In this document: in pieces, positions 1 to 52,087 of the stretch | Numbering within the stretch: position 1 is the first letter of the stretch | Layout of the letters: each line of letters opens with the position of its first letter | Source of the DNA: Escherichia virus TH21 | Length of the DNA stretch: 52,087 nt | Strand: one strand, 5' to 3' | Sequence record: MT446395.1 | The notes under the pieces: generated by a model | The model's database searches: none | What the model was told of the DNA's origin: nothing | What the model saw: the letters and a program-made list of their open reading frames with translations, nothing else | Position numbers and translations under genes: made by a program

Positions 1-1317
1 TATGCGGGTAATTATCACGTACGCGTAAGGAGCATATCAAGCGGTGGAAACACGTCTCCATGGTCTGATGTTGTCAGCGTTGGGTTGACTGGTAAGATTG
101 GGAAGCCAGATAAACCAACAGTAATAACCGCATCTAACGACCAGGTATTTGGGATACGGGTTAAATGGGGATTCCCTGAAGGTTCTGGCGACACTGCCTA
201 CACTGAGTTGCAGCAGATACCAGATAATGGCGCGGGAGGTCACACAGGAGAGGAGAACGCAAGCCTGTTAACAATGATCCCATACCCTCAGTACGAGTAC
301 TGGCACTCGACACTACCGGCAGGATATGTGAACTGGTACAGGGCAAGATTGGTAGACAGGATTGGTAACGCCTCTGACTGGTCTGACATTGTTCGCGGAA
401 TGGCAAGCGATGACGTTGAGTCAATAATTGGAGAAATAAAGGTTGATATCGAGAATTCCGAGGGGTTTAAGTACCTACAGCAGAACGCCATTGAGTCAAA
501 CGGAGCTATTCAGGCGCAGGCGGAATCAATTCTTGAAAACGCACTTGCAAACGACACGGACGTGCGACGAATGACCAAGGAAAACGGCAAGCGTAAGGCT
601 GAATACGTTCAGGCGGTGAATCTTATTGCTGATGAAACTCAGGCGCGCGTAGAGGCTCTCACTCAGCTTAAAGCGCAGATTGATGATGATGTCGTAGCCT
701 CCATAACTGAAGTTCAGACGGCACTAGCCACCGAAACGGAAGCAAGGACCACGGCGGATACAGCTCTGAGTTCTCAGCTTGGAGATACTCAGGCAGCGCT
801 GAATGAAAAACTTGATTCCTGGGTGGATGCAGAATCAGCTGGCGCCCAGTACGGCGTTAAGTTAGGTCTAAAATATAATGGGGTTGAATATAGCGCAGGG
901 ATGAGCATGGAACTTGTTGGCAGCGGTGCTGGTGTTAAGAGTCAGTTCATATTTGACGCTAACAGATTCGCGATCAGTAATGGGGTTGGTTCTGGTTCCG
1001 GCCAATGGTCTCTGCCTTTCGTTGTCGAGAATAGCCAAGTATTCATCCAAAGCGCGGTGATTAAGGACGGTTCAATCACTAACGCCAAGATTGGTGATGC
1101 TATACAATCCAACAACTACGTTTTCAATCAGAATGGATGGAGGATAGCGAAGGATGGTGGTGCCAACTTCAACAACGTTATAGTAAGGGGTGAGTTATAT
1201 GCTGCAGAGGGGAAATTCGCATTTAACGGAAATAATAACACGGTAGTTATTAACGGAAACGGAATTACCGTTAACTTACCTGGCGGAGGAAGGGTTGTAG
1301 TTGGAGTTTGGAGTTAA
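1..1317 (+). CDS. tail tip / host-specificity protein (lambda J-like), 3' part; same gene as 49149..52087 across the wrap-around
   Basis: ORF 85..1317 is in frame with the open frame starting at 49149 (1..872 identical to 51216..52087); beta-rich C-terminal region. Confidence 0.7.
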   Translation, partial: YAGNYHVRVRSISSGGNTSPWSDVVSVGLTGKIGKPDKPTVITASNDQVFGIRVKWGFPEGSGDTAYTELQQIPDNGAGGHTGEENASLLTMIPYPQYEYWHSTLPAGYVNWYRARLVDRIGNASDWSDIVRGMASDDVESIIGEIKVDIENSEGFKYLQQNAIESNGAIQAQAESILENALANDTDVRRMTKENGKRKAEYVQAVNLIADETQARVEALTQLKAQIDDDVVASITEVQTALATETEARTTADTALSSQLGDTQAALNEKLDSWVDAESAGAQYGVKLGLKYNGVEYSAGMSMELVGSGAGVKSQFIFDANRFAISNGVGSGSGQWSLPFVVENSQVFIQSAVIKDGSITNAKIGDAIQSNNYVFNQNGWRIAKDGGANFNNVIVRGELYAAEGKFAFNGNNNTVVINGNGITVNLPGGGRVVVGVWS

Positions 1318-1323
1318 AAATAT

Positions 1324-1346
1324 AGGCCCCTTACGGGGCCTTTTTT
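1324..1346. terminator. bidirectional intrinsic terminator between J (+) and the minus-strand gene ending at 1345
   Basis: hairpin aggcccc-ttac-ggggcct followed by T-run; A-run on other side. Confidence 0.65.
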
Positions 1347-2307
1347 AGTACATATTTGGTATATAAGGTAGCTGCATTGAGATGTTGGTGTTGAATGGGA
1401 ACTGCGCGCCAGACTGCGTTGAGTAGTTACCATAAACACTTCCTTTATGCGCCCTAACCTGACCATTTGACATTGCAACGCCCTTGTATCTAAGATTGTT
1501 GTATCCACCAGTAACCTCAACCATCGCGCCGCACCTTAGTATTGGGAAAAACCCATTACCTATTGATTGGTATGAGTTGGAAAGCTGGAGGAATCCACTT
1601 AGTACAAAAGGTCGCTTGACGCTGGAAAACACTATCTGGCCAGAGGCGTTTGACATTGTTAAACCAGGCCCTGCGGTTGGTGCTGTATTGTTGAATATAA
1701 CAAGATCGATAGTTACTGATGCTGAGACATTATCAATTCCTGTGTAGGTATTGTTTCTACATAGTATTCTTGCCCCGTCAAACTCAAGGGTGACATTTGG
1801 GTTATTCCACCTTCCAAACGGTATTCCAGTCACCGGGAGTGTATAGCTTCCATTCACAGTCACAGTTCCGACATACTGAGCAGTCAGGAGTCTACTGTTT
1901 GATGTTATTGCAGTGAAGTTAGTCGAATCACTGACAAATATCCCCTCACTGCCTAGTGATGCACCAAGAACCTCAAAACCTTGCGCACCAAATCCAATCA
2001 AATGTCCTGATGAGCCGTTAAAGTTACCTATACTTATCCTTCCAGTTGAGTTATTGACCCTGGAAAATCCATTCATGAAATAAACCTCAGGTATGAAGTC
2101 GAAGTCATAAACGTCAATAGCCTTTGTCGGCAATATGAAGGCCTCAGATCCTTGAGTCATTGTTAGTCCGAAGTCTCTAGTGCCATTGGCGGAATCAAAC
2201 GTGGAGTTACTGCTAAGGATTCCTGTTACTGCGGGCGCTCTTAAACCTGCAGTTATCTCCATTCTCGGTCTTCCGTCATTCAAGTCTATCAAGATACCCT
2301 GAGGCAT
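1345..2307 (-). CDS. hypothetical Asn/Ser/Thr/Gly-rich protein, possible receptor-binding / tail-fibre accessory protein
   Basis: ORF track 1345..2316 (GTG); ATG at 2307 has AAGGAG 9 nt upstream; TAATG overlap with upstream lipoprotein gene. Confidence 0.5.
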   Translation of the reverse strand: MPQGILIDLNDGRPRMEITAGLRAPAVTGILSSNSTFDSANGTRDFGLTMTQGSEAFILPTKAIDVYDFDFIPEVYFMNGFSRVNNSTGRISIGNFNGSSGHLIGFGAQGFEVLGASLGSEGIFVSDSTNFTAITSNSRLLTAQYVGTVTVNGSYTLPVTGIPFGRWNNPNVTLEFDGARILCRNNTYTGIDNVSASVTIDLVIFNNTAPTAGPGLTMSNASGQIVFSSVKRPFVLSGFLQLSNSYQSIGNGFFPILRCGAMVEVTGGYNNLRYKGVAMSNGQVRAHKGSVYGNYSTQSGAQFPFNTNISMQLPYIPNMY

Positions 2308-2537
2308 TATTTCCACTCCTTGGTGCCATGATCTTTAACTGATCCAGAGAAGTTTTTGATACCATCCCAGCGGATATCTGTTTCACCTGAAGCTACAACT
2401 ACACCTCCTTTCCATTTAGCAACACATGATCCGTTAACTTCAGTCGCGCACCAACCGTCAGGTCGTGGTCCGGAAGAACAACCTACAGTCATGATTACTG
2501 CTGCCGCGATTATTGCTGATTTGATGAAGTTAGTCAT
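2307..2537 (-). CDS. cor: small outer-membrane lipoprotein, Cor-like superinfection-exclusion candidate
   Basis: 76 aa; N-terminal signal peptide with lipobox (TVGC); sits beside tail genes on opposite strand as in T1/phi80-type phages. Confidence 0.5.
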
Positions 2538-2604
2538 TTTGTATTCCTTAGTGAGTGTGTTTCGTTTCGATGGAGTAACTATAGCAAAGGATGATTACGG
2601 AGTC

Positions 2605-2621
2605 TTTAGCAAATCGTGCCA
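2605..2621 (-). promoter_or_regulatory. palindromic operator-like element (variant TGGCAC-N3-TTGCTAAA) of the repeated cassette, upstream of cor
   Basis: plus strand tttagcaaatcgtgcca; followed on minus strand by TATAGT and leader ATCGAAACGAAAC then AAGGAA-ATG. Confidence 0.5.
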
Positions 2622-2995
2622 TTTGATATACATGTAACCGATGTAACTCGGTGTATACAATCTCGTCCGCGGAAAATGATATACGCGCAGTTACGCCTAG
2701 TTACGCGATAGTTACATTAAAATATCTATATATATCAACCTTCTACTATAATTATTATTATTATATATATTACTGTGTATATCGTGTAACTACTTCTATA
2801 GAGTGTTCCGCTTATAAATTTCTAATATGGTTATTTATACAGTATCTAATCACGCATACACTAATGCACCCTCCGCGAAAAATGATATACACGATATACA
2901 CGCTGTTTACATCAAGCTATGGCTGGGCCGGATAGCCATTTTATGTAACTAATGCCATTACATACACGCTATTACAAATATCTACATGTAACTAC

Positions 2996-3023
2996 TTGAC
3001 TGACGCAACCAAGCGCGTATAGT
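2996..3023 (+). promoter_or_regulatory. sigma70-type promoter (TTGACT-N16-TATAGT) for the recombination operon
   Basis: hexamers read directly at 2996..3001 and 3018..3023; ATG at 3057. Confidence 0.55.
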
Positions 3024-3056
3024 TACCCACATCAACAACGAACGAGGATTAAAGAG

Positions 3057-4097
3057 ATGACCAAGCCAATGTTTCAATACTTCACGTCAGAAGAAATGAG
3101 CAACGACTTTTACCACAGCAAAGATGAGTGGACCGCCGAGTATGTATCAGGCTCATCACTCAGCAAGATCCACAGTACTTGCCCTGCGGCGTGGAAGTTT
3201 GAAATGAACTCGACGACTAAGGCGCTGGTCTTCGGTACGCAGTCGCATACCAATTTCGAGAGTAAGGCTCTTTTTGAACGTCAATATCGCCGCGCACCGA
3301 AAGAAAGCGAGATTGAAAACGTAATCACTAGCCAGGCGACATTGGCAACGAAATTAAAATCATTTGGCCTGACTGGTACAAGCGGCAAGCAATATCCAGA
3401 GCTAATCAAAATGATGGTTGATTGTGGAGAAGATCTCAACGTCATGTGGCTGATTAATATGATCGCACAGTGTCAGGCGTGGGCCGATGGTGTGGAACTG
3501 GTTAAAGCGGAAGACTACGACGCTTGCGTAAGTATGCGACAGGTTCTTGAAATGATTCCTGAACATAATGCTTGCATGAACAGCGAAACGGCATTCCGTG
3601 AGTATTCTTTGTTCGGCGTAATTTGTGGCGTTAAAGTTAAGGTGCGACTTGACCATGTTGATATTGTTAAAGATCCAGAAGCTATCCGACGCATGGGTTA
3701 CGATCCTGAGATTCACCCTGAAATTGTCGTCATCACTGATTACAAAACGACAATGAGCGCCAACCCGACCGAGTTCCCTCGCCTGGCGTTCAACCTTGGC
3801 TATTACCTCAAGATGGCATTGCAGCGTGACCTGTTCGTTAAGTGCTTTGAAGAAACGCGACCTGTGGTTGTGCGATTGCTGGCCCAGGAGAAGAAGGAGC
3901 CTTACTTGCCTATGGCGTACCGGATGAGTAGCGATCAGCTTAAGATTGGTCGAGCGCAGTACATGAGCGTGATTCACACCTTCTCAATGTGCGAAGCCAA
4001 TGACGTATGGCCTTCATACAATAATGGCGAGCCGGAAGTAGAACTGGATACGCCTGATTGGGTAATGAAACAGTTCAATCATATCCTAGAAGCATAG
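3057..4097 (+). CDS. recombination exonuclease, PD-(D/E)xK-type
   Basis: 346 aa; D...(I)TDYK nuclease-like motif; first gene of exo-annealase-SSB triad. Confidence 0.55.
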   Translation: MTKPMFQYFTSEEMSNDFYHSKDEWTAEYVSGSSLSKIHSTCPAAWKFEMNSTTKALVFGTQSHTNFESKALFERQYRRAPKESEIENVITSQATLATKLKSFGLTGTSGKQYPELIKMMVDCGEDLNVMWLINMIAQCQAWADGVELVKAEDYDACVSMRQVLEMIPEHNACMNSETAFREYSLFGVICGVKVKVRLDHVDIVKDPEAIRRMGYDPEIHPEIVVITDYKTTMSANPTEFPRLAFNLGYYLKMALQRDLFVKCFEETRPVVVRLLAQEKKEPYLPMAYRMSSDQLKIGRAQYMSVIHTFSMCEANDVWPSYNNGEPEVELDTPDWVMKQFNHILEA

Positions 4098-4111
4098 CAC
4101 TTTTTGCTAAA
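4095..4111 (+). promoter_or_regulatory. cassette palindrome TAGCAC-TTT-TTGCTAAA overlapping the exonuclease stop codon
   Basis: TAG stop is the first 3 nt; TATAAT in hairpin ggtgat..atcacc at 4131..4136; leader ATCAAACGAAG. Confidence 0.5.
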
Positions 4112-4173
4112 CACGAACGCGGTGATTTGCTATAATCACCGTAAATCAAACGAAGTAAACAAAGGTATATATA

Positions 4174-4830
4174 ATGCGTACATCAGAGAAGTTTTCGAAT
4201 GTTTCAGCCGCTCTAATTGCAGCTAAAAAGCAGTTTGCTATCGCAAAAAAATCAGGCTTTAACACTCACCTGAAAAACCATTACTCAAACCTGACGGACG
4301 TTCTGGAGGCCGTTGAACCAGCGCTAAAAGAGCATGACCTTATGGTTATCCAGTCAAACCTGGACACGTCAACCGAAAAGGTAATGCACATTGAGACGCT
4401 CATCCTTCACAGTTCTGGCGAGTGGCTTGCGTTCCAGTACAATATGCCGATCGAGAAGATTAGCGCCCAGGCTTACGGCTCAACAACCTCATACGGTCGC
4501 CGTTACGCATTGTGCGCAGCGCTTGGAATCACTCAGAGCGATGACGACGCTGAAATCGCGAAGCGCACGGCAGCGGACTACAAAAAACTGATCACCAACT
4601 GTGAAAAACTGGAAGACCTCCAGGTGATCTATAAGAGCGCGAAAGGTTCGCTTGGCGCGGCGGAATGGAAGATTGCAGAAGACCACTTGCAGAAGCGCAA
4701 GGCTGAACTGAGTATCGGTAACGCTCGCGGTTTCCAGCCAGCGAAAAAGGCAGATACTCAAAAGGTTGAAGACAAGGTTGCAAACGCACATTCTGAACCT
4801 GTACAATCTGAATCCATCGAACAATTCTAA
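4174..4830 (+). CDS. single-strand annealing protein, Erf-like
   Basis: 218 aa; N-terminal AAKKQF...HLKNHYSNLTDVLEAV and GRRYAL motif pattern typical of Erf-family proteins. Confidence 0.55.
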   Translation: MRTSEKFSNVSAALIAAKKQFAIAKKSGFNTHLKNHYSNLTDVLEAVEPALKEHDLMVIQSNLDTSTEKVMHIETLILHSSGEWLAFQYNMPIEKISAQAYGSTTSYGRRYALCAALGITQSDDDAEIAKRTAADYKKLITNCEKLEDLQVIYKSAKGSLGAAEWKIAEDHLQKRKAELSIGNARGFQPAKKADTQKVEDKVANAHSEPVQSESIEQF

Positions 4831-4870
4831 TCAACGGGGCTTCTGCCCCAACAAAAAAAAGGAAAACACA

Positions 4871-5314
4871 ATGCCACACGTAATCACTGGTCAGATCCGT
4901 AAATCACCATTCACTAAAGAAGGAAGCAACAACAACGGACGTTGGAAAATGTACGCCGTCGAACTTTCTGAGCGCATGAAGATTCGAAATCAGAATGGCG
5001 AGGATGAGACGGTTTATAGCAACTACCGCGCTACATTCTTCGCAAAAGAAAACGTTATGCAGTGGTATGATGAAGCGTTCCAGGAGGGCAAGGTTGTTTC
5101 AATTTCTGCCGATAACCTTCATCTATCGTCTCGACAGGGTAATGATGGCACTGTTTACGTCACCGCTGAAATGATCCGTCCTCAGTTACAATTCAGCCAG
5201 CGCGATCCAGCACAACAGCATGGTCAAGGTCAGCATCAACAACAGAAACAACAACCGCAGCAACCGCAGCAACCGCAGCAGCAAAGCCAATTCGACGACG
5301 ATATTCCTTTTTGA
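4871..5314 (+). CDS. ssb: single-stranded DNA-binding protein
   Basis: 147 aa from ATG 4871 (ORF track 4766 is an upstream extension); Q/P-rich linker and C-terminal DDDIPF tip. Confidence 0.8.
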   Translation: MPHVITGQIRKSPFTKEGSNNNGRWKMYAVELSERMKIRNQNGEDETVYSNYRATFFAKENVMQWYDEAFQEGKVVSISADNLHLSSRQGNDGTVYVTAEMIRPQLQFSQRDPAQQHGQGQHQQQKQQPQQPQQPQQQSQFDDDIPF

Positions 5315-5324
5315 TAAAAGATAA

Positions 5325-5346
5325 AGCCCCTTTCGGGGCTTTTTTA
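5325..5346. terminator. bidirectional intrinsic terminator (SSB operon / tail-fibre gene)
   Basis: hairpin agcccc-tttc-ggggct with T-run on both strands. Confidence 0.7.
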
Positions 5347-8058
5347 TTGAATCCTACCACCACTATCACCAATCACACCAGTAAATCCAAGCAATGGCGA
5401 CGATAATCCTATTGGTGTTTGACCATTATCAAATGTGCATCCAATCATACTATCCATTATCGTTACGTTTGGTGATACCCCAGTATCCACAAAGCGACAA
5501 CCATTCCACGAAGCCCTTGGCAGGTTGCTAACTGAGCTTGATGCTGAGTTTGGAAGGGGGTAAACCCTTGTTCCGTTGAAGTTAATCCAGCAATTTTCGT
5601 TTCTACCTCCACTCGAATCCCCTAATCCAAGAAGTGTTCCACCATTAACCTCTATTGTGCAAGGTATAGATGCCCTTGCTGCGATTCCAGTGACGTTATC
5701 AAGCTTAAACCTTGGAACTACGCTTGATGAAGGGAAGGCCGCAACCTCAGTTTGAGTGTAAAGCAAATCAAAAGTTAAAGTACCTTCCCCTCCGCTCATT
5801 ATCGCCCTACCTGGTGTAAAGCCGCTGTTTATGTTTGAGATGGAGACCTCGCAGTTAAAGCCCCTGTTCTTGTTCGCTGAAGCAACTAGAGATGTGCTGT
5901 ATGATAGGTTTGTCATAACAACTGGCTCAACTTTGTTATAGCTTGTAGCATGACTAAAATTCAAGTTATCTACATTTACAACTGATGCTGGCATCGTTGA
6001 TGGGGCAACCCATAGCTTTCTGTAGTTTAACCCAGCAAGTGAGATCCAGGATTTCCTTTGTGCCGGATTGTGCAAGTGCAAAGTAACATCTCGAATAGTA
6101 ACGCTATTTGCCCATGGAACAGCAGACGTATACCCAAAGTCTGCATAGCTCTGGTCTAAAGAGCTTCCTTTAGGTATTCCAGAGTTAAAGCTAACAACAC
6201 TAATCACTGCTGGCAAAGCCTCTGTAGCGAGAGAGAATATGTTGTTTGTTGCAAGTTCAATATGTATATTGCTAACAAAAATAACTCCATCAAAGTAGTT
6301 TCCGTAATCGCCTCTGAAGTAAATAACGGAAAGCATATATATCAATGGGTTGGTTCTATCATACTGATAAAAGTCAGATAGGTAAGGTATAATCCTTGAG
6401 CAGTTAGTTACAGAGAGCCTTCCGCCACCAGTGCCCATAGTTACTCCAAATTCACTTAAAATGCAATTATCTATAGATATGTTGTATCCGTGATAGTGAA
6501 CGTCAACCCTGTTTAAAGTTGAGTTTGTAACATTTAAACCCTGTATTACATTAAATGAAATAGAACCCCACCCTTGAACGGAGTTGATGCAATCAAACTT
6601 AACATCACAGTTACCCCTACCTGAGAATACATATGTGCCATTAATAGTCTCCTGTGAGCTATTCGCCTCGGCAAAAATTCTATTGAAGTAAACCTGACTA
6701 ACGCATAAATCAAGGTAATAAACCTGCCTGATGTTAGCTAACCTTTGGTTTTGAAAATCCCTTAATGTGTGATCATTAAATACAACCTGTGACCTTGAGC
6801 ACTTGAATACAACCCCAGTAACAAACCTAGATGTGTCTATAGTTGCGTTACTTACATTTAAAATGAATGACTCGTCATCTCTTACCCTGGTACTGACATA
6901 ATTGTCATTGTTGAATGAGTGCTCAAGTGGGTATCTAAGTTCACCAAACTTCTCAATCCTGTTTATGCTTGTTTTATATTCAGTGCCTGAAGGAACTCCA
7001 CCTGAAGAACCAAGACTTGATCTGTAGCAAAAGTATTGAGATGATCCAACGGTAACTGTTTTTCTTGATAGAGATGAAAGTGAATCTATATATGTAGTCC
7101 CCTTCGTGTAATTAGCCTTATTTATCATGTTAGTAACATCAACAAGTGGATTTCCAGTGATGTTAAATGTAGGTGTGGTTAAGTATCCAGGTTCAGCGGT
7201 TGATACAGGTTTTATTACACATCCATTAAAATCAACAGATGTCTTAACCTCTATGTTTGCGTCAGCTAGCAACTGGACTTCACTAACGTTGTATAAAACA
7301 GATAGCTTGTTATCATTAGCGAATGAGTGTAAAGATCTTACCTTTTCAGTCTCATCGCCGCTACCTGTAATTCCAAAGTGTGATGAAGGAACACGCCCAT
7401 TGTTAATGTAGTTCTCAACCTCTGAAACAACACCAAGATTTTTCCTTGCTAAATCTTTATCTTGCAAGTCAGAGAAATTAAGGTCTTTACGCAGAAGATT
7501 TGATGAATCAAGTGACGCTGCGTAATCTGCTGCTTCCTGTGCTGAAGCCGCTGCTGCGTTTTTGTCTGATGATGCACTGGCTGCGCTTGCCGCTGCCGCA
7601 TTCTTATCAGCAGTTACCTGGGCTGAATCCGCTGACACTTGAGCCCCAATGGTGATAATTTCTCCATGCTGCGTGTTAATTTGGTTAACGTCATTTGAGA
7701 ATTTATCCTGATCAAAATCTTTAAAAATATCAACAGCTGTTGCAACTTCTGTTTCACGCGACTGATAGTAACGCAGAGTTTCGGCAACATCCTGAGCTAA
7801 ACCCTGAACGGTAATCCCATCGTGAGCAAGAATCGCGTAACCAGTTCCGGAAGGAACAGTTTCAGAATTAGGGTTGTAAACATTAATCTGAGTGTCGCTT
7901 ATGATTTCAGAGATGGTGTAAATCTGCACTGGCTCAGTTTTAAATACAATGGTTGCACCTACGCGAATCAGTGTAAGCGGTGCCTTCCACGTTGTCCCTA
8001 CACCAGTAACCTCGCCATTTGCGGCTAGCGACGCCGTTCCTAAGTCATAAATTGCCAT
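5344..8058 (-). CDS. tail fibre / tailspike-like protein with beta-helix-like body
   Basis: 904 aa from ATG 8058 (AGGAG 9 nt upstream); Asn/Ser/Thr/Val-rich repeats; internal DKNAAAASA duplication. Confidence 0.65.
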   Translation of the reverse strand: MAIYDLGTASLAANGEVTGVGTTWKAPLTLIRVGATIVFKTEPVQIYTISEIISDTQINVYNPNSETVPSGTGYAILAHDGITVQGLAQDVAETLRYYQSRETEVATAVDIFKDFDQDKFSNDVNQINTQHGEIITIGAQVSADSAQVTADKNAAAASAASASSDKNAAAASAQEAADYAASLDSSNLLRKDLNFSDLQDKDLARKNLGVVSEVENYINNGRVPSSHFGITGSGDETEKVRSLHSFANDNKLSVLYNVSEVQLLADANIEVKTSVDFNGCVIKPVSTAEPGYLTTPTFNITGNPLVDVTNMINKANYTKGTTYIDSLSSLSRKTVTVGSSQYFCYRSSLGSSGGVPSGTEYKTSINRIEKFGELRYPLEHSFNNDNYVSTRVRDDESFILNVSNATIDTSRFVTGVVFKCSRSQVVFNDHTLRDFQNQRLANIRQVYYLDLCVSQVYFNRIFAEANSSQETINGTYVFSGRGNCDVKFDCINSVQGWGSISFNVIQGLNVTNSTLNRVDVHYHGYNISIDNCILSEFGVTMGTGGGRLSVTNCSRIIPYLSDFYQYDRTNPLIYMLSVIYFRGDYGNYFDGVIFVSNIHIELATNNIFSLATEALPAVISVVSFNSGIPKGSSLDQSYADFGYTSAVPWANSVTIRDVTLHLHNPAQRKSWISLAGLNYRKLWVAPSTMPASVVNVDNLNFSHATSYNKVEPVVMTNLSYSTSLVASANKNRGFNCEVSISNINSGFTPGRAIMSGGEGTLTFDLLYTQTEVAAFPSSSVVPRFKLDNVTGIAARASIPCTIEVNGGTLLGLGDSSGGRNENCWINFNGTRVYPLPNSASSSVSNLPRASWNGCRFVDTGVSPNVTIMDSMIGCTFDNGQTPIGLSSPLLGFTGVIGDSGGRIQ

Positions 8059-8081
8059 AATAATCAACTCCTATATTTTTG

Positions 8082-8100
8082 TTTAGCACGAATTGCTAAA
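8082..8100 (-). promoter_or_regulatory. perfect 19-bp palindrome TTTAGCA-CGAAT-TGCTAAA between a TATAAT box and the tail-fibre RBS
   Basis: on minus strand: TATAAT (8110..8105), palindrome, AGGAG (8072..8068), ATG 8058. Confidence 0.5.
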
Positions 8101-8125
8101 GTGCATTATAGCATTACGTCAGGCA

Positions 8126-8148
8126 TAAAAAAACCCGCCGTAGCGGGT
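8126..8148 (-). terminator. intrinsic terminator after primase gene
   Basis: minus-strand hairpin acccgc-tacg-gcgggt followed by T7. Confidence 0.6.
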
Positions 8149-8153
8149 AATTG

Positions 8154-9095
8154 TTATGAATACTTATCTATCAGATCCTGCGGCGTATATAACTTTCGCT
8201 CAAGGCCCATTTTGAAGTTTCCGCCGTTCGGCACTACAACTTTTAAATCACGTTCATCTGCCATGTAAAGCGTTCGCAAATCATCAGCTGGACACGCTAC
8301 GCGCAATTCACGATCGCCACGATACCGATAAGCAACAATCTCAAGATTCTCAGGGGAGAAAGTCACCCACACTTCCTGACTGGTCGCCATCTTCACACGA
8401 TAACCATCAATCAGATCGCTTGTCATATATATAGCTGCATCATCCTCGCCACTCCCCAGCTTAACCACTGAGCCGCGAGAATAATCACGCGCAAGGAAAG
8501 TGTATTCGCCATTATCATAAGCAAACATGACGTTGCACATATCCTCATCAATTCCGTCAGGGTGGACCATGTAGCACGGAAGTGCGTGTATTAGCTCCTC
8601 AGTGCCATTCTGGCGCATTTTTACGCCAACGTCATATGAATCTTCGGTTAAGCACTCATACACGCTTAAATCGGTGTTCTCGCGCTTTTCTGTGCGCTCC
8701 ATTACCGCTACGCACGACTCATGATCCGCCATCTTGCCAAGTCCTTTTTCCGGTACGCGCGACGCCCTGCGGTAAGCTTTAGCTTTGTAATCCTGAGGAA
8801 CTTTGCCAAGGAATCGACCAAGGATGTTAATCACTTCACTGTAAGGCTCACCAGTCAGCTTCATCATCCAGCCAACGCCCTTGTCGTTACCACAGCCGTT
8901 ACAGATTGCGCCGCCGTCACCAGGGGAATCCAATTCATCAGTCCACCGGAATCGGTCCTTGCCGCCACAGTAAGGGCAAGGCTGGTGCTTCTTATTGAAC
9001 ACGCCGGGCTGCAATCCACAAATGGATTGTAACGCCTCACGCCATAATCCTTTCATATATGGCAGGACTTCTTCTTTCTGGAACATCTCGTTCAC
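8154..9095 (-). CDS. DNA primase (zinc-ribbon type)
   Basis: 313 aa; CPYCGG...CNGCG zinc-binding motif; GTG start with GGAG 8 nt upstream. Confidence 0.6.
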   Translation of the reverse strand: MNEMFQKEEVLPYMKGLWREALQSICGLQPGVFNKKHQPCPYCGGKDRFRWTDELDSPGDGGAICNGCGNDKGVGWMMKLTGEPYSEVINILGRFLGKVPQDYKAKAYRRASRVPEKGLGKMADHESCVAVMERTEKRENTDLSVYECLTEDSYDVGVKMRQNGTEELIHALPCYMVHPDGIDEDMCNVMFAYDNGEYTFLARDYSRGSVVKLGSGEDDAAIYMTSDLIDGYRVKMATSQEVWVTFSPENLEIVAYRYRGDRELRVACPADDLRTLYMADERDLKVVVPNGGNFKMGLERKLYTPQDLIDKYS

Positions 9096-9105
9096 TGTGT
9101 TTACT

Positions 9106-9140
9106 CCAATAAAAAAGGTTGCACCAATTATGGCACAACC
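9106..9140 (-). terminator. possible terminator after HTH gene
   Basis: imperfect hairpin ggttg..caacc then T-run on minus strand. Confidence 0.35.
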
Positions 9141-9147
9141 TTGATTG

Positions 9148-9627
9148 TTATTCTTTAGCTTTCCGTGCTGCTTCGTTTGCTGCTTTAATTTTTCGCCATG
9201 AGCGACATTCAGGCTTAGTGGCTAGTTCAGCCTCGGTGACGACGCGCAACATGTGACGCTTTTTGCAACGCAGCGTTAGCGGCTTACCGTTCCCGTCGAA
9301 TTGCAAGTCTGGTCGGCAGAATGTAGCGCGGAACCCTTCGCCAGTTCGCTTATATCGGTTGTGCGCCAGTTGAGCACCGCGCGCCGACATCATCCCACGC
9401 TTAAACCATTCCTCAACTGCCTGTCGAGTAACTTTTAATTGCTTCGCCATGTTCGCCTTGCTGCCGTAGAACTCAAACACAATATCAAGTCGCGCTCTTA
9501 ATCCGGCCTTTACTTCATCCTTGAGAACATAGTAACCTGACGGTCGTTTGCGCTGCTTCTTATCTTCCGTGCGGATAGTTCCGTTGTTACCGTTAAGAGT
9601 ACGCTTATCATTTGCATTCATTTTCAT
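9148..9627 (-). CDS. helix-turn-helix DNA-binding protein (putative transcriptional regulator)
   Basis: 159 aa, basic; HTH-like segment MAKQLKVTRQAVEEWFKRG. Confidence 0.4.
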   Translation of the reverse strand: MKMNANDKRTLNGNNGTIRTEDKKQRKRPSGYYVLKDEVKAGLRARLDIVFEFYGSKANMAKQLKVTRQAVEEWFKRGMMSARGAQLAHNRYKRTGEGFRATFCRPDLQFDGNGKPLTLRCKKRHMLRVVTEAELATKPECRSWRKIKAANEAARKAKE

Positions 9628-9635
9628 CACCTCAA

Positions 9636-9652
9636 TAGCACTTTTTGTTAAA
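9636..9652 (+). promoter_or_regulatory. cassette palindrome (TAGCAC-TTT-TTGTTAAA) upstream of helicase
   Basis: followed by TATTATAAC and leader ATCGAACGAAC; ATG 9715. Confidence 0.45.
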
Positions 9653-9714
9653 CATTGGTTTCGATGGTTGTTATTATAACGTCAATCGAACGAACATGAA
9701 AGGCATTTAATACT

Positions 9715-11817
9715 ATGGCTATGCGCATTAAATCCATTAAAAAACAGATAGAAGAACTTGGCCCGCAAAAGATTAAAGAGATTCAGGATAAATTCACATT
9801 TGGCGACATGGTTCCTTATGAGTATCAGTGCGTAATGTATGACGAGATCGGCAAGCGCATTGCTCGCTATAAGCATCCATTCATCGTTAAAGCGTCAGTG
9901 TCGGCAGGTAAGACGATCGGCTTTGCCATGATTGCATCGCGCGTAAAAGAAATGGGCTTGTCTATGATGATACTGGCGCGTCAGGGCGATATAGTCGCTC
10001 AGGATAGTGAGGAGATCTCAAACTTCGGCGTTCCTAACTCAGTTTACTGTGCTGGCCTGAACACAAAATCAGCTTACTTCCCAATCGTTGTCGGTTCGGA
10101 AGGATCGGTTGCAAACGGTCTGTTTAAGGCGCTTGGTGATTTTACACCTATGGTGCTGGGTATTGATGAATGTCACCAGGTGGATTGGGAAGACCTTGCC
10201 GCCGCCATCGACAACGAAGAGACGATTGAAATGATGCTCACTGAAAAGGATGAGCGTGTATTCGTTGACTACCCGAAAAACAGCGAAGGTTATGTCAATG
10301 GATACCTTGATGGCGTAGAGGTTGGCGTTCAGGTGATGGATAAGCAATTGCTGATAAGCCGGAAGACTGGCGAGCCTGTTCTTGGAACAAAACGAAGCCA
10401 GTACACGATCATAATCACTGAATTGATGCGCCGCTGCAAAGAGAAGAACGGGAAGGAATTACGCATCTTCGGCATGACTGGTTCGGAGTTCAGAGGAACA
10501 GCGCCAATTGTTGTCGATAACCCTAAGCTGCCAGGATTCTGGCGTGAGCAGGTTACTAACATCGACACCAGCTACCTGATTGAGTTCGGCTCTGTTGTTC
10601 CAACAATCTTCGGAAGTGTCGGTGACGCTGGATATGATCTGGATGAGTTTAAGGCGTCCAGTCAGGATGGAACGGCTGACTTTGGTCAGAAAGAAATGAA
10701 GGCGATGGAGAAGAAAATCCATGATAACGCCAGCATGACCAAGCGAATAATGGGAATGGTAGTCGAAGAGGCGAAGAAGCGAAACGGTGTACTGATTACG
10801 TGTTCAGGCCAGCGCCATTGCAAAGAGGCGGCGAGCTATCTGCCACCTGACGCTACCTATGAGATCATCACGGAGAAGACGAACACCAAAAAACGACAAG
10901 CGATACTGGAGGCGGCGAACCGTGGCGAGATCAAATACATATTCCAGGTGGTAGCGCTAACCACTGGCGTTAACGTTCCGTTTTGGGATTTTTCGGTAAT
11001 CCTGCGCAAGATCGGCTCACTTACCCTGCTAATACAGTTACTTGGTCGAGGTATGCGATTGCTTAAGCCGTGGCAAAAAGCGATGGGAATGGTGAAAGAA
11101 GATCACCTGGTATGGGATTTCGCTGGCACGATGGATGAGCTTGGTCAGCTTTACTTCGATCCGATTCTTGAAGAGGCTCAGTACCAGCGCCGCTTTGATG
11201 GTAAGAAAGAGCCGAAAAAATGTGAACTGTGCGGAACCGAGAACAGCTTTTACGCCCGCCGCTGCATTCACAGAGACGAAAACGGCAATCGTTGTGAGTA
11301 TTTCTGGAAATCTCGAATCTGTGAAGACCAGATTGATGATCGCACTGGTGAGGTGATTGTTAAGGGATGTGGCGCTGAGAATGACGTAGTGGCGAGAATA
11401 TGCCGTTGCTGTGATGTGAGCCTGAAAGATCCCAATGATAATCTGACTGGTAAGGCTTACACCAAAAACGACTGGTGCACAGTGAATAGTTTTGAAGTAA
11501 CGCTGACACGCAATCAGACTGGTATTCTTTATCGTTACGATCTGACAGATTCAGTTGGAGTTAATTTCATCGCGTATGAAAAGTTCTTCCCGCAGTCAAC
11601 GGCACAGGTATGTCACACGATATGGAAACAGAAAGGGGTGCTGCCTCATGTGCATGACAGTAAGATCGCAAAGTTAATGGCAGCTTACAGAAGTGCTAAA
11701 ATGATTTTAAACAACGCTCACCACATAGCGCATCCAGTGCGGGTAACTCACCGCAAGAATGCAAAAGGTGAGGACATCATTTCACGTAAGGATTTTGGAT
11801 TGGACGGTAACTTATGA
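9715..11817 (+). CDS. ATP-dependent helicase, superfamily 2
   Basis: 700 aa; Walker A SAGKT; DECH box (GIDECHQV). Confidence 0.75.
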   Translation: MAMRIKSIKKQIEELGPQKIKEIQDKFTFGDMVPYEYQCVMYDEIGKRIARYKHPFIVKASVSAGKTIGFAMIASRVKEMGLSMMILARQGDIVAQDSEEISNFGVPNSVYCAGLNTKSAYFPIVVGSEGSVANGLFKALGDFTPMVLGIDECHQVDWEDLAAAIDNEETIEMMLTEKDERVFVDYPKNSEGYVNGYLDGVEVGVQVMDKQLLISRKTGEPVLGTKRSQYTIIITELMRRCKEKNGKELRIFGMTGSEFRGTAPIVVDNPKLPGFWREQVTNIDTSYLIEFGSVVPTIFGSVGDAGYDLDEFKASSQDGTADFGQKEMKAMEKKIHDNASMTKRIMGMVVEEAKKRNGVLITCSGQRHCKEAASYLPPDATYEIITEKTNTKKRQAILEAANRGEIKYIFQVVALTTGVNVPFWDFSVILRKIGSLTLLIQLLGRGMRLLKPWQKAMGMVKEDHLVWDFAGTMDELGQLYFDPILEEAQYQRRFDGKKEPKKCELCGTENSFYARRCIHRDENGNRCEYFWKSRICEDQIDDRTGEVIVKGCGAENDVVARICRCCDVSLKDPNDNLTGKAYTKNDWCTVNSFEVTLTRNQTGILYRYDLTDSVGVNFIAYEKFFPQSTAQVCHTIWKQKGVLPHVHDSKIAKLMAAYRSAKMILNNAHHIAHPVRVTHRKNAKGEDIISRKDFGLDGNL

Positions 11818-12242
11818 TTACAGATAAAGGCGACTACCTGGAATATTACACTCCAGACAAATCGGATACATGGACCGAAAGCAAACACCAGATCGATTGC
11901 GTGACCTGGACTAAAGTTAGGCATGGCGACCTATTATTCTGGCACACCGTTAATGAGGGCGAGAAGACGATGCATTCAGCCCTTGTTGACGGTCAGAGCG
12001 GGTTATTGAAGGGGGTTAGTGACTTTGTATTCCTTCTCGGCCTGTTCGGTAAATATCCGTTCGGGGCCATAGAATTGAAGCGAGTAAATAAAAGCGGGAA
12101 AGGCAAGGCATCACCAGTCAGCAAGAAGCAGAAAGATTTCCTCCGGCGTGTCCGTGAGCGTGGAGGATTCGCGGCGGTGGCGTACGGCCAGGAGGAATAC
12201 AAGAAAGCTGTTGCTGATATGCTGAATAGCACGAATTGCTAA
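11814..12242 (+). CDS. VRR-NUC-type nuclease
   Basis: 142 aa; D...ELK PD-(D/E)xK core (GVSDFVF...GAIELKR); ATGA overlap with helicase. Confidence 0.55.
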   Translation: MITDKGDYLEYYTPDKSDTWTESKHQIDCVTWTKVRHGDLLFWHTVNEGEKTMHSALVDGQSGLLKGVSDFVFLLGLFGKYPFGAIELKRVNKSGKGKASPVSKKQKDFLRRVRERGGFAAVAYGQEEYKKAVADMLNSTNC

Positions 12243-12243
12243 A
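12227..12243 (+). promoter_or_regulatory. cassette palindrome TAGCACGAATTGCTAAA overlapping the end of the VRR-NUC gene
   Basis: encodes ..STNC*; hairpin ggtgaggtg..cacctcatc with TATTAT; leader ATCGAAACGAAG. Confidence 0.5.
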
Positions 12244-12308
12244 GACGAATCGGTGAGGTGGTGTATTATCACCTCATCGAAACGAAGTAACCAACCAAGG
12301 AAATTAAA

Positions 12309-12581
12309 ATGAAAAAGTCAATCATCGCTCTACTGGCAGTTGTGGCAATGGCAGGTTGTGCAGAAGATACCAAGTTTTACGATTGTGGCAATGAATCCTT
12401 CACAGTAACCAAGTCGCAGATTGTTTCAGATAAGGGCGTTGTTATTGAGCGTGAAGGCGATCACTACGAAATGCAAACTTTCTTAGGGAAGGCGGTTTAC
12501 AACGTGACTGAAAGTCAGGTTAAAGTTAGCGTCGGCGGGTTCGTCGCTGTGAATAACTGCAAAGTGACTGAGGTTAAGTAA
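12309..12581 (+). CDS. small lipoprotein
   Basis: 90 aa; signal peptide with lipobox MAGC. Confidence 0.55.
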   Translation: MKKSIIALLAVVAMAGCAEDTKFYDCGNESFTVTKSQIVSDKGVVIEREGDHYEMQTFLGKAVYNVTESQVKVSVGGFVAVNNCKVTEVK

Positions 12582-12582
12582 G

Positions 12583-13311
12583 ATGATTGATTCAAACGAT
12601 AAAGACACTCATGACGCTTTCGTTAGCTTTGAGCAGATCGAGCGAGAAAACTTTATTACCAATGCGCTAGTTCCTGGTAACGGTCATTATCAAGCGGTTA
12701 AGCAGGACACCTTCTATCAGGTAACTGGAAACCGATACGCCGGAAGCAAGACTCCTGACGCAGTGCGTGACCTTTGGGCTACTGACAGAGAAGTGATCTC
12801 ATGGATGGAATCGCGTTATGGGAAGTATGACATTGACGCCGCCGCCAGCGATAATAATGCTGTTTGCGAGAAGTTCTACAGCGAGCAAGTGAACTGCCTC
12901 AAAATCTGGTGGGGTAGCAATAAGCACATCTGGCTTAATCCGCCGTACTCTCATCCAGATCCTTTTGTGAAGAAAGCGATTGAGCAAATGGAGCACAACA
13001 ATCAGATTGATATGTTGCTTCCTGGTGATAACTCAACGGCGTGGTTTGCCGAAGCCCGACGCAATTCGGCTGAAATAATCTGGATTGAGGCTGACATCAC
13101 AGAGATTGACAGTCAGGAATATTGCCGGACGGGGAGATTGGCCTTCATATCTGGACTGACCGGAAAGCCTGTCGATGGAAACAATAAAGGCAGCGTGATT
13201 TTTGTCATGCGAAAACTGCAAGAAGGCGAGACGCAGAAAACGACATACGTTAGCGTCTCTGATATTTGCCCTGGCGTAAGCCGTAAGAAACCACGTAAAC
13301 GGAGTGTTTAA
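12583..13311 (+). CDS. dam: DNA N6-adenine methyltransferase (Dam-like)
   Basis: 242 aa; NPPY catalytic motif (IWLNPPYS). Confidence 0.75.
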   Translation: MIDSNDKDTHDAFVSFEQIERENFITNALVPGNGHYQAVKQDTFYQVTGNRYAGSKTPDAVRDLWATDREVISWMESRYGKYDIDAAASDNNAVCEKFYSEQVNCLKIWWGSNKHIWLNPPYSHPDPFVKKAIEQMEHNNQIDMLLPGDNSTAWFAEARRNSAEIIWIEADITEIDSQEYCRTGRLAFISGLTGKPVDGNNKGSVIFVMRKLQEGETQKTTYVSVSDICPGVSRKKPRKRSV

Positions 13312-13312
13312 G

Positions 13313-13543
13313 ATGAGCAATGTACAAATTAATTTAACCGACAAAGGTCAGTATCTTTTATTCCGCGCCATCGTTTGTGAGGTGTTAACGAAAGCAGGAT
13401 TTAAGGGTGACGCTTGGGCGTTCTCGGATCTGGATATGTCATTCGAAGAAGTGCAGGATCAGCCGATTAACACATGGGCTAAAGCAATACGAAAGGATAT
13501 GGAAGACTATAAACGCGATTGCCCCGAAGATTTCGCAGAATAG
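13313..13543 (+). CDS. hypothetical protein
   Basis: 76 aa from ATG 13313 (GGAG 8 nt upstream); ORF track 13304 is a GTG extension. Confidence 0.45.
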   Translation: MSNVQINLTDKGQYLLFRAIVCEVLTKAGFKGDAWAFSDLDMSFEEVQDQPINTWAKAIRKDMEDYKRDCPEDFAE

Positions 13544-13557
13544 CACTAATTGCTAAA
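13541..13557 (+). promoter_or_regulatory. cassette palindrome TAGCACTAATTGCTAAA
   Basis: TAG stop overlaps; GC hairpin tacccgccgccgcgcgggta; leader ACGAGACGAGGAA. Confidence 0.5.
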
Positions 13558-13613
13558 CATACCCGCCGCCGCGCGGGTATACTTCTTTCATACCAACGAG
13601 ACGAGGAATCACC

Positions 13614-13847
13614 ATGAAGAAGCAACCTTTTAGCACTTACAACCAGCAGGCATACCGTAAAAATATTTTACTGCCGCACCTGCTTCGCCTGGCTAATGAG
13701 TGCGCAAGTGAAGCGCTGTCGCTTGGTAAGGACGGTGGGCTTGACGAAGTGATTGCCGTGACGTATCTCAAGGGCGCTTATGGTCATTTGCCAGTGGCTG
13801 ACTATCAAGCCATGTCGGGGAGCTTTGACATTTATGGTAACTGTTGA
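13614..13847 (+). CDS. hypothetical protein
   Basis: 77 aa ORF downstream of cassette leader. Confidence 0.45.
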   Translation: MKKQPFSTYNQQAYRKNILLPHLLRLANECASEALSLGKDGGLDEVIAVTYLKGAYGHLPVADYQAMSGSFDIYGNC

Positions 13848-14079
13848 GGTAGGCCGTCAGGCTGTTTGGAATCACTGCAAGGAGGCTGGAATAAGTGATG
13901 ATATTGCGCTTATAGCCAAGTATTTCGACATTAAAGATATATGCGTCATATTCAACGGAAAGATGACGTATATACACGAAAGGCCGCGTAAGCTGATCAG
14001 AGTTCCGGCAACTCCGGTGAAGATTGACTACAAGGCCTGCATTCAAGCAACGAAAGACGCAGCGAGAAGGTACAAATGA
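13780..14079 (+). CDS. hypothetical protein (start uncertain, possibly 13834)
   Basis: 99 aa ORF overlapping previous gene by 68 nt. Confidence 0.3.
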   Translation: MVICQWLTIKPCRGALTFMVTVEVGRQAVWNHCKEAGISDDIALIAKYFDIKDICVIFNGKMTYIHERPRKLIRVPATPVKIDYKACIQATKDAARRYK

Positions 14080-14213
14080 AACCACATGAATTTAGTGTTT
14101 TGGTTAATGAAATAATGAGAACTGTCAATAAATATGGTGGAACTCAGCAGTTGCGTGAGCAGGTGGTTAAAACTCTTTCAAGAAATGGCATTAAGCCGGA
14201 GCACAAGAAATGA
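14076..14213 (+). CDS. hypothetical small protein (45 aa)
   Basis: not in ORF track; ATGA overlaps at both ends. Confidence 0.35.
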   Translation: MKPHEFSVLVNEIMRTVNKYGGTQQLREQVVKTLSRNGIKPEHKK

Positions 14214-14461
14214 ACTTACCAGGCCTTGATTTTGACGCTGACAAATATCCGACTTGCAGCAATAACAATGAGACGTTCGCAATCATCCCTTTTGCTGACT
14301 GGTTGCCTTCGGATTTCGAAGATGTGCCATGTTCGCGCGGTGGCGGCTATAGCCTGATGTATTTTAGCCCATCAACTGGTATGATGGTTCCCAGCGAATC
14401 AGAGAGTGCAGGCGAAGCGGTTGAGCCAAATACTTTAACAACATGGTTGAAAAAGATTTGA
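14210..14461 (+). CDS. hypothetical acidic protein
   Basis: 83 aa, Asp/Glu-rich. Confidence 0.45.
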   Translation: MNLPGLDFDADKYPTCSNNNETFAIIPFADWLPSDFEDVPCSRGGGYSLMYFSPSTGMMVPSESESAGEAVEPNTLTTWLKKI

Positions 14462-14544
14462 TGCGCTGCTTAATTCCTGTATTATTACCGCCGCTAATTT
14501 GTTTTATTATCATCTACTTACTAACACGATAAGGATTTACAAAA

Positions 14545-15687
14545 ATGGCTATTCAAAAAATCACTGACGAACAATTCATTGCTGAGCGCGAAGCTGGTAA
14601 AACACTGCGCCAAATCGCCCAGGAATACGGGATGAACATTCGAACCGTTGAGCAGCGATCAAGTCGCCTGGCAAAGCGAGGTGAGTTCCACGGCAATAAG
14701 CACGTAAGCGTACACGTACCGGAGGGTTTTCATGTTAAGGGCACATCGACTATGATTCGCGCTGACGGTTCTGAGGTCGTGCGCTGGGTTAAGACCGATC
14801 AGGACAAGGAAAAGTTAGCCGCCATGATGGATGCTGCAATTGAAGCATTCTGTGACGAACTCCCGCGCGCGGCGGCTCAGCCTATCCTTGGTGAGCCTCA
14901 CTATGATGAAAATCTCCTGGCGCTCTACCCTGTATTCGATCTTCACATCGGTGCTATGGCCCACAAGCATGAATGCGGTGAGAACTACAGTACAGACATC
15001 TCAGAGAAAGTGCTGAAAAACTTCTTTGATTATTCCGTAGGCGTATCACCGAAGGCAAAGAAAGCGGTTCTGTTAATCGGCGGTGACTTCCTTCACTCTG
15101 ATGGCCTGGATGCTGTAACGCCTGCAAGCGGTCACGTACTGGATCAGGATAGTAGATACGCTAAGCTCGTTCACGTTGCAATCCGTTCCGTCCGCCGCGC
15201 GGTGGCGCAAATGCTGGATAAGCACGAAGAGGTCGAAATTCAGATCATTGAAGGGAACCATGACCAGGCGGGTATGATTTGGCTCCGCGCTGCAATGGCT
15301 GCATACTTTGAAGATGAGGTGCGCGTAACGGTTGATGTTTCACCTATGATTCTTCACCGTACGAAGTGGGGTAAAACATTGCTGGGATACACTCATGGTC
15401 ACACCATGAAGAAAGCAGATACTCGACTGGCGGCAATGGCTACTGACTTCCGCGAAGAGTTCGGTACGAGCAAATATATTTACACTCACTCAGGTCACTG
15501 GCATCACCAGACGATCACGGAAGGCACGCTGGGTATTGATGAGGTTCACGGTCAGCTTGGCGCGAAAGATGCCTACGCGGCGCGCGGCGGTTGGCGCTCA
15601 TATCGCCAGGCAGCGGTAATTGTCTACTCCAAGGAGTTCGGCGAAGTAGGTCGCTTCGTTTACCGTCCTGAAATGAGCGACATCTAA
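14545..15687 (+). CDS. HTH domain fused to calcineurin-like metallophosphoesterase
   Basis: 380 aa; N-terminal HTH-like KTLRQIAQEYGMNIRTVEQ; GDFLHSDG, GNHD, GHTH, GHWHH metal-binding motifs. Confidence 0.55.
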   Translation: MAIQKITDEQFIAEREAGKTLRQIAQEYGMNIRTVEQRSSRLAKRGEFHGNKHVSVHVPEGFHVKGTSTMIRADGSEVVRWVKTDQDKEKLAAMMDAAIEAFCDELPRAAAQPILGEPHYDENLLALYPVFDLHIGAMAHKHECGENYSTDISEKVLKNFFDYSVGVSPKAKKAVLLIGGDFLHSDGLDAVTPASGHVLDQDSRYAKLVHVAIRSVRRAVAQMLDKHEEVEIQIIEGNHDQAGMIWLRAAMAAYFEDEVRVTVDVSPMILHRTKWGKTLLGYTHGHTMKKADTRLAAMATDFREEFGTSKYIYTHSGHWHHQTITEGTLGIDEVHGQLGAKDAYAARGGWRSYRQAAVIVYSKEFGEVGRFVYRPEMSDI

Positions 15688-15704
15688 TAGCACGAATTGC
15701 CTAA
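15688..15704 (+). promoter_or_regulatory. cassette palindrome (TAGCACGAATTGCCTAA)
   Basis: directly after TAA stop; hairpin tatagcgcc-ggaa-ggcgctata. Confidence 0.45.
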
Positions 15705-15758
15705 CACTATAGCGCCGGAAGGCGCTATATTCATATCTCACTTACAGAGGATTCAATC

Positions 15759-15932
15759 ATGGTTAAATTATTTTGCGTTAAGAACACATCTAAAACCCTG
15801 CCTTTCACTGTTAACAATCCGTACAGCGCCGAGTATCAAGGTGACGGTAACTACAAGATTTACGGCGACGATATGACGTGGATTTTTGCGCCGCTTGATG
15901 GTGCGCTGGTTGAATTTATTATCGCTGACTAG
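15759..15932 (+). CDS. hypothetical small protein (57 aa)
   Basis: not in ORF track; RBS AGAGGA; followed by strong terminator. Confidence 0.4.
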   Translation: MVKLFCVKNTSKTLPFTVNNPYSAEYQGDGNYKIYGDDMTWIFAPLDGALVEFIIAD

Positions 15933-15959
15933 CGCAATAAAAACATAACGTTACGCACG

Positions 15960-15984
15960 GGGAGCCTTTAGGCTCCCTTTTTTT
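15960..15984 (+). terminator. intrinsic terminator ending the plus-strand early block
   Basis: hairpin gggagcc-ttta-ggctccc plus T7. Confidence 0.7.
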
Positions 15985-16052
15985 GTGCTTCTTTTCTATA
16001 CCGTGCTAATGTATTATGTTTTTTACTAACTGAGATATTGACAATTGCATAA

Positions 16053-16280
16053 ATGGTGGATCACATGAAAGAGGTATTAAACACTGTAACGGCTGGCACT
16101 GGCGGGGCATCTTTCGCTGGCGCTGCAACGGGCCAACTGGCGATCGCAGGGGCTACTTTTATCCTGTTCGTTTGTTTTGGCATTTGGGGTGCTTACTGGA
16201 AATACCAGGATAGCAAAGCCATTCGTCAGGCACTTGATTCGGGAGACTTGCCGACGGCGCTTAAACTAAGGGGTAAATAA
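16053..16280 (+). CDS. holin candidate
   Basis: 75 aa with one hydrophobic segment and charged C-terminus; immediately upstream of endolysin; alternative start 16065. Confidence 0.5.
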
Positions 16281-16777
16281 TGATGAGCGTAAACAGGACG
16301 CTTGCAAGCATTTCTTTTGGTGTAGCTTTATCGCTAACGCCTTCACTTGTTGAGAAGATTGAAGGCGTTGAGTACAAGCCGTATAAGGATATTGCCGGAG
16401 TTTGGACGGTGTGCGCTGGCATCACTGGACCTGACGTTATTCTTGGCAAGACCTACACCAAAAGAGAATGCGACGCATTGCTATACAAGCATATTGACAT
16501 CGCCAAGCGTGAGGTTGATAAGCGGATTAATGTTGACGTGCCGGATCACTTCCGTGCGGCAATGTACAGCTTCACTTTCAACGTTGGTACTGGTGCTTAC
16601 CGTAATTCCACTATGCTGAGACTTACTAACCAGGGTAAACTACTTGAAGCTTGTGAACAGCTATGGGCCTGGACTTACTTTAAGAATCCGAAGACCGGAA
16701 AGAAAGAGCGGTCCAAGGGGCTTAAGAATCGTCGGGCATTCGAATATGAATATTGTGTTAAGGAGCTACAGAAATGA
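16280..16777 (+). CDS. endolysin, GH24 lysozyme-like with possible signal-anchor N-terminus
   Basis: 165 aa; E...D...T catalytic spacing ([16 protein letters not shown]); N-terminal hydrophobic stretch. Confidence 0.75.
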
Positions 16778-17184
16778 GTTGTCTAAATTTACAGCGCGCT
16801 TTGGTTATCGGCTTCGTAGTGTGGGCCTTGTTCGTGTTATCAGGTTGTTCGGCAACATCTGCGCTGACTGGTTTAATTGGCAGCAAGCCAGAAATTAGCG
16901 CGCAGGCTGGGGCCGAGAACGTGAAGCAAACGGTAGGCGTTACCGGAAAGGTGGATAAGTCAAACGACAACGACACCACTATCAAAGATTCAAAGGTAGG
17001 AAAGGTTGATACGTCAAACGGGAAGTCTGTCAGTACATCAAGCATCAAGGCTGACACTATCATCGCGGATAAGATTGAGATCAGGAATGACTCAAAAGGT
17101 AATCTGATTTCTGGACTGGTATTCCTGTTCATCGGTATTCTGATGGTGATTTTCTATCTATGGCTGGAACGACGCAAAAAATAA
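16774..17184 (+). CDS. unimolecular spanin-like protein
   Basis: 136 aa; N-terminal lipoprotein signal (LSGC) and C-terminal transmembrane helix, as in T1 gp11-type u-spanin. Confidence 0.65.
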
Positions 17185-17186
17185 AA

Positions 17187-17209
17187 GGAGCCGAAAGGCT
17201 CCTTTTTTT
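17187..17209. terminator. bidirectional terminator between lysis cassette and minus-strand accessory operon
   Basis: hairpin ggagcc-gaaa-ggctcc with T-run on both strands. Confidence 0.7.
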
Positions 17210-17346
17210 ATCCAAATCTTTGCACCAGAAGCAACAATTCGCCTTCATTATTGCATAGAGTATGCTCATCACGTCGTCCGGCGCGCATTGATGAATTTAG
17301 CATTGAAAGAAGGGCTTGGTTAAGCCCGTCCTCGCTAATGCCATTC

Positions 17347-17721
17347 TCAGAACTGCATCTGATTATCGCGTCGATTACGACCTGGCTTTCCGAATAACTC
17401 TTCATCGCTCATCTTCTCTATGTTCATCATCTCCCATGTATAGCGATCGTTCTCACCGCCATAGCACCTGAAATGAAATTCAAACGGCCTTTTTTGCGCC
17501 CCTTTGGACCAGTACCAGTTGTTCACGCCGTCAAGGTATCCTTCGCCCATGCATCTTGCGATGAACTCCTTTGATGCTGATGATGCGAAGTAGCGAGGCG
17601 TAACTCCGGCAGCCTTCGCCAGTCGCTCGCACTCCCTATGCTTGTATATGAATACCGCCAGGTGCTGACGGTTGAATTTTTCATAGCCTTCGCAAAAACG
17701 GTACAGATCCAGAAGAAACAT
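17347..17721 (-). CDS. hypothetical protein
   Basis: 124 aa, Trp/Tyr/Cys-rich; starts 3 nt after the stop of the P-loop gene. Confidence 0.5.
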   Translation of the reverse strand: MFLLDLYRFCEGYEKFNRQHLAVFIYKHRECERLAKAAGVTPRYFASSASKEFIARCMGEGYLDGVNNWYWSKGAQKRPFEFHFRCYGGENDRYTWEMMNIEKMSDEELFGKPGRNRRDNQMQF

Positions 17722-17724
17722 AAT

Positions 17725-19308
17725 TTACCCCAGCAGTCGCGGATTAATGTAAATTTTATCACCAATCAGGCACGTATAGTTTTTCTCATCCAGCATAGGG
17801 ATCAGATGGTCTTTGATGCGAGTCATTACACCAGCCTGGCCCTCGAATGGCTTAACCTTACGCGCCGCTTCATATAGGGATCGGACACCTACAACGCCTT
17901 TCCCGTTCTTGCCTTGCTTGATCAGGATGTCAATAAGCTTGTTCATCTCCGCATGGTCGCCAGCGTGACCAGCAGCGTTTGCAGATGACAGATAAGTTTT
18001 ACTCAGTTCCTGGAACATAATTACAGCTTCTTGCATTGTATCAAGCTCAATCTCTCTGGACTTCTGCGGACTTCCGCCATTGGGATTGAACCAGTTACGC
18101 ACAGTGTGAAGAACCGCCGCGATCCTGATGGCCTGCTTATCAAACTTACCAAGCGCGCCGCGAAGCATTGTGTGTGAATACTTCCCGCCGTCCGCAAGGT
18201 GAGGTTCCATATCCTGACGCGCACGGTTGAGATATTTCATCGCCGACGTGCTCACTGTCAGGTTGACTTCGTGTTCGCTCATGATCTCATGGACCAGACG
18301 GAAGTAGTCCGCCTTGAGTCCGCCATCAATCGGCTCATATGTTGATTCGCCTTTTTCGTCAACGAATACACGCTCGCCAAGGAATGACTTCTCACGCACA
18401 AGCAAGAAACGTTCTGACACACCGATACCACGCGCACCAGCATTCATGATCGCGTTGATTGTTTCATCCTGTGCAATTACAGAGATGCAACCCATAGCGA
18501 TAAAGCTCATGTTATTGTCTGCGTTCGCACGCGCGATAGATACGTTACCAGCATCCCATGCCTTAAGCACAAGTTCGCTGTTCGTTTTCTTTGAGCCGTC
18601 ACCATAGGTCATGCCTAACAGTGAGTTTACGCTCGTTGCTTCATCCGAGATCACAGAGAAGTTCCCCTGGCGGTTGTTGATTCGCGCCAGACCTTCCGGC
18701 GTGGTGTCGGATACGGGGAATACGATGTCACAAAGGCGTTCCAGTTTTTCTTCCAGTTCTTCTTTTTCCTCAAACAGTGCCGCCATGTCGGACGGTGATT
18801 TTTCCTGCTTCATCTCCTTGGATAGAGCAGATAGTTTAGCCATAATCTTCTTGCGGTCGCGCTTTCGGATCTCGTTGAGTCGTTCAGTCTCTGCGATCAT
18901 CGGGGCCAGCGAAAGTGAGTTAATGGCTGATTTACCTGTCGATGGTGGCTGACTGGTTACGACGTAAAGCGCGGTCGGCTGTTGTGTTCCGTGATACTCA
19001 ACCGTAAAGCGGCCCAGCATGGCGGCTGATATGCATCCGAGGAAATGCATGTAAGCGGACGACTCGGGGAACTGAACTGAACGAGCGGCATTGCTTGACA
19101 GCTTACCAACGACATCATAATCGTTACCAAGTGAGATAACCGGATATTTGTCACCGCCCGAGTCGATTTCTGTTGGTGCTTTCCAGAACGACTGGCTTTG
19201 CCTGTACCCGTTCGCATTGATGGCAACGCGCAGGGGCGGCAGGTTATCGGCGGCGGCCACAGCCATAACCTGATCGATAGACAATTTATCTTCGTTAAAA
19301 TCAAACAT
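17725..19308 (-). CDS. P-loop NTPase, possibly VirE/DUF3987-like primase-associated helicase
   Basis: 527 aa from ATG 19308 (AAGGAG 7 nt upstream); Walker A-like SQPPSTGKS; N- and C-terminal segments recur in 24573..25127. Confidence 0.45.
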   Translation of the reverse strand: MFDFNEDKLSIDQVMAVAAADNLPPLRVAINANGYRQSQSFWKAPTEIDSGGDKYPVISLGNDYDVVGKLSSNAARSVQFPESSAYMHFLGCISAAMLGRFTVEYHGTQQPTALYVVTSQPPSTGKSAINSLSLAPMIAETERLNEIRKRDRKKIMAKLSALSKEMKQEKSPSDMAALFEEKEELEEKLERLCDIVFPVSDTTPEGLARINNRQGNFSVISDEATSVNSLLGMTYGDGSKKTNSELVLKAWDAGNVSIARANADNNMSFIAMGCISVIAQDETINAIMNAGARGIGVSERFLLVREKSFLGERVFVDEKGESTYEPIDGGLKADYFRLVHEIMSEHEVNLTVSTSAMKYLNRARQDMEPHLADGGKYSHTMLRGALGKFDKQAIRIAAVLHTVRNWFNPNGGSPQKSREIELDTMQEAVIMFQELSKTYLSSANAAGHAGDHAEMNKLIDILIKQGKNGKGVVGVRSLYEAARKVKPFEGQAGVMTRIKDHLIPMLDEKNYTCLIGDKIYINPRLLG

Positions 19309-19378
19309 TAAAAAACTCCTTAGTTGGTGCGCTAATGTTAACGCACCTATGGTAAAACCGCTTGCCAAAAAATGCTAC

Positions 19379-19732
19379 TTATTTATACGCCGACTCAAAT
19401 CTGTAAGTGCCGCATACTGTTTCGAATCCGACATCATCCGAGCGGTACAATTGCCAGGCTACGCCGTCGTTGTCGAAGATGTAACCAGCGTTACTACCGA
19501 GTCCTGCGTGCATGTCAACCTGGTAACGTTTGCCTTGAGTGAAGTCTTTTTTAACGGCAGATTTATGATTTACCTTAGTAACGTAAATGGTTTTAGTCTT
19601 GATGTAACGGCCCTTGATATCAAGGTTAACCCACTTGCCATCAACCTTGATTTGCTCTACCTCATCTTTTACGCGAGCTTTCAGAAGGCGGTTGTCGGAG
19701 GTAACGAAGTTTTTGGTGATTGTGGTAGCCAT
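19379..19732 (-). CDS. hypothetical protein
   Basis: 117 aa from ATG 19732 preceded by AAGGAAA and the conserved leader. Confidence 0.45.
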   Translation of the reverse strand: MATTITKNFVTSDNRLLKARVKDEVEQIKVDGKWVNLDIKGRYIKTKTIYVTKVNHKSAVKKDFTQGKRYQVDMHAGLGSNAGYIFDNDGVAWQLYRSDDVGFETVCGTYRFESAYK

Positions 19733-19796
19733 GATTATTTTCCTTTGGTGTGTTTCGTTTCGATGAGATGAATATACAGGAAAAGCCCCGAAGGGC

Positions 19797-19813
19797 TTTA
19801 GCAATTCGTGCTA
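19797..19813 (-). promoter_or_regulatory. cassette palindrome TAGCACGAATTGCTAAA overlapping the stop of the methyltransferase-like gene
   Basis: followed on minus strand by hairpin agccc-ttcg-gggct plus T-run, TATATT, leader ATCGAAACGAAAC. Confidence 0.5.
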
Positions 19814-20494
19814 TTTGGTTAAATGATTTGCCAGGTATACGGCGCGCGCAAATCCACGAGGAGTCAGTGAGCGCAACTGCTTGGTTTTTGCAGACTTCCC
19901 GCCGAGGTACTTCCATCCCCAAAAGAATCCAATGTTAATCGGGCCAGGCTTCTTCACTGGCTCAACGAATCCGTTACCATGCCAGATGCAAGTTTTCTTC
20001 GTGTAGCCGTCGTATTTCGGCATTTTTTCGTGGTACGGAAGATCGTGAGCTTTCATGAGTCCGCCGTATTCATACGGATTGAAGTAGAAGTCAGGCTTAC
20101 GCCACAGGCTTGACAGCTTGCCTACCGGATTCTCGACCATCCAGGGTGCCTGGAAGTGATTTCCGACTTCCTCGACGAGCTTCGCATTAGCCAGGGCGTA
20201 CGCCAGTTCATCATCACTGCGCTCATGCTGTGATCCAGACTGAGAGAACAGCGTGCAATCAGGGAATCCGATAACCATCTGCGCCGGAGGAAGGCCGAGC
20301 AATTCACACTTGGTAATGAAATCCTTGTCAATCCACATGTTGACGTAGTGAATGTTCTCATGCTTCATCTTGATGTGATATTCGCCATGATTGCCGGAGT
20401 CCGCGTTGAAGCAGTAGACGGTGTGACCATCTTCCGCCCATGGGAGGCCAGCGATACCAGAACCGTCGAACAAGCAGTAAATTACCTTTTTCAT
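19811..20494 (-). CDS. C5-cytosine methyltransferase-like protein (short, orphan)
   Basis: 227 aa; motif I-like CLFDGSGIAG, motif IV-like GFPDCTLFSQSG, motif VI-like VENP, in canonical order. Confidence 0.4.
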   Translation of the reverse strand: MKKVIYCLFDGSGIAGLPWAEDGHTVYCFNADSGNHGEYHIKMKHENIHYVNMWIDKDFITKCELLGLPPAQMVIGFPDCTLFSQSGSQHERSDDELAYALANAKLVEEVGNHFQAPWMVENPVGKLSSLWRKPDFYFNPYEYGGLMKAHDLPYHEKMPKYDGYTKKTCIWHGNGFVEPVKKPGPINIGFFWGWKYLGGKSAKTKQLRSLTPRGFARAVYLANHLTK

Positions 20495-20649
20495 TTCTTC
20501 TTAGCCTTCTCAATTGCTTTCTGTGTGATTTCGTAACTGCTTTGCAAGTCTTCAACCTGAGCGCTGGTGCTCCATGGATGCCATCCTTGACCTGAGAGCT
20601 TCGCGATCGTGTCGTTGTCGTAGTAGTTCAAATCGGATGGCTTGAGCAT
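20491..20649 (-). CDS. hypothetical small protein (52 aa)
   Basis: not in ORF track; ATGA overlap with downstream gene and TAATG overlap with upstream gene. Confidence 0.35.
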   Translation of the reverse strand: MLKPSDLNYYDNDTIAKLSGQGWHPWSTSAQVEDLQSSYEITQKAIEKAKKK

Positions 20650-20888
20650 TATTTCACCTCATCAAACGTTGCGATACCAGGGATAAACATTCCGACCTTC
20701 CAGCCTGCGATAGCAATCCATCCAGAATCGTGCTTGTGCGGTCGCTCAGCGCCATTAATAACCCATTCGTTCGGGATTGTCTTACCGTTAATGATTAGCG
20801 CCTCAGCGTCGTATACAGAACCTTTTACGAACGGTGTCAAAACTTTCTTGTCGGTGCTGGTGATTACGTTAGTGCATTTTACTTTCAT
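20649..20888 (-). CDS. hypothetical protein
   Basis: 79 aa. Confidence 0.45.
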   Translation of the reverse strand: MKVKCTNVITSTDKKVLTPFVKGSVYDAEALIINGKTIPNEWVINGAERPHKHDSGWIAIAGWKVGMFIPGIATFDEVK

Positions 20889-20897
20889 GATCTCACC

Positions 20898-21113
20898 TTA
20901 GAACGGGATTCCGTCATCAAATTTTAAGCGGTAGTCGAAATCATCCCCGATTCCGTCTACTGACTGGTTGCTTTCGCTTTCCAGATCCATATCCATAACG
21001 CCCAATGCGTCATCGAGTTCGATGCATCCGTAAGCAACCTTGAGCGCCCACTCTTCATTGAGTCCGGCCTCAAGTGCCGCGCGGTGGCGGCTCCAGAAAT
21101 TATCTTGATGCAC
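20898..21113 (-). CDS. small acidic protein ending in an SSB-like C-terminal tip (KFDDGIPF)
   Basis: 71 aa; GTG start with GGAG 6 nt upstream; C-terminus resembles the DDDIPF tip of SSB. Confidence 0.5.
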   Translation of the reverse strand: MHQDNFWSRHRAALEAGLNEEWALKVAYGCIELDDALGVMDMDLESESNQSVDGIGDDFDYRLKFDDGIPF

Positions 21114-21115
21114 TG

Positions 21116-21340
21116 TTAGCTCCAGGAATTGATGTAAAGTGAGTTATCATTTAACAGGTTGACCATCTCAGCACGGGTAAGGCTACGGATGATTGATCCT
21201 GGATGAGTGCCAACAACGTAGCGGTCGAACTCACGGCGCGTAATAGTGATTTGGCTTACGCCTGCGGCGCGGTCCAGCTTGACGATTGCACGGCCTTTTG
21301 CTTCGATGTGTGCTACTACGTTCTGAGCTTTAACTGACAT
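21116..21340 (-). CDS. hypothetical protein
   Basis: 74 aa; RBS AGAGGAAG; downstream of cassette copy. Confidence 0.45.
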   Translation of the reverse strand: MSVKAQNVVAHIEAKGRAIVKLDRAAGVSQITITRREFDRYVVGTHPGSIIRSLTRAEMVNLLNDNSLYINSWS

Positions 21341-21404
21341 TTTTACTTCCTCTTTGTGTACTTCGTTTCGATGAAATGATTATGCCTCATTCCGTGAGGC
21401 TTCG

Positions 21405-21421
21405 TTTAGCAATTCGTGCTA
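21405..21421 (-). promoter_or_regulatory. cassette palindrome TAGCACGAATTGCTAAA
   Basis: preceded by TAA stop; hairpin gcctca..tgaggc, CATAAT, leader ATCGAAACGAAG. Confidence 0.5.
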
Positions 21422-21422
21422 T

Positions 21423-21854
21423 TTACGGTTTTTTCGGTGGGCGCTGCTTGTGCACGTAAAACGGCGTCGGCGTAATGCAAGGCTGATAACCAGTCAGGAT
21501 ACGATTGCTTGCTTCCGTAGCGTGCGCAACTGCCTCAACCTGTTGAGATGTCGCCACCTGGCTACGGCGCAACAACCGACTTTTGCTCATCCGCTGGTTA
21601 GTGCCGCTTAACTTCATATACTGATAATCCAACGGCTCGAACGCGACACGCTTCTCCATGAACACCTTGCGGCTACTGGCAACGAATACCTTACTGCCTT
21701 TGCGTCCAGCAATGCTGCGAATGGAAGTGTACATTGACTCATGAATTTGAGCCTTGAAGCGCCAGGCTCCGTACGCCCAAATATACATCCGGCCTGATGG
21801 CGTGATGAATCGCGTGGTGCCATCCGTCGCCTTAAAGATGATGCCGTGTCTCAT
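21423..21854 (-). CDS. hypothetical basic protein
   Basis: 143 aa, Arg/Lys-rich. Confidence 0.45.
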   Translation of the reverse strand: MRHGIIFKATDGTTRFITPSGRMYIWAYGAWRFKAQIHESMYTSIRSIAGRKGSKVFVASSRKVFMEKRVAFEPLDYQYMKLSGTNQRMSKSRLLRRSQVATSQQVEAVAHATEASNRILTGYQPCITPTPFYVHKQRPPKKP

Positions 21855-21864
21855 TTGCCTTTCC

Positions 21865-22074
21865 TCAGATTAGTGAAATTTCGACGGTGACTTTCGCCTG
21901 ACCAATTACCCGCGCACCGCCATACAACAACGCGCATTCAATGATGTGCTCATCCATCGCGGCTGTTTGTGATGGCAGACCATCCAACAGGCGGAAGATT
22001 TCGGACCGTGAGTTGTCGCAACTGATCAGATACTCGTTGCCGCTACCGATAAACTGCACAATGTCAAACATCAT
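21865..22074 (-). CDS. hypothetical protein
   Basis: 69 aa from ATG 22074 (GGAG 8 nt upstream); ORF track start 22140 is TTG. Confidence 0.4.
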   Translation of the reverse strand: MMFDIVQFIGSGNEYLISCDNSRSEIFRLLDGLPSQTAAMDEHIIECALLYGGARVIGQAKVTVEISLI

Positions 22075-22250
22075 TTCTGTAGCTCCGTTTCGTAGTAGTC
22101 GTAGGTATTGAACTGATCTCTTGCGTTCATCTTCTCGCAAACCTGCTTTGCCATCTGCTCACTTAGGCACACGCAGTGCACTTGAGTGTCATATTCCGGT
22201 TCGCGTGGCTCAGCCATCACAACGTAGCAATGCATTTTAACAGTGGTCAT
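22071..22250 (-). CDS. hypothetical Cys/His-rich small protein (59 aa), possible zinc binder
   Basis: not in ORF track; HC..HCVC..C pattern; ATGA overlap downstream. Confidence 0.35.
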   Translation of the reverse strand: MTTVKMHCYVVMAEPREPEYDTQVHCVCLSEQMAKQVCEKMNARDQFNTYDYYETELQK

Positions 22251-22252
22251 AA

Positions 22253-22537
22253 TTATTTCTTCCCGTCGAATGTTAAATAGTTCACATGGAATGCAACGAT
22301 TCCATCGTGAGCGATTGTCGTGTGCGGACGAACGATGATGATCACCTTATCCGTTTTCTTGTCACGAAGCACCGCGTCGCCGTGCTCAAACATGTAAACA
22401 GTGCGATCAGCCATCTGCCTCACGCTCTCATTTCTGCAACCGTAGAATCGCTGAACCGCACGAATTACCGCATCATTCTCTTTGGCCTGAACCTCGACCT
22501 GCATACGGTAGGCCATTTGCTGAATATCGTTTTTCAT
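22253..22537 (-). CDS. hypothetical protein
   Basis: 94 aa; preceded by cassette leader. Confidence 0.45.
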   Translation of the reverse strand: MKNDIQQMAYRMQVEVQAKENDAVIRAVQRFYGCRNESVRQMADRTVYMFEHGDAVLRDKKTDKVIIIVRPHTTIAHDGIVAFHVNYLTFDGKK

Positions 22538-22592
22538 CTCTATATCCTTCGTTTCGATGGAGTGAATCTTAGCAAATCACTCCTGATTGGTA

Positions 22593-22609
22593 ATTAGCAA
22601 ATCGTGCTA
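22593..22609 (-). promoter_or_regulatory. cassette palindrome TAGCACGATTTGCTAAT
   Basis: followed by 7-bp-stem hairpin ggagtga..tcactcc and leader ATCGAAACGAAGG. Confidence 0.45.
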
Positions 22610-22610
22610 T

Positions 22611-22937
22611 TTATGCGATGTCGAACTCCGCTGCGTACGCTTCTTTGATACCCGCTTCACGCATGGTGCGCTTGCTGATTTTTCGCGGGTGACGGTACTG
22701 AGCGTTAGGCTTAATCCACCAGAAGCAAGCAGTTTCACGAACGATTTCATAAGCGCTGTAACGAGTGAAAATATCGCGTTCTGCGTCCGGCTGGGATACA
22801 CAGGTCAGGCTCTTAACTTCCGGCTTGATTTCTTCCCAAACGAATGAATCCATACCGTTAACCTTGCAAGCTACCATCACATATTCAACACCGTTTTCGA
22901 TTTTGATGATGTGGTTACCGCGATTTTCGTATTTCAT
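22611..22937 (-). CDS. hypothetical protein
   Basis: 108 aa. Confidence 0.45.
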   Translation of the reverse strand: MKYENRGNHIIKIENGVEYVMVACKVNGMDSFVWEEIKPEVKSLTCVSQPDAERDIFTRYSAYEIVRETACFWWIKPNAQYRHPRKISKRTMREAGIKEAYAAEFDIA

Positions 22938-22997
22938 TTGCTTGCTCTCTGTGTCTCGTTTCGATGAAGTAATAATACCCCATCGTGAGATCTGGCG

Positions 22998-23014
22998 TTT
23001 AGCAATTCGTGCTA
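22998..23014 (-). promoter_or_regulatory. cassette palindrome TAGCACGAATTGCTAAA
   Basis: followed by TATTAT and leader ATCGAAACGAGAC. Confidence 0.5.
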
Positions 23015-23016
23015 TT

Positions 23017-23214
23017 TCAGAATTTAACTTCCTCGACTACCTGGACCATCTCGTATCCAAGGCGGTAACTGTCACCAAGGATTAATCGGCCCATGAACTG
23101 ATCGTTCGTGAAGCTCTCCTTACCCATGGTCCGAAGCGATCCGTGATGGATGATAGTGTCGCCAACCTTCACGTCGTTCTTGTGCGTCAAAACAATTTTG
23201 TTATCCATTATCAA
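23017..23214 (-). CDS. hypothetical protein
   Basis: 65 aa. Confidence 0.4.
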   Translation of the reverse strand: MIMDNKIVLTHKNDVKVGDTIIHHGSLRTMGKESFTNDQFMGRLILGDSYRLGYEMVQVVEEVKF

Positions 23215-23221
23215 GTGCTCC

Positions 23222-23404
23222 TTACATGTGTTTCAGGTAGAAAGCGATTTCACGGATGTTGTCTTCTGGATGAGCCTTCACGACTACCGCGAACATCTTC
23301 TCAACCAGCGCCTTGGTGCTCTCAGGGTTATAACCTTCCTGGACCAGCAGGGCAATAGTGTTTTCGATGGTAACTGGTGAGTTCTTGTTGATGCGCTTAG
23401 CCAT
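23222..23404 (-). CDS. hypothetical protein, first gene of minus-strand accessory operon
   Basis: 60 aa; RBS AAAGGAA; leader ATCGAAACGACAC. Confidence 0.4.
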   Translation of the reverse strand: MAKRINKNSPVTIENTIALLVQEGYNPESTKALVEKMFAVVVKAHPEDNIREIAFYLKHM

Positions 23405-23468
23405 GATGATTTCCTTTAGTGCGTGTCGTTTCGATTAGGTAATAATAGCGAATCACTCCTGATCGGTC

Positions 23469-23485
23469 ATTAGCAAAAAGTGCTA
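23469..23485 (-). promoter_or_regulatory. cassette palindrome TAGCACTTTTTGCTAAT at the head of the minus-strand operon
   Basis: followed by TATTAT and the conserved leader. Confidence 0.45.
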
Positions 23486-23499
23486 TTCGTTCGATTTAT

Positions 23500-23625
23500 G
23501 GATTGTTGCAGCTATTGCAATGATTCACTTCACTATTGCACATATAGCAATATTGCATCGTTTGCAATGATGTTTTCGATTGTTGCGAATTGAGCAATGA
23601 TTCATTGATGGGTGGAATGATGGGG
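23500..23625. repeat. iteron-like cluster of TTGCAATGAT / TTGCA repeats
   Basis: TTGCAATGAT at 23515 and 23562, GCAATGAT at 23594, GGAATGATG at 23614; inverted repeat TATTGC-N7-GCAATA near 23535. Confidence 0.45.
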
Positions 23626-23681
23626 TGAGATCTGATCCCCGATCGCCTGGTAGGATTTTCCCGCCACACGTTTCATCTATT

Positions 23682-23830
23682 TACACGTAACCGAAGTAGC
23701 ACGGTGTAAGCCACACCCATATCGTTACGCGGGTTACGCGCAGCTACGCCCTGACTTACGCCATAAGTCCTTAATATATATATATATCTTCTTTCTATTA
23801 TTATTATTATTATTAATATTATTGTATGTA
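23682..23830. repeat. AT-rich repeat segment paralogous to 2629..2790, with (AT)7 and (TTA)6 microsatellites
   Basis: tacacgtaaccgaagtagcacggtgta vs tacatgtaaccgatgtaactcggtgta; cgcgcagYtacgcc shared; microsatellites in both copies. Confidence 0.55.
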
Positions 23831-24033
23831 AGTCGTGTAACTGGGGTGCTGGAGTTATCTATATGTTTTTTCCTATCAGGGTATATATTTGCTATTTATG
23901 GACGCATTTCGCCAGTACGGGGCCATGACATCAATTTGCCTCGTTACAGCCACGACACCAAACTACATTGAGCTATAGCTGGGCTGTGATACCTTTTCGC
24001 GTAACCACCCCCGAAAGTTACCAAAAATTACAC

Positions 24034-24062
24034 TTGACTACATGTGTAAGTCGGGATACGAT
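24034..24062 (+). promoter_or_regulatory. sigma70-type promoter (TTGACT-N17-TACGAT) for the plus-strand accessory operon
   Basis: hexamers read directly; ATG at 24094 after GAGAGGAG. Confidence 0.5.
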
Positions 24063-24093
24063 TAGCTCAACTTAAACGAGAGGAGTTATAAAG

Positions 24094-24573
24094 ATGAAAG
24101 AGCAAGTAACACTAGGGCAGGTGATTCGTGAGATGGCAAAGGCAGCACTCAAGTCCGAGGATAAGCAATTCAGCGTGCCACTAAGTAAGATTGCAAGCAT
24201 TATCGGAGTCGATGGCGATAACATTCCAAAGCTAAAGAGTTCATACATCTACAACACGACAGCCCGCATGACTGAGCTAAGGGATGTTGGATTGAAAGCG
24301 ACTCACTCCTATGACGACGACGAGGGTGATAGCGAGTTCGGTGAATCAACCCTGGCAGGTGATAGAAGACTGGTTATCAAGCTGGTACCTGGCACGGCGA
24401 ACATTGGAATCAGAAAGAAGACCAATAACGCGATAAAGGAAGAGGCAATCACCGAGTTCAAGGCGAGAATTTCAAAGGTTATGCCAGACATTTCAGAGTA
24501 TGAAGGAGAGGCGCTTGCCGCTGCAATGAAGGCAATTAAAGATTACCGCTCAATCATTGAGGAGATTAAATAA
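24094..24573 (+). CDS. hypothetical protein, first gene of plus-strand accessory operon
   Basis: 159 aa; strong RBS. Confidence 0.5.
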   Translation: MKEQVTLGQVIREMAKAALKSEDKQFSVPLSKIASIIGVDGDNIPKLKSSYIYNTTARMTELRDVGLKATHSYDDDEGDSEFGESTLAGDRRLVIKLVPGTANIGIRKKTNNAIKEEAITEFKARISKVMPDISEYEGEALAAAMKAIKDYRSIIEEIK

Positions 24574-25127
24574 TGTTTGATTTCAACGAAGATAAGTTAA
24601 CTGATGACCAAGTGATGGAAGTCGCCAGGCAAGATAACCTTCTGCCATTGCGCGTGGCAATCAACGCAAACGGATACCGTCAAGCTTTCAAGTTCTGGTG
24701 CAGCGCAGAAGAGATGCTGCGCGTCAAACTGAGCCACAAACAAAGCGTCGTGGTTAAAAGGATTAGCCACCAGGGCCGCAACGGAAAGGGAGTGGTTGGC
24801 ATTAGATCTCTATACGAGGCAATCCGAAAGGTCCAGCCATTCGTCGGGCGCGAAGGGATTATGCATGACCTGACAAATAACATCATCCCAGCACTACAGG
24901 AGGCAGGAATTGTTTGCCTCATTGGCGATAAGATTTATGTGCATCCGGCCCTGGTGGGAATGGATGAACGAGACGTGTACACCTGGTGCAGTCAGCACCG
25001 ATCCGACGCGCGACGTTCTCACTACGTGCCACCGCAGACAACAATCCATGGCTATGATGCCGATGAGGTGGAGAAGGCCATCCAGTTCTACCGGAAAGCG
25101 AAATCTCTCCTGAACGGTGAATGCTAA
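24573..25127 (+). CDS. domain-deleted paralogue of the 17725..19308 P-loop protein (N- and C-terminal segments only)
   Basis: 184 aa; MFDFNEDKL..PLRVAINANGYRQ and GKGVVG.RSLYEA..K..PF...CLIGDKIY match both ends of the 527-aa protein; no Walker A. Confidence 0.5.
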   Translation: MFDFNEDKLTDDQVMEVARQDNLLPLRVAINANGYRQAFKFWCSAEEMLRVKLSHKQSVVVKRISHQGRNGKGVVGIRSLYEAIRKVQPFVGREGIMHDLTNNIIPALQEAGIVCLIGDKIYVHPALVGMDERDVYTWCSQHRSDARRSHYVPPQTTIHGYDADEVEKAIQFYRKAKSLLNGEC

Positions 25128-25342
25128 TGCTTATAAAATGTGTGTATGTAAGGCAAGCCAATCACCACAACCTTTCAGTTGTAAATGGCGGGATATACGT
25201 GGCTAAGCCAATACCTTGTTTTAATGGCTCATACTACATCAAGGTTGATGGCAATGAGTACATAGTGAAGACGATAGGTGAAGCTCTTATGATAAAGAGC
25301 CTTGGTGTTATAATGGCTAAATTCGAAATCGTTCGTGAATAG
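25127..25342 (+). CDS. hypothetical protein
   Basis: 71 aa from ATG 25127 (ORF track 25121). Confidence 0.4.
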   Translation: MLIKCVYVRQANHHNLSVVNGGIYVAKPIPCFNGSYYIKVDGNEYIVKTIGEALMIKSLGVIMAKFEIVRE

Positions 25343-25356
25343 CACAAATTGCTAAA
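25340..25356 (+). promoter_or_regulatory. cassette palindrome TAGCACAAATTGCTAAA
   Basis: TAG stop overlaps; hairpin gggtagtcagctatgattaccc; leader ACGAAGAGGAA. Confidence 0.5.
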
Positions 25357-25412
25357 CAACAAATCGGGTAGTCAGCTATGATTACCCTATCAACAACGAA
25401 GAGGAAATGATC

Positions 25413-25619
25413 ATGGAAACTGTACGTATTGACGATGTTCACTTTGACCAAGCTGAGGTCAGTGTCACGATGAGATCAGTTCGCGGCAATGTTGTCAACC
25501 TGGACTTCGATCCTGACGGTTACGCAGATTGCCAAACACTGATGCATTACTCACCTGACGCGGCTCGCAAATTAGCGGCGGCACTTATTCTGGCAGCGGA
25601 AGAGGCAGAAAAGCAATGA
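25413..25619 (+). CDS. small acidic protein, paralogue family member 1
   Basis: 68 aa; shares V.I.D..AEV....Y.PD.ARKLAAAL..AAEEAE pattern with 25616, 26394 and (more distantly) 26621. Confidence 0.5.
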   Translation: METVRIDDVHFDQAEVSVTMRSVRGNVVNLDFDPDGYADCQTLMHYSPDAARKLAAALILAAEEAEKQ

Positions 25620-25834
25620 TTGATATTCGAGTTAATTCAGCCTGGGATCAGGAGACGGAAATCTCAGTAATCAATGTTCCGTTTGGAAAGATGCGTAAGC
25701 GCGTGCACCTGGACCTTTCGCCGGATTCGCAAGTGGATGGCGCTGGCATGACATACACCGCAGAGCAGGCGCGCGAACTTGCTGCGGCGCTAATTAAGGC
25801 AGCTGAGGAAGTGGAGGCGGAAGTCGATGAGTAA
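25616..25834 (+). CDS. small acidic protein, paralogue family member 2
   Basis: 72 aa; ATGA overlap with member 1. Confidence 0.5.
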   Translation: MIDIRVNSAWDQETEISVINVPFGKMRKRVHLDLSPDSQVDGAGMTYTAEQARELAAALIKAAEEVEAEVDE

Positions 25835-26027
25835 ATTCAGGATCGCATTGATTGAAACAACAACCGCCTTCGGTCATCCGGTCAAGTGGTATGCCGTCCA
25901 AAAACGGGTGGCTTTGTTCTGGTGGGCTACAGTGGCCCATGCAAGCCAGCTTTCCCAGGCTCGCTACTGGCTGCATAAGTCCGGCGCACCGCATCGCAAA
26001 GAGAAAGTAGTGAGGATTATCGAATGA
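25827..26027 (+). CDS. hypothetical protein
   Basis: 66 aa, Trp-rich basic. Confidence 0.4.
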   Translation: MSKFRIALIETTTAFGHPVKWYAVQKRVALFWWATVAHASQLSQARYWLHKSGAPHRKEKVVRIIE

Positions 26028-26314
26028 AGAAACTAATTTTATTAGCAGCACTGGCTCTGGCTGGATGTGATTTCGGAAGCACCCGTGTAGATTCAGAGGC
26101 TCGGCAGAAGATGCCAGTGAATGTCAACGATCGCGTCCAGGTTGTGAAGATTCAGGAGTTCAGGGATGAACTGGCATATGAGAACGTCAGAGCGATATAC
26201 GTCATCACCGATAAGGACACTGGTCAGGAATACATCGGATTAAGCGGTGTCGGGATCGTGGAAGTTGGTCGCCATGGTTGCGGCAAGGGATGCTCCAGAG
26301 AAGATGAACGATAG
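26024..26314 (+). CDS. small lipoprotein
   Basis: 96 aa; signal peptide with lipobox LAGC. Confidence 0.55.
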   Translation: MKKLILLAALALAGCDFGSTRVDSEARQKMPVNVNDRVQVVKIQEFRDELAYENVRAIYVITDKDTGQEYIGLSGVGIVEVGRHGCGKGCSREDER

Positions 26315-26328
26315 CACTTTTTGTTAAA
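26312..26328 (+). promoter_or_regulatory. cassette palindrome TAGCACTTTTTGTTAAA
   Basis: TAG stop overlaps; hairpin gtgcatttgctatagtgcac. Confidence 0.45.
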
Positions 26329-26393
26329 ACTTCCGTGGGTGCATTTGCTATAGTGCACTCATTGAAGTGAAACAATCAACTAAGGGGTAATTT

Positions 26394-26624
26394 ATGAGCA
26401 CAACCGCCGTACGCATCGCTGACGACTCAGGCGAACAGGCCGAGGTAATGGTAAAGAAACTGCATAGCAGCGCCCAGGGCTTTGCATTCAAGGTGTGCGT
26501 TGACTTCAATCCTGAAGAGTATGTTGACGCATCAAGTTACATGGTGTACACACCAGACCAGGCGCGCAAACTGGCATGTCACCTGATGGAAGCGGCCTAC
26601 CGCGCTGAGAAGGGGGTTTTATGA
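26394..26624 (+). CDS. small acidic protein, paralogue family member 3
   Basis: 76 aa; YTPDQARKLACHLMEAAYRAEK tail. Confidence 0.5.
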   Translation: MSTTAVRIADDSGEQAEVMVKKLHSSAQGFAFKVCVDFNPEEYVDASSYMVYTPDQARKLACHLMEAAYRAEKGVL

Positions 26625-26827
26625 TTACAGATCGCAAGCGCTTCCAGGATATGGACGATGATGATTGCTGGATTGACACGATGACCAATAGCGATAACGT
26701 CACTGTAGAAATCGTTATTGACGACGACTCGGGCGCATTCCCGATGCAAGATCCGGCTACCGTACGCGCAATGGGTGAACACCTTATCAAAATGGCTGAC
26801 TACATGGAGCGCCACAATGAACAATGA
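26621..26827 (+). CDS. small acidic protein, probable paralogue family member 4
   Basis: 68 aa; ATGA overlap with member 3; DPATVRAMGEHLIKMADYME resembles family tail. Confidence 0.4.
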   Translation: MITDRKRFQDMDDDDCWIDTMTNSDNVTVEIVIDDDSGAFPMQDPATVRAMGEHLIKMADYMERHNEQ

Positions 26828-27035
26828 AGAAATGGTTAAGATCCGCATTATCAAGTCACCTTATGGCGGCGTAGATAAAAGCAAGCTGCCAGTGGTGGCG
26901 ATGGCCTGGAAATGGGAGGGCGATAACGGAGAGCCATTTTACATGGTTGACGCCGACTTCCTTCCGGCGCTCAGCAAAAAAGGTATGCTTCCTGGCGACT
27001 GGCCCTTTGCAGAAGATGAGGTTGAAGTGCTATGA
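26817..27035 (+). CDS. hypothetical protein
   Basis: 72 aa from ATG 26817 (GGAG 7 nt upstream). Confidence 0.4.
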   Translation: MNNEEMVKIRIIKSPYGGVDKSKLPVVAMAWKWEGDNGEPFYMVDADFLPALSKKGMLPGDWPFAEDEVEVL

Positions 27036-27130
27036 AGTTCAAATTAGTTGACGTGCTGCAATTGCTGTGTATCGGTTTATCGTGGGTGATGCTGTTCCTG
27101 GTGGTAATCTTCCTGGCTGTGGTGAAATAG
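27032..27130 (+). CDS. 32-aa hydrophobic membrane peptide
   Basis: not in ORF track; single predicted TM helix; ATGA overlap; stop TAG is part of the next cassette. Confidence 0.35.
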   Translation: MKFKLVDVLQLLCIGLSWVMLFLVVIFLAVVK

Positions 27131-27144
27131 CACGAATTGGTAAA
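27128..27144 (+). promoter_or_regulatory. cassette palindrome (TAGCACGAATTGGTAAA)
   Basis: followed by ctgactggTATACT. Confidence 0.45.
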
Positions 27145-27198
27145 ACGATATTCTCCCTGACTGGTATACTTCTTTCATACCAACAAGGGAGAAATGAA

Positions 27199-27387
27199 AT
27201 GACCACTTACACCACGATTTACACTCACTGCGGCAAGGCGTTCACGGCACTGGCTGAGGATATGGAATATCTGCCTTGGCACCAGGTGTGGAAGATGCAC
27301 AAAATCACTTCCACCGGAACGCAGGAGTGGTTCTTGAGAAAGATTTACGTGGCTGAGGTTATTCACCACAACGAAAAATTCGAATAG
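27199..27387 (+). CDS. hypothetical protein
   Basis: 62 aa from ATG 27199 (RBS AAGGGAGA). Confidence 0.4.
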   Translation: MTTYTTIYTHCGKAFTALAEDMEYLPWHQVWKMHKITSTGTQEWFLRKIYVAEVIHHNEKFE

Positions 27388-27401
27388 CACTTTTTGTTAA
27401 A
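27385..27401 (+). promoter_or_regulatory. cassette palindrome TAGCACTTTTTGTTAAA
   Basis: hairpin aaggccatttgatatagtggcctt. Confidence 0.45.
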
Positions 27402-27467
27402 CCTTCCGCAAGGCCATTTGATATAGTGGCCTTATTGAAGCAAAACAACCAATCAGAGGATTTGCAG

Positions 27468-27670
27468 ATGTTTACTGAAAAAGAGTTTGAGCAGTTTTCC
27501 GCCTGGTCAATATGTCAGGCAGCGCTGACCAGATGGATCGCATAAACAGCCGTCTTGAGATGCCAAAGTTCATCGAAGCGGTAGGCCGCAAGGCCTGCGA
27601 TCGCATGTGGCACTTAATCGAGCATTACGGCGTAACACCAGCAACACTTAAATCGGAGCACATGAAATGA
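27468..27670 (+). other. two overlapping small ORFs in different frames (27468..27545 and 27512..27670): possible frameshifted gene or overlapping micro-genes
   Basis: first ORF has RBS AGAGGA; second lacks an RBS and ends in ATGA overlap with the next gene. Confidence 0.3.
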
Positions 27671-28050
27671 AAGTACGTTTACTTAACCCTAGCATCTATG
27701 CCGATCCGAGCTATCGCAAGATTCATCCGAAAGAGACAAACCCGCGCGATCCTGGTTCTTACCCAATCGTTGTAGAGGGGTTCTTTGATGAGTGCAGCCT
27801 GATTATGAAGAAATATGGCTCTGAAATGAACTCAATCAAGGTTGGTGGTGATGAACTGGATCGCGTATTCAAAAGCTATTTCAGCGACGGTCGCCCGATG
27901 GACTCATGCTACGGCAGTGCGGAAGTTCTCGGTTGGTGGAATGAGCCAGGTAAACCGAAAGCATGGGAGCCAGTAGGACCGTTCGATTTCTGGAACAAAT
28001 TAAAGGCATCACGCGAAGTTGGCGAAACTGTAGGGAAGGGTTATTTATGA
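27667..28050 (+). CDS. hypothetical protein
   Basis: 127 aa. Confidence 0.45.
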   Translation: MKVRLLNPSIYADPSYRKIHPKETNPRDPGSYPIVVEGFFDECSLIMKKYGSEMNSIKVGGDELDRVFKSYFSDGRPMDSCYGSAEVLGWWNEPGKPKAWEPVGPFDFWNKLKASREVGETVGKGYL

Positions 28051-28226
28051 TTATTTTATGCATCGTGCTTTACATCCTGGGCGCACTTCCGGTTTATGCA
28101 ATTGCAAAAGACGTTAGAAATATCGATAACAAATGGTACGACATGGTAATCGTTGCTGCTATCTGGCCCCTACCCATTGCTCTAGGAGTGGTTAAGGGCG
28201 TCTACAAAAAGCTGAAGGAGCAATGA
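28047..28226 (+). CDS. small membrane protein (two predicted TM helices)
   Basis: 59 aa from ATG 28047 (ATGA overlap). Confidence 0.4.
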   Translation: MIILCIVLYILGALPVYAIAKDVRNIDNKWYDMVIVAAIWPLPIALGVVKGVYKKLKEQ

Positions 28227-28228
28227 TT

Positions 28229-28432
28229 ATGATTCCGTTGAAGCCAATAGTTTTTATGCGTAATGGGATATGGTTTGCCGTAGTTTGCGGTACTGGATAC
28301 ATCTATTCAAAAACCGCAGGTCGATGGTTTAAGGCTTTAAGCCAGGCGGCGTTATTTACTAATTTGGTTACAGCAGTTCGCACAAGAACGGCATATCAGG
28401 TTAAGGGGTTAAAAAATGCAAGTATACACTAA
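28229..28432 (+). CDS. hypothetical protein
   Basis: 67 aa from ATG 28229 (AAGGAG 8 nt upstream). Confidence 0.4.
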   Translation: MIPLKPIVFMRNGIWFAVVCGTGYIYSKTAGRWFKALSQAALFTNLVTAVRTRTAYQVKGLKNASIH

Positions 28433-28634
28433 CAGTAAAGGTATTGAATTTTGCGCGGTCGGAGGTGTGGTCCTGCGCACTGGTGGCGGGTACGGGATTA
28501 TTAACACCTCAGGCATCACACAGGATCAGTTGGTAAAGGGCATCCAGGCTGGAATCTTTACCTATCACTCATCGTTGACGGCTGATGATTACATCACACT
28601 TGATGCTGCGGTTCGCGTTGGGTTCATCGAATAG
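28416..28634 (+). CDS. hypothetical protein
   Basis: 72 aa. Confidence 0.4.
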   Translation: MQVYTNSKGIEFCAVGGVVLRTGGGYGIINTSGITQDQLVKGIQAGIFTYHSSLTADDYITLDAAVRVGFIE

Positions 28635-28648
28635 CACCTTTTGTTAAA
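28632..28648 (+). promoter_or_regulatory. cassette palindrome TAGCACCTTTTGTTAAA
   Basis: followed by hairpin with ctgactggTATAAT. Confidence 0.5.
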
Positions 28649-28706
28649 AGGGGATTCATCCTGACTGGTATAATCCCCACATCAACCACACGAAAGGAAG
28701 TTAAAA

Positions 28707-29246
28707 ATGAATCAGATGTACACCATGATTAAGCACGAATTGAATACCGCGGAAATCAATGCGCCAGTCTACGTGTTTGATTACGACGGTACGCTGTCGG
28801 ACGGATCGCATCGTTTGCATAAGTTGCCTACAAAGGATTTGCACCTTACTGAGTCATGGTCTGAGTTCAATCGATTGTCAGAGCGTGATGAGCCTATCGA
28901 ATCAACCATTCAGGTAATGAATAGCCTGTACTACTCCGGCGCGTTCATCATCATACTAACCGGGCGCTCAGATGAGGTGTGCGAGATTTCAACTAAATGG
29001 CTTCACGATGCTGGCGCTAAATACAACGTTCTGGTCATGCGCCAGGATGATGACAACCGCAAGGATACGATCATCAAGGAAGAATTTTTACGATACATTG
29101 GCTTGCACCGCATCACCGCAGCGTGGGATGATAGCGTGAGTGTTATAAAGCACTTCCGCAGCTTAGGTATTACCACCTATCAGGTTTGTGATTACGCCGA
29201 TAACAATCGAGAGGATTTAAAATCTCATGGGGTGCATAAGAAGTGA
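28707..29246 (+). CDS. HAD-superfamily phosphatase/nucleotidase-like protein
   Basis: 179 aa; motif I FDYDGTLSDG (DxDGT). Confidence 0.5.
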   Translation: MNQMYTMIKHELNTAEINAPVYVFDYDGTLSDGSHRLHKLPTKDLHLTESWSEFNRLSERDEPIESTIQVMNSLYYSGAFIIILTGRSDEVCEISTKWLHDAGAKYNVLVMRQDDDNRKDTIIKEEFLRYIGLHRITAAWDDSVSVIKHFRSLGITTYQVCDYADNNREDLKSHGVHKK

Positions 29247-29730
29247 TTCAGAGTACCTAAAATTCCTATTCAGTTACAATGACGGGGTGATAACTTGGCG
29301 AAACAAGTCATCACCTCAAAGTAGGATTGTTTTAGGTGAGCGAGCAGGAAGTTTTGATAAGGATGGATACCTGATCGTAAGGGTTAGAAATCAAACATCG
29401 TCGATACATAGGATCGTGTGGGTTTATCATAACGGAGAAATACCAGCCGGATTTGAAATTGACCATGTTGACGGCGATAAACTAAATAACAGGATTGAAA
29501 ACTTAAGACTCACAACAAGATCTGTTAATTGCAGTAATCAGAGAAAGAGAATTGATAACACCAGCGGTGTTTGTGGTGTAACATTCATGAAAGATAGGCT
29601 AAAATACAGGGCGCAAGTCAGAGGTGTAAGGCTTGGTCAATTCGATACTAAAGAAGAAGCCGCCGAGGCTGTTGCTAAGTACAGATCATATTCTGGCGGA
29701 TTCACTGAAAGACACGGTAAGGAGATTTAA
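29227..29730 (+). CDS. HNH homing endonuclease (HNH + AP2-like DNA-binding domain)
   Basis: 167 aa; HNH core IDHVDGDKLNNRIENLR; paralogous to 36891..37373. Confidence 0.65.
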   Translation: MGCIRSDSEYLKFLFSYNDGVITWRNKSSPQSRIVLGERAGSFDKDGYLIVRVRNQTSSIHRIVWVYHNGEIPAGFEIDHVDGDKLNNRIENLRLTTRSVNCSNQRKRIDNTSGVCGVTFMKDRLKYRAQVRGVRLGQFDTKEEAAEAVAKYRSYSGGFTERHGKEI

Positions 29731-29733
29731 AAA

Positions 29734-30354
29734 ATGTCAAAGATTATCATTCTCAACGGTCCAGCTTCGGTTGGTAAAGACACGATTGGCAACGCCCTAG
29801 CAGCAGATTACAACTGCATCCCGACCAGCTTCAAGCGTCCGATGTTTGAGATTGCAGCATCCATCCTTGGGGCCAGGGCTTTTTCAAAGTTCATCACAGC
29901 ATACGACGACCGCGATCAGAAAGAGATGCCTCAGAGCTTCCTTGGTGGCAAGACATGCCGCGAGTTCATGATCTGGATTAGCGAGTCTGTGGTAAAGCCG
30001 CTATTTGGCAACCAGCAATTCGGAAAGCTGATGAGCGAACATATCAAGCTGTGTGACGAAGGATTCTGTTTTGTGTGTACTGATGGCGGCTTCCCTGATG
30101 AAGTGATCAGGCTCGTTGAAGATGGTCACGATGTTACCCTGGTCCGCTTGTTCATGGATGGCAAGACTTTCGCGGGAGATAGCCGTGATTACATCCGCAT
30201 CAAGCAATCGCACTTCCCTGATTACAAGAAATATAACGAGCATGATGTGCATCTGGTAAATGGTGATGTTGATGATGGCGTCCTTAAAGTAGTTCGCGCT
30301 TGCTTGGTTAGTCCTTCAATGGATGATGATTGGGCAGACGATATTCCTTGGTAA
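29734..30354 (+). CDS. deoxynucleoside monophosphate kinase with acidic SSB-tip-like C-terminus
   Basis: 206 aa; P-loop GPASVGKDT; C-terminus DDDWADDIPW. Confidence 0.6.
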   Translation: MSKIIILNGPASVGKDTIGNALAADYNCIPTSFKRPMFEIAASILGARAFSKFITAYDDRDQKEMPQSFLGGKTCREFMIWISESVVKPLFGNQQFGKLMSEHIKLCDEGFCFVCTDGGFPDEVIRLVEDGHDVTLVRLFMDGKTFAGDSRDYIRIKQSHFPDYKKYNEHDVHLVNGDVDDGVLKVVRACLVSPSMDDDWADDIPW

Positions 30355-30355
30355 A

Positions 30356-30372
30356 TAGCACGAATTGCTAAA
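30356..30372 (+). promoter_or_regulatory. cassette palindrome TAGCACGAATTGCTAAA
   Basis: followed by terminator-like hairpin cccgc-tacg-gcggg plus TTTTGTT and TATAGT. Confidence 0.5.
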
Positions 30373-30427
30373 CCCGCTACGGCGGGTTTTGTTATAGTTA
30401 GTTCACACCAAACGAGAGGAAAGCAAA

Positions 30428-30586
30428 ATGATTACTATCAACCTGTCAGACAAGCAAGCTATCATCCTTAAGCAACTACTGGCGACTCAGACTATGCAGT
30501 GCACAGCCGATGAGTTCTCTGAGATGGTCAAAGAGGTCCGAACTCAGATCAATAATCAACAATTCGACGAAAACGAAGGGGAATAA
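30428..30586 (+). CDS. hypothetical small protein (52 aa)
   Basis: not in ORF track; RBS GAGAGGAAAG. Confidence 0.4.
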   Translation: MITINLSDKQAIILKQLLATQTMQCTADEFSEMVKEVRTQINNQQFDENEGE

Positions 30587-30588
30587 CC

Positions 30589-30987
30589 ATGAAATTACGT
30601 TGTGTTAAAATACATCCAGGGTTAGCGCTGCTGTTTAATGATTACTTTCACGTCGGTCAAGTATATGAGGCTAAGCGCCGACCGAACCGTTTCCTCAACG
30701 TGGCTGATGTCACTGATGGCTATAACGGTCTTTCATGGTACGCCGTCCAGAAAGGGAGCAAGTTCAACCTTAATCTGGCAAGCGGCCCAGCAGTCACTTT
30801 CGTGGTAGTAAAAGGTCCGCGCCGCCTTGTTGTAACTGAGAGGCGCGTAACTGGAGTCCTTAATGATAAGCGTAAGTTCCGCCGCATGTGCCGCCAGTAT
30901 GGAAAACTTCGATTCACCGAACCTGGAATGTTCTGCTTTATCGCCTTCGCGGCAATGAAAAAGAATGCACGAAATCACCAGCGATAG
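30589..30987 (+). CDS. hypothetical basic protein
   Basis: 132 aa, Arg/Lys-rich. Confidence 0.45.
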   Translation: MKLRCVKIHPGLALLFNDYFHVGQVYEAKRRPNRFLNVADVTDGYNGLSWYAVQKGSKFNLNLASGPAVTFVVVKGPRRLVVTERRVTGVLNDKRKFRRMCRQYGKLRFTEPGMFCFIAFAAMKKNARNHQR

Positions 30988-31001
30988 CACTTTTTGTTAA
31001 A
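30985..31001 (+). promoter_or_regulatory. cassette palindrome TAGCACTTTTTGTTAAA
   Basis: hairpin ggggtagctgtatagttacccc; leader ATCGAAACGAACGAGGAA. Confidence 0.5.
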
Positions 31002-31057
31002 ACTCATAATCGGGGTAGCTGTATAGTTACCCCATCGAAACGAACGAGGAAGCAGAA

Positions 31058-31270
31058 ATGAAAATTGAAATTATCGACGTTAACTATGTGACAGATGACG
31101 ATGCGCTCACCCTGGAAGAATGCGGCTTTAAAGTCGGTGACGTGGTAGAGACGTCCGGTCATTACATTGATGGCGACCTTTCAATCAGGACCATCCGTGA
31201 AACCGAGTTTGTCATCGTTGGCGATGAGATCAGCATTAGCGAAAATGAATATAAGGTGATCGAAGAATGA
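31058..31270 (+). CDS. hypothetical acidic protein
   Basis: 70 aa. Confidence 0.4.
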   Translation: MKIEIIDVNYVTDDDALTLEECGFKVGDVVETSGHYIDGDLSIRTIRETEFVIVGDEISISENEYKVIEE

Positions 31271-31593
31271 TTTACATTCACACATACGGAGTCGGCAAGT
31301 TCGGCAAAGAGATTCGCCGGACCGTTCACGAAACGAAGGAATCAGCCGAATCTGCACAAAAAGTTCTCGGCGGTGAGTTCAAGGCTTACCGCGACGCAGA
31401 AGACTCGGTTGAATGCTGGCAGATTGGGCACATGCGCAATGTGCTGGAAAGCGAAGTGTCGGAACTTATCGACAACATGACGTGTCACGGCCCTGGCGGA
31501 CCATGGGAAGAACCAGGCTCACCGGAATGGGATTGCGCCAAGGTTGACACCATGAACAAGATCAGCGAAATCATTGATGAGGTTTACGAATAA
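31267..31593 (+). CDS. hypothetical protein
   Basis: 108 aa. Confidence 0.45.
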   Translation: MIYIHTYGVGKFGKEIRRTVHETKESAESAQKVLGGEFKAYRDAEDSVECWQIGHMRNVLESEVSELIDNMTCHGPGGPWEEPGSPEWDCAKVDTMNKISEIIDEVYE

Positions 31594-31832
31594 TGTTTGG
31601 ATTAACCGATCCGCAGATGAACGCAGTAAAGGCCAAGGCCAAGCAATTAAACGCAGCGTATGCCACCCTAAGCAAGAAAGATCGCAAAGATGATAAGCTG
31701 GTTGCCTCAATTATTACCAAGCACCATGAGGCCGTAGCGACCATTATATCGCGTGACAGATTTGTGTGGATTGCTGGTTATCTTAAGGGTCTGGTTGGCA
31801 AACGTGAAAACGGAGAAAGTATCTATGAGTAA
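31593..31832 (+). CDS. hypothetical protein
   Basis: 79 aa. Confidence 0.4.
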   Translation: MFGLTDPQMNAVKAKAKQLNAAYATLSKKDRKDDKLVASIITKHHEAVATIISRDRFVWIAGYLKGLVGKRENGESIYE

Positions 31833-32019
31833 GATCAAGAAAGGTGACGTGATCAAGTGCATCGGCGCGCGCGGTTATGAGTTCTTTACTGGCTGCGAGT
31901 ACACAGTGGAAAAAGTTGATTCCCAGGGATTCGTTTACGTCTACAGTGACGAGGGGAACAAGGTAGCGATCGACTACCCTGCTTGCCCGACGTATGGAAC
32001 TTTTAAAAAAGTTGATTGA
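31825..32019 (+). CDS. hypothetical protein
   Basis: 64 aa from ATG 31825 (RBS GGAGAAAG). Confidence 0.4.
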   Translation: MSKIKKGDVIKCIGARGYEFFTGCEYTVEKVDSQGFVYVYSDEGNKVAIDYPACPTYGTFKKVD

Positions 32020-32023
32020 CAGC

Positions 32024-32052
32024 CATCTCACTGACTGGTATCTTTAATCTCG
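32024..32052 (+). promoter_or_regulatory. sigma70-type promoter (TTGACA-N17-TATCTT)
   Basis: consensus -35 read directly at 32024..32029. Confidence 0.45.
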
Positions 32053-32204
32053 TAAACAGACGAGGCCACCAAGTGGCAACGAGCGGTTCGTAAGCCGCAA
32101 ATTGAAATAGCGCATCGCCAAAAGCAAAGTGTAAGTCGCAAAAAAATCGGGGCATTGTGAAAGCCCGCCGGACTCCGTAACCGGACCTAACAATGAGGTT
32201 TGAT
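32053..32204 (+). ncRNA. long structured 5' leader or candidate small RNA
   Basis: about 150 nt without ORF; stem-loops gccac-caa-gtggc, gcgg-ttcgtaag-ccgc, cggggc..gcccg. Confidence 0.25.
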
Positions 32205-32390
32205 ATGTTTGAAGTCAAGCTAACTATTTTGCTAATGGGGCGCACATGCGCATCTTGTAAGCAAAACTTTGAAGCAAAGGTTGAGGCCAGTAGCGCCGAG
32301 GAAGCCGTTTCAAAGGTGAAGGAAATGAGCGGAGTCGATACAACGACTCATAAATTTTTAGTTAATTATGTAAGGGGTATTTCATGCTGA
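32205..32390 (+). CDS. hypothetical protein
   Basis: 61 aa from ATG 32205 (GAGG 6 nt upstream). Confidence 0.4.
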   Translation: MFEVKLTILLMGRTCASCKQNFEAKVEASSAEEAVSKVKEMSGVDTTTHKFLVNYVRGISC

Positions 32391-32605
32391 CGTTTATTTA
32401 TGGTTTTATTTTAGCTTCCGTCCTGATCATTTCGCTTTCCTGCGCATGGGTTACTAAGCTAATCAAGCGCGGACAATTCGCTCAAGCGCGATATGATGAG
32501 AAGAAAAAGCAATGGCGCGTATCCGGCAAGTTCATGGTTGTTGCTAATGAGCTTTGCGATATTCGATCGGGGCGGAAGCCTGGGGCCATCAAATACGTTG
32601 ATTGA
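32384..32605 (+). CDS. small membrane protein (N-terminal TM helix)
   Basis: 73 aa. Confidence 0.4.
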   Translation: MLTFIYGFILASVLIISLSCAWVTKLIKRGQFAQARYDEKKKQWRVSGKFMVVANELCDIRSGRKPGAIKYVD

Positions 32606-32613
32606 TTCATTTA

Positions 32614-32637
32614 AGCATCCTTCGGGGTGCTTTTTTT
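32614..32637 (+). terminator. intrinsic terminator ending the accessory operon
   Basis: hairpin agcatcc-ttcg-gggtgct plus T7. Confidence 0.65.
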
Positions 32638-32649
32638 ATGCCTGCAATC

Positions 32650-32658
32650 TGGTATAAT
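32650..32658 (+). promoter_or_regulatory. extended -10 promoter (TGGTATAAT) for the packaging/structural operon
   Basis: TGnTATAAT read directly about 30 nt upstream of the TerS start. Confidence 0.4.
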
Positions 32659-32687
32659 TCATTCCTATTCAACAAGGGGAAACAACT

Positions 32688-33224
32688 ATGAAAGACGAAA
32701 ACTTCACCAGTCACGCAAACGAGAAGGTTCGAATCGGTAACTTCAAAGAGCTATACAATAAAAAGTATGGCGACATTGCCAACCTGAACCATCGTCACCC
32801 AATGACGCCTGAGACTGTATTCAACCTTGCTGTTAAATATTTCTCATGGGCCGAGGACCAGGCAATTAAGGCAATCGAAACGGCGAGCTTCCAGGGCGTT
32901 GTCACTGAGAACCTAGTGCACAAGCCGCGAGTGTTCACGCTCAACGGCTTCCAGCTTTATTGCGGAGTTACCTCCGGTGCTATCCAAAGCTGGCGCGCGT
33001 CGCCTGGATTCTCTGAGGTAATGGAGTTCATCGACTCAGTAATCATTGAACAGAAATATCAGTTAGCTGCGTCCAACCTTATCAACGCCGGATTCGTAGG
33101 CAAAGACATTGGTATCGACAAGGCGGCAGAAGTGAACGTGCAGAACAACGTATCTGCTGGCGCGGTGTCCGTGACTACGGATGAATTTAAAGAAGCCGTT
33201 AAGGATATTTTGGGGGAATTATGA
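32688..33224 (+). CDS. terminase small subunit
   Basis: 178 aa; position immediately upstream of large terminase; ATGA overlap. Confidence 0.6.
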   Translation: MKDENFTSHANEKVRIGNFKELYNKKYGDIANLNHRHPMTPETVFNLAVKYFSWAEDQAIKAIETASFQGVVTENLVHKPRVFTLNGFQLYCGVTSGAIQSWRASPGFSEVMEFIDSVIIEQKYQLAASNLINAGFVGKDIGIDKAAEVNVQNNVSAGAVSVTTDEFKEAVKDILGEL

Positions 33225-34807
33225 TCCAGTGGGAAGATCTCGACCTTGCAAGAAAGCAGGCAATAAAGGCGCTCTCTGAGCAGTCATTCGAAAAGATGTT
33301 ACGAATCTGGTTCCAGATCGGGCAGGCTCAGAAGTTCCAAAGCAACTGGCACTTCACTTACCTTTGCTGGAAGGTTGAGCAGATCATCAAAGGCGAGGCG
33401 CAGAACGTGATATTCAACATCACGCCAGGCTCCGGCAAAACTGAGATCTTCTCCATCCACATGCCAGTGTACGGGATGTTAAAGAGTCCGAAGGTTCGAA
33501 ATTTGAACCTTTCGTTCTCTGACAGTCTGGTAAAGGATAACGGGATCAGGACGCGTGAGATTATCGGTTGCGATGAGTTCCAGGAGCTATGGCCTACCAA
33601 ACTGGCTAAGGCGTCCGGTGGCGATATTACCGCACTGAACGATAACGATAAGGCGTGGCTGACGTTAACATCACGTGCGATCGGCGGCCAGGTAACTGGT
33701 AAGCGTGGCGGGTACATGGAAGACCCCAGTAAACCCTGGAGATTTACCGGAATGTTAACGCTTGATGACCCCGACAAACCGAAAGACATGTATTCGTCCA
33801 TTAAGCGAAAGGCGGCTCATACACTGCTAAAAAACACCGTGCGATCACGTCGTATGACTGACAGAACGCCATGCGTTGTTGTGCAGCAGCGACTGCACGT
33901 TAACGACTCGACGTGGTTCCTGATGAATGGCGGTATGGGTGGCATGAAGTTTGAGCAGGTAATCATTCCGGCGCTGGTAACTGAGGAATACAGAGACACG
34001 CTTCCTGACTGGTTGAAAGAGGAATTTGATAAAGACGTGCTATCGTCCACGTCGGTAATGATTGACGGTGTTGAGCACTTCTCTTTCTGGCCTGCGAAGG
34101 AAAGCGCAGAAAGCCTACTGGCATTGCGCGAAGCTGACCTGTATACGTTTGAATCTCAGTATCAGCAGAAGCCCATCGCGCTTGGCGGCAACGCGTTTAA
34201 ATCGGACTGGTTCCAGTATTACGGAGACGGCGAAAAAGCCGACATGCCAAAACCGGATCGCTTCGAATACCTGTTCACCACTGCGGATACAGCGCAGAAA
34301 GCAGAGGAAATACACGACTACAGCGTCTTTGTTTTGTGGGGTAAGTATAAGGATCGCGTATATTTCATAGACGGCATTCGCGGTAAGTGGGAAGCGCCGG
34401 ACCTTGAAACGATGGCTCTCAACTTCTACGGCAACTGCTTTAAATGGGCGAAGGAGAACAAGACGTCACTACGCAAGGTTTATATTGAAGATAAGGCGAG
34501 CGGTACAGGACTGATTCAGTCAATCAACAAGAAGCTCCCGATTGACATCACGCCAGTACAGCGAGATACCGACAAGGTTACGCGCGCAATGGACGCAGCA
34601 CCAATCATGAAATCAGGGCGAATCGTGTTTCCTGAATCACACCCAATGCTTACTGAGATGGAGGCTGAACTGGTCGGCTTCACATTTGACGATAGCCATC
34701 CTCACGATGACATCGTGGATAACGTGGTTGATGCTGGTAACTTCGAGATGAACTTGCTTGATGATCCTGTAGCTCGAATGAAACGATTAGCGGGAATGCG
34801 CAAATAA
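33221..34807 (+). CDS. terminase large subunit
   Basis: 528 aa; Walker A (TPGSGKT); C-terminal nuclease-like acidic motifs. Confidence 0.8.
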   Translation: MIQWEDLDLARKQAIKALSEQSFEKMLRIWFQIGQAQKFQSNWHFTYLCWKVEQIIKGEAQNVIFNITPGSGKTEIFSIHMPVYGMLKSPKVRNLNLSFSDSLVKDNGIRTREIIGCDEFQELWPTKLAKASGGDITALNDNDKAWLTLTSRAIGGQVTGKRGGYMEDPSKPWRFTGMLTLDDPDKPKDMYSSIKRKAAHTLLKNTVRSRRMTDRTPCVVVQQRLHVNDSTWFLMNGGMGGMKFEQVIIPALVTEEYRDTLPDWLKEEFDKDVLSSTSVMIDGVEHFSFWPAKESAESLLALREADLYTFESQYQQKPIALGGNAFKSDWFQYYGDGEKADMPKPDRFEYLFTTADTAQKAEEIHDYSVFVLWGKYKDRVYFIDGIRGKWEAPDLETMALNFYGNCFKWAKENKTSLRKVYIEDKASGTGLIQSINKKLPIDITPVQRDTDKVTRAMDAAPIMKSGRIVFPESHPMLTEMEAELVGFTFDDSHPHDDIVDNVVDAGNFEMNLLDDPVARMKRLAGMRK

Positions 34808-34815
34808 TGTATAAT

Positions 34816-34842
34816 GGCTAGGCTAACAACCTAGCCTTTTTT
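34816..34842 (+). terminator. intrinsic terminator/attenuator after large terminase
   Basis: hairpin ggctagg..cctagcc plus T6. Confidence 0.55.
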
Positions 34843-34858
34843 ATTGGGAGAAAAACAG

Positions 34859-36121
34859 ATGAGTAAAAAAAGCGTTAAGACCGACTCTTACAACAAAACG
34901 TTTAAGGGTGAAGGTACGGCAGGCGGCGAGCTTGTATCGCTATATGATCAGATGTATGTGACTCAGTTTTACATTGATGATCCTATGGCTAAGAAAATTG
35001 TCGATGTGATTCCAGAAGAAATGGTTTTCCCTGGATTCGGCCTTGACGGCGTGAAGGATGAGAAGGCGTTCAAATCATTGTGGGATGGCATGAAGCTGAA
35101 TAAGCAGATCGTTGAGGCGTTCTCATGGGAGCGGCTTTATGGTGGCTCAGCCATCGTCGCCGTCGTACGCGATAACCGACTACTGACATCACCAATCAAG
35201 GAAGGTGCGCAGCTTGAATCAATCCGCGTCTACGAGAAAGAGCAGATCCGCATCAAGGACCGAGAGAAGAACGCGCGAAATCCTCGTTATGGTATGCCGA
35301 AGATTTACACCATTAACCCTGGCGGCAGCGTACCGGAATACGACGTTCACTACACGCGAATCTATGTTAACGGAGGCGAGCGTGTCCCTGGCTCACTTCG
35401 CGCGCAGAATAACGATTGGGGAGCATCTGTACTGAGCAAGGGCTTGATTGATGCCATTCTGGACTACAACTACTGTGAGGAACTGGCGACTCAGCTATTG
35501 CGCCGTAAGCAGCAAGGCGTATGGAAAGCTAAAGGTCTGGCGGATTTGTGCGACGATGACGAAGGTCGTTACGCGGCGCGACTGCGATTAGCGCAGGTTG
35601 ATGACAATGGCGGCGTAGGCCGGACGATCGGCATTGATGCAACCGACGAAGAATACGACGTTCTTAACTCTGACATTGACGGCGTTGATGCTTTCCTTGA
35701 TAAGAAGATGGACCGCATCGTGAACTACTCACAGATTCATGAGATTATCCTCAAGAATAAGAACGTAGGCGGCGTGTCAGCGAGCCAGAATACGGCGCTT
35801 GAGACTTTCTATAAGATGATTGATCGCAAGCGTAACGAGTATTACAGGCCTCTTCTGGAGTGGCTGGTTCCTATGATTATTCAGGAGGATGAATGGTCAA
35901 TCCGCTTTGAGCCGCTATCAATGCCAAGCGAGAAAGAACAATCCGAGACTTTGAAGAATAACGTTGAGTCGCTTTCGAAGCTGCTGGCTGAGCAGGTCAT
36001 TGACCGTGACGAAGCGCGTGATACACTTGAGGCAATCGCAGACTTTATCAAGATTCAAGGCCCAGCGCCGGAGATTGAAGAGATCGAGCCAACTAACCCG
36101 CAGGTGAACAACGAGGAATAA
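34859..36121 (+). CDS. portal protein
   Basis: 420 aa from ATG 34859; position after terminase. Confidence 0.7.
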   Translation: MSKKSVKTDSYNKTFKGEGTAGGELVSLYDQMYVTQFYIDDPMAKKIVDVIPEEMVFPGFGLDGVKDEKAFKSLWDGMKLNKQIVEAFSWERLYGGSAIVAVVRDNRLLTSPIKEGAQLESIRVYEKEQIRIKDREKNARNPRYGMPKIYTINPGGSVPEYDVHYTRIYVNGGERVPGSLRAQNNDWGASVLSKGLIDAILDYNYCEELATQLLRRKQQGVWKAKGLADLCDDDEGRYAARLRLAQVDDNGGVGRTIGIDATDEEYDVLNSDIDGVDAFLDKKMDRIVNYSQIHEIILKNKNVGGVSASQNTALETFYKMIDRKRNEYYRPLLEWLVPMIIQEDEWSIRFEPLSMPSEKEQSETLKNNVESLSKLLAEQVIDRDEARDTLEAIADFIKIQGPAPEIEEIEPTNPQVNNEE

Positions 36122-36123
36122 TC

Positions 36124-36888
36124 ATGAAGGTTAACGGCATTGTAAACCAATGGAGTTACCCCGAAGCAAGCGAGCGGCAGCTTAGCCGCTCATTGTCAAC
36201 ATTCGCAGGCGAGATGGCAAAGAAAGCCAGATCGCTTACTGGCGGAATGAGGTTTGACGCTTCGGACGAAGAAATCAATGATGCAGAAAGTGAGCTTGAG
36301 GAATACGCAGCAGGACTTATCGCGGCGATTGTTGCCACACTTCCGGCGCTGGCTCTGACTATCTACAAGTTTAACTCAAGGCAATTCCTCAACGTGGCGA
36401 AAAAGGCTGGTGGCGGAAAGAATCAATCTGTGATATTGCTTGGCGCACTTGGGGCGAATGCCAATGAGTCATGGTATCGCGAGAAGTCATCGCAATGGCG
36501 CGGTTCGGCTGAGGCGAGTATTCTAAAGCTATCGAACGACATCATCTCTGACTGGTCGCAAAACCTACGCGTCGAAAACGTGCGCAATAAAACCAGTCAG
36601 CAGATTGATGAAGTTTTAAAGCAGCGCTACAAGGTGTATACTGGCTGGACCGTGAATCGCTCCCGTGGAATTGTGTCCACCTGGAACAGCGTACTGATGC
36701 GCCAGCGCTTGGACGATGCTGGAGTAACTCACTATTTCTGGCATGGTAAACTGGACGAGCGCGAGCGATTGCAGCACGTAAAATGGGAAGGTAAACGTAT
36801 TGAGATCTCAAGTGACCATCCTTTCCCTGGAGAGCCTTACGGTTGCCGTTGTTGGGCAATTCCATCATTCGATAGCAATGGGAATTAA
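36124..36888 (+). CDS. head morphogenesis protein (Mu F / SPP1 gp7-like)
   Basis: 254 aa; position after portal. Confidence 0.55.
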   Translation: MKVNGIVNQWSYPEASERQLSRSLSTFAGEMAKKARSLTGGMRFDASDEEINDAESELEEYAAGLIAAIVATLPALALTIYKFNSRQFLNVAKKAGGGKNQSVILLGALGANANESWYREKSSQWRGSAEASILKLSNDIISDWSQNLRVENVRNKTSQQIDEVLKQRYKVYTGWTVNRSRGIVSTWNSVLMRQRLDDAGVTHYFWHGKLDERERLQHVKWEGKRIEISSDHPFPGEPYGCRCWAIPSFDSNGN

Positions 36889-36890
36889 CT

Positions 36891-37373
36891 ATGAATTTCA
36901 ATGATTATTTTTATCACACAGAGAAGGATCTCATCTGGAAAAATCCGACATCGAGAAGGGTTAAGGCTGGCGACGTTGCTGGTTGGATGGATGAAGATGG
37001 ATATATTTACGTTAGGATCATGGGGAGGCTAACTCCGGCACATAGGGTAATATGGGAGATGCATAACGGTGAAATACCCAAAGGAATTGAAATTAACCAT
37101 ATAAATCATATCAGAGATGATAACAGGATAGAGAACCTAAGACTCGTAACCAGGCAAGAGAATTGCAAAAGCGTATCCATAAGCAAGTCAAACAAGAGCG
37201 GAGTTGTCGGGGTTAGCTGGTGTAAGAGAACGGGGAAATGGTTTGCTTCAATAAGGGTGAACAAAAAGGAGAAATTCCTTGGTAGATACGATAGAAAAGA
37301 TGACGCAATATCTGCAAGAAAGGCTGCAGAGTCTGTATATGAATTTCATAAAAATCACGGGAGTAAAAAATGA
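36891..37373 (+). CDS. HNH homing endonuclease (HNH + AP2-like domain)
   Basis: 160 aa; INHINHIRDDNRIENLR; paralogous to 29227..29730. Confidence 0.65.
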   Translation: MNFNDYFYHTEKDLIWKNPTSRRVKAGDVAGWMDEDGYIYVRIMGRLTPAHRVIWEMHNGEIPKGIEINHINHIRDDNRIENLRLVTRQENCKSVSISKSNKSGVVGVSWCKRTGKWFASIRVNKKEKFLGRYDRKDDAISARKAAESVYEFHKNHGSKK

Positions 37374-38500
37374 CAACCAAGCAAAGATACGATAGCGTGC
37401 AACTGAAAGCGCGCTTTGACTCGAACGGATTCATGCATGATGAGCCAATCATTGCACGAATCGGCATTCAGGAATATATGCGTGCCGATGGAACAATGCA
37501 GCGTGAGTTCCGACCAGCCAACGAAGTGTTCAAGGCCGAGGCGATGGAACTGTTTCGCGGTATGCCGATCGTAGAGGGCCACCAGGAAGTAAGCACAAGC
37601 AACGCGCGAAAGATTGTTGTTGGCTCACTATCCGGTGCTGGTCGCCGTGACGGAATCGGCTTGAAGTGTCCGATCGTAATCCACGACAAGGAATCAATCG
37701 AATCAGCCAAGCGTGGCGACGCCGCAGAATTGTCGGTTGGTTACAAGACAAATGACATTCACCGCGAAGGGTGGGGAAACATCAATACTGGCGAGTATGT
37801 TTTCAAGGATGACGTGGAAGGGATGGAGGCGCAATTCCCTAAAGGAACTGCCATGACTGATGAATGGGAGGAGTTCGACGTTCTGCAAACGAACATCATC
37901 CCAAACCACGTTGCCAAGGTAAAGCACGGGCGCGCAGGTATTGCCAGATTAAACCTTGACGGCTCAGAAGAAATTAAATATGATGAGCATGTTCAATTAA
38001 ACAATGAGGAAAGTAACATGACCGTAAAAATCAAAATTGATTCCGCAGAAGTGGAAGTGACCAAAGACGTAGCTGATCACATCGGCAAACTACAAACCGC
38101 AGCAGAGCAAGCTGGTGCTAAAGCTGACGGCCTGCAAGCTGAGCGCGATGCGCTGAAAGAAAAGGTTGACGGCATTCCTGCTCAGATCGAAGCGGCTCTG
38201 GCGGAAGCAAAAGAAAAAGCTGACGCGCTGGGAGCTGTTCTCACTTTCGCTTCCGGCCTTGGTATCAAGTGCGACGGCCTGGATGAGAAGGCTATCAAAC
38301 TGGCAGTAATTGACGAAGTTCTCGGCATTGACGCGAAAGAAAAATCCGACGCATACATCAATCAGTCTTATGAAATCGCTCGCGATTCTGATAAGATGGC
38401 TGCTCAACGCATCAAAGTGCACGGCGATAAAGCTGACGGCGCTCAAGGCGACAAAGCTGATGACGCGATTCCTGATCCTCAGGCGCGCTTCCGTAAGTAA
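37370..38500 (+). CDS. scaffolding protein, possibly with prohead protease domain
   Basis: 376 aa; C-terminal Ala/Lys/Asp-rich coiled-coil-like region. Confidence 0.5.
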   Translation: MTTKQRYDSVQLKARFDSNGFMHDEPIIARIGIQEYMRADGTMQREFRPANEVFKAEAMELFRGMPIVEGHQEVSTSNARKIVVGSLSGAGRRDGIGLKCPIVIHDKESIESAKRGDAAELSVGYKTNDIHREGWGNINTGEYVFKDDVEGMEAQFPKGTAMTDEWEEFDVLQTNIIPNHVAKVKHGRAGIARLNLDGSEEIKYDEHVQLNNEESNMTVKIKIDSAEVEVTKDVADHIGKLQTAAEQAGAKADGLQAERDALKEKVDGIPAQIEAALAEAKEKADALGAVLTFASGLGIKCDGLDEKAIKLAVIDEVLGIDAKEKSDAYINQSYEIARDSDKMAAQRIKVHGDKADGAQGDKADDAIPDPQARFRK

Positions 38501-38553
38501 TAAAATGGCGGTCGAAAGGCCGCTTAATCTCTAAGTGAAAAAGGAAAAATATC

Positions 38554-39165
38554 ATGGCACTAATCAAAGCTTCTTACACCGTACATCGCGCTAAAGCGTA
38601 TGCTGGTCAAATCGCAGACACCTCCCTTTACAATGTTGACGGGGCTTGCGCGGCTGATGGTTCAATCCCTGTCGGGCGACTTCTCGCAGTGAGTGAAGTA
38701 CAAGCCGTTGACGGGCACAAAGTAGTCAAGGTTGCTACTGACAGTTCTCTACCATTGATTGGCGTTTCAGTTATGAGCCACGCATACTCTGCAAGTGGTG
38801 AATATGAAGACGGAATTGCTGTAAACGTTCTTACACATGGTCGCGTATGGGTTCCTGTCGTTAAGGCTGGTTTACTTGATGACGATTACTCTTACGGCAA
38901 GCAGGTATTGTTTAACTCAGATGGCGTAGTTGCTCGAGATGGCGGTATTGCAACTGGTTATAAATTTACTGGTCAGAAGTTATCATCTGATAATGCTACA
39001 TATGATCTCGTTCAGATTCAGTTGCTTCAATCTGCTGGTGCTCCCGTTGTTGGTCCTCAAGGTGCGAAAGGTGACACTGGTCCGCAAGGTCCGAAAGGCG
39101 ATAAAGGTGATACTGGTCCGCAAGGTCCAAAAGGTGACAAGGGCGACCCTGGCGCGGCGGCTTAA
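38554..39165 (+). CDS. head-associated structural protein with C-terminal collagen-like Gly-X-Y repeats (decoration/fibre candidate)
   Basis: 203 aa; GPQGAKGDTGPQGPKGDKGDTGPQGPKGDKGDPG. Confidence 0.45.
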   Translation: MALIKASYTVHRAKAYAGQIADTSLYNVDGACAADGSIPVGRLLAVSEVQAVDGHKVVKVATDSSLPLIGVSVMSHAYSASGEYEDGIAVNVLTHGRVWVPVVKAGLLDDDYSYGKQVLFNSDGVVARDGGIATGYKFTGQKLSSDNATYDLVQIQLLQSAGAPVVGPQGAKGDTGPQGPKGDKGDTGPQGPKGDKGDPGAAA

Positions 39166-39174
39166 TTAAAATAC

Positions 39175-39194
39175 GGGGCTTCGGCCCCTTTTTT
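39175..39194 (+). terminator. intrinsic terminator
   Basis: hairpin ggggc-ttcg-gcccc plus T6. Confidence 0.65.
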
Positions 39195-39288
39195 AATGCA
39201 TAAAAATCTGTTGCGCGCTTAACAGAAAGTGCTATTATAGAGCCGTGAACTTAATCACGGCTTTCTAACAAACAAAGGAAAACAAATT

Positions 39289-40242
39289 ATGACTATGAAA
39301 CTCGACGCTTTCGAACAGAACATGATCACTAATGGTATGCGCCAGCTTGGCGTAAGCGGCAACAAAGCCGACCAGCTTGGCATCTGGACTGTCAAACAGA
39401 TGACTCAGTTGCTTAAGCGCCAGTATGAAGCGGCTTACCCTGAAACCTCCGCGCTGGCTCTGTTCCCTGTCACTACTGAGATTAGCCCGACCGCTAACCT
39501 GTTCGAATATCTCAAGTTTGACGGCGTGACCATGGCGAATATTATCGCTGACTACACCGACGACCTGCCAACTGTTGACGCTACTCACAGCCTGGAATCT
39601 GGTCGAGTTCACCGCCTCGGTAACGCGTGGCTGATCTCTATCGACGAGATTAAAACTGGTGCGGCGCTTGGTTCAAGCTTGTCTGATCGTAAAGCGACTC
39701 TGGCACGCGAAGGTCACGAAACTCTTGTTAACCAGTTGGTTTTCAAAGGCTCCAAGCCTCACAAAATCATCTCTGTTTTCGACCATCCGAACATCACCCG
39801 CGTAACCTCCGCTACTGGCGCATGGGCTGACGCAGAGAAAGCAAGCGAAGAACTGACCGACCTGATCGAGAAGATGGAAACCCTGACCAATGGTCAGCAC
39901 AAGATCACCGACATCGTCATCCCGCCGTCCCAGCGTAAATTGCTCGCTAAGCGTATGCCGGAAACCACGATGAGTTATCTGGACTGGTTCAAGTCTCAGA
40001 ATGGTGGCATCACCATCTCTTCCATCTCCGAACTGGAAGACATCGACGGCGCAGGCACGAAAGCTGTACTGGCGTATGAGAAAGACCCGATGAACATGAG
40101 CATTGAGATTCCTGAGCCTTTCAACATGCTGCCGATGCAGGCGAAGGATTTGCACTTTAAAGTACCGTGCACTTCCAAGACAACTGGCCTGATCGTCTAC
40201 CGTCCTCTGACCATCATCATGCTGGTTGGCGTAGGTAAGTAA
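39289..40242 (+). CDS. major capsid protein
   Basis: 317 aa; position between scaffold/decoration and connector genes. Confidence 0.65.
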   Translation: MTMKLDAFEQNMITNGMRQLGVSGNKADQLGIWTVKQMTQLLKRQYEAAYPETSALALFPVTTEISPTANLFEYLKFDGVTMANIIADYTDDLPTVDATHSLESGRVHRLGNAWLISIDEIKTGAALGSSLSDRKATLAREGHETLVNQLVFKGSKPHKIISVFDHPNITRVTSATGAWADAEKASEELTDLIEKMETLTNGQHKITDIVIPPSQRKLLAKRMPETTMSYLDWFKSQNGGITISSISELEDIDGAGTKAVLAYEKDPMNMSIEIPEPFNMLPMQAKDLHFKVPCTSKTTGLIVYRPLTIIMLVGVGK

Positions 40243-40248
40243 GACAAA

Positions 40249-40277
40249 GCTCCTGATTAACGTCAGGGGCTTTTTTT
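40249..40277 (+). terminator. intrinsic terminator after capsid gene
   Basis: hairpin gctcctga..tcaggggc plus T7. Confidence 0.65.
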
Positions 40278-40354
40278 ATTGACATGCAACATCAAAACAA
40301 TTACATTGAACACCTAGGCAATACACTCGTTAAACTAATCAAAAGGAAATAAAC

Positions 40355-40627
40355 ATGGCTAAGAAAAACGTCATTAAGAACATCGGCGCTTGTCTGGTTC
40401 GTATCGAAAAGCAAGATATAAAACCTGATGACACTCTGGAAGTTACAGAGGAACAAATCAAATCCCAGGCGTTGAAATACCTGTTCTTGCGTAAAGACAT
40501 TGAATTTGAAGACGATCCGAAGCGCACGCGTGAATACATCGCCGAAATCAAAAAGGCCGCGAAGGTTAAGCCGGAAAAAGAAGTGAAAGACATCGAAGAT
40601 CTTGAAACTGGCAAGGAATACAAATAA
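40355..40627 (+). CDS. hypothetical Lys/Glu-rich protein
   Basis: 90 aa, flanked by terminators. Confidence 0.45.
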   Translation: MAKKNVIKNIGACLVRIEKQDIKPDDTLEVTEEQIKSQALKYLFLRKDIEFEDDPKRTREYIAEIKKAAKVKPEKEVKDIEDLETGKEYK

Positions 40628-40633
40628 CCTATA

Positions 40634-40659
40634 GGGGCGCTGATGCGTCCCTTTTTTTT
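40634..40659 (+). terminator. intrinsic terminator
   Basis: hairpin ggggcgc-tgat-gcgtccc plus T8. Confidence 0.6.
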
Positions 40660-40676
40660 AACAGGAGGAAGCTACT

Positions 40677-41090
40677 ATGAATGAAGATCAGATTAAGGCG
40701 TTCGAGTTTATGTGCCAGTTGGCACCAGCATTACGAAAGGTTGATAGCGTCACCTTCCTGGCTTGGGTGGTGCTGGCTGAATCGTTCGTGTGCAAGAATA
40801 AATTCGGTGCTGATTATTACAAAGCGCTGGCCCTGTACACCATGCACTTGATGTTTTTGGATGGTGCAATGAAGGGCGAGAACGAAAGCCTGGAGAACTA
40901 CTCACGGCGAGTAACGTCATTCTCCCTGAGCGGTGAATTTTCCACTGGCTACGGCTCTGTAACGCAGAATACTGACGGGCGTCAGATTACTCAAACACCA
41001 TGGGGTAAAATGTTCGACGTTCTCAACAAGAAGAAAGGCGGTGGCTTCGGCCTCATCTCTGGCATTCGGGCGCGGGGTTGTGTGCGATGA
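40677..41090 (+). CDS. head-tail connector/adaptor protein
   Basis: 137 aa; gene order. Confidence 0.45.
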   Translation: MNEDQIKAFEFMCQLAPALRKVDSVTFLAWVVLAESFVCKNKFGADYYKALALYTMHLMFLDGAMKGENESLENYSRRVTSFSLSGEFSTGYGSVTQNTDGRQITQTPWGKMFDVLNKKKGGGFGLISGIRARGCVR

Positions 41091-41467
41091 TTGATTATAA
41101 TGAAATCCAAAGGCTTACCAATCAGGGGATTAATGCTTTTTCTGGTAACGATGAGGTCGGATTCGACATTATCATCACTGGCGGCGGCGTCCAAATGGTT
41201 GACGGTGAAGAGGTGAAAGTACCGGAGGTTCGCGGAAAAGTTTTCGGCGCTGTACGAGCGATCAGCTATCACATGATTGATGGCGAATCTATCAAGCTGG
41301 GCGACAAACGTGCGTTCTTTTCTAACGTTACACCGATTGAGAATGGGATGATTATCATCCTTGAGGGCCAGCACTGGCGCGTCGTTGATAATCGACCAGT
41401 TAACCCGACTCAATCTCACGTTATCGCATACCGTCCGATCTTGCGTAAGGTGGCGGCGCATGGCTAA
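41087..41467 (+). CDS. head-tail joining protein
   Basis: 126 aa from ATG 41087 (ATGA overlap). Confidence 0.4.
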   Translation: MIDYNEIQRLTNQGINAFSGNDEVGFDIIITGGGVQMVDGEEVKVPEVRGKVFGAVRAISYHMIDGESIKLGDKRAFFSNVTPIENGMIIILEGQHWRVVDNRPVNPTQSHVIAYRPILRKVAAHG

Positions 41468-41903
41468 CTATATCGTCAGGAAGTTCCAGTGCGATATAGA
41501 GAAGTGGATTAAACAGGTAAAATCTGGCCTTGATGACGTTATTCGTGAGTTCGTCAAGGCTGTACACGCCGATTTAGTTAAAGGCTCACCAGTTGATACA
41601 GGTCGATTTAGAGCTAACTGGCAGATAACCTATAATCACATCCCAATGTACGCGCTGAATGAGTATGACAAATCCGGTAACGCCACCATCGCAGCAGGTA
41701 TACGAACAGCTAACGCATTGCCGTTAGGTCGTGGCGGGGCGGTAACTACCATCTATTTTTCTAACATGCTGATCTATGCAAATGCTCTGGAGTACGGACA
41801 TTCACAGCAAGCTCCCGCTGGCGTGCTTGGCCTGGTGGCTATCCGGTTGAGATCTTACATGGCAGAAGCAATTATTGAATCAAGGAATAAAAATGGTTTA
41901 TGA
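41461..41903 (+). CDS. HK97 gp10-like tail component
   Basis: 147 aa from ATG 41461; DTGRFRANW motif. Confidence 0.5.
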
Positions 41904-42294
41904 CGATTATGACCTGGCGGTCGCGGCGCGTAAGGCGCTTTATGGTGAGTTCGGGAATCGCTTTCCGATCATGAGTGAGAACGTGACATTCACTGAGCCT
42001 GACGATGGCTCTACGTGGTTGAAGTTCGATTACATTCCGGCAGAGAAGACGTATAAATCTTTGAGCAGGAAGTGTATCAGGATTCGTGGACTCGTACAGA
42101 TTGGCATTGTGTTCTCTCCTGATACTGGCATGGACGACGCGCGCAAACTGGCAAAAGAAATTGCTAATTTCTTCGAAGATGGTAAAATCCTTTCTGTAGG
42201 TTTTATTTTTGAAGGCGCGAGCCAAAAGCCCGTGCAGAAATCACAACGAGGCTGGTTAATTCCAATCCGCTTCACAGTACAATACGACGAATAA
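41893..42294 (+). CDS. tail terminator/neck protein candidate
   Basis: 133 aa from ATG 41893 (RBS AGGAA). Confidence 0.4.
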   Translation: MVYDDYDLAVAARKALYGEFGNRFPIMSENVTFTEPDDGSTWLKFDYIPAEKTYKSLSRKCIRIRGLVQIGIVFSPDTGMDDARKLAKEIANFFEDGKILSVGFIFEGASQKPVQKSQRGWLIPIRFTVQYDE

Positions 42295-42307
42295 AGGAGC
42301 ATTAATT

Positions 42308-42979
42308 ATGGCACTTCCTAACGGTTCCCAAATCTTTATTGAGCAGACCCGATCAGCGACCGAAATCGAAGCAACCGGAGTGAGCAACGCGGAGAATCCG
42401 GTGGCGACTGTTGCGTCAACCACTGGCATTGTGAAAGGCGATTACGTCCTGGTGCTGGAAAGCGTATGGGCTGCATTTAAAAATCGCGTAATGCGAGTGA
42501 AAGAAGTAACCCTGGACGCATCAATCACGCTTGAAGGCGACAAGAACACTTCCACGGCTGACCTTAACAAGTTCCCCGCTGGCGGCGCTTCCACCTTCGT
42601 TAAGATCGAAAGCTGGATTGAGATTCCATGCGTGAGCGACATTGCAAAATCTGGCGGCGAGCAGCAGTTCTATACCAAGCAGTGTCTTTCAGATGACCGA
42701 GAGAAGCAGATCCCGACCTTTAAATCTGCGACGTCCATCGCGTATACGTTCGACTTCGACTACTCCAACCCAATCACCCAGCTTCTGATTGGTTACGACG
42801 AAGACGGCAAGACGCGCGCCATGCGAATGTTCGTACCGAAGGCAAGCTATCCGATTCGCACCTTCTCTGGTACGCCATCTTTCGATGACATCCCTAACAC
42901 GGTGATGAACGAAGATGAAACGACCATCCTGACCATCTCACTTGATGGAAAATACACGCACATGAAAGAATCTGCGTAA
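42308..42979 (+). CDS. major tail protein
   Basis: 223 aa; position before chaperone and tape-measure genes. Confidence 0.6.
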   Translation: MALPNGSQIFIEQTRSATEIEATGVSNAENPVATVASTTGIVKGDYVLVLESVWAAFKNRVMRVKEVTLDASITLEGDKNTSTADLNKFPAGGASTFVKIESWIEIPCVSDIAKSGGEQQFYTKQCLSDDREKQIPTFKSATSIAYTFDFDYSNPITQLLIGYDEDGKTRAMRMFVPKASYPIRTFSGTPSFDDIPNTVMNEDETTILTISLDGKYTHMKESA

Positions 42980-42984
42980 TACAA

Positions 42985-43005
42985 GGGGGCTATTGCCCCC
43001 TTTTT
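42985..43005 (+). terminator. intrinsic terminator
   Basis: hairpin gggggc-tatt-gccccc plus T5. Confidence 0.6.
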
Positions 43006-43051
43006 CTATTTATGATTTAATATCACCAATTCAAACAAAGAGGAAAACAAC

Positions 43052-43369
43052 ATGAGCTTTAAAGTAACCCTATCTGAACGCCTGCCAGACTTCCAGCTTC
43101 CGGTTAAATTCGTATTGCCTAACGGAGTTGAAGCTACATTTGCATTCACTGTCAAGGCGCTGACGTCATCTGAGCTTAACGCCACGCTGAAAGAAGCCAG
43201 CAATCAGACTGGTGCTCAGTTTGTAAAATCCCTGGCTAGCGGGTGGGAGCTTGAGGATGAGTTCAACGATGAAAACATTAACAAGCTGGTTGATAGTTAC
43301 CCCGCCGTTGTTGGTGGCCTGATCTCAACCTACACTCAAGCGCTGGCTGGCTACCGAGTAAAAAACTAA
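43052..43369 (+). CDS. tail assembly chaperone (lambda G-like)
   Basis: 105 aa; precedes tape-measure gene; ends at slippery site. Confidence 0.6.
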   Translation: MSFKVTLSERLPDFQLPVKFVLPNGVEATFAFTVKALTSSELNATLKEASNQTGAQFVKSLASGWELEDEFNDENINKLVDSYPAVVGGLISTYTQALAGYRVKN

Positions 43370-43680
43370 AACGGGCGGTCGAGCTACTATTTAGACGAAC
43401 GCCCACAGATGCAGAATTAGAGGCATACGGATTAACCCGTGAAGACTACGAAAACGAAGATCCAGAGATATTGCAGTTCGACGAGGAAACTTACCAGTCA
43501 TGGGAAGTATTCACCGCAATGCAAACTCAATGGAGGTCTGCCGGAGCAGGTGCTTACGGGCTTGATTATAATGTCTTGCCTATGCTATTTCGAATCTATA
43601 AAATAGATTGTGAAGAAATGGCCTTAAATGATGTGCGCGTGATGGAAGCGGAAGCGCTTAAGCAAATGCACAAAAAATAA
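43360..43680 (+). CDS. -1 frameshift extension of the tail chaperone (lambda GT-like)
   Basis: slippery heptamer A-AAA-AAC at 43360..43366; the -1 frame is open from there to 43680. Confidence 0.55.
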   Translation, partial: KKLKRAVELLFRRTPTDAELEAYGLTREDYENEDPEILQFDEETYQSWEVFTAMQTQWRSAGAGAYGLDYNVLPMLFRIYKIDCEEMALNDVRVMEAEALKQMHKK

Positions 43681-43681
43681 T

Positions 43682-43703
43682 AGCGCCTACGGGCGCTTTT
43701 TTC
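43682..43703 (+). terminator. intrinsic terminator
   Basis: hairpin agcgcc-tac-gggcgct plus T6. Confidence 0.6.
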
Positions 43704-43716
43704 GTATGGGGGTTTT

Positions 43717-46623
43717 ATGACAGATAAATTTGCAGGGCTATCGCTTGGGGTTGACGTATCCCAGGTTGACGCGGCGGTTAAATCTCTGGATGACTTATCC
43801 AGGGCGAACGGCACAGCCGGAAAGAGCTTTGACAATTTCATTGATGCCGAGCAAGTCGCAAAGCAGAAGATGAAAGAGTTCAACAACGAGGTGAAGCGCC
43901 AGAAGAAGGAGTTCTCTGATGTAGAAAAGGTCATAGACCCTACAGCGAACAAGATGCGACAGTTGCAGCAAGCAAGTGTGGATCTGGATAAACTCTGGAG
44001 TAAGGGCATGGTCCCAGACAAGGAGTTTTTTAACCTTTCAAGCATGATTGAGACTCAGATTAACGCGCTTAATCGTTCGAAACTTGCCATGACAGAAGAA
44101 GGTCGGGCGGCGCTGGAGAACTCAAAGGCAAAGGCCGCAGCAAAGAACAGCGCTGATTCATTCCTTAAATCACTAAGGGATCAGGCGAACGCAGCTACCA
44201 TGACAAAGCAGGAGCTATTGGAGCTGAGAGCCGCAGAGCTTGGAGTGACAGCTCAGGCCGCTCCATTTATCGCCGCAATGAATAAGCAGGCAAAGGCTAC
44301 AAACGTCGCTGGGCTTTCTGTTGGTGAGTACAAAAACGCAATGCGTATGCTACCAGCTCAAATAACTGATGTGGTTACTTCCCTTGCGTCAGGGATGCCT
44401 GTGTGGTTGGTGGCTGTTCAGCAGGGCGGACAGATCAAGGACTCATTCGGCGGCGTAGGCAATACATTCAAGGTTCTGCTTTCATACCTGAATCCAGTGA
44501 CAGTTGGGATGACTGCGATGGGTATTGCGCTTGCTGGCCTGGCTAAAGCTGGTTACGACTCCTACCGCTCAATTACAGATATGAAAAATGCCTTGATTGA
44601 AACTGGCGGATTTGCAGCGGCGAGCGCGGCGGACCTTGATCAGATCGCAAACAAGATTGCAGATACCAGCAACGCGACTATCGGATCTGTTCGAGATATT
44701 GCAACTGAACTAGCAAAAAGCGGTAAGTACACTCAGGACCAAATCAGGAATATCACCCGCGCCACCGCTGAATGGTCAGCCGCAACGGGCCGAGCTACGA
44801 GCGACATTATAAGTGACTTTGGCAAGATTGCAGATGATCCGGTGAAAGGGCTTGCGAAGCTGAATGAGCAATACAACTTCCTGGAGAAAGGCCAACTGAC
44901 ATATATCAACGGGATTGTTAAAACCAAGGGCGAAACCGAAGCTGCGACGGAGGCGACCAAGCTGTTTGCTGACACCATGGAAGAACGCATGAGCAAGATT
45001 GCAGGCACTGCAACGCCGCTTGAAAAAATGTGGACTGACATTAAGAAATGGTCATCCGACGCTTGGGGTTGGGTTGGCGATCATACACTCGGCGCTCTAA
45101 ACCTCATCATTGATGTGGTTAGCGGTACGGTGATTCAGGTAAAAATGATTCTCGCCAAGGGTGACGAATACATTTCTAACTTTATCGCATCGGCAATAAA
45201 GGCAACGCAAAGCCTGCCTGGTATGAGTGATTTCGGTAAGGATATTCTCAACGAACAGCAGACTATCGTTAAGAACTCCAAAGACACCTATGACAGCCTC
45301 GCAAAAGATCTGGACGTGATTAACGCGCGAGTAGAAAAGGGCGAGATGGGTTACATCAATGCTCTAAAAGGACGTCGTGATCTGGAGAAGCAGTACAGCA
45401 AGGAGACTAAGGAGGCCGTAGAGAAGGAAGCTAAAGCGATTGAGGAGCAAAACAGGAAGAAAGCAAAAAGCAGCAGCGGAGTCACCAAGGGCGCTACAGA
45501 GCAGCTTGACAAAGAACTTTACATTCTCAAAGCTCAGCTAAAAGTACTCCAGGAACATAGCTCTATAAACGACAAGATCTCAAGTCAAAGGAAAGCTCTG
45601 TGGGCTACTGAGGCTCAGATTGCAATCCTCCAGGACGCGCAGAGTAAGCGCAAACTTACCAACGAGGAAAAGGCATTGCTCGCCAGTCAGCAAAAGGTGT
45701 TATCGCTATCGAAGGAGAAGGCCGAGTTAGGGGATCAGATTGTCCAGCAGGAGCGAATTAACAAGCTGAATGATGAGTCAATGAAGTTCATCATGCAGAT
45801 TGACGCAGCGAGTAAAAGCCTTAACGCCACGCGAGCTATGGGTACTCGCGAAGCTGAGCGGCAGATTCAGCTAGAGAAGATTAGGGCTGACTATATGTCA
45901 AAAGGTGGCGGCGCTGATGACTCTGCACTGTCGAACATGATTGATAAGCAGAAGGAGTATTACGCGGAAGAGGATCAGCTTCGTGGTGATTGGTTAGCTG
46001 GGGCGCAGCGTGCATTCGCCGATTACGGAGAGAGTGCAAACGACATGAATGCAAATGTATATGACGTCACAATGGCATCCCTTAACGGAATGAGCGATAT
46101 GATGACCGAGTTCTTGATGACTGGCCAGGCAAACTTTGCCGACTTTGCAAAGAGCATTATCAGCCAGATCATTAAGATGATCACGCAGATGGTAATCTTC
46201 AACTCACTATCTGGAATGGGAATAGGCAGCGGCAAGGGATTCTCTTTCGCTAACTCAGGGTGGTTCGCCACTGGCGGTTACACCGGAGATGGCGGCAAGT
46301 ATGAGCCAGCAGGCACGGTTCATAAAGGTGAGTTTGTCATGACCAAGGAAGCTACCAAGCGAATTGGCGTCGATAACCTTTATCGAATGATGCGCGGTTA
46401 TGCTAATGGCGGCGTGGTTGGTGGAACAACAATCGGTGGCGGCGGTAGTGCAATCATGGCTGGCGGCGTGACAATCGGAAGCATCCCTGTTAGCATAAAT
46501 AACGGTAGCGATCCGAAGGGCATGGAGCAGGGCGTGAAAATGATTTTCAAGCAAATGATTCAGGAATCATGTGCCCAGGGTGGCGAAGTTTACAATTACA
46601 TCAACGGAAAAGCAGGAGCGTAA
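43717..46623 (+). CDS. tape measure protein
   Basis: 968 aa; coiled-coil-rich; hydrophobic segments; follows chaperone. Confidence 0.8.
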
Positions 46624-46626
46624 TAA

Positions 46627-46974
46627 ATGGCACTAGACGTATTCAATTGGTGCGTACAGGTTCAGGATGGTGGCGGTGTGATGACCGTCACCAACAATGA
46701 CAGACAGGTGCAGTTTGGTAATGGATTCCGCCAGGTTGCATCGTCTGGCTACAACACTGAGCGACGAGAGTACGCAATCAGTTACGTTGGCAAGGACTGG
46801 AAAGAGGTGCGCGAATTTTTGCGATCGCACAGACTGAAAGCCTTTGCCTTTACCCCACCGGAGGACAAGATCGGCGTCTTCCTATTGAAGCCTGACACGC
46901 TTAATACTCAGCCAATCGGTCGAGGTCTTCTTGTCGTAAAATGCACCATTGTAGAAGCCTTCACAGCGGTGTAG
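46627..46974 (+). CDS. minor tail protein (lambda M-like)
   Basis: 115 aa; position after tape measure. Confidence 0.55.
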   Translation: MALDVFNWCVQVQDGGGVMTVTNNDRQVQFGNGFRQVASSGYNTERREYAISYVGKDWKEVREFLRSHRLKAFAFTPPEDKIGVFLLKPDTLNTQPIGRGLLVVKCTIVEAFTAV

Positions 46975-46980
46975 AATAAA

Positions 46981-47001
46981 GCCTCCTAACGGGGCTTTTT
47001 T
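46981..47001 (+). terminator. intrinsic terminator
   Basis: hairpin gcctc-ctaac-ggggc plus T6. Confidence 0.5.
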
Positions 47002-47016
47002 ATTGGAGGTAATCCC

Positions 47017-47763
47017 ATGACACCTAAGTTTGAAAACGTATTGCAGGGGCTATTCCCTGGTGAGATCATGACGCTAATCGACGTTGACGGAACTAAATTC
47101 GGAGCGCAGGTCTACCGATTCCACAACGAGAACATCCAGTTTACGCCGGAAGAGATTCTTGCAGCAACACAGCCAGGCGGGAGCCTTAAGCCAAAAACAA
47201 TCACCTTTCAGGGAAATGAATATGGCGCACGCCCCTTCGGCATCTCTGGCATTGACTTAAATGGTAATGGCAAGGCCGGAAAGCCTCAGCTATCACTATC
47301 TAACCTTGATAGCCGCGTGTCGGCGCTTATCCGGTCCTACAACGGCATGATGCAGGCCAAGGTGACTATCTGGATAACCTCACGCGAAATGCTAGGCAGT
47401 ACAGGCAACGTTGCGGCTGGCGACTTCCGAAAATACGTTTACTACGTTGAGCGACCGAACTTTGTGGATCAGAACCTTGCGCGATTCGACCTGACTTCAC
47501 CATATGATATGGACGGAATCATGATCCCGCCGCGAGTGACTCAGAGTGTTTGCTTTTGGGCGCAGCGTGGATGGTATCGAAGCGGACGCGGTTGCGGTTA
47601 CAATGGAAGCCGGATGTTTGACAAAGACAACAATCCAGTAACTGATCAGTCACAGGACGTATGCGCAGGAACTGTAACTGCCTGCAAATTACGATTTGGC
47701 GACAAAAACGAATTAGATTTCGGCGGCTGTGCGGTCGCATCACTTGACAGGAAAAACCAATGA
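47017..47763 (+). CDS. minor tail protein (lambda L-like), Cys-rich C-terminus
   Basis: 248 aa; C-terminal Cys cluster. Confidence 0.6.
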   Translation: MTPKFENVLQGLFPGEIMTLIDVDGTKFGAQVYRFHNENIQFTPEEILAATQPGGSLKPKTITFQGNEYGARPFGISGIDLNGNGKAGKPQLSLSNLDSRVSALIRSYNGMMQAKVTIWITSREMLGSTGNVAAGDFRKYVYYVERPNFVDQNLARFDLTSPYDMDGIMIPPRVTQSVCFWAQRGWYRSGRGCGYNGSRMFDKDNNPVTDQSQDVCAGTVTACKLRFGDKNELDFGGCAVASLDRKNQ

Positions 47764-48485
47764 TTAACGGCAAAATTAAGATGGCAATCTTCGAGCATGC
47801 AAAATCAGTTTACCCCAATGAATGCTGCGGTGTGGTTACTCAAAAAGGCCGAGTTCAAAAATACTGGCCTATTGACAACGTTCACTCGGAACCGGAAAAG
47901 GGTTTTCAGTTTCATTCTGTTCAGTACGCTTGCATTGAGGATGACGCCGAACTAACCACGATCGCGATCGTACATAGCCATACTGGCGACGGGGCAACCA
48001 CTTTACCAAGTGCTCACGACCTGTGCGTGTTGAATGAGATGGAATTGCCATGGGTGATTGTAAGTCTGCCGGAAGGTGACATGAGAATCGTTCATCCAGA
48101 ATCTATGCCGCTGATTGGTCGGCCCTGGTCGCTTGGCTCATTCGATTGTTGGGGGCTGGTTATGGCGTGGCACAAAGAGCAAGGTGTGATCCTGAATGAC
48201 TTCCGCAAACCTTACGAGTGGTGGAAGCCTGAGCATGGAGAGAATCTATACCAGGAAAACTACATAAAAGAGGGATTCGTTGAAACAGGAAGAAATCCTG
48301 AGCCTGGTGACATGGTAATCATGAAACTACAGGCCGAAGTGTGGAATCACGCGGGGATTTACCTTGGAAACAATCAACTTCTTCACCACGCCTTCGGTAA
48401 GCTGTCAAAAACGGATATTTACTCAGGCTGGTTACAGGAACATACAGTAATGGTTTGCAGACATAAGGACTTAGACAAATGTTAA
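47760..48485 (+). CDS. tail assembly protein (lambda K-like; JAB/MPN plus NlpC/P60-like)
   Basis: 241 aa; HSHTGDG..D JAMM-like motif; Cys/His C-terminal domain. Confidence 0.6.
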   Translation: MINGKIKMAIFEHAKSVYPNECCGVVTQKGRVQKYWPIDNVHSEPEKGFQFHSVQYACIEDDAELTTIAIVHSHTGDGATTLPSAHDLCVLNEMELPWVIVSLPEGDMRIVHPESMPLIGRPWSLGSFDCWGLVMAWHKEQGVILNDFRKPYEWWKPEHGENLYQENYIKEGFVETGRNPEPGDMVIMKLQAEVWNHAGIYLGNNQLLHHAFGKLSKTDIYSGWLQEHTVMVCRHKDLDKC

Positions 48486-49072
48486 AAACGATCAAGCTAT
48501 CCGGCTCGCTGGGCCGTCGATTCGGTGTTTTCCATAAGTTCGACGTTGACTCATACCCCGAAGCAATTCGGGCGTTATCATCCCAGGTGGAAGGGTTCAA
48601 GGAGTTCATGCAGAGTGAGATAGGATCACGTATGCACTTCGCAGTATTCGTTGACGGAAAGAATGTAGGCCAGCATGACGAGGCCGCATTCGTTTGTGCT
48701 AAAGAGGTTCGAATTATCCCGATCCCTACAGGCTCAAAGAACGGCGGCATGTTCCAGATTGTTGTTGGTGCTGTGATGATGGTCGCAGCATTCTACACTG
48801 GCGGCGCATCACTGGCGCTAATGGGTACGTTCGCAACGTCAGCATTTATGATGGGCGGCGCAATGGTGCTAGGTGGGGTAATGCAGATGATTTCACCGCA
48901 GCAGGGAGGCTCAAAGATGGAAGTTCAAAGCAGCAAGAACAAACCATCATACGCCTTCGGCGGCGCAGTAAACACGACAGCAGCAGGAAGCCCGATCCCC
49001 GTGCCATACGGGTATCGAACGGTAGGCGGAGCAACGTTCTCAGCCTACAGCGTTGCGGAAGATATGGCATAA
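48479..49072 (+). CDS. tail assembly protein (lambda I-like)
   Basis: 197 aa; hydrophobic Gly/Ala-rich C-terminal half. Confidence 0.55.
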   Translation: MLKTIKLSGSLGRRFGVFHKFDVDSYPEAIRALSSQVEGFKEFMQSEIGSRMHFAVFVDGKNVGQHDEAAFVCAKEVRIIPIPTGSKNGGMFQIVVGAVMMVAAFYTGGASLALMGTFATSAFMMGGAMVLGGVMQMISPQQGGSKMEVQSSKNKPSYAFGGAVNTTAAGSPIPVPYGYRTVGGATFSAYSVAEDMA

Positions 49073-49076
49073 GTCA

Positions 49077-49100
49077 AACCCGCCTTGCGCGGGTTTTTTT
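49077..49100 (+). terminator. intrinsic terminator/attenuator before J
   Basis: hairpin acccgc-cttgc-gcgggt plus T7. Confidence 0.6.
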
Positions 49101-49148
49101 GTGCCTGTATAATGAAACTTCGATAAATCGCACGAAAGGCTAAACATC

Positions 49149-52087
49149 ATGATTAAAAATAGTGTAGTGACGGGCCGAAAGGGTGGCAGCAGCAAGCCGC
49201 ATACCCCACAGGAGATGGAAGATAACCTGATCTCAATCAACAAGATTAAGGTTTTGCTCGCTGTTAGTGATGGCGAGGTTGACGCGAACTTCTCATTAAA
49301 GGACTTATATCTTAATGATGTTCCTGTAATTGCACCATCCGGCGAGGTTAACTATGAAGGCGTAACGGCTGAGTTTCGCCCTGGAACGCAGACTCAGGAT
49401 TACATCAAAGGCTTCAACGACACGGCGGCTGAGTTCACTGTAGGCCGTGAATTGAAAACAACGACGCCTTACGTGATCTCGGTAACGAATAAACAGCTAT
49501 CAGCCGTCCGCGTAAAAATCCTGATGCCTCGCGGCGTTACAACGAAAGAAAACGGCGATATGGTCGGCGTGGTCGTGAAGTGGGCAGTAGATATGGCGGT
49601 AGATGGCGGGAACTACCAGGAAGTTTTATCAGACGTCATCGACGGAAAGACCATTAGCGGATATGACAAAACAAAGCGAATCGACCTCCCAGCGTTCAAT
49701 AGTCAGGTTCTATTGCGTGTTCGACGCGTTACGGCTGATTCAACTGATGCGCGCATCGTTGATACGATAAACATCCAGTCTTATGCCGAAGTGGTTGATG
49801 CTAAATTCCGTTACCCTCTGACTGGTCTTGTTTACGTCGAGTTTAACAGCGAGCTATTCCCGCAGATCCCAAGTATTAGCACGAAAAAGAAATGGAAGCT
49901 CATTAACGTTCCGAGCAACTATAATCCAGAGCTTCGCGAGTATAACGGCACATGGGATGGCAGCTTCAAAAAAGCGTGGTCAAATAATCCGGCGTGGGTG
50001 CTTTATGATTTGATTACCAATCAGCGCTACGGACTCGACCAGCGGGAATTGGGAATCGCGGTTGATAAGTGGTCACTCTATGACGCTGGTCAATACTGCG
50101 ACCAAAAAGTGCCAGACGGTCACGGAGGAACGGAGCCTCGCTATCTTTGCGATGTGGTGATTCAGTCTCAGGTTGAAGCGTACAATCTTGTGCGAGACAT
50201 TTGCTCAATATTCCGAGGAATGAGCTTCTGGAACGGTGAGAGCCTTTCAATTGTCATCGACCGACCGAGAGAGGCGTCTTATATTTTCACTAACGATAAC
50301 GTCGTTGATGGCTCATTTGCCTATACGTTCGCAAGTGAAAAAAGCATGTACACAACCTGCAACGTCACGTTCGACGACGAGCAGAACATGTACAGCCAGG
50401 ACATTGAGGGCGTGTTCGACCTTAACGCTTCATTGCGCTTCGGCCATAACCCGACAAGCATCACGGCGATCGGATGCACTCGACGCAGTGAAGCGAATCG
50501 ACGGGGCCGCTGGGTTCTCAAAACAAACCTTCGCAGCACAACGGTGAGTTTTGCAACTGGCCTTGAGGGTATGATTCCGATGATTGGCGACGTGGTAGCA
50601 ATCGCTGATAACTTCTGGTCAAGCAATCTGACGCTTTCGTTATCAGGTCGTGTGATGGAAGTGTCAGGCCTGCAAGTGTTCACTCACTTCAAGGTTGATG
50701 CGCGCGCTGGTGATTTCATTATCGTGAACAAGGCTGACGGAAATCCGGTGCGCCGGACGATTTCAAAAGTGTCTGCGGACGGGAAAACCATTGAGCTTAA
50801 CGTTGGATTCGGCTTTGATGTTCAACCCAACACAGTGTTCGCAATCGACCGCACTGATGTGGCCTTGCAGCAATACGTTGTAACCGGAATCACGAAGGGA
50901 GACGGCGACGATGAGTTCACGTACAGCATTACGGCAGTTGAATACGATCCGAACAAATACGACGAGATTGACTACGGCGTAAATATTGATGACCGACCAA
51001 CCAGTATTGTAGATCCTGACAACATGCAGCCACCAAAAAACATTGTTGTTTCATCATACTCTCGAATTGTGCAGGGGATGAGCGTTGAGACAATGGTGAT
51101 AGGGTGGGATAAAGTTCAGTACGCGAGCAAGTACGACGTGCAGTGGAGAAAGGATAACGGTAACTGGATGAACGTACCGCGTACAGCAAGCTCAGAGGTT
51201 GAGGTTGAAGGGATTTATGCGGGTAATTATCACGTACGCGTAAGGAGCATATCAAGCGGTGGAAACACGTCTCCATGGTCTGATGTTGTCAGCGTTGGGT
51301 TGACTGGTAAGATTGGGAAGCCAGATAAACCAACAGTAATAACCGCATCTAACGACCAGGTATTTGGGATACGGGTTAAATGGGGATTCCCTGAAGGTTC
51401 TGGCGACACTGCCTACACTGAGTTGCAGCAGATACCAGATAATGGCGCGGGAGGTCACACAGGAGAGGAGAACGCAAGCCTGTTAACAATGATCCCATAC
51501 CCTCAGTACGAGTACTGGCACTCGACACTACCGGCAGGATATGTGAACTGGTACAGGGCAAGATTGGTAGACAGGATTGGTAACGCCTCTGACTGGTCTG
51601 ACATTGTTCGCGGAATGGCAAGCGATGACGTTGAGTCAATAATTGGAGAAATAAAGGTTGATATCGAGAATTCCGAGGGGTTTAAGTACCTACAGCAGAA
51701 CGCCATTGAGTCAAACGGAGCTATTCAGGCGCAGGCGGAATCAATTCTTGAAAACGCACTTGCAAACGACACGGACGTGCGACGAATGACCAAGGAAAAC
51801 GGCAAGCGTAAGGCTGAATACGTTCAGGCGGTGAATCTTATTGCTGATGAAACTCAGGCGCGCGTAGAGGCTCTCACTCAGCTTAAAGCGCAGATTGATG
51901 ATGATGTCGTAGCCTCCATAACTGAAGTTCAGACGGCACTAGCCACCGAAACGGAAGCAAGGACCACGGCGGATACAGCTCTGAGTTCTCAGCTTGGAGA
52001 TACTCAGGCAGCGCTGAATGAAAAACTTGATTCCTGGGTGGATGCAGAATCAGCTGGCGCCCAGTACGGCGTTAAGTTAGGTCTAAA
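49149..52087 (+). CDS. tail tip / host-specificity protein (lambda J-like), 5' part; runs off the window end and continues at 873..1317
   Basis: open frame from ATG 49149 with no stop to 52087; in frame with ORF 85..1317 through the 872-bp repeat; full length about 1127 aa. Confidence 0.75.
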   Translation, partial: MIKNSVVTGRKGGSSKPHTPQEMEDNLISINKIKVLLAVSDGEVDANFSLKDLYLNDVPVIAPSGEVNYEGVTAEFRPGTQTQDYIKGFNDTAAEFTVGRELKTTTPYVISVTNKQLSAVRVKILMPRGVTTKENGDMVGVVVKWAVDMAVDGGNYQEVLSDVIDGKTISGYDKTKRIDLPAFNSQVLLRVRRVTADSTDARIVDTINIQSYAEVVDAKFRYPLTGLVYVEFNSELFPQIPSISTKKKWKLINVPSNYNPELREYNGTWDGSFKKAWSNNPAWVLYDLITNQRYGLDQRELGIAVDKWSLYDAGQYCDQKVPDGHGGTEPRYLCDVVIQSQVEAYNLVRDICSIFRGMSFWNGESLSIVIDRPREASYIFTNDNVVDGSFAYTFASEKSMYTTCNVTFDDEQNMYSQDIEGVFDLNASLRFGHNPTSITAIGCTRRSEANRRGRWVLKTNLRSTTVSFATGLEGMIPMIGDVVAIADNFWSSNLTLSLSGRVMEVSGLQVFTHFKVDARAGDFIIVNKADGNPVRRTISKVSADGKTIELNVGFGFDVQPNTVFAIDRTDVALQQYVVTGITKGDGDDEFTYSITAVEYDPNKYDEIDYGVNIDDRPTSIVDPDNMQPPKNIVVSSYSRIVQGMSVETMVIGWDKVQYASKYDVQWRKDNGNWMNVPRTASSEVEVEGIYAGNYHVRVRSISSGGNTSPWSDVVSVGLTGKIGKPDKPTVITASNDQVFGIRVKWGFPEGSGDTAYTELQQIPDNGAGGHTGEENASLLTMIPYPQYEYWHSTLPAGYVNWYRARLVDRIGNASDWSDIVRGMASDDVESIIGEIKVDIENSEGFKYLQQNAIESNGAIQAQAESILENALANDTDVRRMTKENGKRKAEYVQAVNLIADETQARVEALTQLKAQIDDDVVASITEVQTALATETEARTTADTALSSQLGDTQAALNEKLDSWVDAESAGAQYGVKLGL

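Follow-up and report, generated by a model that had tools for sequence, protein, structure and literature searches.

The window analysed here is the whole 52,087-nucleotide sequence of Escherichia virus TH21 (MT446395.1), a Nouzillyvirus-like phage of the Drexlerviridae that at this locus is nearest to TH27 and ESCO41, with approximately 85-87% nucleotide identity. Three co-oriented open reading frames on the plus strand encode a phosphatase (28707-29246), an HNH endonuclease (29227-29730) and a kinase-like protein (29734-30354), exactly where the sequence-only reading of this DNA had placed them. The ATG of the HNH gene lies inside the phosphatase frame, giving an overlap of 20 nt, and its stop codon TAA (29728-29730) is followed by AAA and then by the ATG of the kinase gene. 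The features of the locus are the following.

28626-28698, plus strand: conserved intergenic piece upstream of the HAD gene, presumed to bear a promoter
28707-29246, plus strand: HAD-superfamily phosphatase of the T4 Pnkp phosphatase-domain type, 179 aa (Pfam, PHROG and PDB matches)
29136-29246, plus strand: C-terminal tail of the HAD protein, codons 144-179 (approximately 36), which moves with the HNH gene
29211-29229, plus strand: translation-initiation region of the HNH gene, inside HAD codons (read from the sequence)
29227-29730, plus strand: free-standing HNH_3 (I-HmuI-like) endonuclease, 167 aa (Pfam HNH_3, alignment with I-HmuI)
29719-29724, plus strand: likely Shine-Dalgarno sequence of the kinase gene, AAGGAG, within the last HNH codons and 9 nt before the kinase ATG (read from the sequence)
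29734-30354, plus strand: P-loop kinase resembling T4 gp1 (dNMP kinase), 206 aa (PHROG profile, predicted fold)
30370-30399, plus strand: intrinsic-terminator-like hairpin with T-run, closing the three-gene unit (terminator scan)

The three genes look like one transcription unit because a promoter-like piece precedes them and a terminator-like hairpin follows them. The upstream piece is 95% identical to the corresponding regions of ETEP102, 50EP and ESCO41 and contains an extended -10 element, TGGTATAAT, at 28666-28674. The authors of the ETEP102 record annotated a promoter at the equivalent region, and that record also has a terminator at the place equivalent to the hairpin, which in the window occupies 30370-30389 ahead of its T-run. 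A simple consensus promoter scan gave nothing above shuffle expectation and missed the conserved piece, which is nevertheless the presumed start of the HAD-HNH-kinase unit. No promoter is evident for the HNH gene itself, which is probably transcribed with its neighbours.

The first gene encodes a HAD-type hydrolase with a DxDGT motif, as had been recognised in the sequence-only reading. The motif is found at 28779-28793, and the protein matches the Pfam profile HAD_PNKP (E=1.6e-17, 64.4 bits against a gathering cutoff of 27.6) and PHROG 415 (4.7e-61). Among solved structures it is nearest to the phosphatase domains of Pnkp1 and T4 Pnkp, and the PDB match to T4 Pnkp (5uj0/1ltq, 1e-6) covers residues 203-297 of that 301-aa enzyme. 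All Pnkp-type phosphatase motifs (D25xD27GT, T85-G-R, R118-K119-D120 and D141-D142) are conserved and align with T4 Pnkp, but the whole Pnkp kinase domain is missing: the 179 aa contain no kinase domain and no Walker A motif, and the match is limited to the phosphatase part of Pnkp. The name 'polynucleotide kinase' carried by relatives is therefore a misnomer, and a widespread mis-annotation of a phosphatase-only protein can be corrected.

The third gene had been called a dNMP kinase. It is present and encodes a P-loop kinase with the Walker A sequence GPASVGKDT at 29758-29784. The protein matches PHROG 139, 'dNMP kinase' (E=1.7e-42), while nothing significant was found in Pfam, NCBIfam or PDB with phmmer and a 31-sequence profile; the only informative comparisons were the PHROG profile and structure prediction with a fold search. 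The predicted fold, with its GxxxxGKD(T) P-loop, is closest to the dNMP kinase T4 gp1, on which the model superposes best although sequence identity is only 13-16%. Since the kinase domain of T4 Pnkp is absent among the best fold-search matches, 'dNMP-kinase-like' is the better-supported reading of this protein, as judged by profile and predicted fold.

The same comparisons bear on what the two enzymes do. They might form a split and permuted Pnkp-like end-healing pair, a 3'-phosphatase with a polynucleotide 5'-kinase, that acts in RNA or DNA repair and not in nucleotide salvage. The affinity of the HAD protein to T4 Pnkp and Pnkp1 in their phosphatase domains would suit such a pair, as would the adjacency of the two genes across the Drexlerviridae and a Stp-like annotation nearby in phage Rtp, but the fold search lends no support to a polynucleotide kinase. 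The split pair is kept as a low-confidence rival and appears rather improbable. The description of phosphatase and kinase as a putative nucleotide-salvage module is plausible. The polynucleotide kinase (PNK) and dNMP kinase of T1-like phages have been suggested to enhance nucleotide supply (PMC13164509).

The gene between them is indeed a separate, free-standing HNH gene whose start overlaps the end of the phosphatase gene. Its product matches Pfam HNH_3 (E=2.2e-20, 72.5 bits against a cutoff of 24.8), and the only solved sequence relative is I-HmuI (1u3e, 3.9e-6). Residues D79-H80 (29461-29466), N92 and N101 align with D74-H75, N87 and N96 of I-HmuI, which we take to have the catalytic roles of D-H general base and two asparagines of a beta-beta-alpha-metal motif. 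The C-terminus is AP2-like at a level below the cutoff (E=0.0017, 19.1 bits against 33.3), and many homologues have a precomputed PF00847 match; an AP2-type DNA-binding domain at the C-terminus is common in the HNH_3/I-HmuI-like family. The likeness to I-HmuI, a nicking enzyme of phage SPO1, lies in the HNH_3 core with its conserved D-H, N and N residues, and only residues 45-108 align, outside which the window's protein has its weakly AP2-like end. The genomic setting also differs: the gene for I-HmuI lies within a group I intron in a DNA polymerase gene. In the window, by contrast, the HNH frame is not that of the HAD gene, and the genes on either side are each whole and collinear with those of intron-less relatives. 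The HNH gene is thus an open reading frame of its own, outside any intron or intein.

Values of dN/dS between 0.12 and 0.20 in all unsaturated pairs show that the HNH gene is under purifying selection, and the catalytic residues are intact in eight of nine aligned homologues. The remaining variant, P0002 from the metagenomic contigs L008 and L009, has Asn in place of the catalytic His, a loss that fits the degenerate phase of the homing-endonuclease life cycle.

Translation of the HNH gene appears to depend on phosphatase codons. The likely Shine-Dalgarno sequence, GAGG at 29211-29214 within CGA GAG GAT, is the sole such element before the HNH ATG (29227-29229). That ATG arises from the phosphatase codons CAT GGG for His-Gly, and its distance of 11-12 nt from the GAGG exceeds the optimum. 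CGA/AGA GAG GAY and CAT GGN are found in all six distinct alleles with the HNH gene (HNH+), and alleles without it (HNH-minus) mostly have CAC. At the other end, HNH-minus alleles have unrelated intergenic sequence with its own Shine-Dalgarno element before the kinase gene.

The arrangement is not new because the same trio is already annotated in phage T1 (NC_005833), where gp64, gp63 and gp62 are listed in the same order as 'polynucleotide kinase', HNH endonuclease and hypothetical protein. The start of gp63 is annotated at the ATG equivalent to that of the window's HNH gene, within phosphatase His-Gly codons; the Shine-Dalgarno sequence is likewise in REDL codons, and the HNH stop codon lies 2-3 nt before the kinase ATG. 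T1 and the window share 66% of amino acids in the HNH protein, 67% in the HAD protein and 49% in the kinase, of which gp62 is the homologue. The two phages are of different kinds, T1 being a Tunavirus and the window Nouzillyvirus-like, and synonymous sites between them are saturated. A 2026 paper on T1-like phages maps T1 with PNK, HNH and dNMP kinase and remarks on 'occasional repositioning of HNH nucleases' (PMC13164509).

The HNH gene is sporadic. It is missing from ESCO41, ETEP102, TH27, 50EP, CJ19, PH1062 and JulesPiccard, in which phosphatase and kinase genes are adjacent with annotated gaps of 43-120 nt, and a contiguous ESCO41-type empty junction is present in 11 phage records. Among 16 Tunavirus loci in IMG/VR, three are occupied and 13 empty in flanks that are 95-99% identical, with kinases at 97-100%. 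An HNH gene in every relative at this position would have spoken against the insertion that had been proposed; instead, empty alleles are many.

The occupied site, on the other hand, is constant. Every HNH homologue with at least 66% amino acid identity lies at the same HAD-kinase junction with the same 20-nt overlap, and the HAD neighbour of close homologues has 179 aa (176 in T1). The metagenomic relatives are at this junction (94% in L008 and L009, 83% in L011 and L012, 71% in L010), as are 12 contigs with another HNH member of a cluster formed at 90% or more, and the proteins of T1, JMPW2 and BIFF at 65-66%. Relatives at 83-100% were encountered in metagenome assemblies only, and none in the phage record collection.

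Comparison with relatives that lack the HNH gene, which the sequence-only reading had proposed for defining the boundaries, gives a sharp right edge and a left edge inside the phosphatase gene. Homology returns just before the kinase ATG, at 29718 against 50EP, 29720 against TH27 and 29731 against ESCO41. On the left side, homology to ESCO41 ends at 29204. Identity switches just after the codons of the DDS motif IV (29127-29135) against T1 and ESCO41 and nearer codon 160 in ETEP102, and such tracts of variable length fit gene conversion.

The phosphatase tail groups by presence of the HNH gene and not by genus. Over residues 21-140, T1 is 95-98% identical in nucleotides to HNH-less Tunavirus phages and approximately 60% identical to the window, whereas in the tail T1 has 56-65% identity to the HNH-minus allele of its own genus (56% at residues 161-176) and, at residues 161-176, 75% to the window. 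The identity of the window to HNH-less Nouzillyvirus-type relatives falls correspondingly from 78-95% at residues 101-140 to 56-60% in the tail. Base composition changes at the same place: the tail (GC 0.414) and the HNH gene (0.407) form a low-GC block between the phosphatase body (0.473) and the kinase gene (0.481).

The tails also differ in their residues. The sequence Y(A/E/T)..(N/S)REDL.SHGV is common to all six distinct HNH+ tails, and the 28 distinct HNH-minus tails all have YG(D/E). In the window the change is G164A (codon 29196-29198), a candidate target or immunity position, and the R-E-D-L codons are at 29208-29219. The ribosome-binding site of the HNH gene is not the only possible reason for the REDL codons, because R-x-D-L tails are also found in certain alleles from other genera that lack the HNH gene (L044, L051 and L054). 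Two repeats flank the HNH frame, an inverted one of 11 nt (29216-29226 and 29722-29732) and a direct one of 9 nt, GATTTAAAA. They were rejected as terminal repeats of an element and are put down to chance or to spacers of ribosome-binding sites because they are not conserved in L008, L010 or T1.

The alignments indicate that the presumed mobile unit is a replacement cassette and not a clean insertion. The earlier proposal of a homing-endonuclease insertion is therefore borne out in its empty sites, constant site and mosaic flanks, but not as a simple insertion, since the C-terminus of the phosphatase is recoded. The mosaicism extends beyond the cassette. Against L008, the identity of the window rises from 54-82% to more than 90% at approximately 29007 and mostly stays above 90% to approximately 30400. 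Against L010, it is approximately 70% over the HNH gene and the first 70 nt or so of the kinase gene, 72-88% over 29807-30056, 94-100% from 30057 and 100% by 30107. Both gradients look conversion-like and centred on the HNH gene.

The segment 29227-29730 is probably a free-standing I-HmuI-like HNH_3 homing-endonuclease gene with one specific site in the Drexlerviridae, the junction of the Pnkp-type HAD and dNMP-kinase-like genes. Expressed from the common transcript, its enzyme would nick or cut an HNH-less allele during mixed infection. The site of attack is likely to be near the phosphatase gene's 3' end, around its invariant 'YGD' codons TAT GGC GA(T/C). Recombinational repair would then copy the HNH gene and adjoining DNA from the HNH+ genome, and the transferred unit would take the place of the last 16-36 or so codons of the phosphatase gene and of the entire intergenic spacer. 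The new tail would keep the phosphatase frame and bring the Shine-Dalgarno sequence and ATG of the HNH gene, while its altered YGD codons, with Gly changed to A, E or T depending on the HNH+ allele, would make the carrier immune to its own enzyme. Both host genes would stay expressed because the 3' end of the HNH gene supplies the ribosome-binding site of the kinase gene and the tail keeps the phosphatase in frame. We infer this course from sequence comparison, and with it the cleavage activity, the position of the target, the immunity of carriers and the direction of transfer; from the sequences, each event could be either a gain or a loss. The candidate target 14-mer, GACTATGGCGATAA, has one site with two mismatches elsewhere in the window, at 24208, which is uninformative.

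The cassette could also be seen more specifically as a tail swapper that moves between the genera Tunavirus and Nouzillyvirus-like with a replacement C-terminus for the phosphatase, a tentative reading that may or may not hold. The stretch of approximately 110 nt would at once preserve the function of the host gene, provide the HNH gene with its ribosome-binding site and start codon, and remove the target in the YGD codons. On this reading, the phosphatase gene would be a hotspot on both sides, since unrelated HNH genes are found at its 5' end in 50EP and some IMG/VR phages.

Old residence with repeated loss and passive recombination could give the same pattern because the HNH proteins of T1 and the window have diverged about as much as their flanking genes, with saturated synonymous sites. 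The HNH gene would then be an old immobile resident that has been deleted repeatedly, and ordinary recombination of co-infecting phages would shuffle a linked haplotype of HAD tail and HNH gene. The variant P0002 persists on at least two contigs without the catalytic His, and the HNH-less ETEP102 keeps an HNH+-like 'SVNVIKHF' stretch that is compatible with loss. However, a passenger without function would hardly be expected to show strong purifying selection and mostly intact catalytic sites. The cassette is, moreover, common to two genera whose flanks are only approximately 60% identical, with sharp breakpoints in backgrounds of 95-99% identity. The invariant Gly codon is also replaced by differing residues in every HNH+ allele, which looks like selection against the target. 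An immobile resident is accordingly judged unlikely, and mobility by homing is preferred.

Purifying selection would also suit a domesticated enzyme that serves the phage and is not purely selfish, as a packaging accessory of the HK97 gp74 type, by degrading host DNA to feed the kinase, or by excluding competitors. The presumed co-transcription and tight coupling with two nucleotide-related genes would agree with such a role, and recent literature reports that homing endonucleases can benefit their phage (PMC13096335). The HNH gene is, however, dispensable, since it is missing from most close relatives, which are viable isolates. A second HNH paralogue in the head module of the window is equally sporadic among relatives, as is typical of selfish endonuclease genes. 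The terminase genes (32688-34807) are approximately 3 kb away, and the packaging role was rejected on this distance and the absence from relatives. Domestication is thus very unlikely in comparison with a homing gene.

By arrangement, the HNH gene resembles that of MobE in phage T4, a free-standing HNH homing endonuclease that has been studied experimentally. The mobE gene lies without a promoter between nrdA and nrdB, and its enzyme nicks the allele lacking the endonuclease gene, with co-conversion of the flanks (PMC2790892). Both are promoterless HNH genes between two nucleotide-metabolism genes, presumably transcribed from upstream in the window, sporadic among relatives and associated with co-conversion of flanks. 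They differ in that a strand-specific nick in T2 nrdB and mobility have been demonstrated experimentally for MobE, whereas for the HNH gene in the window both are predicted from sequence. The window's cassette also appears to rewrite the C-terminus of the upstream gene. The literature searched contained no cleavage, nicking or homing experiments on this HNH protein or T1 gp63, and no experimental work on gp63 or the HAD-kinase junction.

Nuclease genes have been found to mark boundaries of genetic exchange in phages (PMC10448857), and the HNH gene of the window fits this picture. The kind of system is already known; new here are the window's HNH variant and the analysis of its boundaries and tail swap. 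The locus offers a natural example, repeated in a second genus, of a way in which a free-standing homing endonuclease may reside in an operon without harm to its neighbours, by overlapping and recoding the tail of the upstream gene and by supplying the ribosome-binding site of the downstream gene. It also yields a specific predicted target, the TAT GGC GAY region of the phosphatase gene. As a probable local recombination hotspot, it should be masked in phylogenies of the Drexlerviridae.

Enlarged HAD-kinase gaps occur in L016, L018 and Henu8; they contain only small unrelated open reading frames, and no HNH remnants were detectable in them by tblastn. Distant HNH homologues, with at most 48% identity in the protein search and at most 44% among phage records, include some at other sites, for example the window's own paralogue and P817.

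The gap between the HAD phosphatase and kinase genes is enlarged by 400-830 bp in other Drexlerviridae genera (loci L016, L018 and L022, the last from Henu8). The extra sequence holds small, unrelated ORFs, one of which, in Henu8, may encode a membrane protein. This makes the phosphatase-kinase junction a general hotspot for insertions. In 50EP, a relative with no HNH gene at this junction, an unrelated HNH gene lies directly upstream of the phosphatase gene and overlaps its start, and similar HNH genes lie upstream of it in some IMG/VR Drexlerviridae loci (L032, L051 and L069). Both ends of the phosphatase gene thus host endonuclease genes, in different phages.

Features at and around the phosphatase-HNH-kinase locus and in the head module
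50EP (L002) 2178-2630: unrelated HNH gene, 151 aa, directly upstream of the phosphatase gene
ESCO41 (L003) 2941-3024: C-terminal extension of the phosphatase
TH27 (L004) ~3130-3213: C-terminal extension of the phosphatase
Window 29214-29222: 9-mer GATTTAAAA, just 5' of the HNH ATG
Window 29723-29731: 9-mer GATTTAAAA, across the HNH stop codon
Window 28630-28649: ~20-bp sequence AATAGCACTTTTTGTTAAAA, single copy
ESCO41 (L003) 1441-1460 and 2329-2348: ~20-bp sequence AATAGCACTTTTTGTTAAAA, two copies
Metagenomic contigs L008 4001-4504 and L009 2321-2824: HNH variant P0002, 94% identical to the window HNH
Window 36891-37373, + strand: second HNH_3 paralogue, 160 aa, amid two head-module genes

Even where the HNH gene is absent, the phosphatase gene has a hypervariable 3' end. 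Many HNH-less alleles, also those of ETEP102 (L001) and of L083, L084, L088 and L097, encode a C-terminal extension of 26-30 amino acids with a C-x-H...C-x-x-C pattern, which is suggestive of a small zinc ribbon and comes in two unrelated versions, the ESCO41 type and the TH27 type. The window phosphatase and other alleles of 179 amino acids have no such extension. The copies of GATTTAAAA around the HNH ORF also yield an imperfect inverted repeat of 11 nt (29216-26 and 29722-32). Neither repeat is conserved among the other HNH+ alleles, so both are probably due to chance or to the composition of the ribosome-binding-site spacer.

A further rearrangement adjoins the locus. In ESCO41 and most relatives a gene of 744-810 bp (247-269 aa) separates the phosphatase gene from the 72-aa gene, flanked in ESCO41 by the two copies of AATAGCACTTTTTGTTAAAA; the window lacks this gene and has one copy of the sequence. 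Judged from this pattern, its presence or absence is a moron-like indel.

Variant P0002, carried by two contigs, is probably an inactive copy because the catalytic histidine is replaced by asparagine (EIDNIDGD vs EIDHVDGD). The second HNH_3 paralogue shares 40% amino acid identity with the first HNH and has a GC content of 0.40, with flanks at 0.50; it starts 3 nt after the upstream stop codon and overlaps the downstream head-module gene by 4 nt. It is carried by CJ19, TH30, ESCO41 and BUCT-XGG-1 and appears to be missing from TH27 and PH1062, in which the match across the site is ~460 bp shorter than the query, and because of this apparent absence it seems to be a further homing-endonuclease gene with a polymorphic distribution.

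The window begins and ends with an exact direct repeat of 872 bp (1-872 and 51216-52087), leaving a unique length of ~51,215 bp. There are two readings of this repeat: terminal redundancy, or a circularly permuted genome whose assembly overlaps itself at the ends.

Follow-up and report, generated by a model that had tools for sequence, protein, structure and literature searches.

The coliphage TH21 (Escherichia virus TH21, sequence record MT446395.1) encodes a putative deoxynucleoside monophosphate (dNMP) kinase that ends in a close likeness of the C-terminal tip of bacterial SSB, the SSB-Ct. One kinase lineage appears to have acquired a flexible C-terminal extension of about 16 residues. By analogy with the bacterial hub protein, we give an even chance to the reading in which this tail would dock the enzyme on SSB-binding proteins, near sites of DNA degradation or synthesis. 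The whole stretch of DNA analysed here, called the window, is the 52-kb genome (52,087 nucleotides) of a T1-like phage of the Drexlerviridae. The literature was searched for SSB-tip mimicry, for DDIPW and for a link between kinases and SSB, and no description of an SSB tip on a nucleotide kinase was found.

The kinase gene and the identity of its product

The kinase gene lies on the plus strand at 29734..30354. Its open reading frame starts with MSKIIILNGPASVGKDT and ends with SMDDDWADDIPW-TAA, and its translation gives 206 amino acids plus the stop codon. This translation bears out the original prediction of a P-loop kinase that contains GPASVGKDT and ends in DDDWADDIPW. A Shine–Dalgarno sequence, AAGGAG, can be read at 29719..29724 on the same strand, 9 nt upstream of the ATG, within the final part of the preceding HNH gene. 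Translation and family alignment place the P-loop at residues 9–17 (29758..29784, plus strand). The globular kinase domain covers residues 1–190 (29734..30303, plus strand) and is followed by a variable linker, LVSPSMDD, at residues 191–198 (30304..30327, plus strand), which is recognizable by its low pLDDT, high entropy and indels. The SSB-Ct-like tip D-W-A-D-D-I-P-W occupies residues 199–206 (30328..30351, plus strand), with the TAA next at 30352..30354. Directly 3' of the gene, a hairpin resembling an intrinsic terminator is located at 30370..30389 (plus strand), with a T-run extending to 30399; the annotation of phage ETEP102 likewise has a terminator in this place, 3' of the kinase gene.

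The assignment to the dNMP-kinase type, which had been proposed from the letters of the sequence, is supported by a profile match and by fold comparison. Residues 1–189 match phrog_139, 'deoxynucleoside monophosphate kinase', in PHROGs (E=1.7e-42). The AlphaFold2 model, built with 74 homologues, has a mean pLDDT of 91 and a pTM of 0.84, and its body is a P-loop NMP-kinase fold. Among solved structures, the T4 dNMP kinase (gp1, 1DEK) was found closest in the fold comparison, with 16% identity in the structural alignment and 240 residues against the 190 of the kinase domain. In the alignment of 74 sequences, N8, G14, K15, D16, K34, R76, E84 and K88 are invariant, as are F120, E123, D149, S150 and R151, and the kinase family shows no variation in the P-loop, the DGGF..E motif or the GDSR motif. 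The kinase has no Pfam match and nothing significant in NCBIfam, and PDB sequence searches with both the protein and the family profile gave P-loop matches only. The enzyme class rests on PHROGs and on fold comparison. On this basis, the protein is predicted to be a T4 gp1-like dNMP kinase, with its activity read from fold and profile. Membership of the SSB family was considered and rejected, as the body carries no OB fold and only the tip is shared.

The genes preceding the kinase gene deserve a short description. The so-called 'PNK' gene is located at 28707..29246 on the plus strand, and only the HAD phosphatase domain of Pnkp is matched in it (PF25109 HAD_PNKP, E=1.6e-17). In relatives, this gene is annotated as 'polynucleotide kinase'. 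The product of the window's gene has 179 amino acids, versus about 205 in XT34, ETEP102 and NBD2. This gene is a syntenic partner adjoining the kinase gene in NBD2, T1, Klebsiella phages and locus L208. In the window, an HNH endonuclease gene (29227..29730, plus strand; PF13392 HNH_3, E=2.2e-20) is inserted between the phosphatase gene and the kinase gene, and it overlaps the 3' end of the former. An HNH gene is present at this site in T1 and absent from it in XT34, ETEP102 and NBD2.

The nearest isolate for the kinase gene is phage vB-EcoS-XT34 (genus Nouzillyvirus), which encodes a hypothetical protein with 98.5% protein identity. The genome as a whole is mosaic: the kinase gene and several early genes are closest to the Braunvirinae phage AugustePiccard (84%), whereas Vilniusvirus NBD2 is the nearest match for the majority of structural and replication genes. 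Two runs of small open reading frames, at about 21423..23400 and 25121..28634, have no counterpart in T1, TLS, Rtp, NBD2 or AugustePiccard and are probably accessory early genes.

Likeness of the tail to SSB-Ct and its conservation

A resemblance of the kinase tip to the DDDIPF of SSB had been pointed out previously, and the likeness is closer than claimed, since the aromatic residue at position -6 is shared as well. The tip octapeptide of E. coli SSB is DFDDDIPF (PMC10143822), and the D-W-A-D-D-I-P-W of the kinase is identical to it at five of eight positions, with both Phe residues replaced by Trp. The motif stands at the very C-terminus with a free alpha-carboxylate, W206 being followed directly by TAA. 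The tail also possesses the other characteristics of SSB-Ct, namely the I-P pair, acidic residues, a second aromatic residue at -6 and a flexible linker. What it does not have is the C-terminal Phe, as the kinase tails end in Trp in 62 of 62 cases. This constant Trp, in place of the Phe of the E. coli and phage SSBs, could mean that a different pocket or partner is engaged.

Studies of the bacterial tip provide a background for this comparison. The pockets for SSB-Ct on DnaG, ExoI, RecO, chi and PriA engage the terminal carboxylate in a salt bridge and have a basic rim; the DnaG pocket binds fragments that combine an indole with a carboxylate, and PriA, RNase HI and chi were also bound by fragments of that screen (PMC5872125). 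The contacts of DFDDDIPF with ExoI and RecO centre on two hot spots, Phe2 and DIPF, and the DFDD and DIPF halves both contribute to binding. Bulkier aromatic residues at positions 2 and 8 lead to higher affinity, and the I6L substitution raises the affinity for ExoI about fivefold (PMC10143822). By analogy with these peptides, the natural W/W and I/L (..DGLPW) variants of the kinase tail may bind with equal or higher affinity. Because several SSB families end in DDIPW and because indole–carboxylate fragments bind SSB-Ct pockets, an aromatic Trp variant of the tip is plausible. A beta-clamp-binding motif was also considered for this tail and rejected, since the sequence is unlike QL[SD]LF-type motifs.

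The structural model and the profile agree on where the tail begins, as the profile match and the confidently modelled part both end at about residue 190. In the AlphaFold2 model, pLDDT values of 84–97 in the domain contrast with 68 and then 52 over residues 191–206, in which a short helix is modelled at residues 196–200. The tail is acidic, with five D/E residues and no K/R.

The kinase family is large, comprising 2,517 representatives at 50% identity (E<1e-3), and a homologue occurs in 1,427 phage records. Among the best 150 of the 2,517 representatives, the SSB-like tail is present in 3 and absent from 147. The kinases ST62 of T1 and Dmk of TLS have no tail, and Rtp has no kinase at all. 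Most homologues, including ST62 and Dmk, are thus tail-less, and therefore the tail is an accessory module of one lineage rather than a part of kinase function. The original prediction had named tail-less homologous kinases as evidence that would speak against it, and the outcome is divided: most homologues indeed lack the tail, but in the lineage of the window it is strongly conserved.

Within the window's clade, 84 of 91 full-length kinases end in P-W, and the other seven appear to reflect truncation, contig-end artefacts, one frameshift or a single P-to-T change. Several unrelated database proteins (P0079, P0084, P0127 and P0151) share a ..NSTNC end, which is probably an assembly artefact from contig ends or adaptors that mimics tail loss in a few kinase entries. 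Conservation was counted over 62 distinct tails. W at position 0 and P at position -1 are present in all of them (62/62 each), I or L at -2 in 60/62, D or G at -3 in 54/62, D at -4 in 60/62 and W at -6 in 42/62. Entropy exceeds 2 bits at positions -9 to -15, where relatives also show indels, and the linker differs in length by up to about 5 residues.

Tail-bearing kinases fall into four sub-lineages, one of which is the clade of the window. The others are represented by P0092-95, with the end EEPDEIPW; by NBD2 together with P0123, with VDWSDDIPW and GEDDIPW; and by P0121, with VEDDIPW. The kinase domains of these sub-lineages are just 42–55% identical, yet [DE]-D-I-P-W is kept. In neighbour-joining trees the tail-bearing kinases group together, with strict monophyly in one tree and not in the second, at a bootstrap of 26–27%; the tail-less kinase P0103 nests among the tail-bearing ones in one tree. 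A single old gain of the tail with subsequent retention is the simplest reading, with repeated gain as the alternative. Whether gained once or repeatedly, the kinase tip appears to be under selection.

SSB-like tips in the same genome and in other viruses

Only 3 of the 521 six-frame open reading frames of at least 30 amino acids in the window end in D/G-I-P-[FW], and these encode the SSB, a 71-residue protein and the kinase. When chance is estimated from the window's own amino-acid frequencies, 0.011 IP[FW] ends are expected among 90 gene proxies, whereas 3 are observed (Poisson P(>=3) = 2.3e-7). All three proteins share the signature [F/W]-x-D-[D/G]-I-P-[F/W]-COOH, with the aromatic residue at -6 as in E. 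coli SSB. The earlier claim that three proteins of this genome have the tip in common is thereby confirmed, and each of them keeps it across relatives.

The phage SSB is encoded at 4871..5314 on the plus strand (phrog_44, E=1.4e-26) and ends in QFDDDIPF. Its true start is probably the ATG at 4871, which gives 147 amino acids, the open reading frame being listed as 4766..5314. Six of six Drexlerviridae SSBs examined end in F-[DN]-[DS]-D-I-P-F. The SSB of TLS (L007 31336..31761) ends in NNEPPMDFDDDIPF, which appears to be nearly identical to the last 13–14 residues of E. coli SSB. This likeness would suggest that the tail of the TLS SSB was copied from the host. At the DNA level, the SSB and kinase tips of the window have 13 identical bases, GACGATATTCCTT, at 5297..5309 and 30337..30349, an identity that cannot separate common origin from codon preference because it is too short.

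The third carrier is a T1 gp6-like early protein of the family phrog_9085. The existence of a small acidic protein at 20898..21113 had been noted before and holds true: the gene lies on the minus strand, and its product of 71 amino acids ends in KFDDGIPF. In 26 aligned homologues I69, P70 and F71 are invariant, while the preceding 30 residues change completely. The model of this protein shows a three-helix N-terminal domain (residues 6–39) followed by an acidic tail of low confidence. The phrog_9085 family is spread across Drexlerviridae and includes T1 gp6 (L004 47118..47327), TLS gp75 (L007 46721..46963) and NBD2 gp34 (L005 48449..48682), with further members at L003 44190..44363 and L208 862..1101. 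Its N-terminal part of about 40 residues is conserved, and its C-terminal half is hypervariable, being either acidic or equipped with a CxC..CxxC knuckle; the end, [I/F/L]-P-[F/W], is invariant. The tip is present on both the SSB and the T1 gp6-like small protein in the window, T1, TLS, NBD2, AugustePiccard and L208. In a metagenomic genome of kinase sub-lineage B, a small protein ending in CRECIPF accompanies a tailed kinase. The small protein looks like an adaptor or a decoy for the SSB hub. No description of the tip of the T1 gp6-like family was found in the literature searched.

The same tip was then sought beyond this phage family in IMG/VR, which was scanned for DNA encoding DDIPW followed by TAA. 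At least 120 loci were obtained. Of the 120 matches listed, 115 close an open reading frame of at least 45 amino acids, compared with about 12% for a random in-frame DDIPW-TAA match by our own estimate. The DDIPW-ending proteins among the matches listed form 28 clusters. Several types of SSB are found among them, including canonical SSB (PF00436), DUF669, Enc34-type and phrog_18154 proteins. Canonical and non-canonical viral SSBs alike end in DDIPW, and the Trp-ended tip is therefore a natural SSB variant. The DDIPW-ending proteins other than SSBs among the matches listed are SF2 helicases (L024, L038), an AAA_5 ATPase (L113), a DUF6511 protein (L088), Pam3_Gp34-like proteins (L030, L033, L091) and the NBD2 kinase. 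Related ends are present on further proteins of these loci. For example, an AEP primase ending in EEEIPF accompanies the Pam3_Gp34-like proteins at L030, L033 and L091, and a PolB-exo-like nuclease ending in LDEIPF accompanies the SSB at L105. Several IMG/VR loci contain two proteins with SSB-like tips side by side, and SSBs ending in DDIPW are common in viromes.

As DDIPW ends many SSB families as well as helicases and an AAA ATPase, the SSB-like tip appears to act as a portable module, or docking label, on proteins of DNA metabolism. These sequences suggest that SSB-tip mimicry may be a general means by which phages connect their proteins to the SSB hub of the host. If it is general, such mimicry bears on phage takeover of replication.

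Proposed role, alternative explanations and known systems

The life style of related phages offers a setting for a kinase of this kind. T1 and TLS degrade the host genome and reuse its nucleotides, and they have no DNA polymerase gene (PMC11447400); they presumably replicate with host enzymes. Among the products of the window are a PDDEXK exonuclease encoded at 3057..4097, ERF at 4174..4830, the SSB, a primase at 8154..9095, two helicases at 9715..11817 and 17725..19368, and a VRR-NUC nuclease at 11814..12242. A DNA polymerase gene was not found in the window; most of its large open reading frames map to genes of T1, TLS, Rtp, NBD2 or AugustePiccard, and no polymerase is annotated among these counterparts. 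A dNMP kinase fits the nucleotide-recycling step of a T1-like phage, and the probable job of the enzyme would be to re-phosphorylate the dNMPs released when the host chromosome is degraded.

By analogy with the bacterial tip, the terminal aromatic residue and the free carboxylate of the kinase would insert into the basic-rimmed hydrophobic SSB-Ct pocket, and the acidic residues together with the aromatic residue at -6 would touch the adjacent basic ridge or the second hot spot. The kinase tip would thus bind the partners of SSB rather than SSB itself, these partners being components of the replisome and DNA-degrading enzymes such as ExoI. Docking could take place on the usual SSB-binders of the host, namely the chi subunit of Pol III, DnaG, PriA, ExoI, RecO and others, or alternatively on the phage's own recombination and replication proteins. 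A docked kinase would then phosphorylate dNMPs where DNA is degraded or synthesized. Tethering of the nucleotide supply to the replication fork, as in the original prediction, is one version of this proposal. In a gene-content comparison of five reference Drexlerviridae genomes, no gene of the window was restricted to tail-bearing genomes. Since no phage gene co-occurs specifically with the tail in this small set, a phage-encoded partner would probably be a core protein, and otherwise the partner would be host-encoded. Any benefit of the tail is dispensable, because most of the kinase family works without it, including the kinases of T1 and TLS, which share the same lifestyle.

Several other explanations were weighed against docking for recruitment. 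The tail might compete with host SSB for its partners and so block repair, restart or an SSB-linked defence, with the kinase domain serving as a mere carrier. The tip does copy the host SSB-Ct, the two Trp residues may raise its affinity if the work on SSB-Ct peptides is a guide, and the architecture of the phage's small protein, in which a disordered acidic linker joins a small helical domain to an IPF tip, itself resembles that of a decoy or adaptor. We nevertheless hold such competition to be unlikely: with a dedicated small tip protein already present, an enzyme would be a less economical carrier, and in other viruses the tips sit on enzymes that need recruitment (helicases, primase and exonuclease), which favours recruitment over inhibition; no link to defence or anti-defence was found. 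Binding of the tail to the OB fold of phage or host SSB itself, so that the kinase rides on SSB or modulates its DNA binding, would be the original prediction taken literally and seems quite improbable. The acidic tails of E. coli SSB, T7 gp2.5 and T4 gp32 are reported to fold back onto the DNA-binding surface, which counts in favour of this explanation, and the phage does encode its own SSB. In this arrangement single-stranded DNA would displace the tip, so the kinase would be placed on free SSB and not on SSB at the fork. Furthermore, the I-P-aromatic-COOH signature is what the partners of SSB read, and charge mimicry alone would need no invariant P and W.

The tail could also act within its own molecule by folding onto the nucleotide cleft and gating the activity of the enzyme. 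NMP-kinase clefts are basic and the tail is acidic, with the short helix modelled at residues 196–200. This arrangement is nonetheless very unlikely in our judgement, as the model docks the tail without confidence (pLDDT 52–68) and the linker is variable in length, with differences of up to about 5 residues. It would also leave unexplained why the SSB, the small protein and unrelated viral proteins end in this tip. A different identity of the enzyme has to be considered too, in which the protein would not be a dNMP kinase but the 5'-kinase half of a split polynucleotide kinase-phosphatase, with the tail recruiting end-healing to single-stranded gaps or nicks. The neighbouring 'PNK' gene contains only the HAD phosphatase domain and is syntenic with the kinase gene across Drexlerviridae, which counts in favour of this identity. 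This identity was disfavoured because neither the closest fold nor the closest profile is that of a polynucleotide kinase, and we rate it as most improbable. That the tail is a neutral or chance extension devoid of function is hardly credible. In most phages the kinase family works without it, but every one of 62 distinct tails keeps W and P while its linker is free to vary, the tip is retained across lineages only 42–55% identical, and three such ends in one genome have P=2e-7.

Recruitment of the kinase through its tail may belong to a wider scheme, which we put forward tentatively and regard as possible rather than probable. The SSB tip would be a portable label, carried by kinase, helicase, primase, exonuclease, AAA ATPase and small adaptors, that plugs each of them into the SSB hub. 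In T1-like phages, the double-Trp version on the kinase would have the higher affinity and prevail over SSB in binding to a nuclease or replisome subunit of the host (e.g. ExoI, RecJ or Pol III chi), and the breakdown of host DNA, the re-phosphorylation of dNMPs and the synthesis of phage DNA would be physically coupled in this manner. The channelling of DNA precursors to the fork, a matter of long debate, would then exist here in a minimal form that is accessible to genetics.

The physical coupling of precursor enzymes to replication has been debated for decades, mainly on the basis of the large T4 complex. If docking of the TH21 kinase is real, this small enzyme would supply such a link by means of one 16-residue tail. 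The phage, which has about 90 genes, is easily engineered. The findings also concern the SSB-Ct pocket as an antibacterial target, since the natural Trp/Trp and Leu variants agree with synthetic high-affinity peptides.

The principle behind the proposal is already known from the SSB-Ct hub, the tail of T7 gp4 and the T4 precursor complex. The bacterial SSB-Ct (DFDDDIPF in E. coli) is a hub motif recognized by more than 14 proteins of genome maintenance. The kinase shares with it the extreme C-terminal I-P-aromatic end, the acidic residues, the aromatic residue at -6 and a flexible linker. In TH21, however, the tip is borne by a nucleotide kinase instead of an OB-fold DNA-binding protein, and the linker has about 8 residues in the kinase versus about 56 in SSB. 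As an enzyme, the kinase resembles the broad-specificity dNMP kinases T4 gp1 and T5 Dmp in its P-loop GxxxxGKDT, its NMP-kinase fold and its phrog_139 membership. It differs from them in having no Pfam or PDB sequence match and only 16% identity to 1DEK.

The known precedent is bacteriophage T7, in which an acidic tail with an aromatic end is found on the gp2.5 SSB and also on another replication protein, the gp4 helicase-primase, so that the two can dock on one partner. The acidic C-terminal tails of gp2.5 and gp4 both bind basic patches on the gp5 DNA polymerase (PMC12593628, PMC12339929). Thus, the T7 tails bind the phage's own polymerase, whereas no polymerase gene was found in the window, and the carrier of the TH21 tail is a metabolic enzyme. 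The tails of gp2.5 and gp4 are not known to contain an I-P motif.

The T4 dNTP synthetase complex, studied by the Mathews laboratory, reportedly has a link to gp32, and T4 enzymes are said to bind gp32. It has in common with TH21 the idea that a dNMP kinase and other precursor enzymes are coupled to replication through the SSB system. In TH21 nothing points to a multi-enzyme complex, and the window yielded no further precursor enzyme. The manner of coupling would differ as well, since the TH21 kinase itself bears a likeness of the SSB tip, so that its targets would be those of SSB.

Follow-up and report, generated by a model that had tools for sequence, protein, structure and literature searches.

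A candidate family-wide leader RNA with four hairpins and an attached tRNA gene slot in T1-like phages

T1-like phages are among the commonest coliphages and laboratory contaminants, and to our knowledge almost nothing is known of how their transcription is organized. The described systems closest to the locus examined here come from other sources. The tRNA cluster of T4 yields stable 'species 1 and 2' RNAs, which are co-transcribed with the phage tRNA genes. The put RNA renders RNA polymerase terminator-resistant in cis, via the zinc-binding domain of the beta' subunit. In HK022 this RNA is ~70 nt long, comprises two long stems and a base triplex, and is present twice per genome (PMC9378689). 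The pR'-qut-tR' region of lambda (6S RNA), the rrn and lambda nut leaders and the thrS operator of E. coli offer further points of comparison.

The DNA analyzed here (the window, 52,087 nt) is that of Escherichia virus TH21 (MT446395.1). It represents an entire, circularly permuted genome, 51,215 bp long, plus an exact overlap of 872 nt; the phage is a Nouzillyvirus-like member of the Drexlerviridae with 95% identity to vB_EcoM_50EP and P817. Comparison with related phages shows that positions 32016-32204 carry a probable promoter and, behind it, the opening ~135-150 nt of a transcription unit, which are untranslated and structured. Such a promoter-plus-hairpins unit was found in every Drexlerviridae subgroup examined and in nearly every lineage, T1 included. 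Its order is promoter, CGUA(A/G)ACA.A.GAG, a first hairpin (SL1), AACG, a second hairpin (SL2), a variable middle, AAAUCG and two closing hairpins (SL3 and SL4), and it occurs as one copy per genome, ~0.5-0.7 kb upstream of the small terminase gene.

Like the species 1 and 2 RNAs of T4, the leader appears to be a structured non-tRNA RNA that would share its promoter and precursor with tRNAs and be released by tRNA-processing enzymes; unlike them, it belongs to another phage family, lies 5' of the tRNA and persists in tRNA-less phages. It resembles HK022 putL and putR in being phage-encoded, in lying just behind a strong sigma70 promoter, in its adjacent stem-loops with conserved unpaired bases and in the terminators that lie downstream, and in both cases the action would be independent of the cargo. 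However, SL3 and SL4 together span ~36 nt with stems of 4-5 bp, two extra hairpins are present and there is one copy per genome, none of which matches put (PMC9378689), and in the leader phages a terminator-promoter cassette insulates the late genes. The leader shares with lambda pR'-qut-tR' a strong constitutive promoter before the late genes and a short untranslated RNA, which in two relatives (K50_evo11 and L037) ends at a hairpin and U-run. Here, though, no Q-like protein or Q-binding element was identified, no terminator directly follows the window leader, and conservation lies in RNA hairpins rather than DNA sites. As in the rrn and lambda nut leaders, a hairpin is followed by a short A/U-rich single strand in what is, where tRNA genes follow, the leader of a stable-RNA operon; but boxA (GCUCUUUAACAA or CGCUCUUA) is absent from the + strand of 32045-32204 at up to 3 mismatches, the spacer after SL4 has the consensus AUUCA(A/G), and the loops are unlike boxB. 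Finally, the E. coli thrS operator also carries CGU-type anticodon-like loops upstream of a ribosome-binding site (RBS), of which the window has two (SL2 and SL4). The loops of the leader are nevertheless 8-10 nt long as against 7, the adjacent cargo is often a tRNA rather than an mRNA, and the similarity in sequence ends with the loop.

A scan of the + strand placed the sigma70-type promoter at 32016-32044, with a -35 element TTGACA at 32016-32021, a 17-nt spacer and a -10 element TATCTT at 32039-32044; the spacer ends in TGG, whose TG (32036-32037) makes an extended -10. The preliminary description had recognized the same TTGACA-N17-TATCTT arrangement, but at 32024-32052, which is 8 nt too far downstream. 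It had also called the site the best -35 match in the window. The site does have a full TTGACA and the highest score (10/12) within 27-37 kb, but TTGACA also occurs at 1467 and 40279, each again scoring 10/12, so 32016 is not the unique best -35 of the window. Promoter-like matches as a class were at chance level (16 vs 14.1 +/- 3.4 in shuffles), and the support for this promoter therefore comes from its conservation in relatives. In all 20 related loci tested, and likewise in L050 and L037, the homologous leader begins behind a promoter whose spacer is 17 nt; in T1 the spacer, read by eye, is 17-18 nt. The spacer also contains a conserved CTGA.TGG. On this comparison the promoter is probably genuine, and a transcript start at ~32051 is predicted from the distance to the -10 element.

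From ~32051 to 32204 the leader has no ORF on the + strand, the sole entry being a 25-aa TTG ORF that starts inside the -35 element. The earlier statement that the leader is free of ORFs thus holds for the + strand only, as antisense ORFs of 80, 49 and 37 aa lie over it. The 80-aa ORF (32003-32245, minus strand) is annotated as gp18 in ESCO41, and the homologous stretch is entered as a hypothetical protein in ESCO41 and Supreme284. That the locus is a minus-strand protein gene is nonetheless barely credible. The ORF would begin with GTG and would overlap the promoter, the end of the upstream gene and the start of the downstream gene; in 50EP, which is 95% identical and has one A fewer in the A-run, the longest open antisense stretch is 66 rather than 80 aa. 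The antisense ORFs match no PHROG family, substitutions track base-pairing (paired double changes) rather than codons, and large insertions and replacements in relatives break any shared frame. A leader-peptide attenuator was also considered, since the window contains the mini-ORF GAGG-N7-GUG GCA ACG AGC GGU UCG UAA at 32073-32093. It was rejected because relatives share neither its reading frame nor its start codon: the ATG of L026 lies in a different frame, and no start codon is found there in L029 or T1.

The preliminary description had spoken of several stable stem-loops. The minimum-energy fold of the window leader does show four hairpins, but its energy (-36.5 kcal/mol) is that of shuffled sequences (-36.9 +/- 3.4 kcal/mol, z = 0.11), and the stability was therefore overstated. 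Stability alone is no evidence for the hairpins, which are carried instead by covariation. MAFFT alignment of whole leaders or of domains misregistered the subfamilies, and RNAalifold on such an alignment gave only SL1 and SL2. Because register was lost between subfamilies, structure-aware alignment with two covariance models was used, R1 comprising the linker, SL3 and SL4 (22 distinct sequences) and R2 the 5' segment, SL1 and AACG (21 distinct sequences).

All of the following elements lie on the + strand. The leader opens with a conserved single-stranded segment, CGUAAACAGACGAG (32051-32064, from the R2 alignment), which includes the predicted transcript start. SL1 (GCCAC-CAA-GUGGC, 32065-32077, model R2) lies between GAG and AAC, and the conserved AACGA (32078-32082) comes directly after it. 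Minimum-energy folds show flanking CG/CG pairs, here possible between C32061-G32062 and C32080-G32081 over a purine internal loop. SL2 (GCGGUU-CGUA-AGCCGC, 32083-32098) is taken from the minimum-energy fold and a parse by hand. Read with a 4-bp stem, it has an 8-nt loop, UUCGUAAG, with the heptamer UUCGUAA; this loop is not conserved beyond Nouzillyvirus. The middle module (32099-32139) is variable, being absent or replaced in relatives. A 42-nt stretch of it is cleanly missing in the Nouzillyvirus PH1062, the gap being ambiguous by 1 nt owing to an A-run; the module is ~88% identical in Sf12 and common to Rogunavirinae, and other hairpins take its place in Braunvirinae, T1 and others. To judge by these comparisons, the middle module is optional and dispensable.

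Beyond the middle lies the linker AAAAAAAUCG (32140-32149; family consensus AAAUCG in alignments A4 and A6), and then SL3 (GGGC-AUUGUGAAA-GCCC, 32150-32166, model R1). A single G separates SL3 from SL4 (CCGG-ACUCCGUAA-CCGG, 32168-32184), which was found with model R1 and by regular expression. The 3' end of the SL4 loop is the family-invariant NGUAA, in the versions CGUAA, GGUAA (L019) and UGUAA (K50_evo11). The remaining 20 nt (32185-32204), up to the ATG at 32205, consist of the A/U-rich spacer ACCUAACAAU with the Shine-Dalgarno GAGG at 32195-32198, and correspond to the tRNA slot of relatives. The leader of T1 is built in the same way, with SL1 GCGC-AACUAA-GCGC, AACG, SL2 GUGAGA-CGAU-UCUCAC, SL3 GUUGC-AUAGUGGUUAA-GCAAC and SL4 GCCGC-AGACCCGUAA-GCGGC. 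For a possible pseudoknot between CCG of the SL4 loop and CGG of the linker, L019 provides one compensatory case, whereas phage ES speaks against it.

In R1, 99.4% of cells are paired and 8 of the 9 pairs have changed on both sides among the 22 distinct sequences (SL3, 4 of 4 pairs and 100% of cells; SL4, 4 of 5 pairs and 99% of cells). In the 21 distinct sequences of R2, SL1 has 98% of cells paired and 5 of 5 pairs changed on both sides. Two features inflate the shuffle statistics, namely that each alignment was fitted to its structural model and that the sequences are related, so that the counts of shuffles reaching the observed covariation score (0 of 500 for R1, 0.412 vs 0.106 shuffled; 0 of 500 for SL1, 0.955 vs 0.197 shuffled) are not probabilities. 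Controls in which the partners were slid mitigate this in part, and gave at most 47% of cells paired and a score of at most 0.062 for R1, and at most 0.124 for SL1. The parse by hand yielded 11-14 distinct, fully pairing stem versions per hairpin, a count that is biased by construction because the stems were chosen by the author. Stem versions seen for SL3 include GGGC/GCCC, AGGC/GCCU, GAGC/GCUC, GAGG/CCUC, GUCG/CGAC, GCUG/CAGC, GCUAU/AUAGC and GUUGC/GCAAC. For SL2 the hand parse, equally biased, gave 11 stem versions in 13 lineages, all paired, among them the compensatory GCGAUU/AGUCGU of BUCT-XGG-1.

Given what the slid controls gave and how many independent stem versions were seen, SL1, SL3 and SL4 are convincing as predicted helices; SL2 is backed less formally, by the biased hand parse and one clear compensatory variant. 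The covariation in related phages that the preliminary description had proposed as a check is thus found in SL1, SL3 and SL4 (98-99% of cells paired; 0 of 500 shuffles, subject to the inflation described above), and in these three helices the leader qualifies, by comparison, as a conserved structured RNA motif in the generic sense. Constraint is also seen outside the stems. The unpaired nucleotides CGUA(A/G)ACA.A.GAG at the 5' end (nearly invariant), AACG, AAAUCG and NGUAA in the SL4 loop are fixed. The motif CGTA[AG] recurs 2-3 times per leader, with 36 occurrences in 18 lineages as against 9.5 +/- 2.9 in shuffles, and the window leader has 3 where 0.2 are expected. Leader modules retain 83-90% nucleotide identity between subfamilies whose small terminase proteins share only 48-64%. 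Structural conservation with compensatory changes indicates that the leader is structured, noncoding and functional, and that it is read in the + direction. The two possibilities raised in the preliminary description, a regulatory leader or an independent small RNA, are supported in so far as the structure is conserved in relatives and SL1, SL3 and SL4 are kept paired by compensatory changes.

A search of the window with R1 returned a single copy (70 bits, E = 7e-20; next match E = 0.14), and a search of T1 one weak copy at the expected place. In nearly all loci, metagenomic viral contigs included, a regular expression for SL4 located the hairpin ~500 nt ahead of the small terminase gene. By blastn, the window leader matched 52 phage records, the T1 version 74 and a metagenomic/Klebsiella version 96; these counts retain any overlap between the three sets, and the records are essentially all Drexlerviridae. 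The 5' part of the window leader (32028-32081) matches Braunvirinae such as Rtp, and the 3' part (32105-32189) matches Rogunavirinae (Sf12, phiEB49) at 83-90% identity, mostly in unannotated DNA. An exact-pattern scan of IMG/VR for SL3-SL4 returned only four isolate genomes, all found before. No match to the leader was found by blastn among 5,426 E. coli genomes, which argues against an origin in a leader or small RNA of the host.

The site behind SL4 is variable in content. tRNA genes begin 10-11 nt after SL4 in 17 loci and ~30 nt after it in three lineages; the 10-11-nt distance from the last hairpin is that of the tRNA genes in ESCO41, ETEP102, BUCT-XGG-1, Sf12, phiEB49, Sd1, Phagiculus, Rtp, ECH1, ES and many viral contigs. 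The tRNAs in this position are Arg-TCT, Arg-CCT, Trp plus Arg, or Arg plus Val, and Ser-GCT in LF82-11 and HazelMika. A 'tRNA-Ser' annotation under one blast hit, considered as a possible identity of the leader, proved to be a genuine tRNA-Ser abutting it. No tRNA is present here in the window, 50EP, P818, p111, XT34, PH1062, AAS23, T1 or six metagenomic contigs, and in tRNA-less phages an RBS stands at the same ~10-nt distance after SL4. The first cargo thus differs between phages, being a tRNA (Arg, Ser, Trp or Val) or unrelated small ORFs, and tRNA genes have been gained or lost within one genus. As the element is kept with or without a tRNA, it is independent of what follows, and the site behind it is a tRNA gene slot. 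The preliminary description included neither the tRNA context nor the family-wide distribution.

It might be argued that the leader is no more than a 5' UTR without a function of its own, or the remains of a tRNA region, and that phages resemble one another here because of recent recombination, the leader being carried along with the promoter and the tRNA slot. Such an origin would suit the mosaic composition of the leader (a 5' module shared with Braunvirinae and a 3' module shared with Rogunavirinae), a middle that can be lost, the turnover of tRNA genes within a genus and the unremarkable fold energy. It is distinctly improbable all the same, in that three helices are kept by compensatory changes across lineages whose small terminases are only ~50% identical, unpaired nucleotides are invariant in a pattern that neutral sequence would not hold, and the element persists without any tRNA in T1, the window and L029-L034.

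Known RNA families were searched at permissive thresholds. Rfam 15 gave no match on the leader in the window, T1 or 7 related loci, genuine tRNAs aside; the best score in the leader was 10.3 bits for cow-rumen-1, against a threshold of 53.4. ARAGORN found 0 tRNA genes in the window and in T1, and the tRNA model RF00005 gave no match on the window and T1 leaders at E up to 10, even when only ~170 nt were searched; the true tRNAs of relatives score 45-65 bits in Rfam. A degenerate tRNA was ruled out on the absence of an RF00005 match. An RfaH ops-like sequence, GGTAGCGT, was confined to some Braunvirinae, where it lies in the middle module, and is absent from the window. A literature search turned up neither an account of this element nor a transcriptome for the T1 family. 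As judged by sequence comparison, the four-hairpin leader is a structured RNA motif common to the family, joined to a tRNA slot and missing from Rfam 15.

The genes around the leader are small, with phrog_303 and phrog_4927 upstream and phrog_2919 and DUF7299 downstream, and the genes for the small and large terminase begin ~0.5 kb downstream. The downstream part of the unit (32205-32632, + strand) comprises a 61-aa gene (32205-32390, phrog_2919), whose start at 32205 had been given correctly from the outset and agrees with the ORF list, a 73-aa gene (32384-32605, DUF7299/phrog_5976) and a strong intrinsic terminator (32613-32632, from the terminator scan) that ends the unit. This terminator is fused to the extended -10 promoter of the small terminase gene, and the cassette is conserved from the window to T1. 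Within the leader itself (32045-32204) the scanner found no intrinsic terminator in the window. Its only hairpin with a tail there is a weak one at 32182-32202, with the tail ATATGTTTGA, overlapping the Shine-Dalgarno sequence and the start codon. A small RNA ended by a terminator was therefore not recognized in the window, where SL4 is followed by ACCUAACAAU; in two other lineages, K50_evo11 and L037, the last leader hairpin is long and is followed by a U-run.

A single-copy noncoding element near the terminase genes, with the conserved CTGA.TGG in the promoter spacer, might also act as DNA, as a replication origin, a pac site or a regulator-binding site. This is very improbable, as the covariation of stems and the conserved loops point to a folded single strand, and a promoter always stands at the head with same-strand tRNA genes behind. 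As to a pac site in particular, the terminal repeat (packaging start) is annotated in T1 at 1-2800 and the T1 leader lies at ~7.6 kb, ~5 kb away, and this identity was rejected.

The position of the leader also bears on cis-acting control of transcription, in which the leader alone (as put) or with a factor (as nut/N, qut/Q or rrn boxA) would make polymerase read through terminators, or in which it would be a protein-controlled attenuator of the downstream module and late genes. In favour of such control, the leader follows a strong promoter at the start of the packaging and structural genes, which run in the same direction; its hairpins SL3 and SL4 stand side by side with conserved loops, and in two lineages it ends in a terminator-like hairpin. 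The late region of the window has strong intrinsic terminators at 34816, 40633, 43682 and 46978, each followed immediately by an RBS and ATG so that a promoter will not fit, and the T1 annotation lists 11 terminators in the corresponding late block; an effect on polymerase would moreover not depend on the cargo. However, the unit stops ~430 nt downstream at the strong terminator fused to the small-terminase promoter, and the conservation of this cassette implies that the late genes do not depend on the leader promoter. Terminators without a following promoter may be mere attenuators, the short stems and the ~36-nt extent of SL3 and SL4 are, as described above, unlike put, and boxA is lacking on the + strand of the leader at up to 3 mismatches. 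The single copy per genome also counts against it. Cis-acting control is on balance unlikely.

The loops of the leader invite a further comparison, with half a tRNA. SL3 and SL4 could imitate a D arm and an anticodon arm, the NGU-A-A loop of SL4 (and in the window also that of SL2) being like that of tRNA-Thr. The loop ends CGUAA, GGUAA and UGUAA cover three Thr anticodons together with A37 and A38, UUCGUAA in the window SL2 loop is the anticodon loop of E. coli tRNA-Thr(CGU) (thrW), the 1-nt gap between SL3 and SL4 is that between the D and anticodon arms of tRNA, and the T1-type SL3 loop, AUAGUGGU(U)AA, resembles a D loop. The leader adjoins a tRNA slot, and in T1 a gene annotated as a T4-like polynucleotide kinase lies ~2 kb upstream. 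Against this, neither the Rfam tRNA model nor ARAGORN sees anything on the leaders, the T arm and acceptor stem are absent, the SL4 loops are 8-10 nt and the SL2 loop 8 nt rather than 7, and the SL2 loop is not conserved outside Nouzillyvirus. The loop of the thrS operator is itself UUCGUGU, and the likeness was chosen post hoc among many possible tRNA loops. An anticodon-arm mimic is highly doubtful. Its target would be a tRNA-recognizing protein, bound or decoyed, such as ThrRS (as at the thrS operator), a modification enzyme or the anticodon nuclease of a defence system, and to this too only a slight likelihood can be given.

The interpretation preferred here, tentatively and with slightly less than even confidence, is that the leader is an autonomous, protein-recognized RNA module, detached from its downstream cargo. 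The variation in cargo suggests an autonomous module and makes an operator of one particular gene unlikely. A promoter could sit directly on the cargo, and the 100-330-nt leader would thus serve a purpose of its own, the RNA itself being a product. The leader RNA would be made in quantity from the near-consensus promoter, and a putative protein would recognize the nucleotides that stay fixed in its loops and linkers, among them the recurring CGUA(A/G). Where a tRNA follows, cleavage by RNase P would free the leader; in K50_evo11 and L037 the long last hairpin and U-run would give a discrete 3' end. In the window, whose phage has lost the tRNA or never had one, RNase E might cut in the A/U-rich spacer behind SL4; alternatively, the RNA might stay a 5' UTR. 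As there is neither a terminator nor a tRNA between SL4 and the 61-aa gene, the leader RNA may never be released here, and the window RNA may be the retained 5' UTR of that gene. The leader keeps a constant place just ahead of the packaging and structural genes, a synteny that fits cis-regulation as well as it fits a free RNA.

The leader marks the one place where T1-like phages gain and lose tRNA genes, so that work on it could help to explain where phage tRNAs are placed, and the element is a candidate for a new Rfam family. If the likeness to tRNA-Thr were real, the leader would be an RNA device for counter-defence or host manipulation, common to the whole T1 family and set beside a slot for replacement tRNAs. 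Nothing yet points to an unusual mechanism; what the leader offers is a way of probing, by direct test, the transcription and RNA biology of T1-like phages. Identifying its partner would distinguish between a small RNA, a decoy and a modifier of polymerase, any of which would be a new RNA player in a classic phage family.

The first 872 nt of the window (1-872) are an exact repeat of 51216-52087, and the window is therefore a single complete genome, circularly permuted, of 51,215 bp, plus the overlap.

Strong intrinsic terminators lie on the plus strand throughout the late region, at 32613, 34816, 39175, 40246, 40633, 42983, 43682, 46978 and 49076. Those at 32613, 39175, 40246 and 49076 are fused to a promoter, and phage T1 keeps the small-terminase cassette, in which the terminator is joined to an extended -10 promoter, as TTTTTTTATGCCTGCAAT.TGGTA.AAT. 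The terminators at 34816, 40633, 43682 and 46978 are followed directly on the 3' side by a ribosome-binding site and an ATG, so that a promoter would not fit. The pattern points to graded attenuation or some read-through mechanism.

Shortly 3' of the terminator-promoter cassette at 39175, a 7-bp hairpin (GCCGTGA-ACTTAA-TCACGGC) was seen within 39232-39275, and it is followed by GCTTTCTAACAA, which differs from the rrn boxA (GCTCTTTAACAA) at two positions. This is a boxB/boxA-like layout, located in a different leader from the structured untranslated one at 32051-32204. The layout could have arisen by chance, because boxA-like matches number 69 across the window against an expected 51.

In the promoter of the 32051-32204 leader, the motif CTGA.TGG is conserved in the spacer (32022-32038), immediately 5' of the -10 element, in many lineages. 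The spacer reads CTGACTGG in the window, CTGATTGG in the homologous leader locus L029, CTGAGTGG in phage LF82-11 and CTGAGCGG in T1. The conservation exceeds what an extended -10 element requires, and CTGA.TGG may therefore be a binding site for a regulator. Within the leader itself, the 11-mer formed by the loop of hairpin SL3 and its closing pair, CATTGTGAAAG, has one further copy in the genome, at 42427-42437, where it lacks a hairpin context; with an E-value of 0.14, this copy probably reflects chance.

The Kyungwonvirus leader is longer, at approximately 330 nt, and carries a long insert (Cronobacter phage CS01, locus L049, 481-674; also locus L035). Sub-threshold matches to tmRNA models in this leader (tmRNA_permuted, 27.4 bits; alpha_tmRNA, 21.9 bits) are probably fortuitous.

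A second element of approximately 97 nt is found 3' of tRNA-Arg in ESCO41 (L001, ~1952-2050) and ETEP102 (L005, ~1741-1840). It resembles a tRNA in having a 7-bp acceptor stem (CTCGGCG/CGCCGAG) and the T-loop GGTTCGATTCC; ARAGORN did not call it as a tRNA, and it scored 26 bits with the Rfam tRNA model, under the 29-bit threshold. It may represent either a tRNA interrupted by an insertion or one that has decayed. Immediately 5' of the leader region, HNH homing-endonuclease genes and additional small ORFs have been inserted in three relatives (L038, L041 and L042), at a site that corresponds to 31000-31600 of the window. The neighbourhood of the leader is a hot spot of insertion and of tRNA gain and loss.

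Follow-up and report, generated by a model that had tools for sequence, protein, structure and literature searches.

The genome of Escherichia virus TH21 (sequence record MT446395.1), whose 52,087 nucleotides form the window analyzed here, is that of a T1-like coliphage of the genus Nouzillyvirus in the Drexlerviridae. Its nearest sequenced relatives are CJ19, TH30, TH27, PH1062, and ESCO41, which share 85% to 95% nucleotide identity with it over the head region. On the plus strand of this region, TerL and portal genes precede a gene for a Mu-F-like head morphogenesis/minor capsid protein (36124..36888; sub-threshold match to Pfam Phage_Mu_F, phrog_324 at 1.4e-66, and a cross-genus alignment), a 160-aa ORF with an ATG start (36891..37373; HNH1), and a gene for a DUF2213 head maturation protease/scaffold protein (37370..38500; phrog_530), followed by genes for a cement protein and the major capsid protein. 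The ORF and its 160-aa product exist exactly as given in a preliminary description of the window, and the Pfam and PHROG matches of the neighbors bear out its placement between head morphogenesis and scaffold genes. ATGA overlaps had been described on both sides of the ORF. One of them is present, at 37370..37373, where the protease start overlaps the HNH1 stop; on the upstream side the morphogenesis gene ends in TAA (36886..36888), and a 2-nt spacer (CT) separates it from the HNH1 ATG. An overlap of this kind on the upstream side occurs in phage CJ19 and is absent from the window.

Two terminator-like hairpins on the plus strand, one after TerL (34816..34836) and one after the cement/decoration gene (39175..39188), bound a portal-morphogenesis-HNH1-protease-cement unit. 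A scan placed no promoter or terminator between HNH1 and its neighbors, and the total counts of such elements lie within about 1.5 sd of those in shuffled sequence. Since no element separates HNH1 from its neighbors within this unit, the protein is presumably made late, through coupling to the morphogenesis gene, whose stop lies 2 nt before the HNH1 ATG, with a weak SD.

The HNH1 protein scores 76.6 bits and the product of a second ORF, HNH2 (29227..29730, plus strand, 167 aa, also of the HNH-AP2 homing endonuclease type), 72.5 bits to Pfam HNH_3, against a gathering threshold of 24.8. The HNH core of HNH1, a beta-beta-alpha-Me fold resembling that of I-HmuI, comprises residues 66 to 94 (37086..37172, plus strand; IEI-N69-H70-INHIRDD-N78-RIE-N82-LRLVTRQE-N91-CK-S94), as delimited by a profile alignment to I-HmuI (1U3E) and an alignment of orthologs. 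The general-base His at the end of strand 1 (H70) and the metal-binding Asn in the helix (N91) align with I-HmuI H75 and N96, respectively. Directly before the general-base His, HNH2 has the acidic metal ligand (Asp), whereas HNH1 has Asn69. The spacing in the core motif string of the preliminary description is only approximate.

C-terminal to the core, residues ~103 to 150 (37197..37340, plus strand) are predicted to form an AP2-fold DNA-binding domain, with beta strands at 108-111, 116-123, and 126-133 followed by a helix at 136-149. This three-stranded antiparallel sheet packed on one helix is superimposable on solved AP2 domains, and the family profile matched those of WRI1, TEM1, and a Plasmodium ApiAP2 over HNH1 residues ~99 to 150. 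The family profile was needed to reach both I-HmuI and the AP2 domains in the PDB; a single-sequence phmmer search of the PDB with HNH1 returned only a chance match, to I-MsoI (E = 0.31). Since HNH1 scores 17.5 bits to Pfam AP2 (PF00847), below the threshold of 33.3, its AP2 assignment rests on the profile and the fold and not on Pfam; HNH2 has no match to this model, and several close homologs of HNH1 carry a precomputed PF00847 assignment. The C-terminal domain is putatively responsible for sequence-specific DNA binding. An N-terminal HNH domain joined to a C-terminal AP2 domain defines a homing endonuclease family described by Magnani et al. 2004, as cited in PMC10448857, and I-HmuI-like His-Me finger nucleases (HNH_3) constitute group 2 in PMC5714182. 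We consider it very probable that HNH1 is a free-standing homing endonuclease gene (HEG) of the I-HmuI-like HNH_3 group, composed of an N-terminal beta domain, a beta-beta-alpha-metal nuclease, and a C-terminal AP2 fold, and that it belongs to a mobile lineage. Direct support comes from the domain architecture, from a fixed site that is occupied in some genomes and empty in others, from the sharp edges of the cassette and its near-identity in backbones that have diverged, and from purifying selection in the lineage.

HNH1 and HNH2 are homologous, as the preliminary description had proposed. The two proteins are 40% identical (61% positives) over 138 aligned residues (BLASTP, E = 8e-34), and the aligned part begins in the N-terminal beta region, takes in the HNH core, and reaches the C-terminal region, well beyond the short HNH signature. 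Both also match phrog_99 ("HNH endonuclease") end to end, with E values of 5e-61 for HNH1 and 7e-57 for HNH2. A phmmer search that covered every window ORF of 50 aa or more detected no third member of the family, and no other HEG family is represented among ten other mid-sized ORFs of the window (Erf, VRR-NUC, Dam, lysozyme, TerS, and similar).

Comparison with relatives delimits the HEG1 cassette to 36865..37362 (plus strand), 498 bp in the place of 41 bp in PH1062 and TH27, based on blastn breakpoints, an alignment, and the morphogenesis-gene tails of 12 relatives. On the left, it begins directly behind the conserved ...FPGEPYGCRCWA-x-P codons of the morphogenesis gene. The cassette contains a new 8-codon tail and stop for that gene (..P, then SFDSNGN and the stop), the HNH ORF, and, at its right end, an SD-like GGGAGTAA for the protease gene. 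The cassette-supplied tail, P-SFDS..., is common to all filled genomes, and empty genomes read P-D-M/F... and fall into at least two allele types. Of 12 different Nouzillyvirus phages from the phage collection, four have the gene at this site (site 1; CJ19, 97.5% aa identity to HNH1; TH30, 90%; BUCT-XGG-1, 87.6%; ESCO41, 85%), and the site is empty in PH1062, TH27, p111, P817, P818, XT34, GaoY1-9D, and 50EP. The element is thus present or absent at one fixed site in these 12 phages, with identical, sharp breakpoints at 36865 and 37362, as is characteristic of a HEG.

Tunavirus ULIM2 (77.5% aa identity) and many Klebsiella Webervirus phages (~75%) also have a gene of this lineage at site 1, and their flanking morphogenesis and protease proteins are only 48% to 51% identical to those of the window; site 1 is empty in the Vilniusvirus HazelMika. 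This distribution is consistent with old transfers between genera. Because dS is saturated between the genera, it is not taken as proof of transfer, and the argument that the HEG is more conserved than its flanks is weak at this distance, as stronger purifying selection on the HEG could explain it.

Evidence at closer range comes from metagenomic contigs. Four of these (L020-L023) differ from the window at only two or three positions within the 483-nt gene, and their 1.5-kb flanks are 3.4% to 15% divergent. In a base-by-base mismatch map, the near-identical tract shared with L022 extends over 642 bp (36781..37422, plus strand) and differs only by the two active-site substitutions described below. 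Over the same interval, L020 has these two changes and one synonymous difference at 37169, which is also found in L023. The tract shared with L021 covers 531 bp (36844..37374) and is identical apart from the same two substitutions. The tracts thus consist of the HEG1 cassette and 12 to 84 bp of flank, with endpoints that differ among contigs, and beyond them the mismatch maps rise to 9 to 25 differences per 200 nt. At the divergence of the flanks, 21 to 32 differences would be expected in the tracts (Poisson P of three or fewer differences, 7e-11 and 1e-6). As expected of a HEG, the element is more alike between genomes than the DNA around it, and this holds for both HNH1 and HNH2. The pattern indicates recent gene conversion, most simply read from these alignments as homing with short co-conversion tracts, since a near-identical cassette inside diverged flanks points to recent homing and deletion in other genomes cannot yield such tracts. 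The dN/dS of the HNH1 lineage is 0.06 to 0.13, and this purifying selection implies that the protein has a maintained function.

It is very unlikely that HNH1 is instead a non-mobile accessory gene, ancestral to the Drexlerviridae and repeatedly deleted. Occupancy of site 1 in three genera, with saturated dS, does make the association with the site old. However, the cassette is 99.6% to 100% identical in backbones that are 4% to 6% apart, with identity endpoints that differ on each side, and each of the three distinct empty-site alleles has a different intact tail of the morphogenesis gene; incongruence between cassette and flanks counts as refutation of such a history.

The flanks of the Nouzillyvirus genomes are themselves mosaic. 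The INPHARED genomes alone have no co-conversion gradient, and the signal emerged with the much closer metagenomic contigs. Within 1.1 to 1.4 kb of flank, a single upstream SNP column and a few scattered downstream ones distinguish Nouzillyvirus genomes with the HEG from those lacking it, with no clean separation. Escape of the target site from cleavage predicts a peak of nucleotide diversity next to the insertion point. No such peak is present there (pi of 0.126 in the last 45 bp against a mean of 0.083, rank 104 of 697). Since diversity is no outlier and no flank SNPs separate the two groups, the flanks provide no independent signal of the target site.

The position of HNH1 within the late head operon, 2 kb downstream of TerL and portal, also raises the question of a role in packaging, as HNH proteins are known parts of phage packaging machines (PMC5714182, PMC5304195). 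HNH1 would then correspond to the packaging-associated HNH protein of HK97-like cos phages, an obligatory partner of terminase and portal in the formation of genome ends. We consider this extremely improbable. HNH1 is missing from 8 of the 12 near-identical Nouzillyvirus phages, all viable isolates, and it is an I-HmuI/HNH_3 protein with an AP2 domain, not one of the small PF01844 zinc-ribbon type found beside cos/TerS. Furthermore, the portal and morphogenesis genes stand between TerL and HNH1, the cassette moves independently of its flanks, and the active site of the window copy is mutated. Absence from most close relatives, the wrong type of HNH domain, and independent mobility led us to reject a packaging role.

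Other HEGs are found elsewhere in the packaging and head module of Nouzillyvirus. In the window, no gene lies between TerL (33221..34807) and portal (34844..36121) in the region 33221..36121. The same gap contains a 525-bp HNH homing endonuclease gene in CJ19 and p111 and a different one of 444 bp in PH1062, and in contig L020 TerS and TerL are separated by an HNH_3 gene. These differing HEGs at several sites make the module a multi-site "HEG island" whose occupancy differs from genome to genome. The protease/scaffold gene occurs in two allele classes in Nouzillyvirus. The version in p111, P817, XT34, and GaoY1-9D (L004/L015/L017/L018) is 72% identical to that of the window, differs from it at the 5' end, and is separated from the morphogenesis gene by a 54-bp spacer, so the edge of the module falls where the HEG inserts. 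The cement/decoration protein (Phage_cement, 38554..39165) has a tail of collagen-like G-X-Y repeats (GPQGPKGDKGDTGPQGPKGDKGDPG), and the allele with this tail is shared with PH1062 (98.5%) and contig L020. The cement alleles of CJ19, TH27, and p111 are 51% to 54% identical, align over residues 1-160 only, and are without the tail. In PH1062 the cement region is annotated as three small hypothetical ORFs, through which tblastn reads continuously. The portal ORF starts at a TTG (34844..34858 region) and encodes 425 aa, and relatives annotate 420 aa; the true start is likely the ATG five codons downstream (MSKKSV...).

HNH2 lies at a different junction, downstream of the polynucleotide kinase/phosphatase gene pnk (28707..29246, plus strand; PF25109 HAD_PNKP in relatives), with which it overlaps by 20 nt. 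Its cassette (HEG2; 29204..29731, plus strand; blastn breakpoints and alignment) replaces ~160 bp of the pnk 3' end and intergenic DNA of HEG2-less Nouzillyvirus. Within the pnk 3' end, the T1-like 15-mer TCGAGAGGATTTAAA (29207..29221, plus strand) includes an SD-like GAGAGGA, more than 5 nt upstream of the HNH2 ATG. In the window, TCGAGAGGATTTAAA lies within the last ~25 nt of pnk, where Nouzillyvirus relatives lacking HEG2 have unrelated sequence, so the ribosome-binding site of HNH2, although located in the 3' end of pnk, comes with the cassette. In these relatives, pnk is followed by a spacer of ~120 to 160 bp and then by a kinase-like gene, and no Nouzillyvirus record of the phage collection has HNH2 at the pnk site. 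The survey of relatives thus found polymorphism at site 1 and, at the HNH2 site, Nouzillyvirus records without the HEG.

The nearest annotated relative of HNH2 is T1 gp63 (66% aa identity), at the syntenic pnk junction. Ten metagenomic proteins are at least 90% identical to HNH2, several of them on contigs of about 50 kb, and one contig, SRR25250754_637, has both the HNH1 and the HNH2 element. Four contigs differ from the window at two or three of the 504 nt of HNH2, with pnk up to ~30% and the downstream DNA 7% to 13% diverged. The near-identical tract shared with contig L025 extends from 29169 to 29786 with only two differences. The HNH2 core retains the canonical D-H...N...N...N residues. 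From these comparisons, HNH2 is another HEG that was acquired independently and moved recently, and its site is the one after pnk. The preliminary description had called the two genes paralogous and spoken of two copies, which suggests duplication within this genome. They are homologous; in-genome duplication was rejected, as HNH1 and HNH2 are 40% identical to each other and 66% to 97% identical to same-site relatives elsewhere. For HNH1 in particular, the genes that other Drexlerviridae have at the morphogenesis/protease junction are 75% to 97.5% identical. By sequence relationship, each gene belongs to its own site-specific lineage, and the two are independent acquisitions.

Other rearrangements are found around pnk. 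In 50EP, an HNH endonuclease gene (L006 1978..2430) lies immediately upstream of pnk, on the opposite side from HNH2. It has no similarity to HNH1 or HNH2 detectable by tblastn at E of 1e-5 or below, and it looks like a third HEG lineage with pnk as a landing pad. The pnk of ESCO41 (L005 1981..2598) has, instead of the usual SHGVH-K end, a C-terminal extension of ~26 codons with a Cys-rich tail (…CEHEF…CKKCN…), another rearrangement at the junction where HNH2 inserts.

The HNH1 copy in the window differs from its nearest relative, protein P0130 (present on five contigs), at exactly two residues, D69N and N94S. At the nucleotide level, it has two nonsynonymous differences and no synonymous ones from L021 and L022, at these same two codons. 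At codon 69 (37095..37097, plus strand), the window has AAC (Asn), where every same-site ortholog and 59 of 62 family members have GAC (Asp). At codon 94 (37170..37172, plus strand), it has AGC (Ser), where every ortholog and 61 of 62 family members have AAC (Asn). Both D69 and N94 are kept in the six same-site orthologs, which represent three genera, and in all 14 of the other cluster members listed (of 23 in the cluster).

Position 69 immediately precedes the general-base His and, by alignment with Asp74 of I-HmuI (a number counted along the 1U3E sequence in the profile alignment), is the position of a metal ligand. The residue in this position is a metal ligand in I-HmuI, Hpy99I, and KpnI, and mutagenesis of Hpy99I has shown it to be functionally important (PMC2816704, PMC2699513). 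Position 94, which aligns with Asn99 of I-HmuI, is located one helical turn past the metal-binding Asn91, and its conservation and helix geometry suggest a role in the catalytic core. If two amino acid changes were placed at random, the probability of both falling in the six near-invariant core columns would be ~0.001, and in any columns that are at least 90% conserved 0.04. In a clear member of the HNH_3 family, an active-site point substitution bears on activity and not on ancestry. Since both changes are in near-invariant columns, the window copy is probably an attenuated or inactive endonuclease. Because Asn is also able to ligate Mg2+, D69N may reduce activity without abolishing it. The most likely state of the window copy is that of an attenuated or dead nuclease predicted to retain DNA binding. 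The "active homing" of the preliminary description is accordingly upheld in one respect and doubtful in another: recent mobility is strongly indicated for both lineages and the catalytic residues of HNH2 are canonical, but the window copy of HNH1, with D69N and N94S, may not itself be active. The roles in marker exclusion or DNA processing that the preliminary description suggested are hypothetical.

Sequencing or assembly errors in a fully active HEG are a highly improbable source of the two substitutions. The exact protein is found on a single contig, that of the window, so that both changes rest on one assembly, and both are single transitions. However, two independent errors would have had to fall on catalytic-core codons of a 642-bp tract that otherwise matches L022 exactly and L020 in all but one synonymous position.

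Loss of activity could reflect ordinary decay after invasion, helped by a cost of the nuclease, or, less likely, selection for a derivative that only binds DNA. Such a derivative would be a sequence-specific DNA-binding protein that shields its own locus from related HEGs or regulates late genes. The location of the only two substitutions in near-invariant catalytic-core columns, with no synonymous change and with the AP2 domain and the remaining protein unchanged, is what this would predict, and the chance probabilities given above point the same way. However, the sample is two mutations in one genome, none of the other cluster members listed shares the changes, and neutral decay after fixation or a nuclease cost gives the same picture with no new function, so we regard selection for a new role as unlikely. 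The conversion of an HNH-AP2 endonuclease into a pure DNA-binding protein is the route proposed for the origin of plant and apicomplexan AP2 factors. If the window copy had taken this route, the allele would be a natural snapshot of the first step of domestication, either as an "immunity" factor against incoming HEGs or as a regulator of late genes. Elsewhere in the family, one more Asn and one Gly are found at position 69 and two Tyr in place of His70, which suggests that degenerate copies may be scattered through the HNH-AP2 family.

Together these features suggest a cycle of homing at the morphogenesis/protease junction. In a mixed infection, an active enzyme of the HNH1 lineage would recognize a HEG-less allele at or near the junction. 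The candidate target, suggested by position only, is the conserved FPGEPYGCRCWA codons directly upstream of the insertion point. The enzyme would nick or cut this allele, and recombinational repair from the HEG-containing genome would then copy the ~0.5-kb cassette together with 12 to 84 bp of flank. Cleavage or nicking and homing by the HNH1 lineage, as well as the repair pathway, are proposed here from sequence comparison. The window encodes an Erf-family single-strand annealing protein (4174..4830), a VRR-NUC nuclease (11814..12242), and a Dam methyltransferase (12583..13311), and we infer that the Erf annealase and the VRR-NUC protein could serve the repair step. The cassette appears to be built to spare the phage, with a replacement C-terminal tail and stop for the upstream gene and a ribosome-binding site for the downstream one, and, lacking a promoter of its own, it would be translated as part of the late head operon.

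HNH-AP2 homing endonucleases are textbook selfish elements, and orthologs of HNH1 have already been annotated in relatives, so the gene itself is unsurprising. What is new here are the exact cassette boundaries, the occupancy counts, the direct evidence of recent transfer for both elements, and the double substitution in the active site. With one 0.5-kb cassette in diverged backbones, mapped co-conversion endpoints, empty-site alleles, and an allele with a changed active site, the locus is an unusually clean natural example. Coliphage isolates that already exist (CJ19 against PH1062 or TH27) put target-site mapping, homing, and the cost or benefit of nuclease activity within reach of direct tests. 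The morphogenesis/protease and pnk junctions of Drexlerviridae are recombination hot spots, which calls for caution in annotation and in phage engineering.

Among known systems, the orthologs at the same site, annotated as "AP2 domain protein" or "HNH endonuclease" in CJ19, ESCO41, BUCT-XGG-1, TH30, ULIM2, and Klebsiella Webervirus phages, share the length, insertion site, and protease-gene overlap of HNH1. They keep D69 and N94, and the window copy alone has N69 and S94. T1 gp63 (ST63), from a Tunavirus and with an HNH role known from annotation, is 39% identical to HNH1; like HNH2, it lies between pnk and a kinase-like gene, and its start ATG is embedded in the "SHGV" codons of pnk. I-HmuI of Bacillus phage SPO1 (PDB 1U3E) is ~18% identical to HNH1. 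It is encoded within an intron, and its C-terminal DNA-binding region is of the helix-turn-helix type. HNH1, in contrast, is free-standing and has an AP2 fold, and the window copy has Asn at the equivalent of Asp74 and Ser at that of Asn99.

The "IPA-HNH" HEGs of ICP1-like phages (Barth et al. 2023, PMC10448857) are like HNH1 in being free-standing and in having an HNH domain at the N terminus and an AP2 domain at the C terminus. They lie beside essential genes, often several per genome in "HEG islands," as do HNH1 and HNH2. In contrast to HNH1, with its 76.6 bits, the HNH domains of the ICP1 proteins are too divergent for Pfam HNH_3 (PMC10448857). The phage family also differs (Drexlerviridae here), and the morphogenesis/protease homing site is specific to the HNH1 lineage. 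The Seg and Mob HEGs of T4 (SegG, MobE) are likewise free-standing between conserved genes. According to work cited in PMC10448857, they spread by cutting the allele that lacks the HEG, a process accompanied by marker exclusion and by co-conversion of neighboring markers. The Seg enzymes are of the GIY-YIG type and the Mob proteins fall into another HNH group (group 1, PMC5714182), with no sequence relationship to HNH1 beyond the His-Me finger. By analogy, the HNH1 element would act like the free-standing HEGs of T4, with an ancestry that lies in the I-HmuI/HNH_3 group joined to an AP2 module.

Follow-up and report, generated by a model that had tools for sequence, protein, structure and literature searches.

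Gene organization around the G/T locus

The window, i.e. the whole stretch of 52,087 nucleotides analyzed here, derives from a T1-like coliphage of the Drexlerviridae and is Nouzillyvirus-like. In the region under study its DNA shows 97% identity to Escherichia virus TH30 and 93-96% to ESCO41 (classified as Drexlerviridae, genus Nouzillyvirus), P817 and others. The genes and features are as follows.

41875..42294, tail terminator gene
42308..42979, plus strand, tail tube (major tail) protein gene (Pfam PF08813 Phage_tail_3, E = 7.5e-48)
42983..43010, plus strand, predicted terminator-like hairpin with T-run between the tube gene and G (consensus scan)
43040..43044, plus strand, Shine-Dalgarno sequence GAGGA, 7 nt upstream of the G ATG (sequence reading)
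43052..43369, plus strand, gene G for the tail assembly (tape-measure) chaperone, product of standard decoding (ATG start, 105 aa)
43360..43366, plus strand, slippery heptamer A AAA AAC in the register X_XXY_YYZ (codons Lys104 and Asn105 of G)
43367..43369, plus strand, zero-frame stop TAA directly 3' of the heptamer
43366..43680, plus strand, T segment in the -1 frame (104 codons plus TAA)
43373..43404, plus strand, candidate stimulatory hairpin 6 nt after the heptamer (stems GGGCG/CGCCC, GTC/GAC and CTA/TAG)
43682..43703, plus strand, predicted terminator-like hairpin with T-run between T and the tape-measure gene (consensus scan)
43717..46623, plus strand, tape measure protein gene (968 aa; TMP_2, E = 3e-67; Tape_meas_lam_C, E = 6.5e-21)
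46627..46974, minor tail protein gene

The succession of tail terminator, tail tube, G, T, tape measure and minor tail genes is the canonical order of long-tailed siphoviruses, and with a tape-measure gene that starts at 43717 the proposed frameshift lies just upstream of it, as the initial annotation had placed it. By analogy, the tape measure protein is presumed to be the client of G and of GT (the fusion of G with T), and the tail tube protein is presumed to be the binding partner of the T domain because lambda gpV and gpT offer a parallel (PMC5009743). Two terminator-like hairpins bracket the G/T cistron, at 42983..43002 and 43682..43697. The upstream one (42983..43010 with its T-run) has an 8-bp stem with 6 GC pairs that is followed by TTTCTATTTA; the downstream one (43682..43703 with its T-run) looks like a terminator in minus-strand orientation too, and at the equivalent position the record of phage T1 carries an annotated rho-independent terminator. 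Together, both hairpins may tune the expression of tube, chaperone and tape measure relative to each other.

A chaperone gene that ends on a slippery heptamer

Sequence reading of the 3' end of G gives GTA AAA AAC TAA. The chaperone ORF ends at 43369 directly after the heptamer at 43360..43366, and this is what had been claimed for it at the outset. On translation, the -1 frame proves to be free of stops from 43297 up to the TAA at 43678..43680 and overlaps the 3' end of G by 70 nt, in agreement with the earlier statement that this frame is open from the slip site to 43680; the +1 frame is closed by many stops. Joining both segments as join(43052..43366, 43366..43680) yields a GT fusion of 209 aa (105 + 104), exactly the size that had been estimated.

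At protein level, both halves of the fusion are recognizable. G matches Pfam PF08748 (Phage_TAC_4) over its full length (E = 1.8e-23) and scores 83.5 bits, well above the gathering cut-off of 21.1; T matches Pfam PF08809 (DUF1799; E = 3.4e-14) and with 53.3 bits is likewise above its cut-off of 26. G also matches the PHROG profiles phrog_569 and phrog_17368. The latter, with 213 positions, covers both halves, G aligning to positions 4-107 and T to positions 109-211, and a single profile that runs across G and T implies that some phage records already hold both as one protein. A PDB sequence search gave no match, and AlphaFold2, run on the GT sequence alone, gave a model of low quality (mean pLDDT 46.3). 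As for the fold, Pell et al. reportedly described in 2013 a conserved spiral fold for tail assembly chaperones.

The bare sequence pattern is not beyond chance

Taken alone, the combination of a heptamer with a long -1 extension is not beyond chance. When the window was scanned by script, an in-frame XXXYYYZ within the last 40 codons turned up in 10 of 92 plus-strand ORFs of at least 60 aa, and 4 of these 10 heptamer-bearing ORFs had a -1 extension of at least 79 aa. Long -1 extensions are frequent because phage genes are tightly packed. One of these four, an AAAAAAC plus stop at 4582..4591 with an 80-codon -1 extension, was rejected as a false positive in a spurious ORF (4391..4591, 66 aa), which is an alternative frame inside the real gene at 4174..4830 (218 aa). 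This look-alike and the frequency of the pattern made us reject the bare pattern as evidence. What lifts the site at 43360 above chance is the comparative and protein-level evidence.

As a side observation from the same neighborhood, the short spacer 3' of gene 4174..4830 holds, within 4845..4860, a run of eight A residues (A8, 4853..4860) that adjoins a GGGGCTTCTGCCCC hairpin.

Conservation of the slip site among relatives

A tblastn search with the 209-aa fusion returned 1149 phage records, 1007 of which cover at least 80% of the fusion, and among the matches listed all that cover both halves align in two pieces that lie in two frames. For a comparison of slip sites, 62 loci (20 from GenBank, 42 from IMG/VR) were condensed to 55 distinct contexts, and at each locus the site was read as the 7 nt directly upstream of the stop of G. 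The distribution was as follows.

GGGAAAC, 20 contexts
AAAAAAC, 19 contexts
TTTAAAC, 8 contexts
GGGAAAG, 1 context
non-canonical last 7 nt, 7 contexts

A comparison with related phages, which had been proposed initially as a check, thus shows the slip site to be conserved: a canonical heptamer of the form X_XXA_AA[C/G] supplies the last two sense codons and is immediately followed by the stop in 48 of 55 contexts. The stop itself is TAA in 41, TGA in 12 and TAG in 2 of the 55. The X triplet changes as one block among A, G and T, and such block switching is the pattern expected if a second tRNA has to find a new match in the -1 frame. The arrangement is found in many independently sequenced phages, non-homopolymer variants included, which rules out a homopolymer sequencing error as its source.

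In the 7 non-canonical contexts there is an A_AAA or A_AAG tetramer instead, placed one codon 5' of the final sense codon. The junctions are as follows.

Webervirus (seven loci), GCA AAA GTT TAA
Rogunavirus (one locus), GCA AAG GTC TAA
Border_ER3, CAA AAG CCT TAA

Judged from these sequences, slippage of a single tRNA that leaves a junction of the same length is suggested for the non-canonical relatives. DUF1799 was present in 8 of 8 distant -1 extensions tested, and the analysis as a whole shows this domain to be the frameshift-extension (T) domain of Phage_TAC_4 chaperones. Two Dhillonvirus genomes confine the event further, as a TGA in their -1 frame abuts the heptamer (CG TGA AAA AAA C) and leaves this frame just 7 open nucleotides upstream of the stop of G; from this 7-nt opening it follows that in these phages the slip is possible on the heptamer alone.

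Among the GenBank records with a T1-type G/GT we came across MG065640.1 and MG065637.1 ('Campylobacter phage A14b/A15b'), with 57-58% amino acid identity to the window. A Campylobacter host label looks odd for an enterobacterial phage family, and one of the two A14b/A15b records has a genome of 47 kb, a T1-like size.

A -1 frameshift model for GT

To our minds, GT is very probably made by -1 slippage at 43360..43366. According to this model, most ribosomes would translate G from 43052 to 43366 and end at the TAA, giving the 105-aa chaperone, and a small minority would slip one base back on A AAA AAC. For these, the Lys and Asn tRNAs would re-pair with AAA AAA, decoding would restart at CUA (43366) and translation would go on to 43680, giving a 209-aa GT with DUF1799 as its C-terminal half. 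If lambda is a guide, the tape measure protein would be covered by G and, through its G part, by GT, and the T part of GT would bring in the tail tube protein. The efficiency of slipping would set a fixed, low ratio of GT to G, which for a member of the G/GT class of Xu et al. (2004) should amount to a few percent or less. By the same analogy (PMC5009743), both G and T would be absent from virions.

That the arrangement resembles the conserved chaperone frameshift of long-tailed phages had been proposed from the DNA alone, and gene order, Pfam pair and a joined CDS in T1 now back this up. In the GenBank record of T1 (AY216660), which is the family's type member, CPTT1_039 (AAP50000.2) is a two-piece joined CDS described as 'tape measure chaperone, frameshift product', with CPTT1_038 as the chaperone and GCA AAA AAC TAA as the junction. 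T1 and the window are orthologous here (54% tblastn identity over the fusion) and have in common the Pfam pair, an identical A AAA AAC TAA, a G of 105 aa, a hairpin at the same place and a terminator between T and the tape-measure gene. They differ in that T1 belongs to another genus, its T has 106 aa compared with 104 in the window, and its hairpin has a different sequence with compensatory changes, the hairpin of the window being the weaker of the two.

The G/GT frameshift was first shown in lambda and is conserved in long-tailed phages (Levin 1993, Xu 2004), according to the summary that PMC5009743 gives of the lambda accounts (Levin 1993; Xu 2004, 2013, 2014). In lambda, too, G/GT lies between the tail tube and tape-measure genes, T is appended by a -1 shift close to the 3' end of G, and the role is presumably the same as here; the G:GT ratio that lambda needs is about 30:1 (PMC5009743). 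At the level of sequence the two systems part. Lambda G and T belong to PF06894 and PF06223, whereas the window has PF08748 and PF08809, and its proteins gave no match to PF06894 or PF06223 at E <= 1 although lambda's own proteins match. The window feature is thus lambda-G/GT-like in function but not a sequence-level member of the lambda families. The heptamers differ as well, lambda using G GGA AAG, a strong shifter in E. coli that lies 5 sense codons before the stop, in contrast to the weak A AAA AAC of the window, which abuts the stop. The latter heptamer recurs in IS1 insA-insB', where A_AAA_AAC has been proven to work as a low-level -1 site on ribosomes of E. coli and lacks an established stimulator (PMC4066793), albeit in unrelated (transposase) genes. 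A further comparison, gp12/gp13 of Acinetobacter phage Loki, differs from the window in host and phage group. A G/GT-like frameshift is also mentioned in the announcement of a T1-like Klebsiella phage (PMC6763657), and a literature search for papers on frameshifting in Drexlerviridae found none. All in all, the G/GT frameshift described here is ordinary, already known and annotated in T1, and keeping two tail chaperones at a low fixed ratio through ribosomal slippage has been textbook knowledge since lambda.

Expected efficiency and possible stimulators

In E. coli reporters, A_AAA_AAC shifts at 0.16% without a stimulator, 0.19% with the IS911 stimulators and 0.74% with the IS3 pseudoknot (Sharma et al. 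2014, PMC4066793); for A_AAA_AAG the corresponding values are 0.29%, 4.3% and 39%, and re-pairing of AAC to AAA is poorly tolerated by bacterial ribosomes (PMC4066793). With A_AAA_AAC being this weak in the reporters, we infer that GT output should be low, and judged by the same reporters, either GT would be made at well under 1% or another stimulator would act. The initial annotation was silent on two possible stimulators, the downstream hairpin and the adjoining stop.

The local element at 43373..43404 folds with an energy of -13.1 kcal/mol. A hairpin of different sequence (GGCGGTT/AACCGCC) occupies the same place in T1 and its nearer relatives. In a 20-sequence alignment the 9-pair helix is paired in 70% of cells compared with 61% in shuffles, 5 of its pairs are changed on both sides, and its covariation score is 0.249 as opposed to 0.122 in shuffles and at most 0.163 in slid controls. 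RNAalifold on 20 relatives found no family-wide consensus structure. When hairpin stability was assessed against 1000 synonymous-codon shuffles that preserve the T protein, it was significant in T1 (z = -3.5), BrunoManser (z = -5.1), YSP2 (z = -3.7) and aaroes (z = -3.2) and not significant in the window (z = -1.2), where 12% of the shuffles were as stable. TR2, UDF157lw and phiA2-1, from three clades, have no such hairpin, and the hairpin-less relatives in Braunvirinae and Rogunavirinae retain the G/T module. The hairpin is well backed in T1 and its nearer relatives and only poorly in the window, where the element at 43373..43404 may plausibly stimulate slipping.

Searches for other stimulators gave little. 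Rfam at E <= 1 detected no family at the site within 42900..43800, its sole match there being a sub-threshold sRNA that falls on the upstream terminator in opposite orientation. Inspection by eye of the 20 nt that precede the heptamer revealed no Shine-Dalgarno-like stimulator of the dnaX type, and the phage has no tRNA gene that could modulate Lys or Asn decoding.

In bacteria, stop codons can stimulate -1 slippage, as the older literature has it. The same GT could arise with the adjoining stop, rather than the hairpin, as the main stimulator: once translocation has moved the tRNAs for Lys and Asn to the E and P sites and brought TAA into the A site, a slow release factor would allow a -1 slip that exposes CUA. 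Several of our findings would fit such a scenario. The stop follows the heptamer directly in all 48 canonical contexts (48/48), even though the T codon that overlaps it, the second, can stand for K, I, R, T, V or G; some clades do without the hairpin; heptamers ending in AAC are intrinsically weak in E. coli and would need another stimulator, and the stronger G_GGA_AAG of lambda has its stop 5 codons away. A fixed stop may, however, instead result from selection for a precise C-terminal end of G, which in the window loss of the TAA would lengthen by 16 residues. We regard the stop as an unlikely main stimulator, and the wider proposition that the signal of the PF08748/DUF1799 family is a composite 'X_XXA_AAC + stop codon', not the heptamer alone, is equally doubtful. 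If true, it would mean that a poorly shifting AAC codon in the A site is offset by a release-factor-limited pause at the abutting stop, and that GT output is tied to termination kinetics, and thus to the release factor levels and growth state of the host, not to RNA structure.

Coding signature of T and the origin of its reading frame

Slippage might also be transcriptional, with RNA polymerase adding an A in the A6 run so that some mRNAs encode GT in one frame. The site is indeed a run of six A, and homopolymer slippage is a known bacterial route to a change of frame (PMC5009743). Against it speak the G GGA AAC (20) and T TTA AAC (8) contexts, which have just three A in a row; the feature kept across relatives is tandem re-pairing rather than homopolymer length. 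Efficient transcriptional slippage in E. coli, moreover, takes longer runs, of some 9 residues upward. We consider this route very improbable and return to ribosomal slippage at 43360..43366 as the preferred origin of GT.

T bears the marks of a protein-coding segment over its entire length. With 18 T segments of Drexlerviridae aligned codon by codon, column entropy at codon positions 1, 2 and 3 is 0.68, 0.57 and 1.31 for T residues 1-35, and 0.78, 0.49 and 1.25 for residues 36-104. The coding signature is thus equal in both parts and runs from the first codon after the slip. Conservation of T at the protein level sets in with the first residues (LKRAV.L...), its DUF1799 match starts at residue 22, which is encoded upstream of 43471, and T-frame peptides encoded upstream of 43471 include AVELLFR and TPTDAELEAYGLTR. 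Between 43297 and 43470, a stretch that spans the first 35 T codons, the -1 frame contains no ATG, GTG or TTG. A TTG at 43471 opens a 69-aa ORF, and sequence reading found no Shine-Dalgarno sequence before it. The lack of an early start codon and the conservation of the first 35 codons together argue that the T extension does not stem from independent initiation.

That T is a separate gene with its own start codon and never fused to G, as GenBank records of several relatives have it by annotating T as its own CDS and as the TTG at 43471 might invite, is hardly credible in view of that start-free, conserved stretch with its third-position variation, the early onset of DUF1799, the missing Shine-Dalgarno sequence and annotated starts that differ from phage to phage (the ATG in LF82-40 arises by an L-to-M change).

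Annotation of G and T in public records

In the window, G and T should be annotated as join(43052..43366, 43366..43680). To pair a chaperone gene with a stray 'hypothetical protein' or with another 'tape measure protein' is incorrect, and such models are found in the nearest public records, among them ESCO41, CJ19, PH1062 and P817. Among the Nouzillyvirus records inspected, none has a joined CDS; records of close relatives list G together with a 'hypothetical protein' or a shortened 'tape measure protein', and several give T as a separate CDS.

T is misannotated in ESCO41 (3758..4386 of our locus L001), CJ19, PH1062, aaroes and tinuso, where it is omitted, cut short at an arbitrary start or, together with G, called 'tail length tape measure protein'. 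The same misnomer, 'tail length tape measure protein', is shared by the labels of phrog_569, phrog_680 and phrog_17368.
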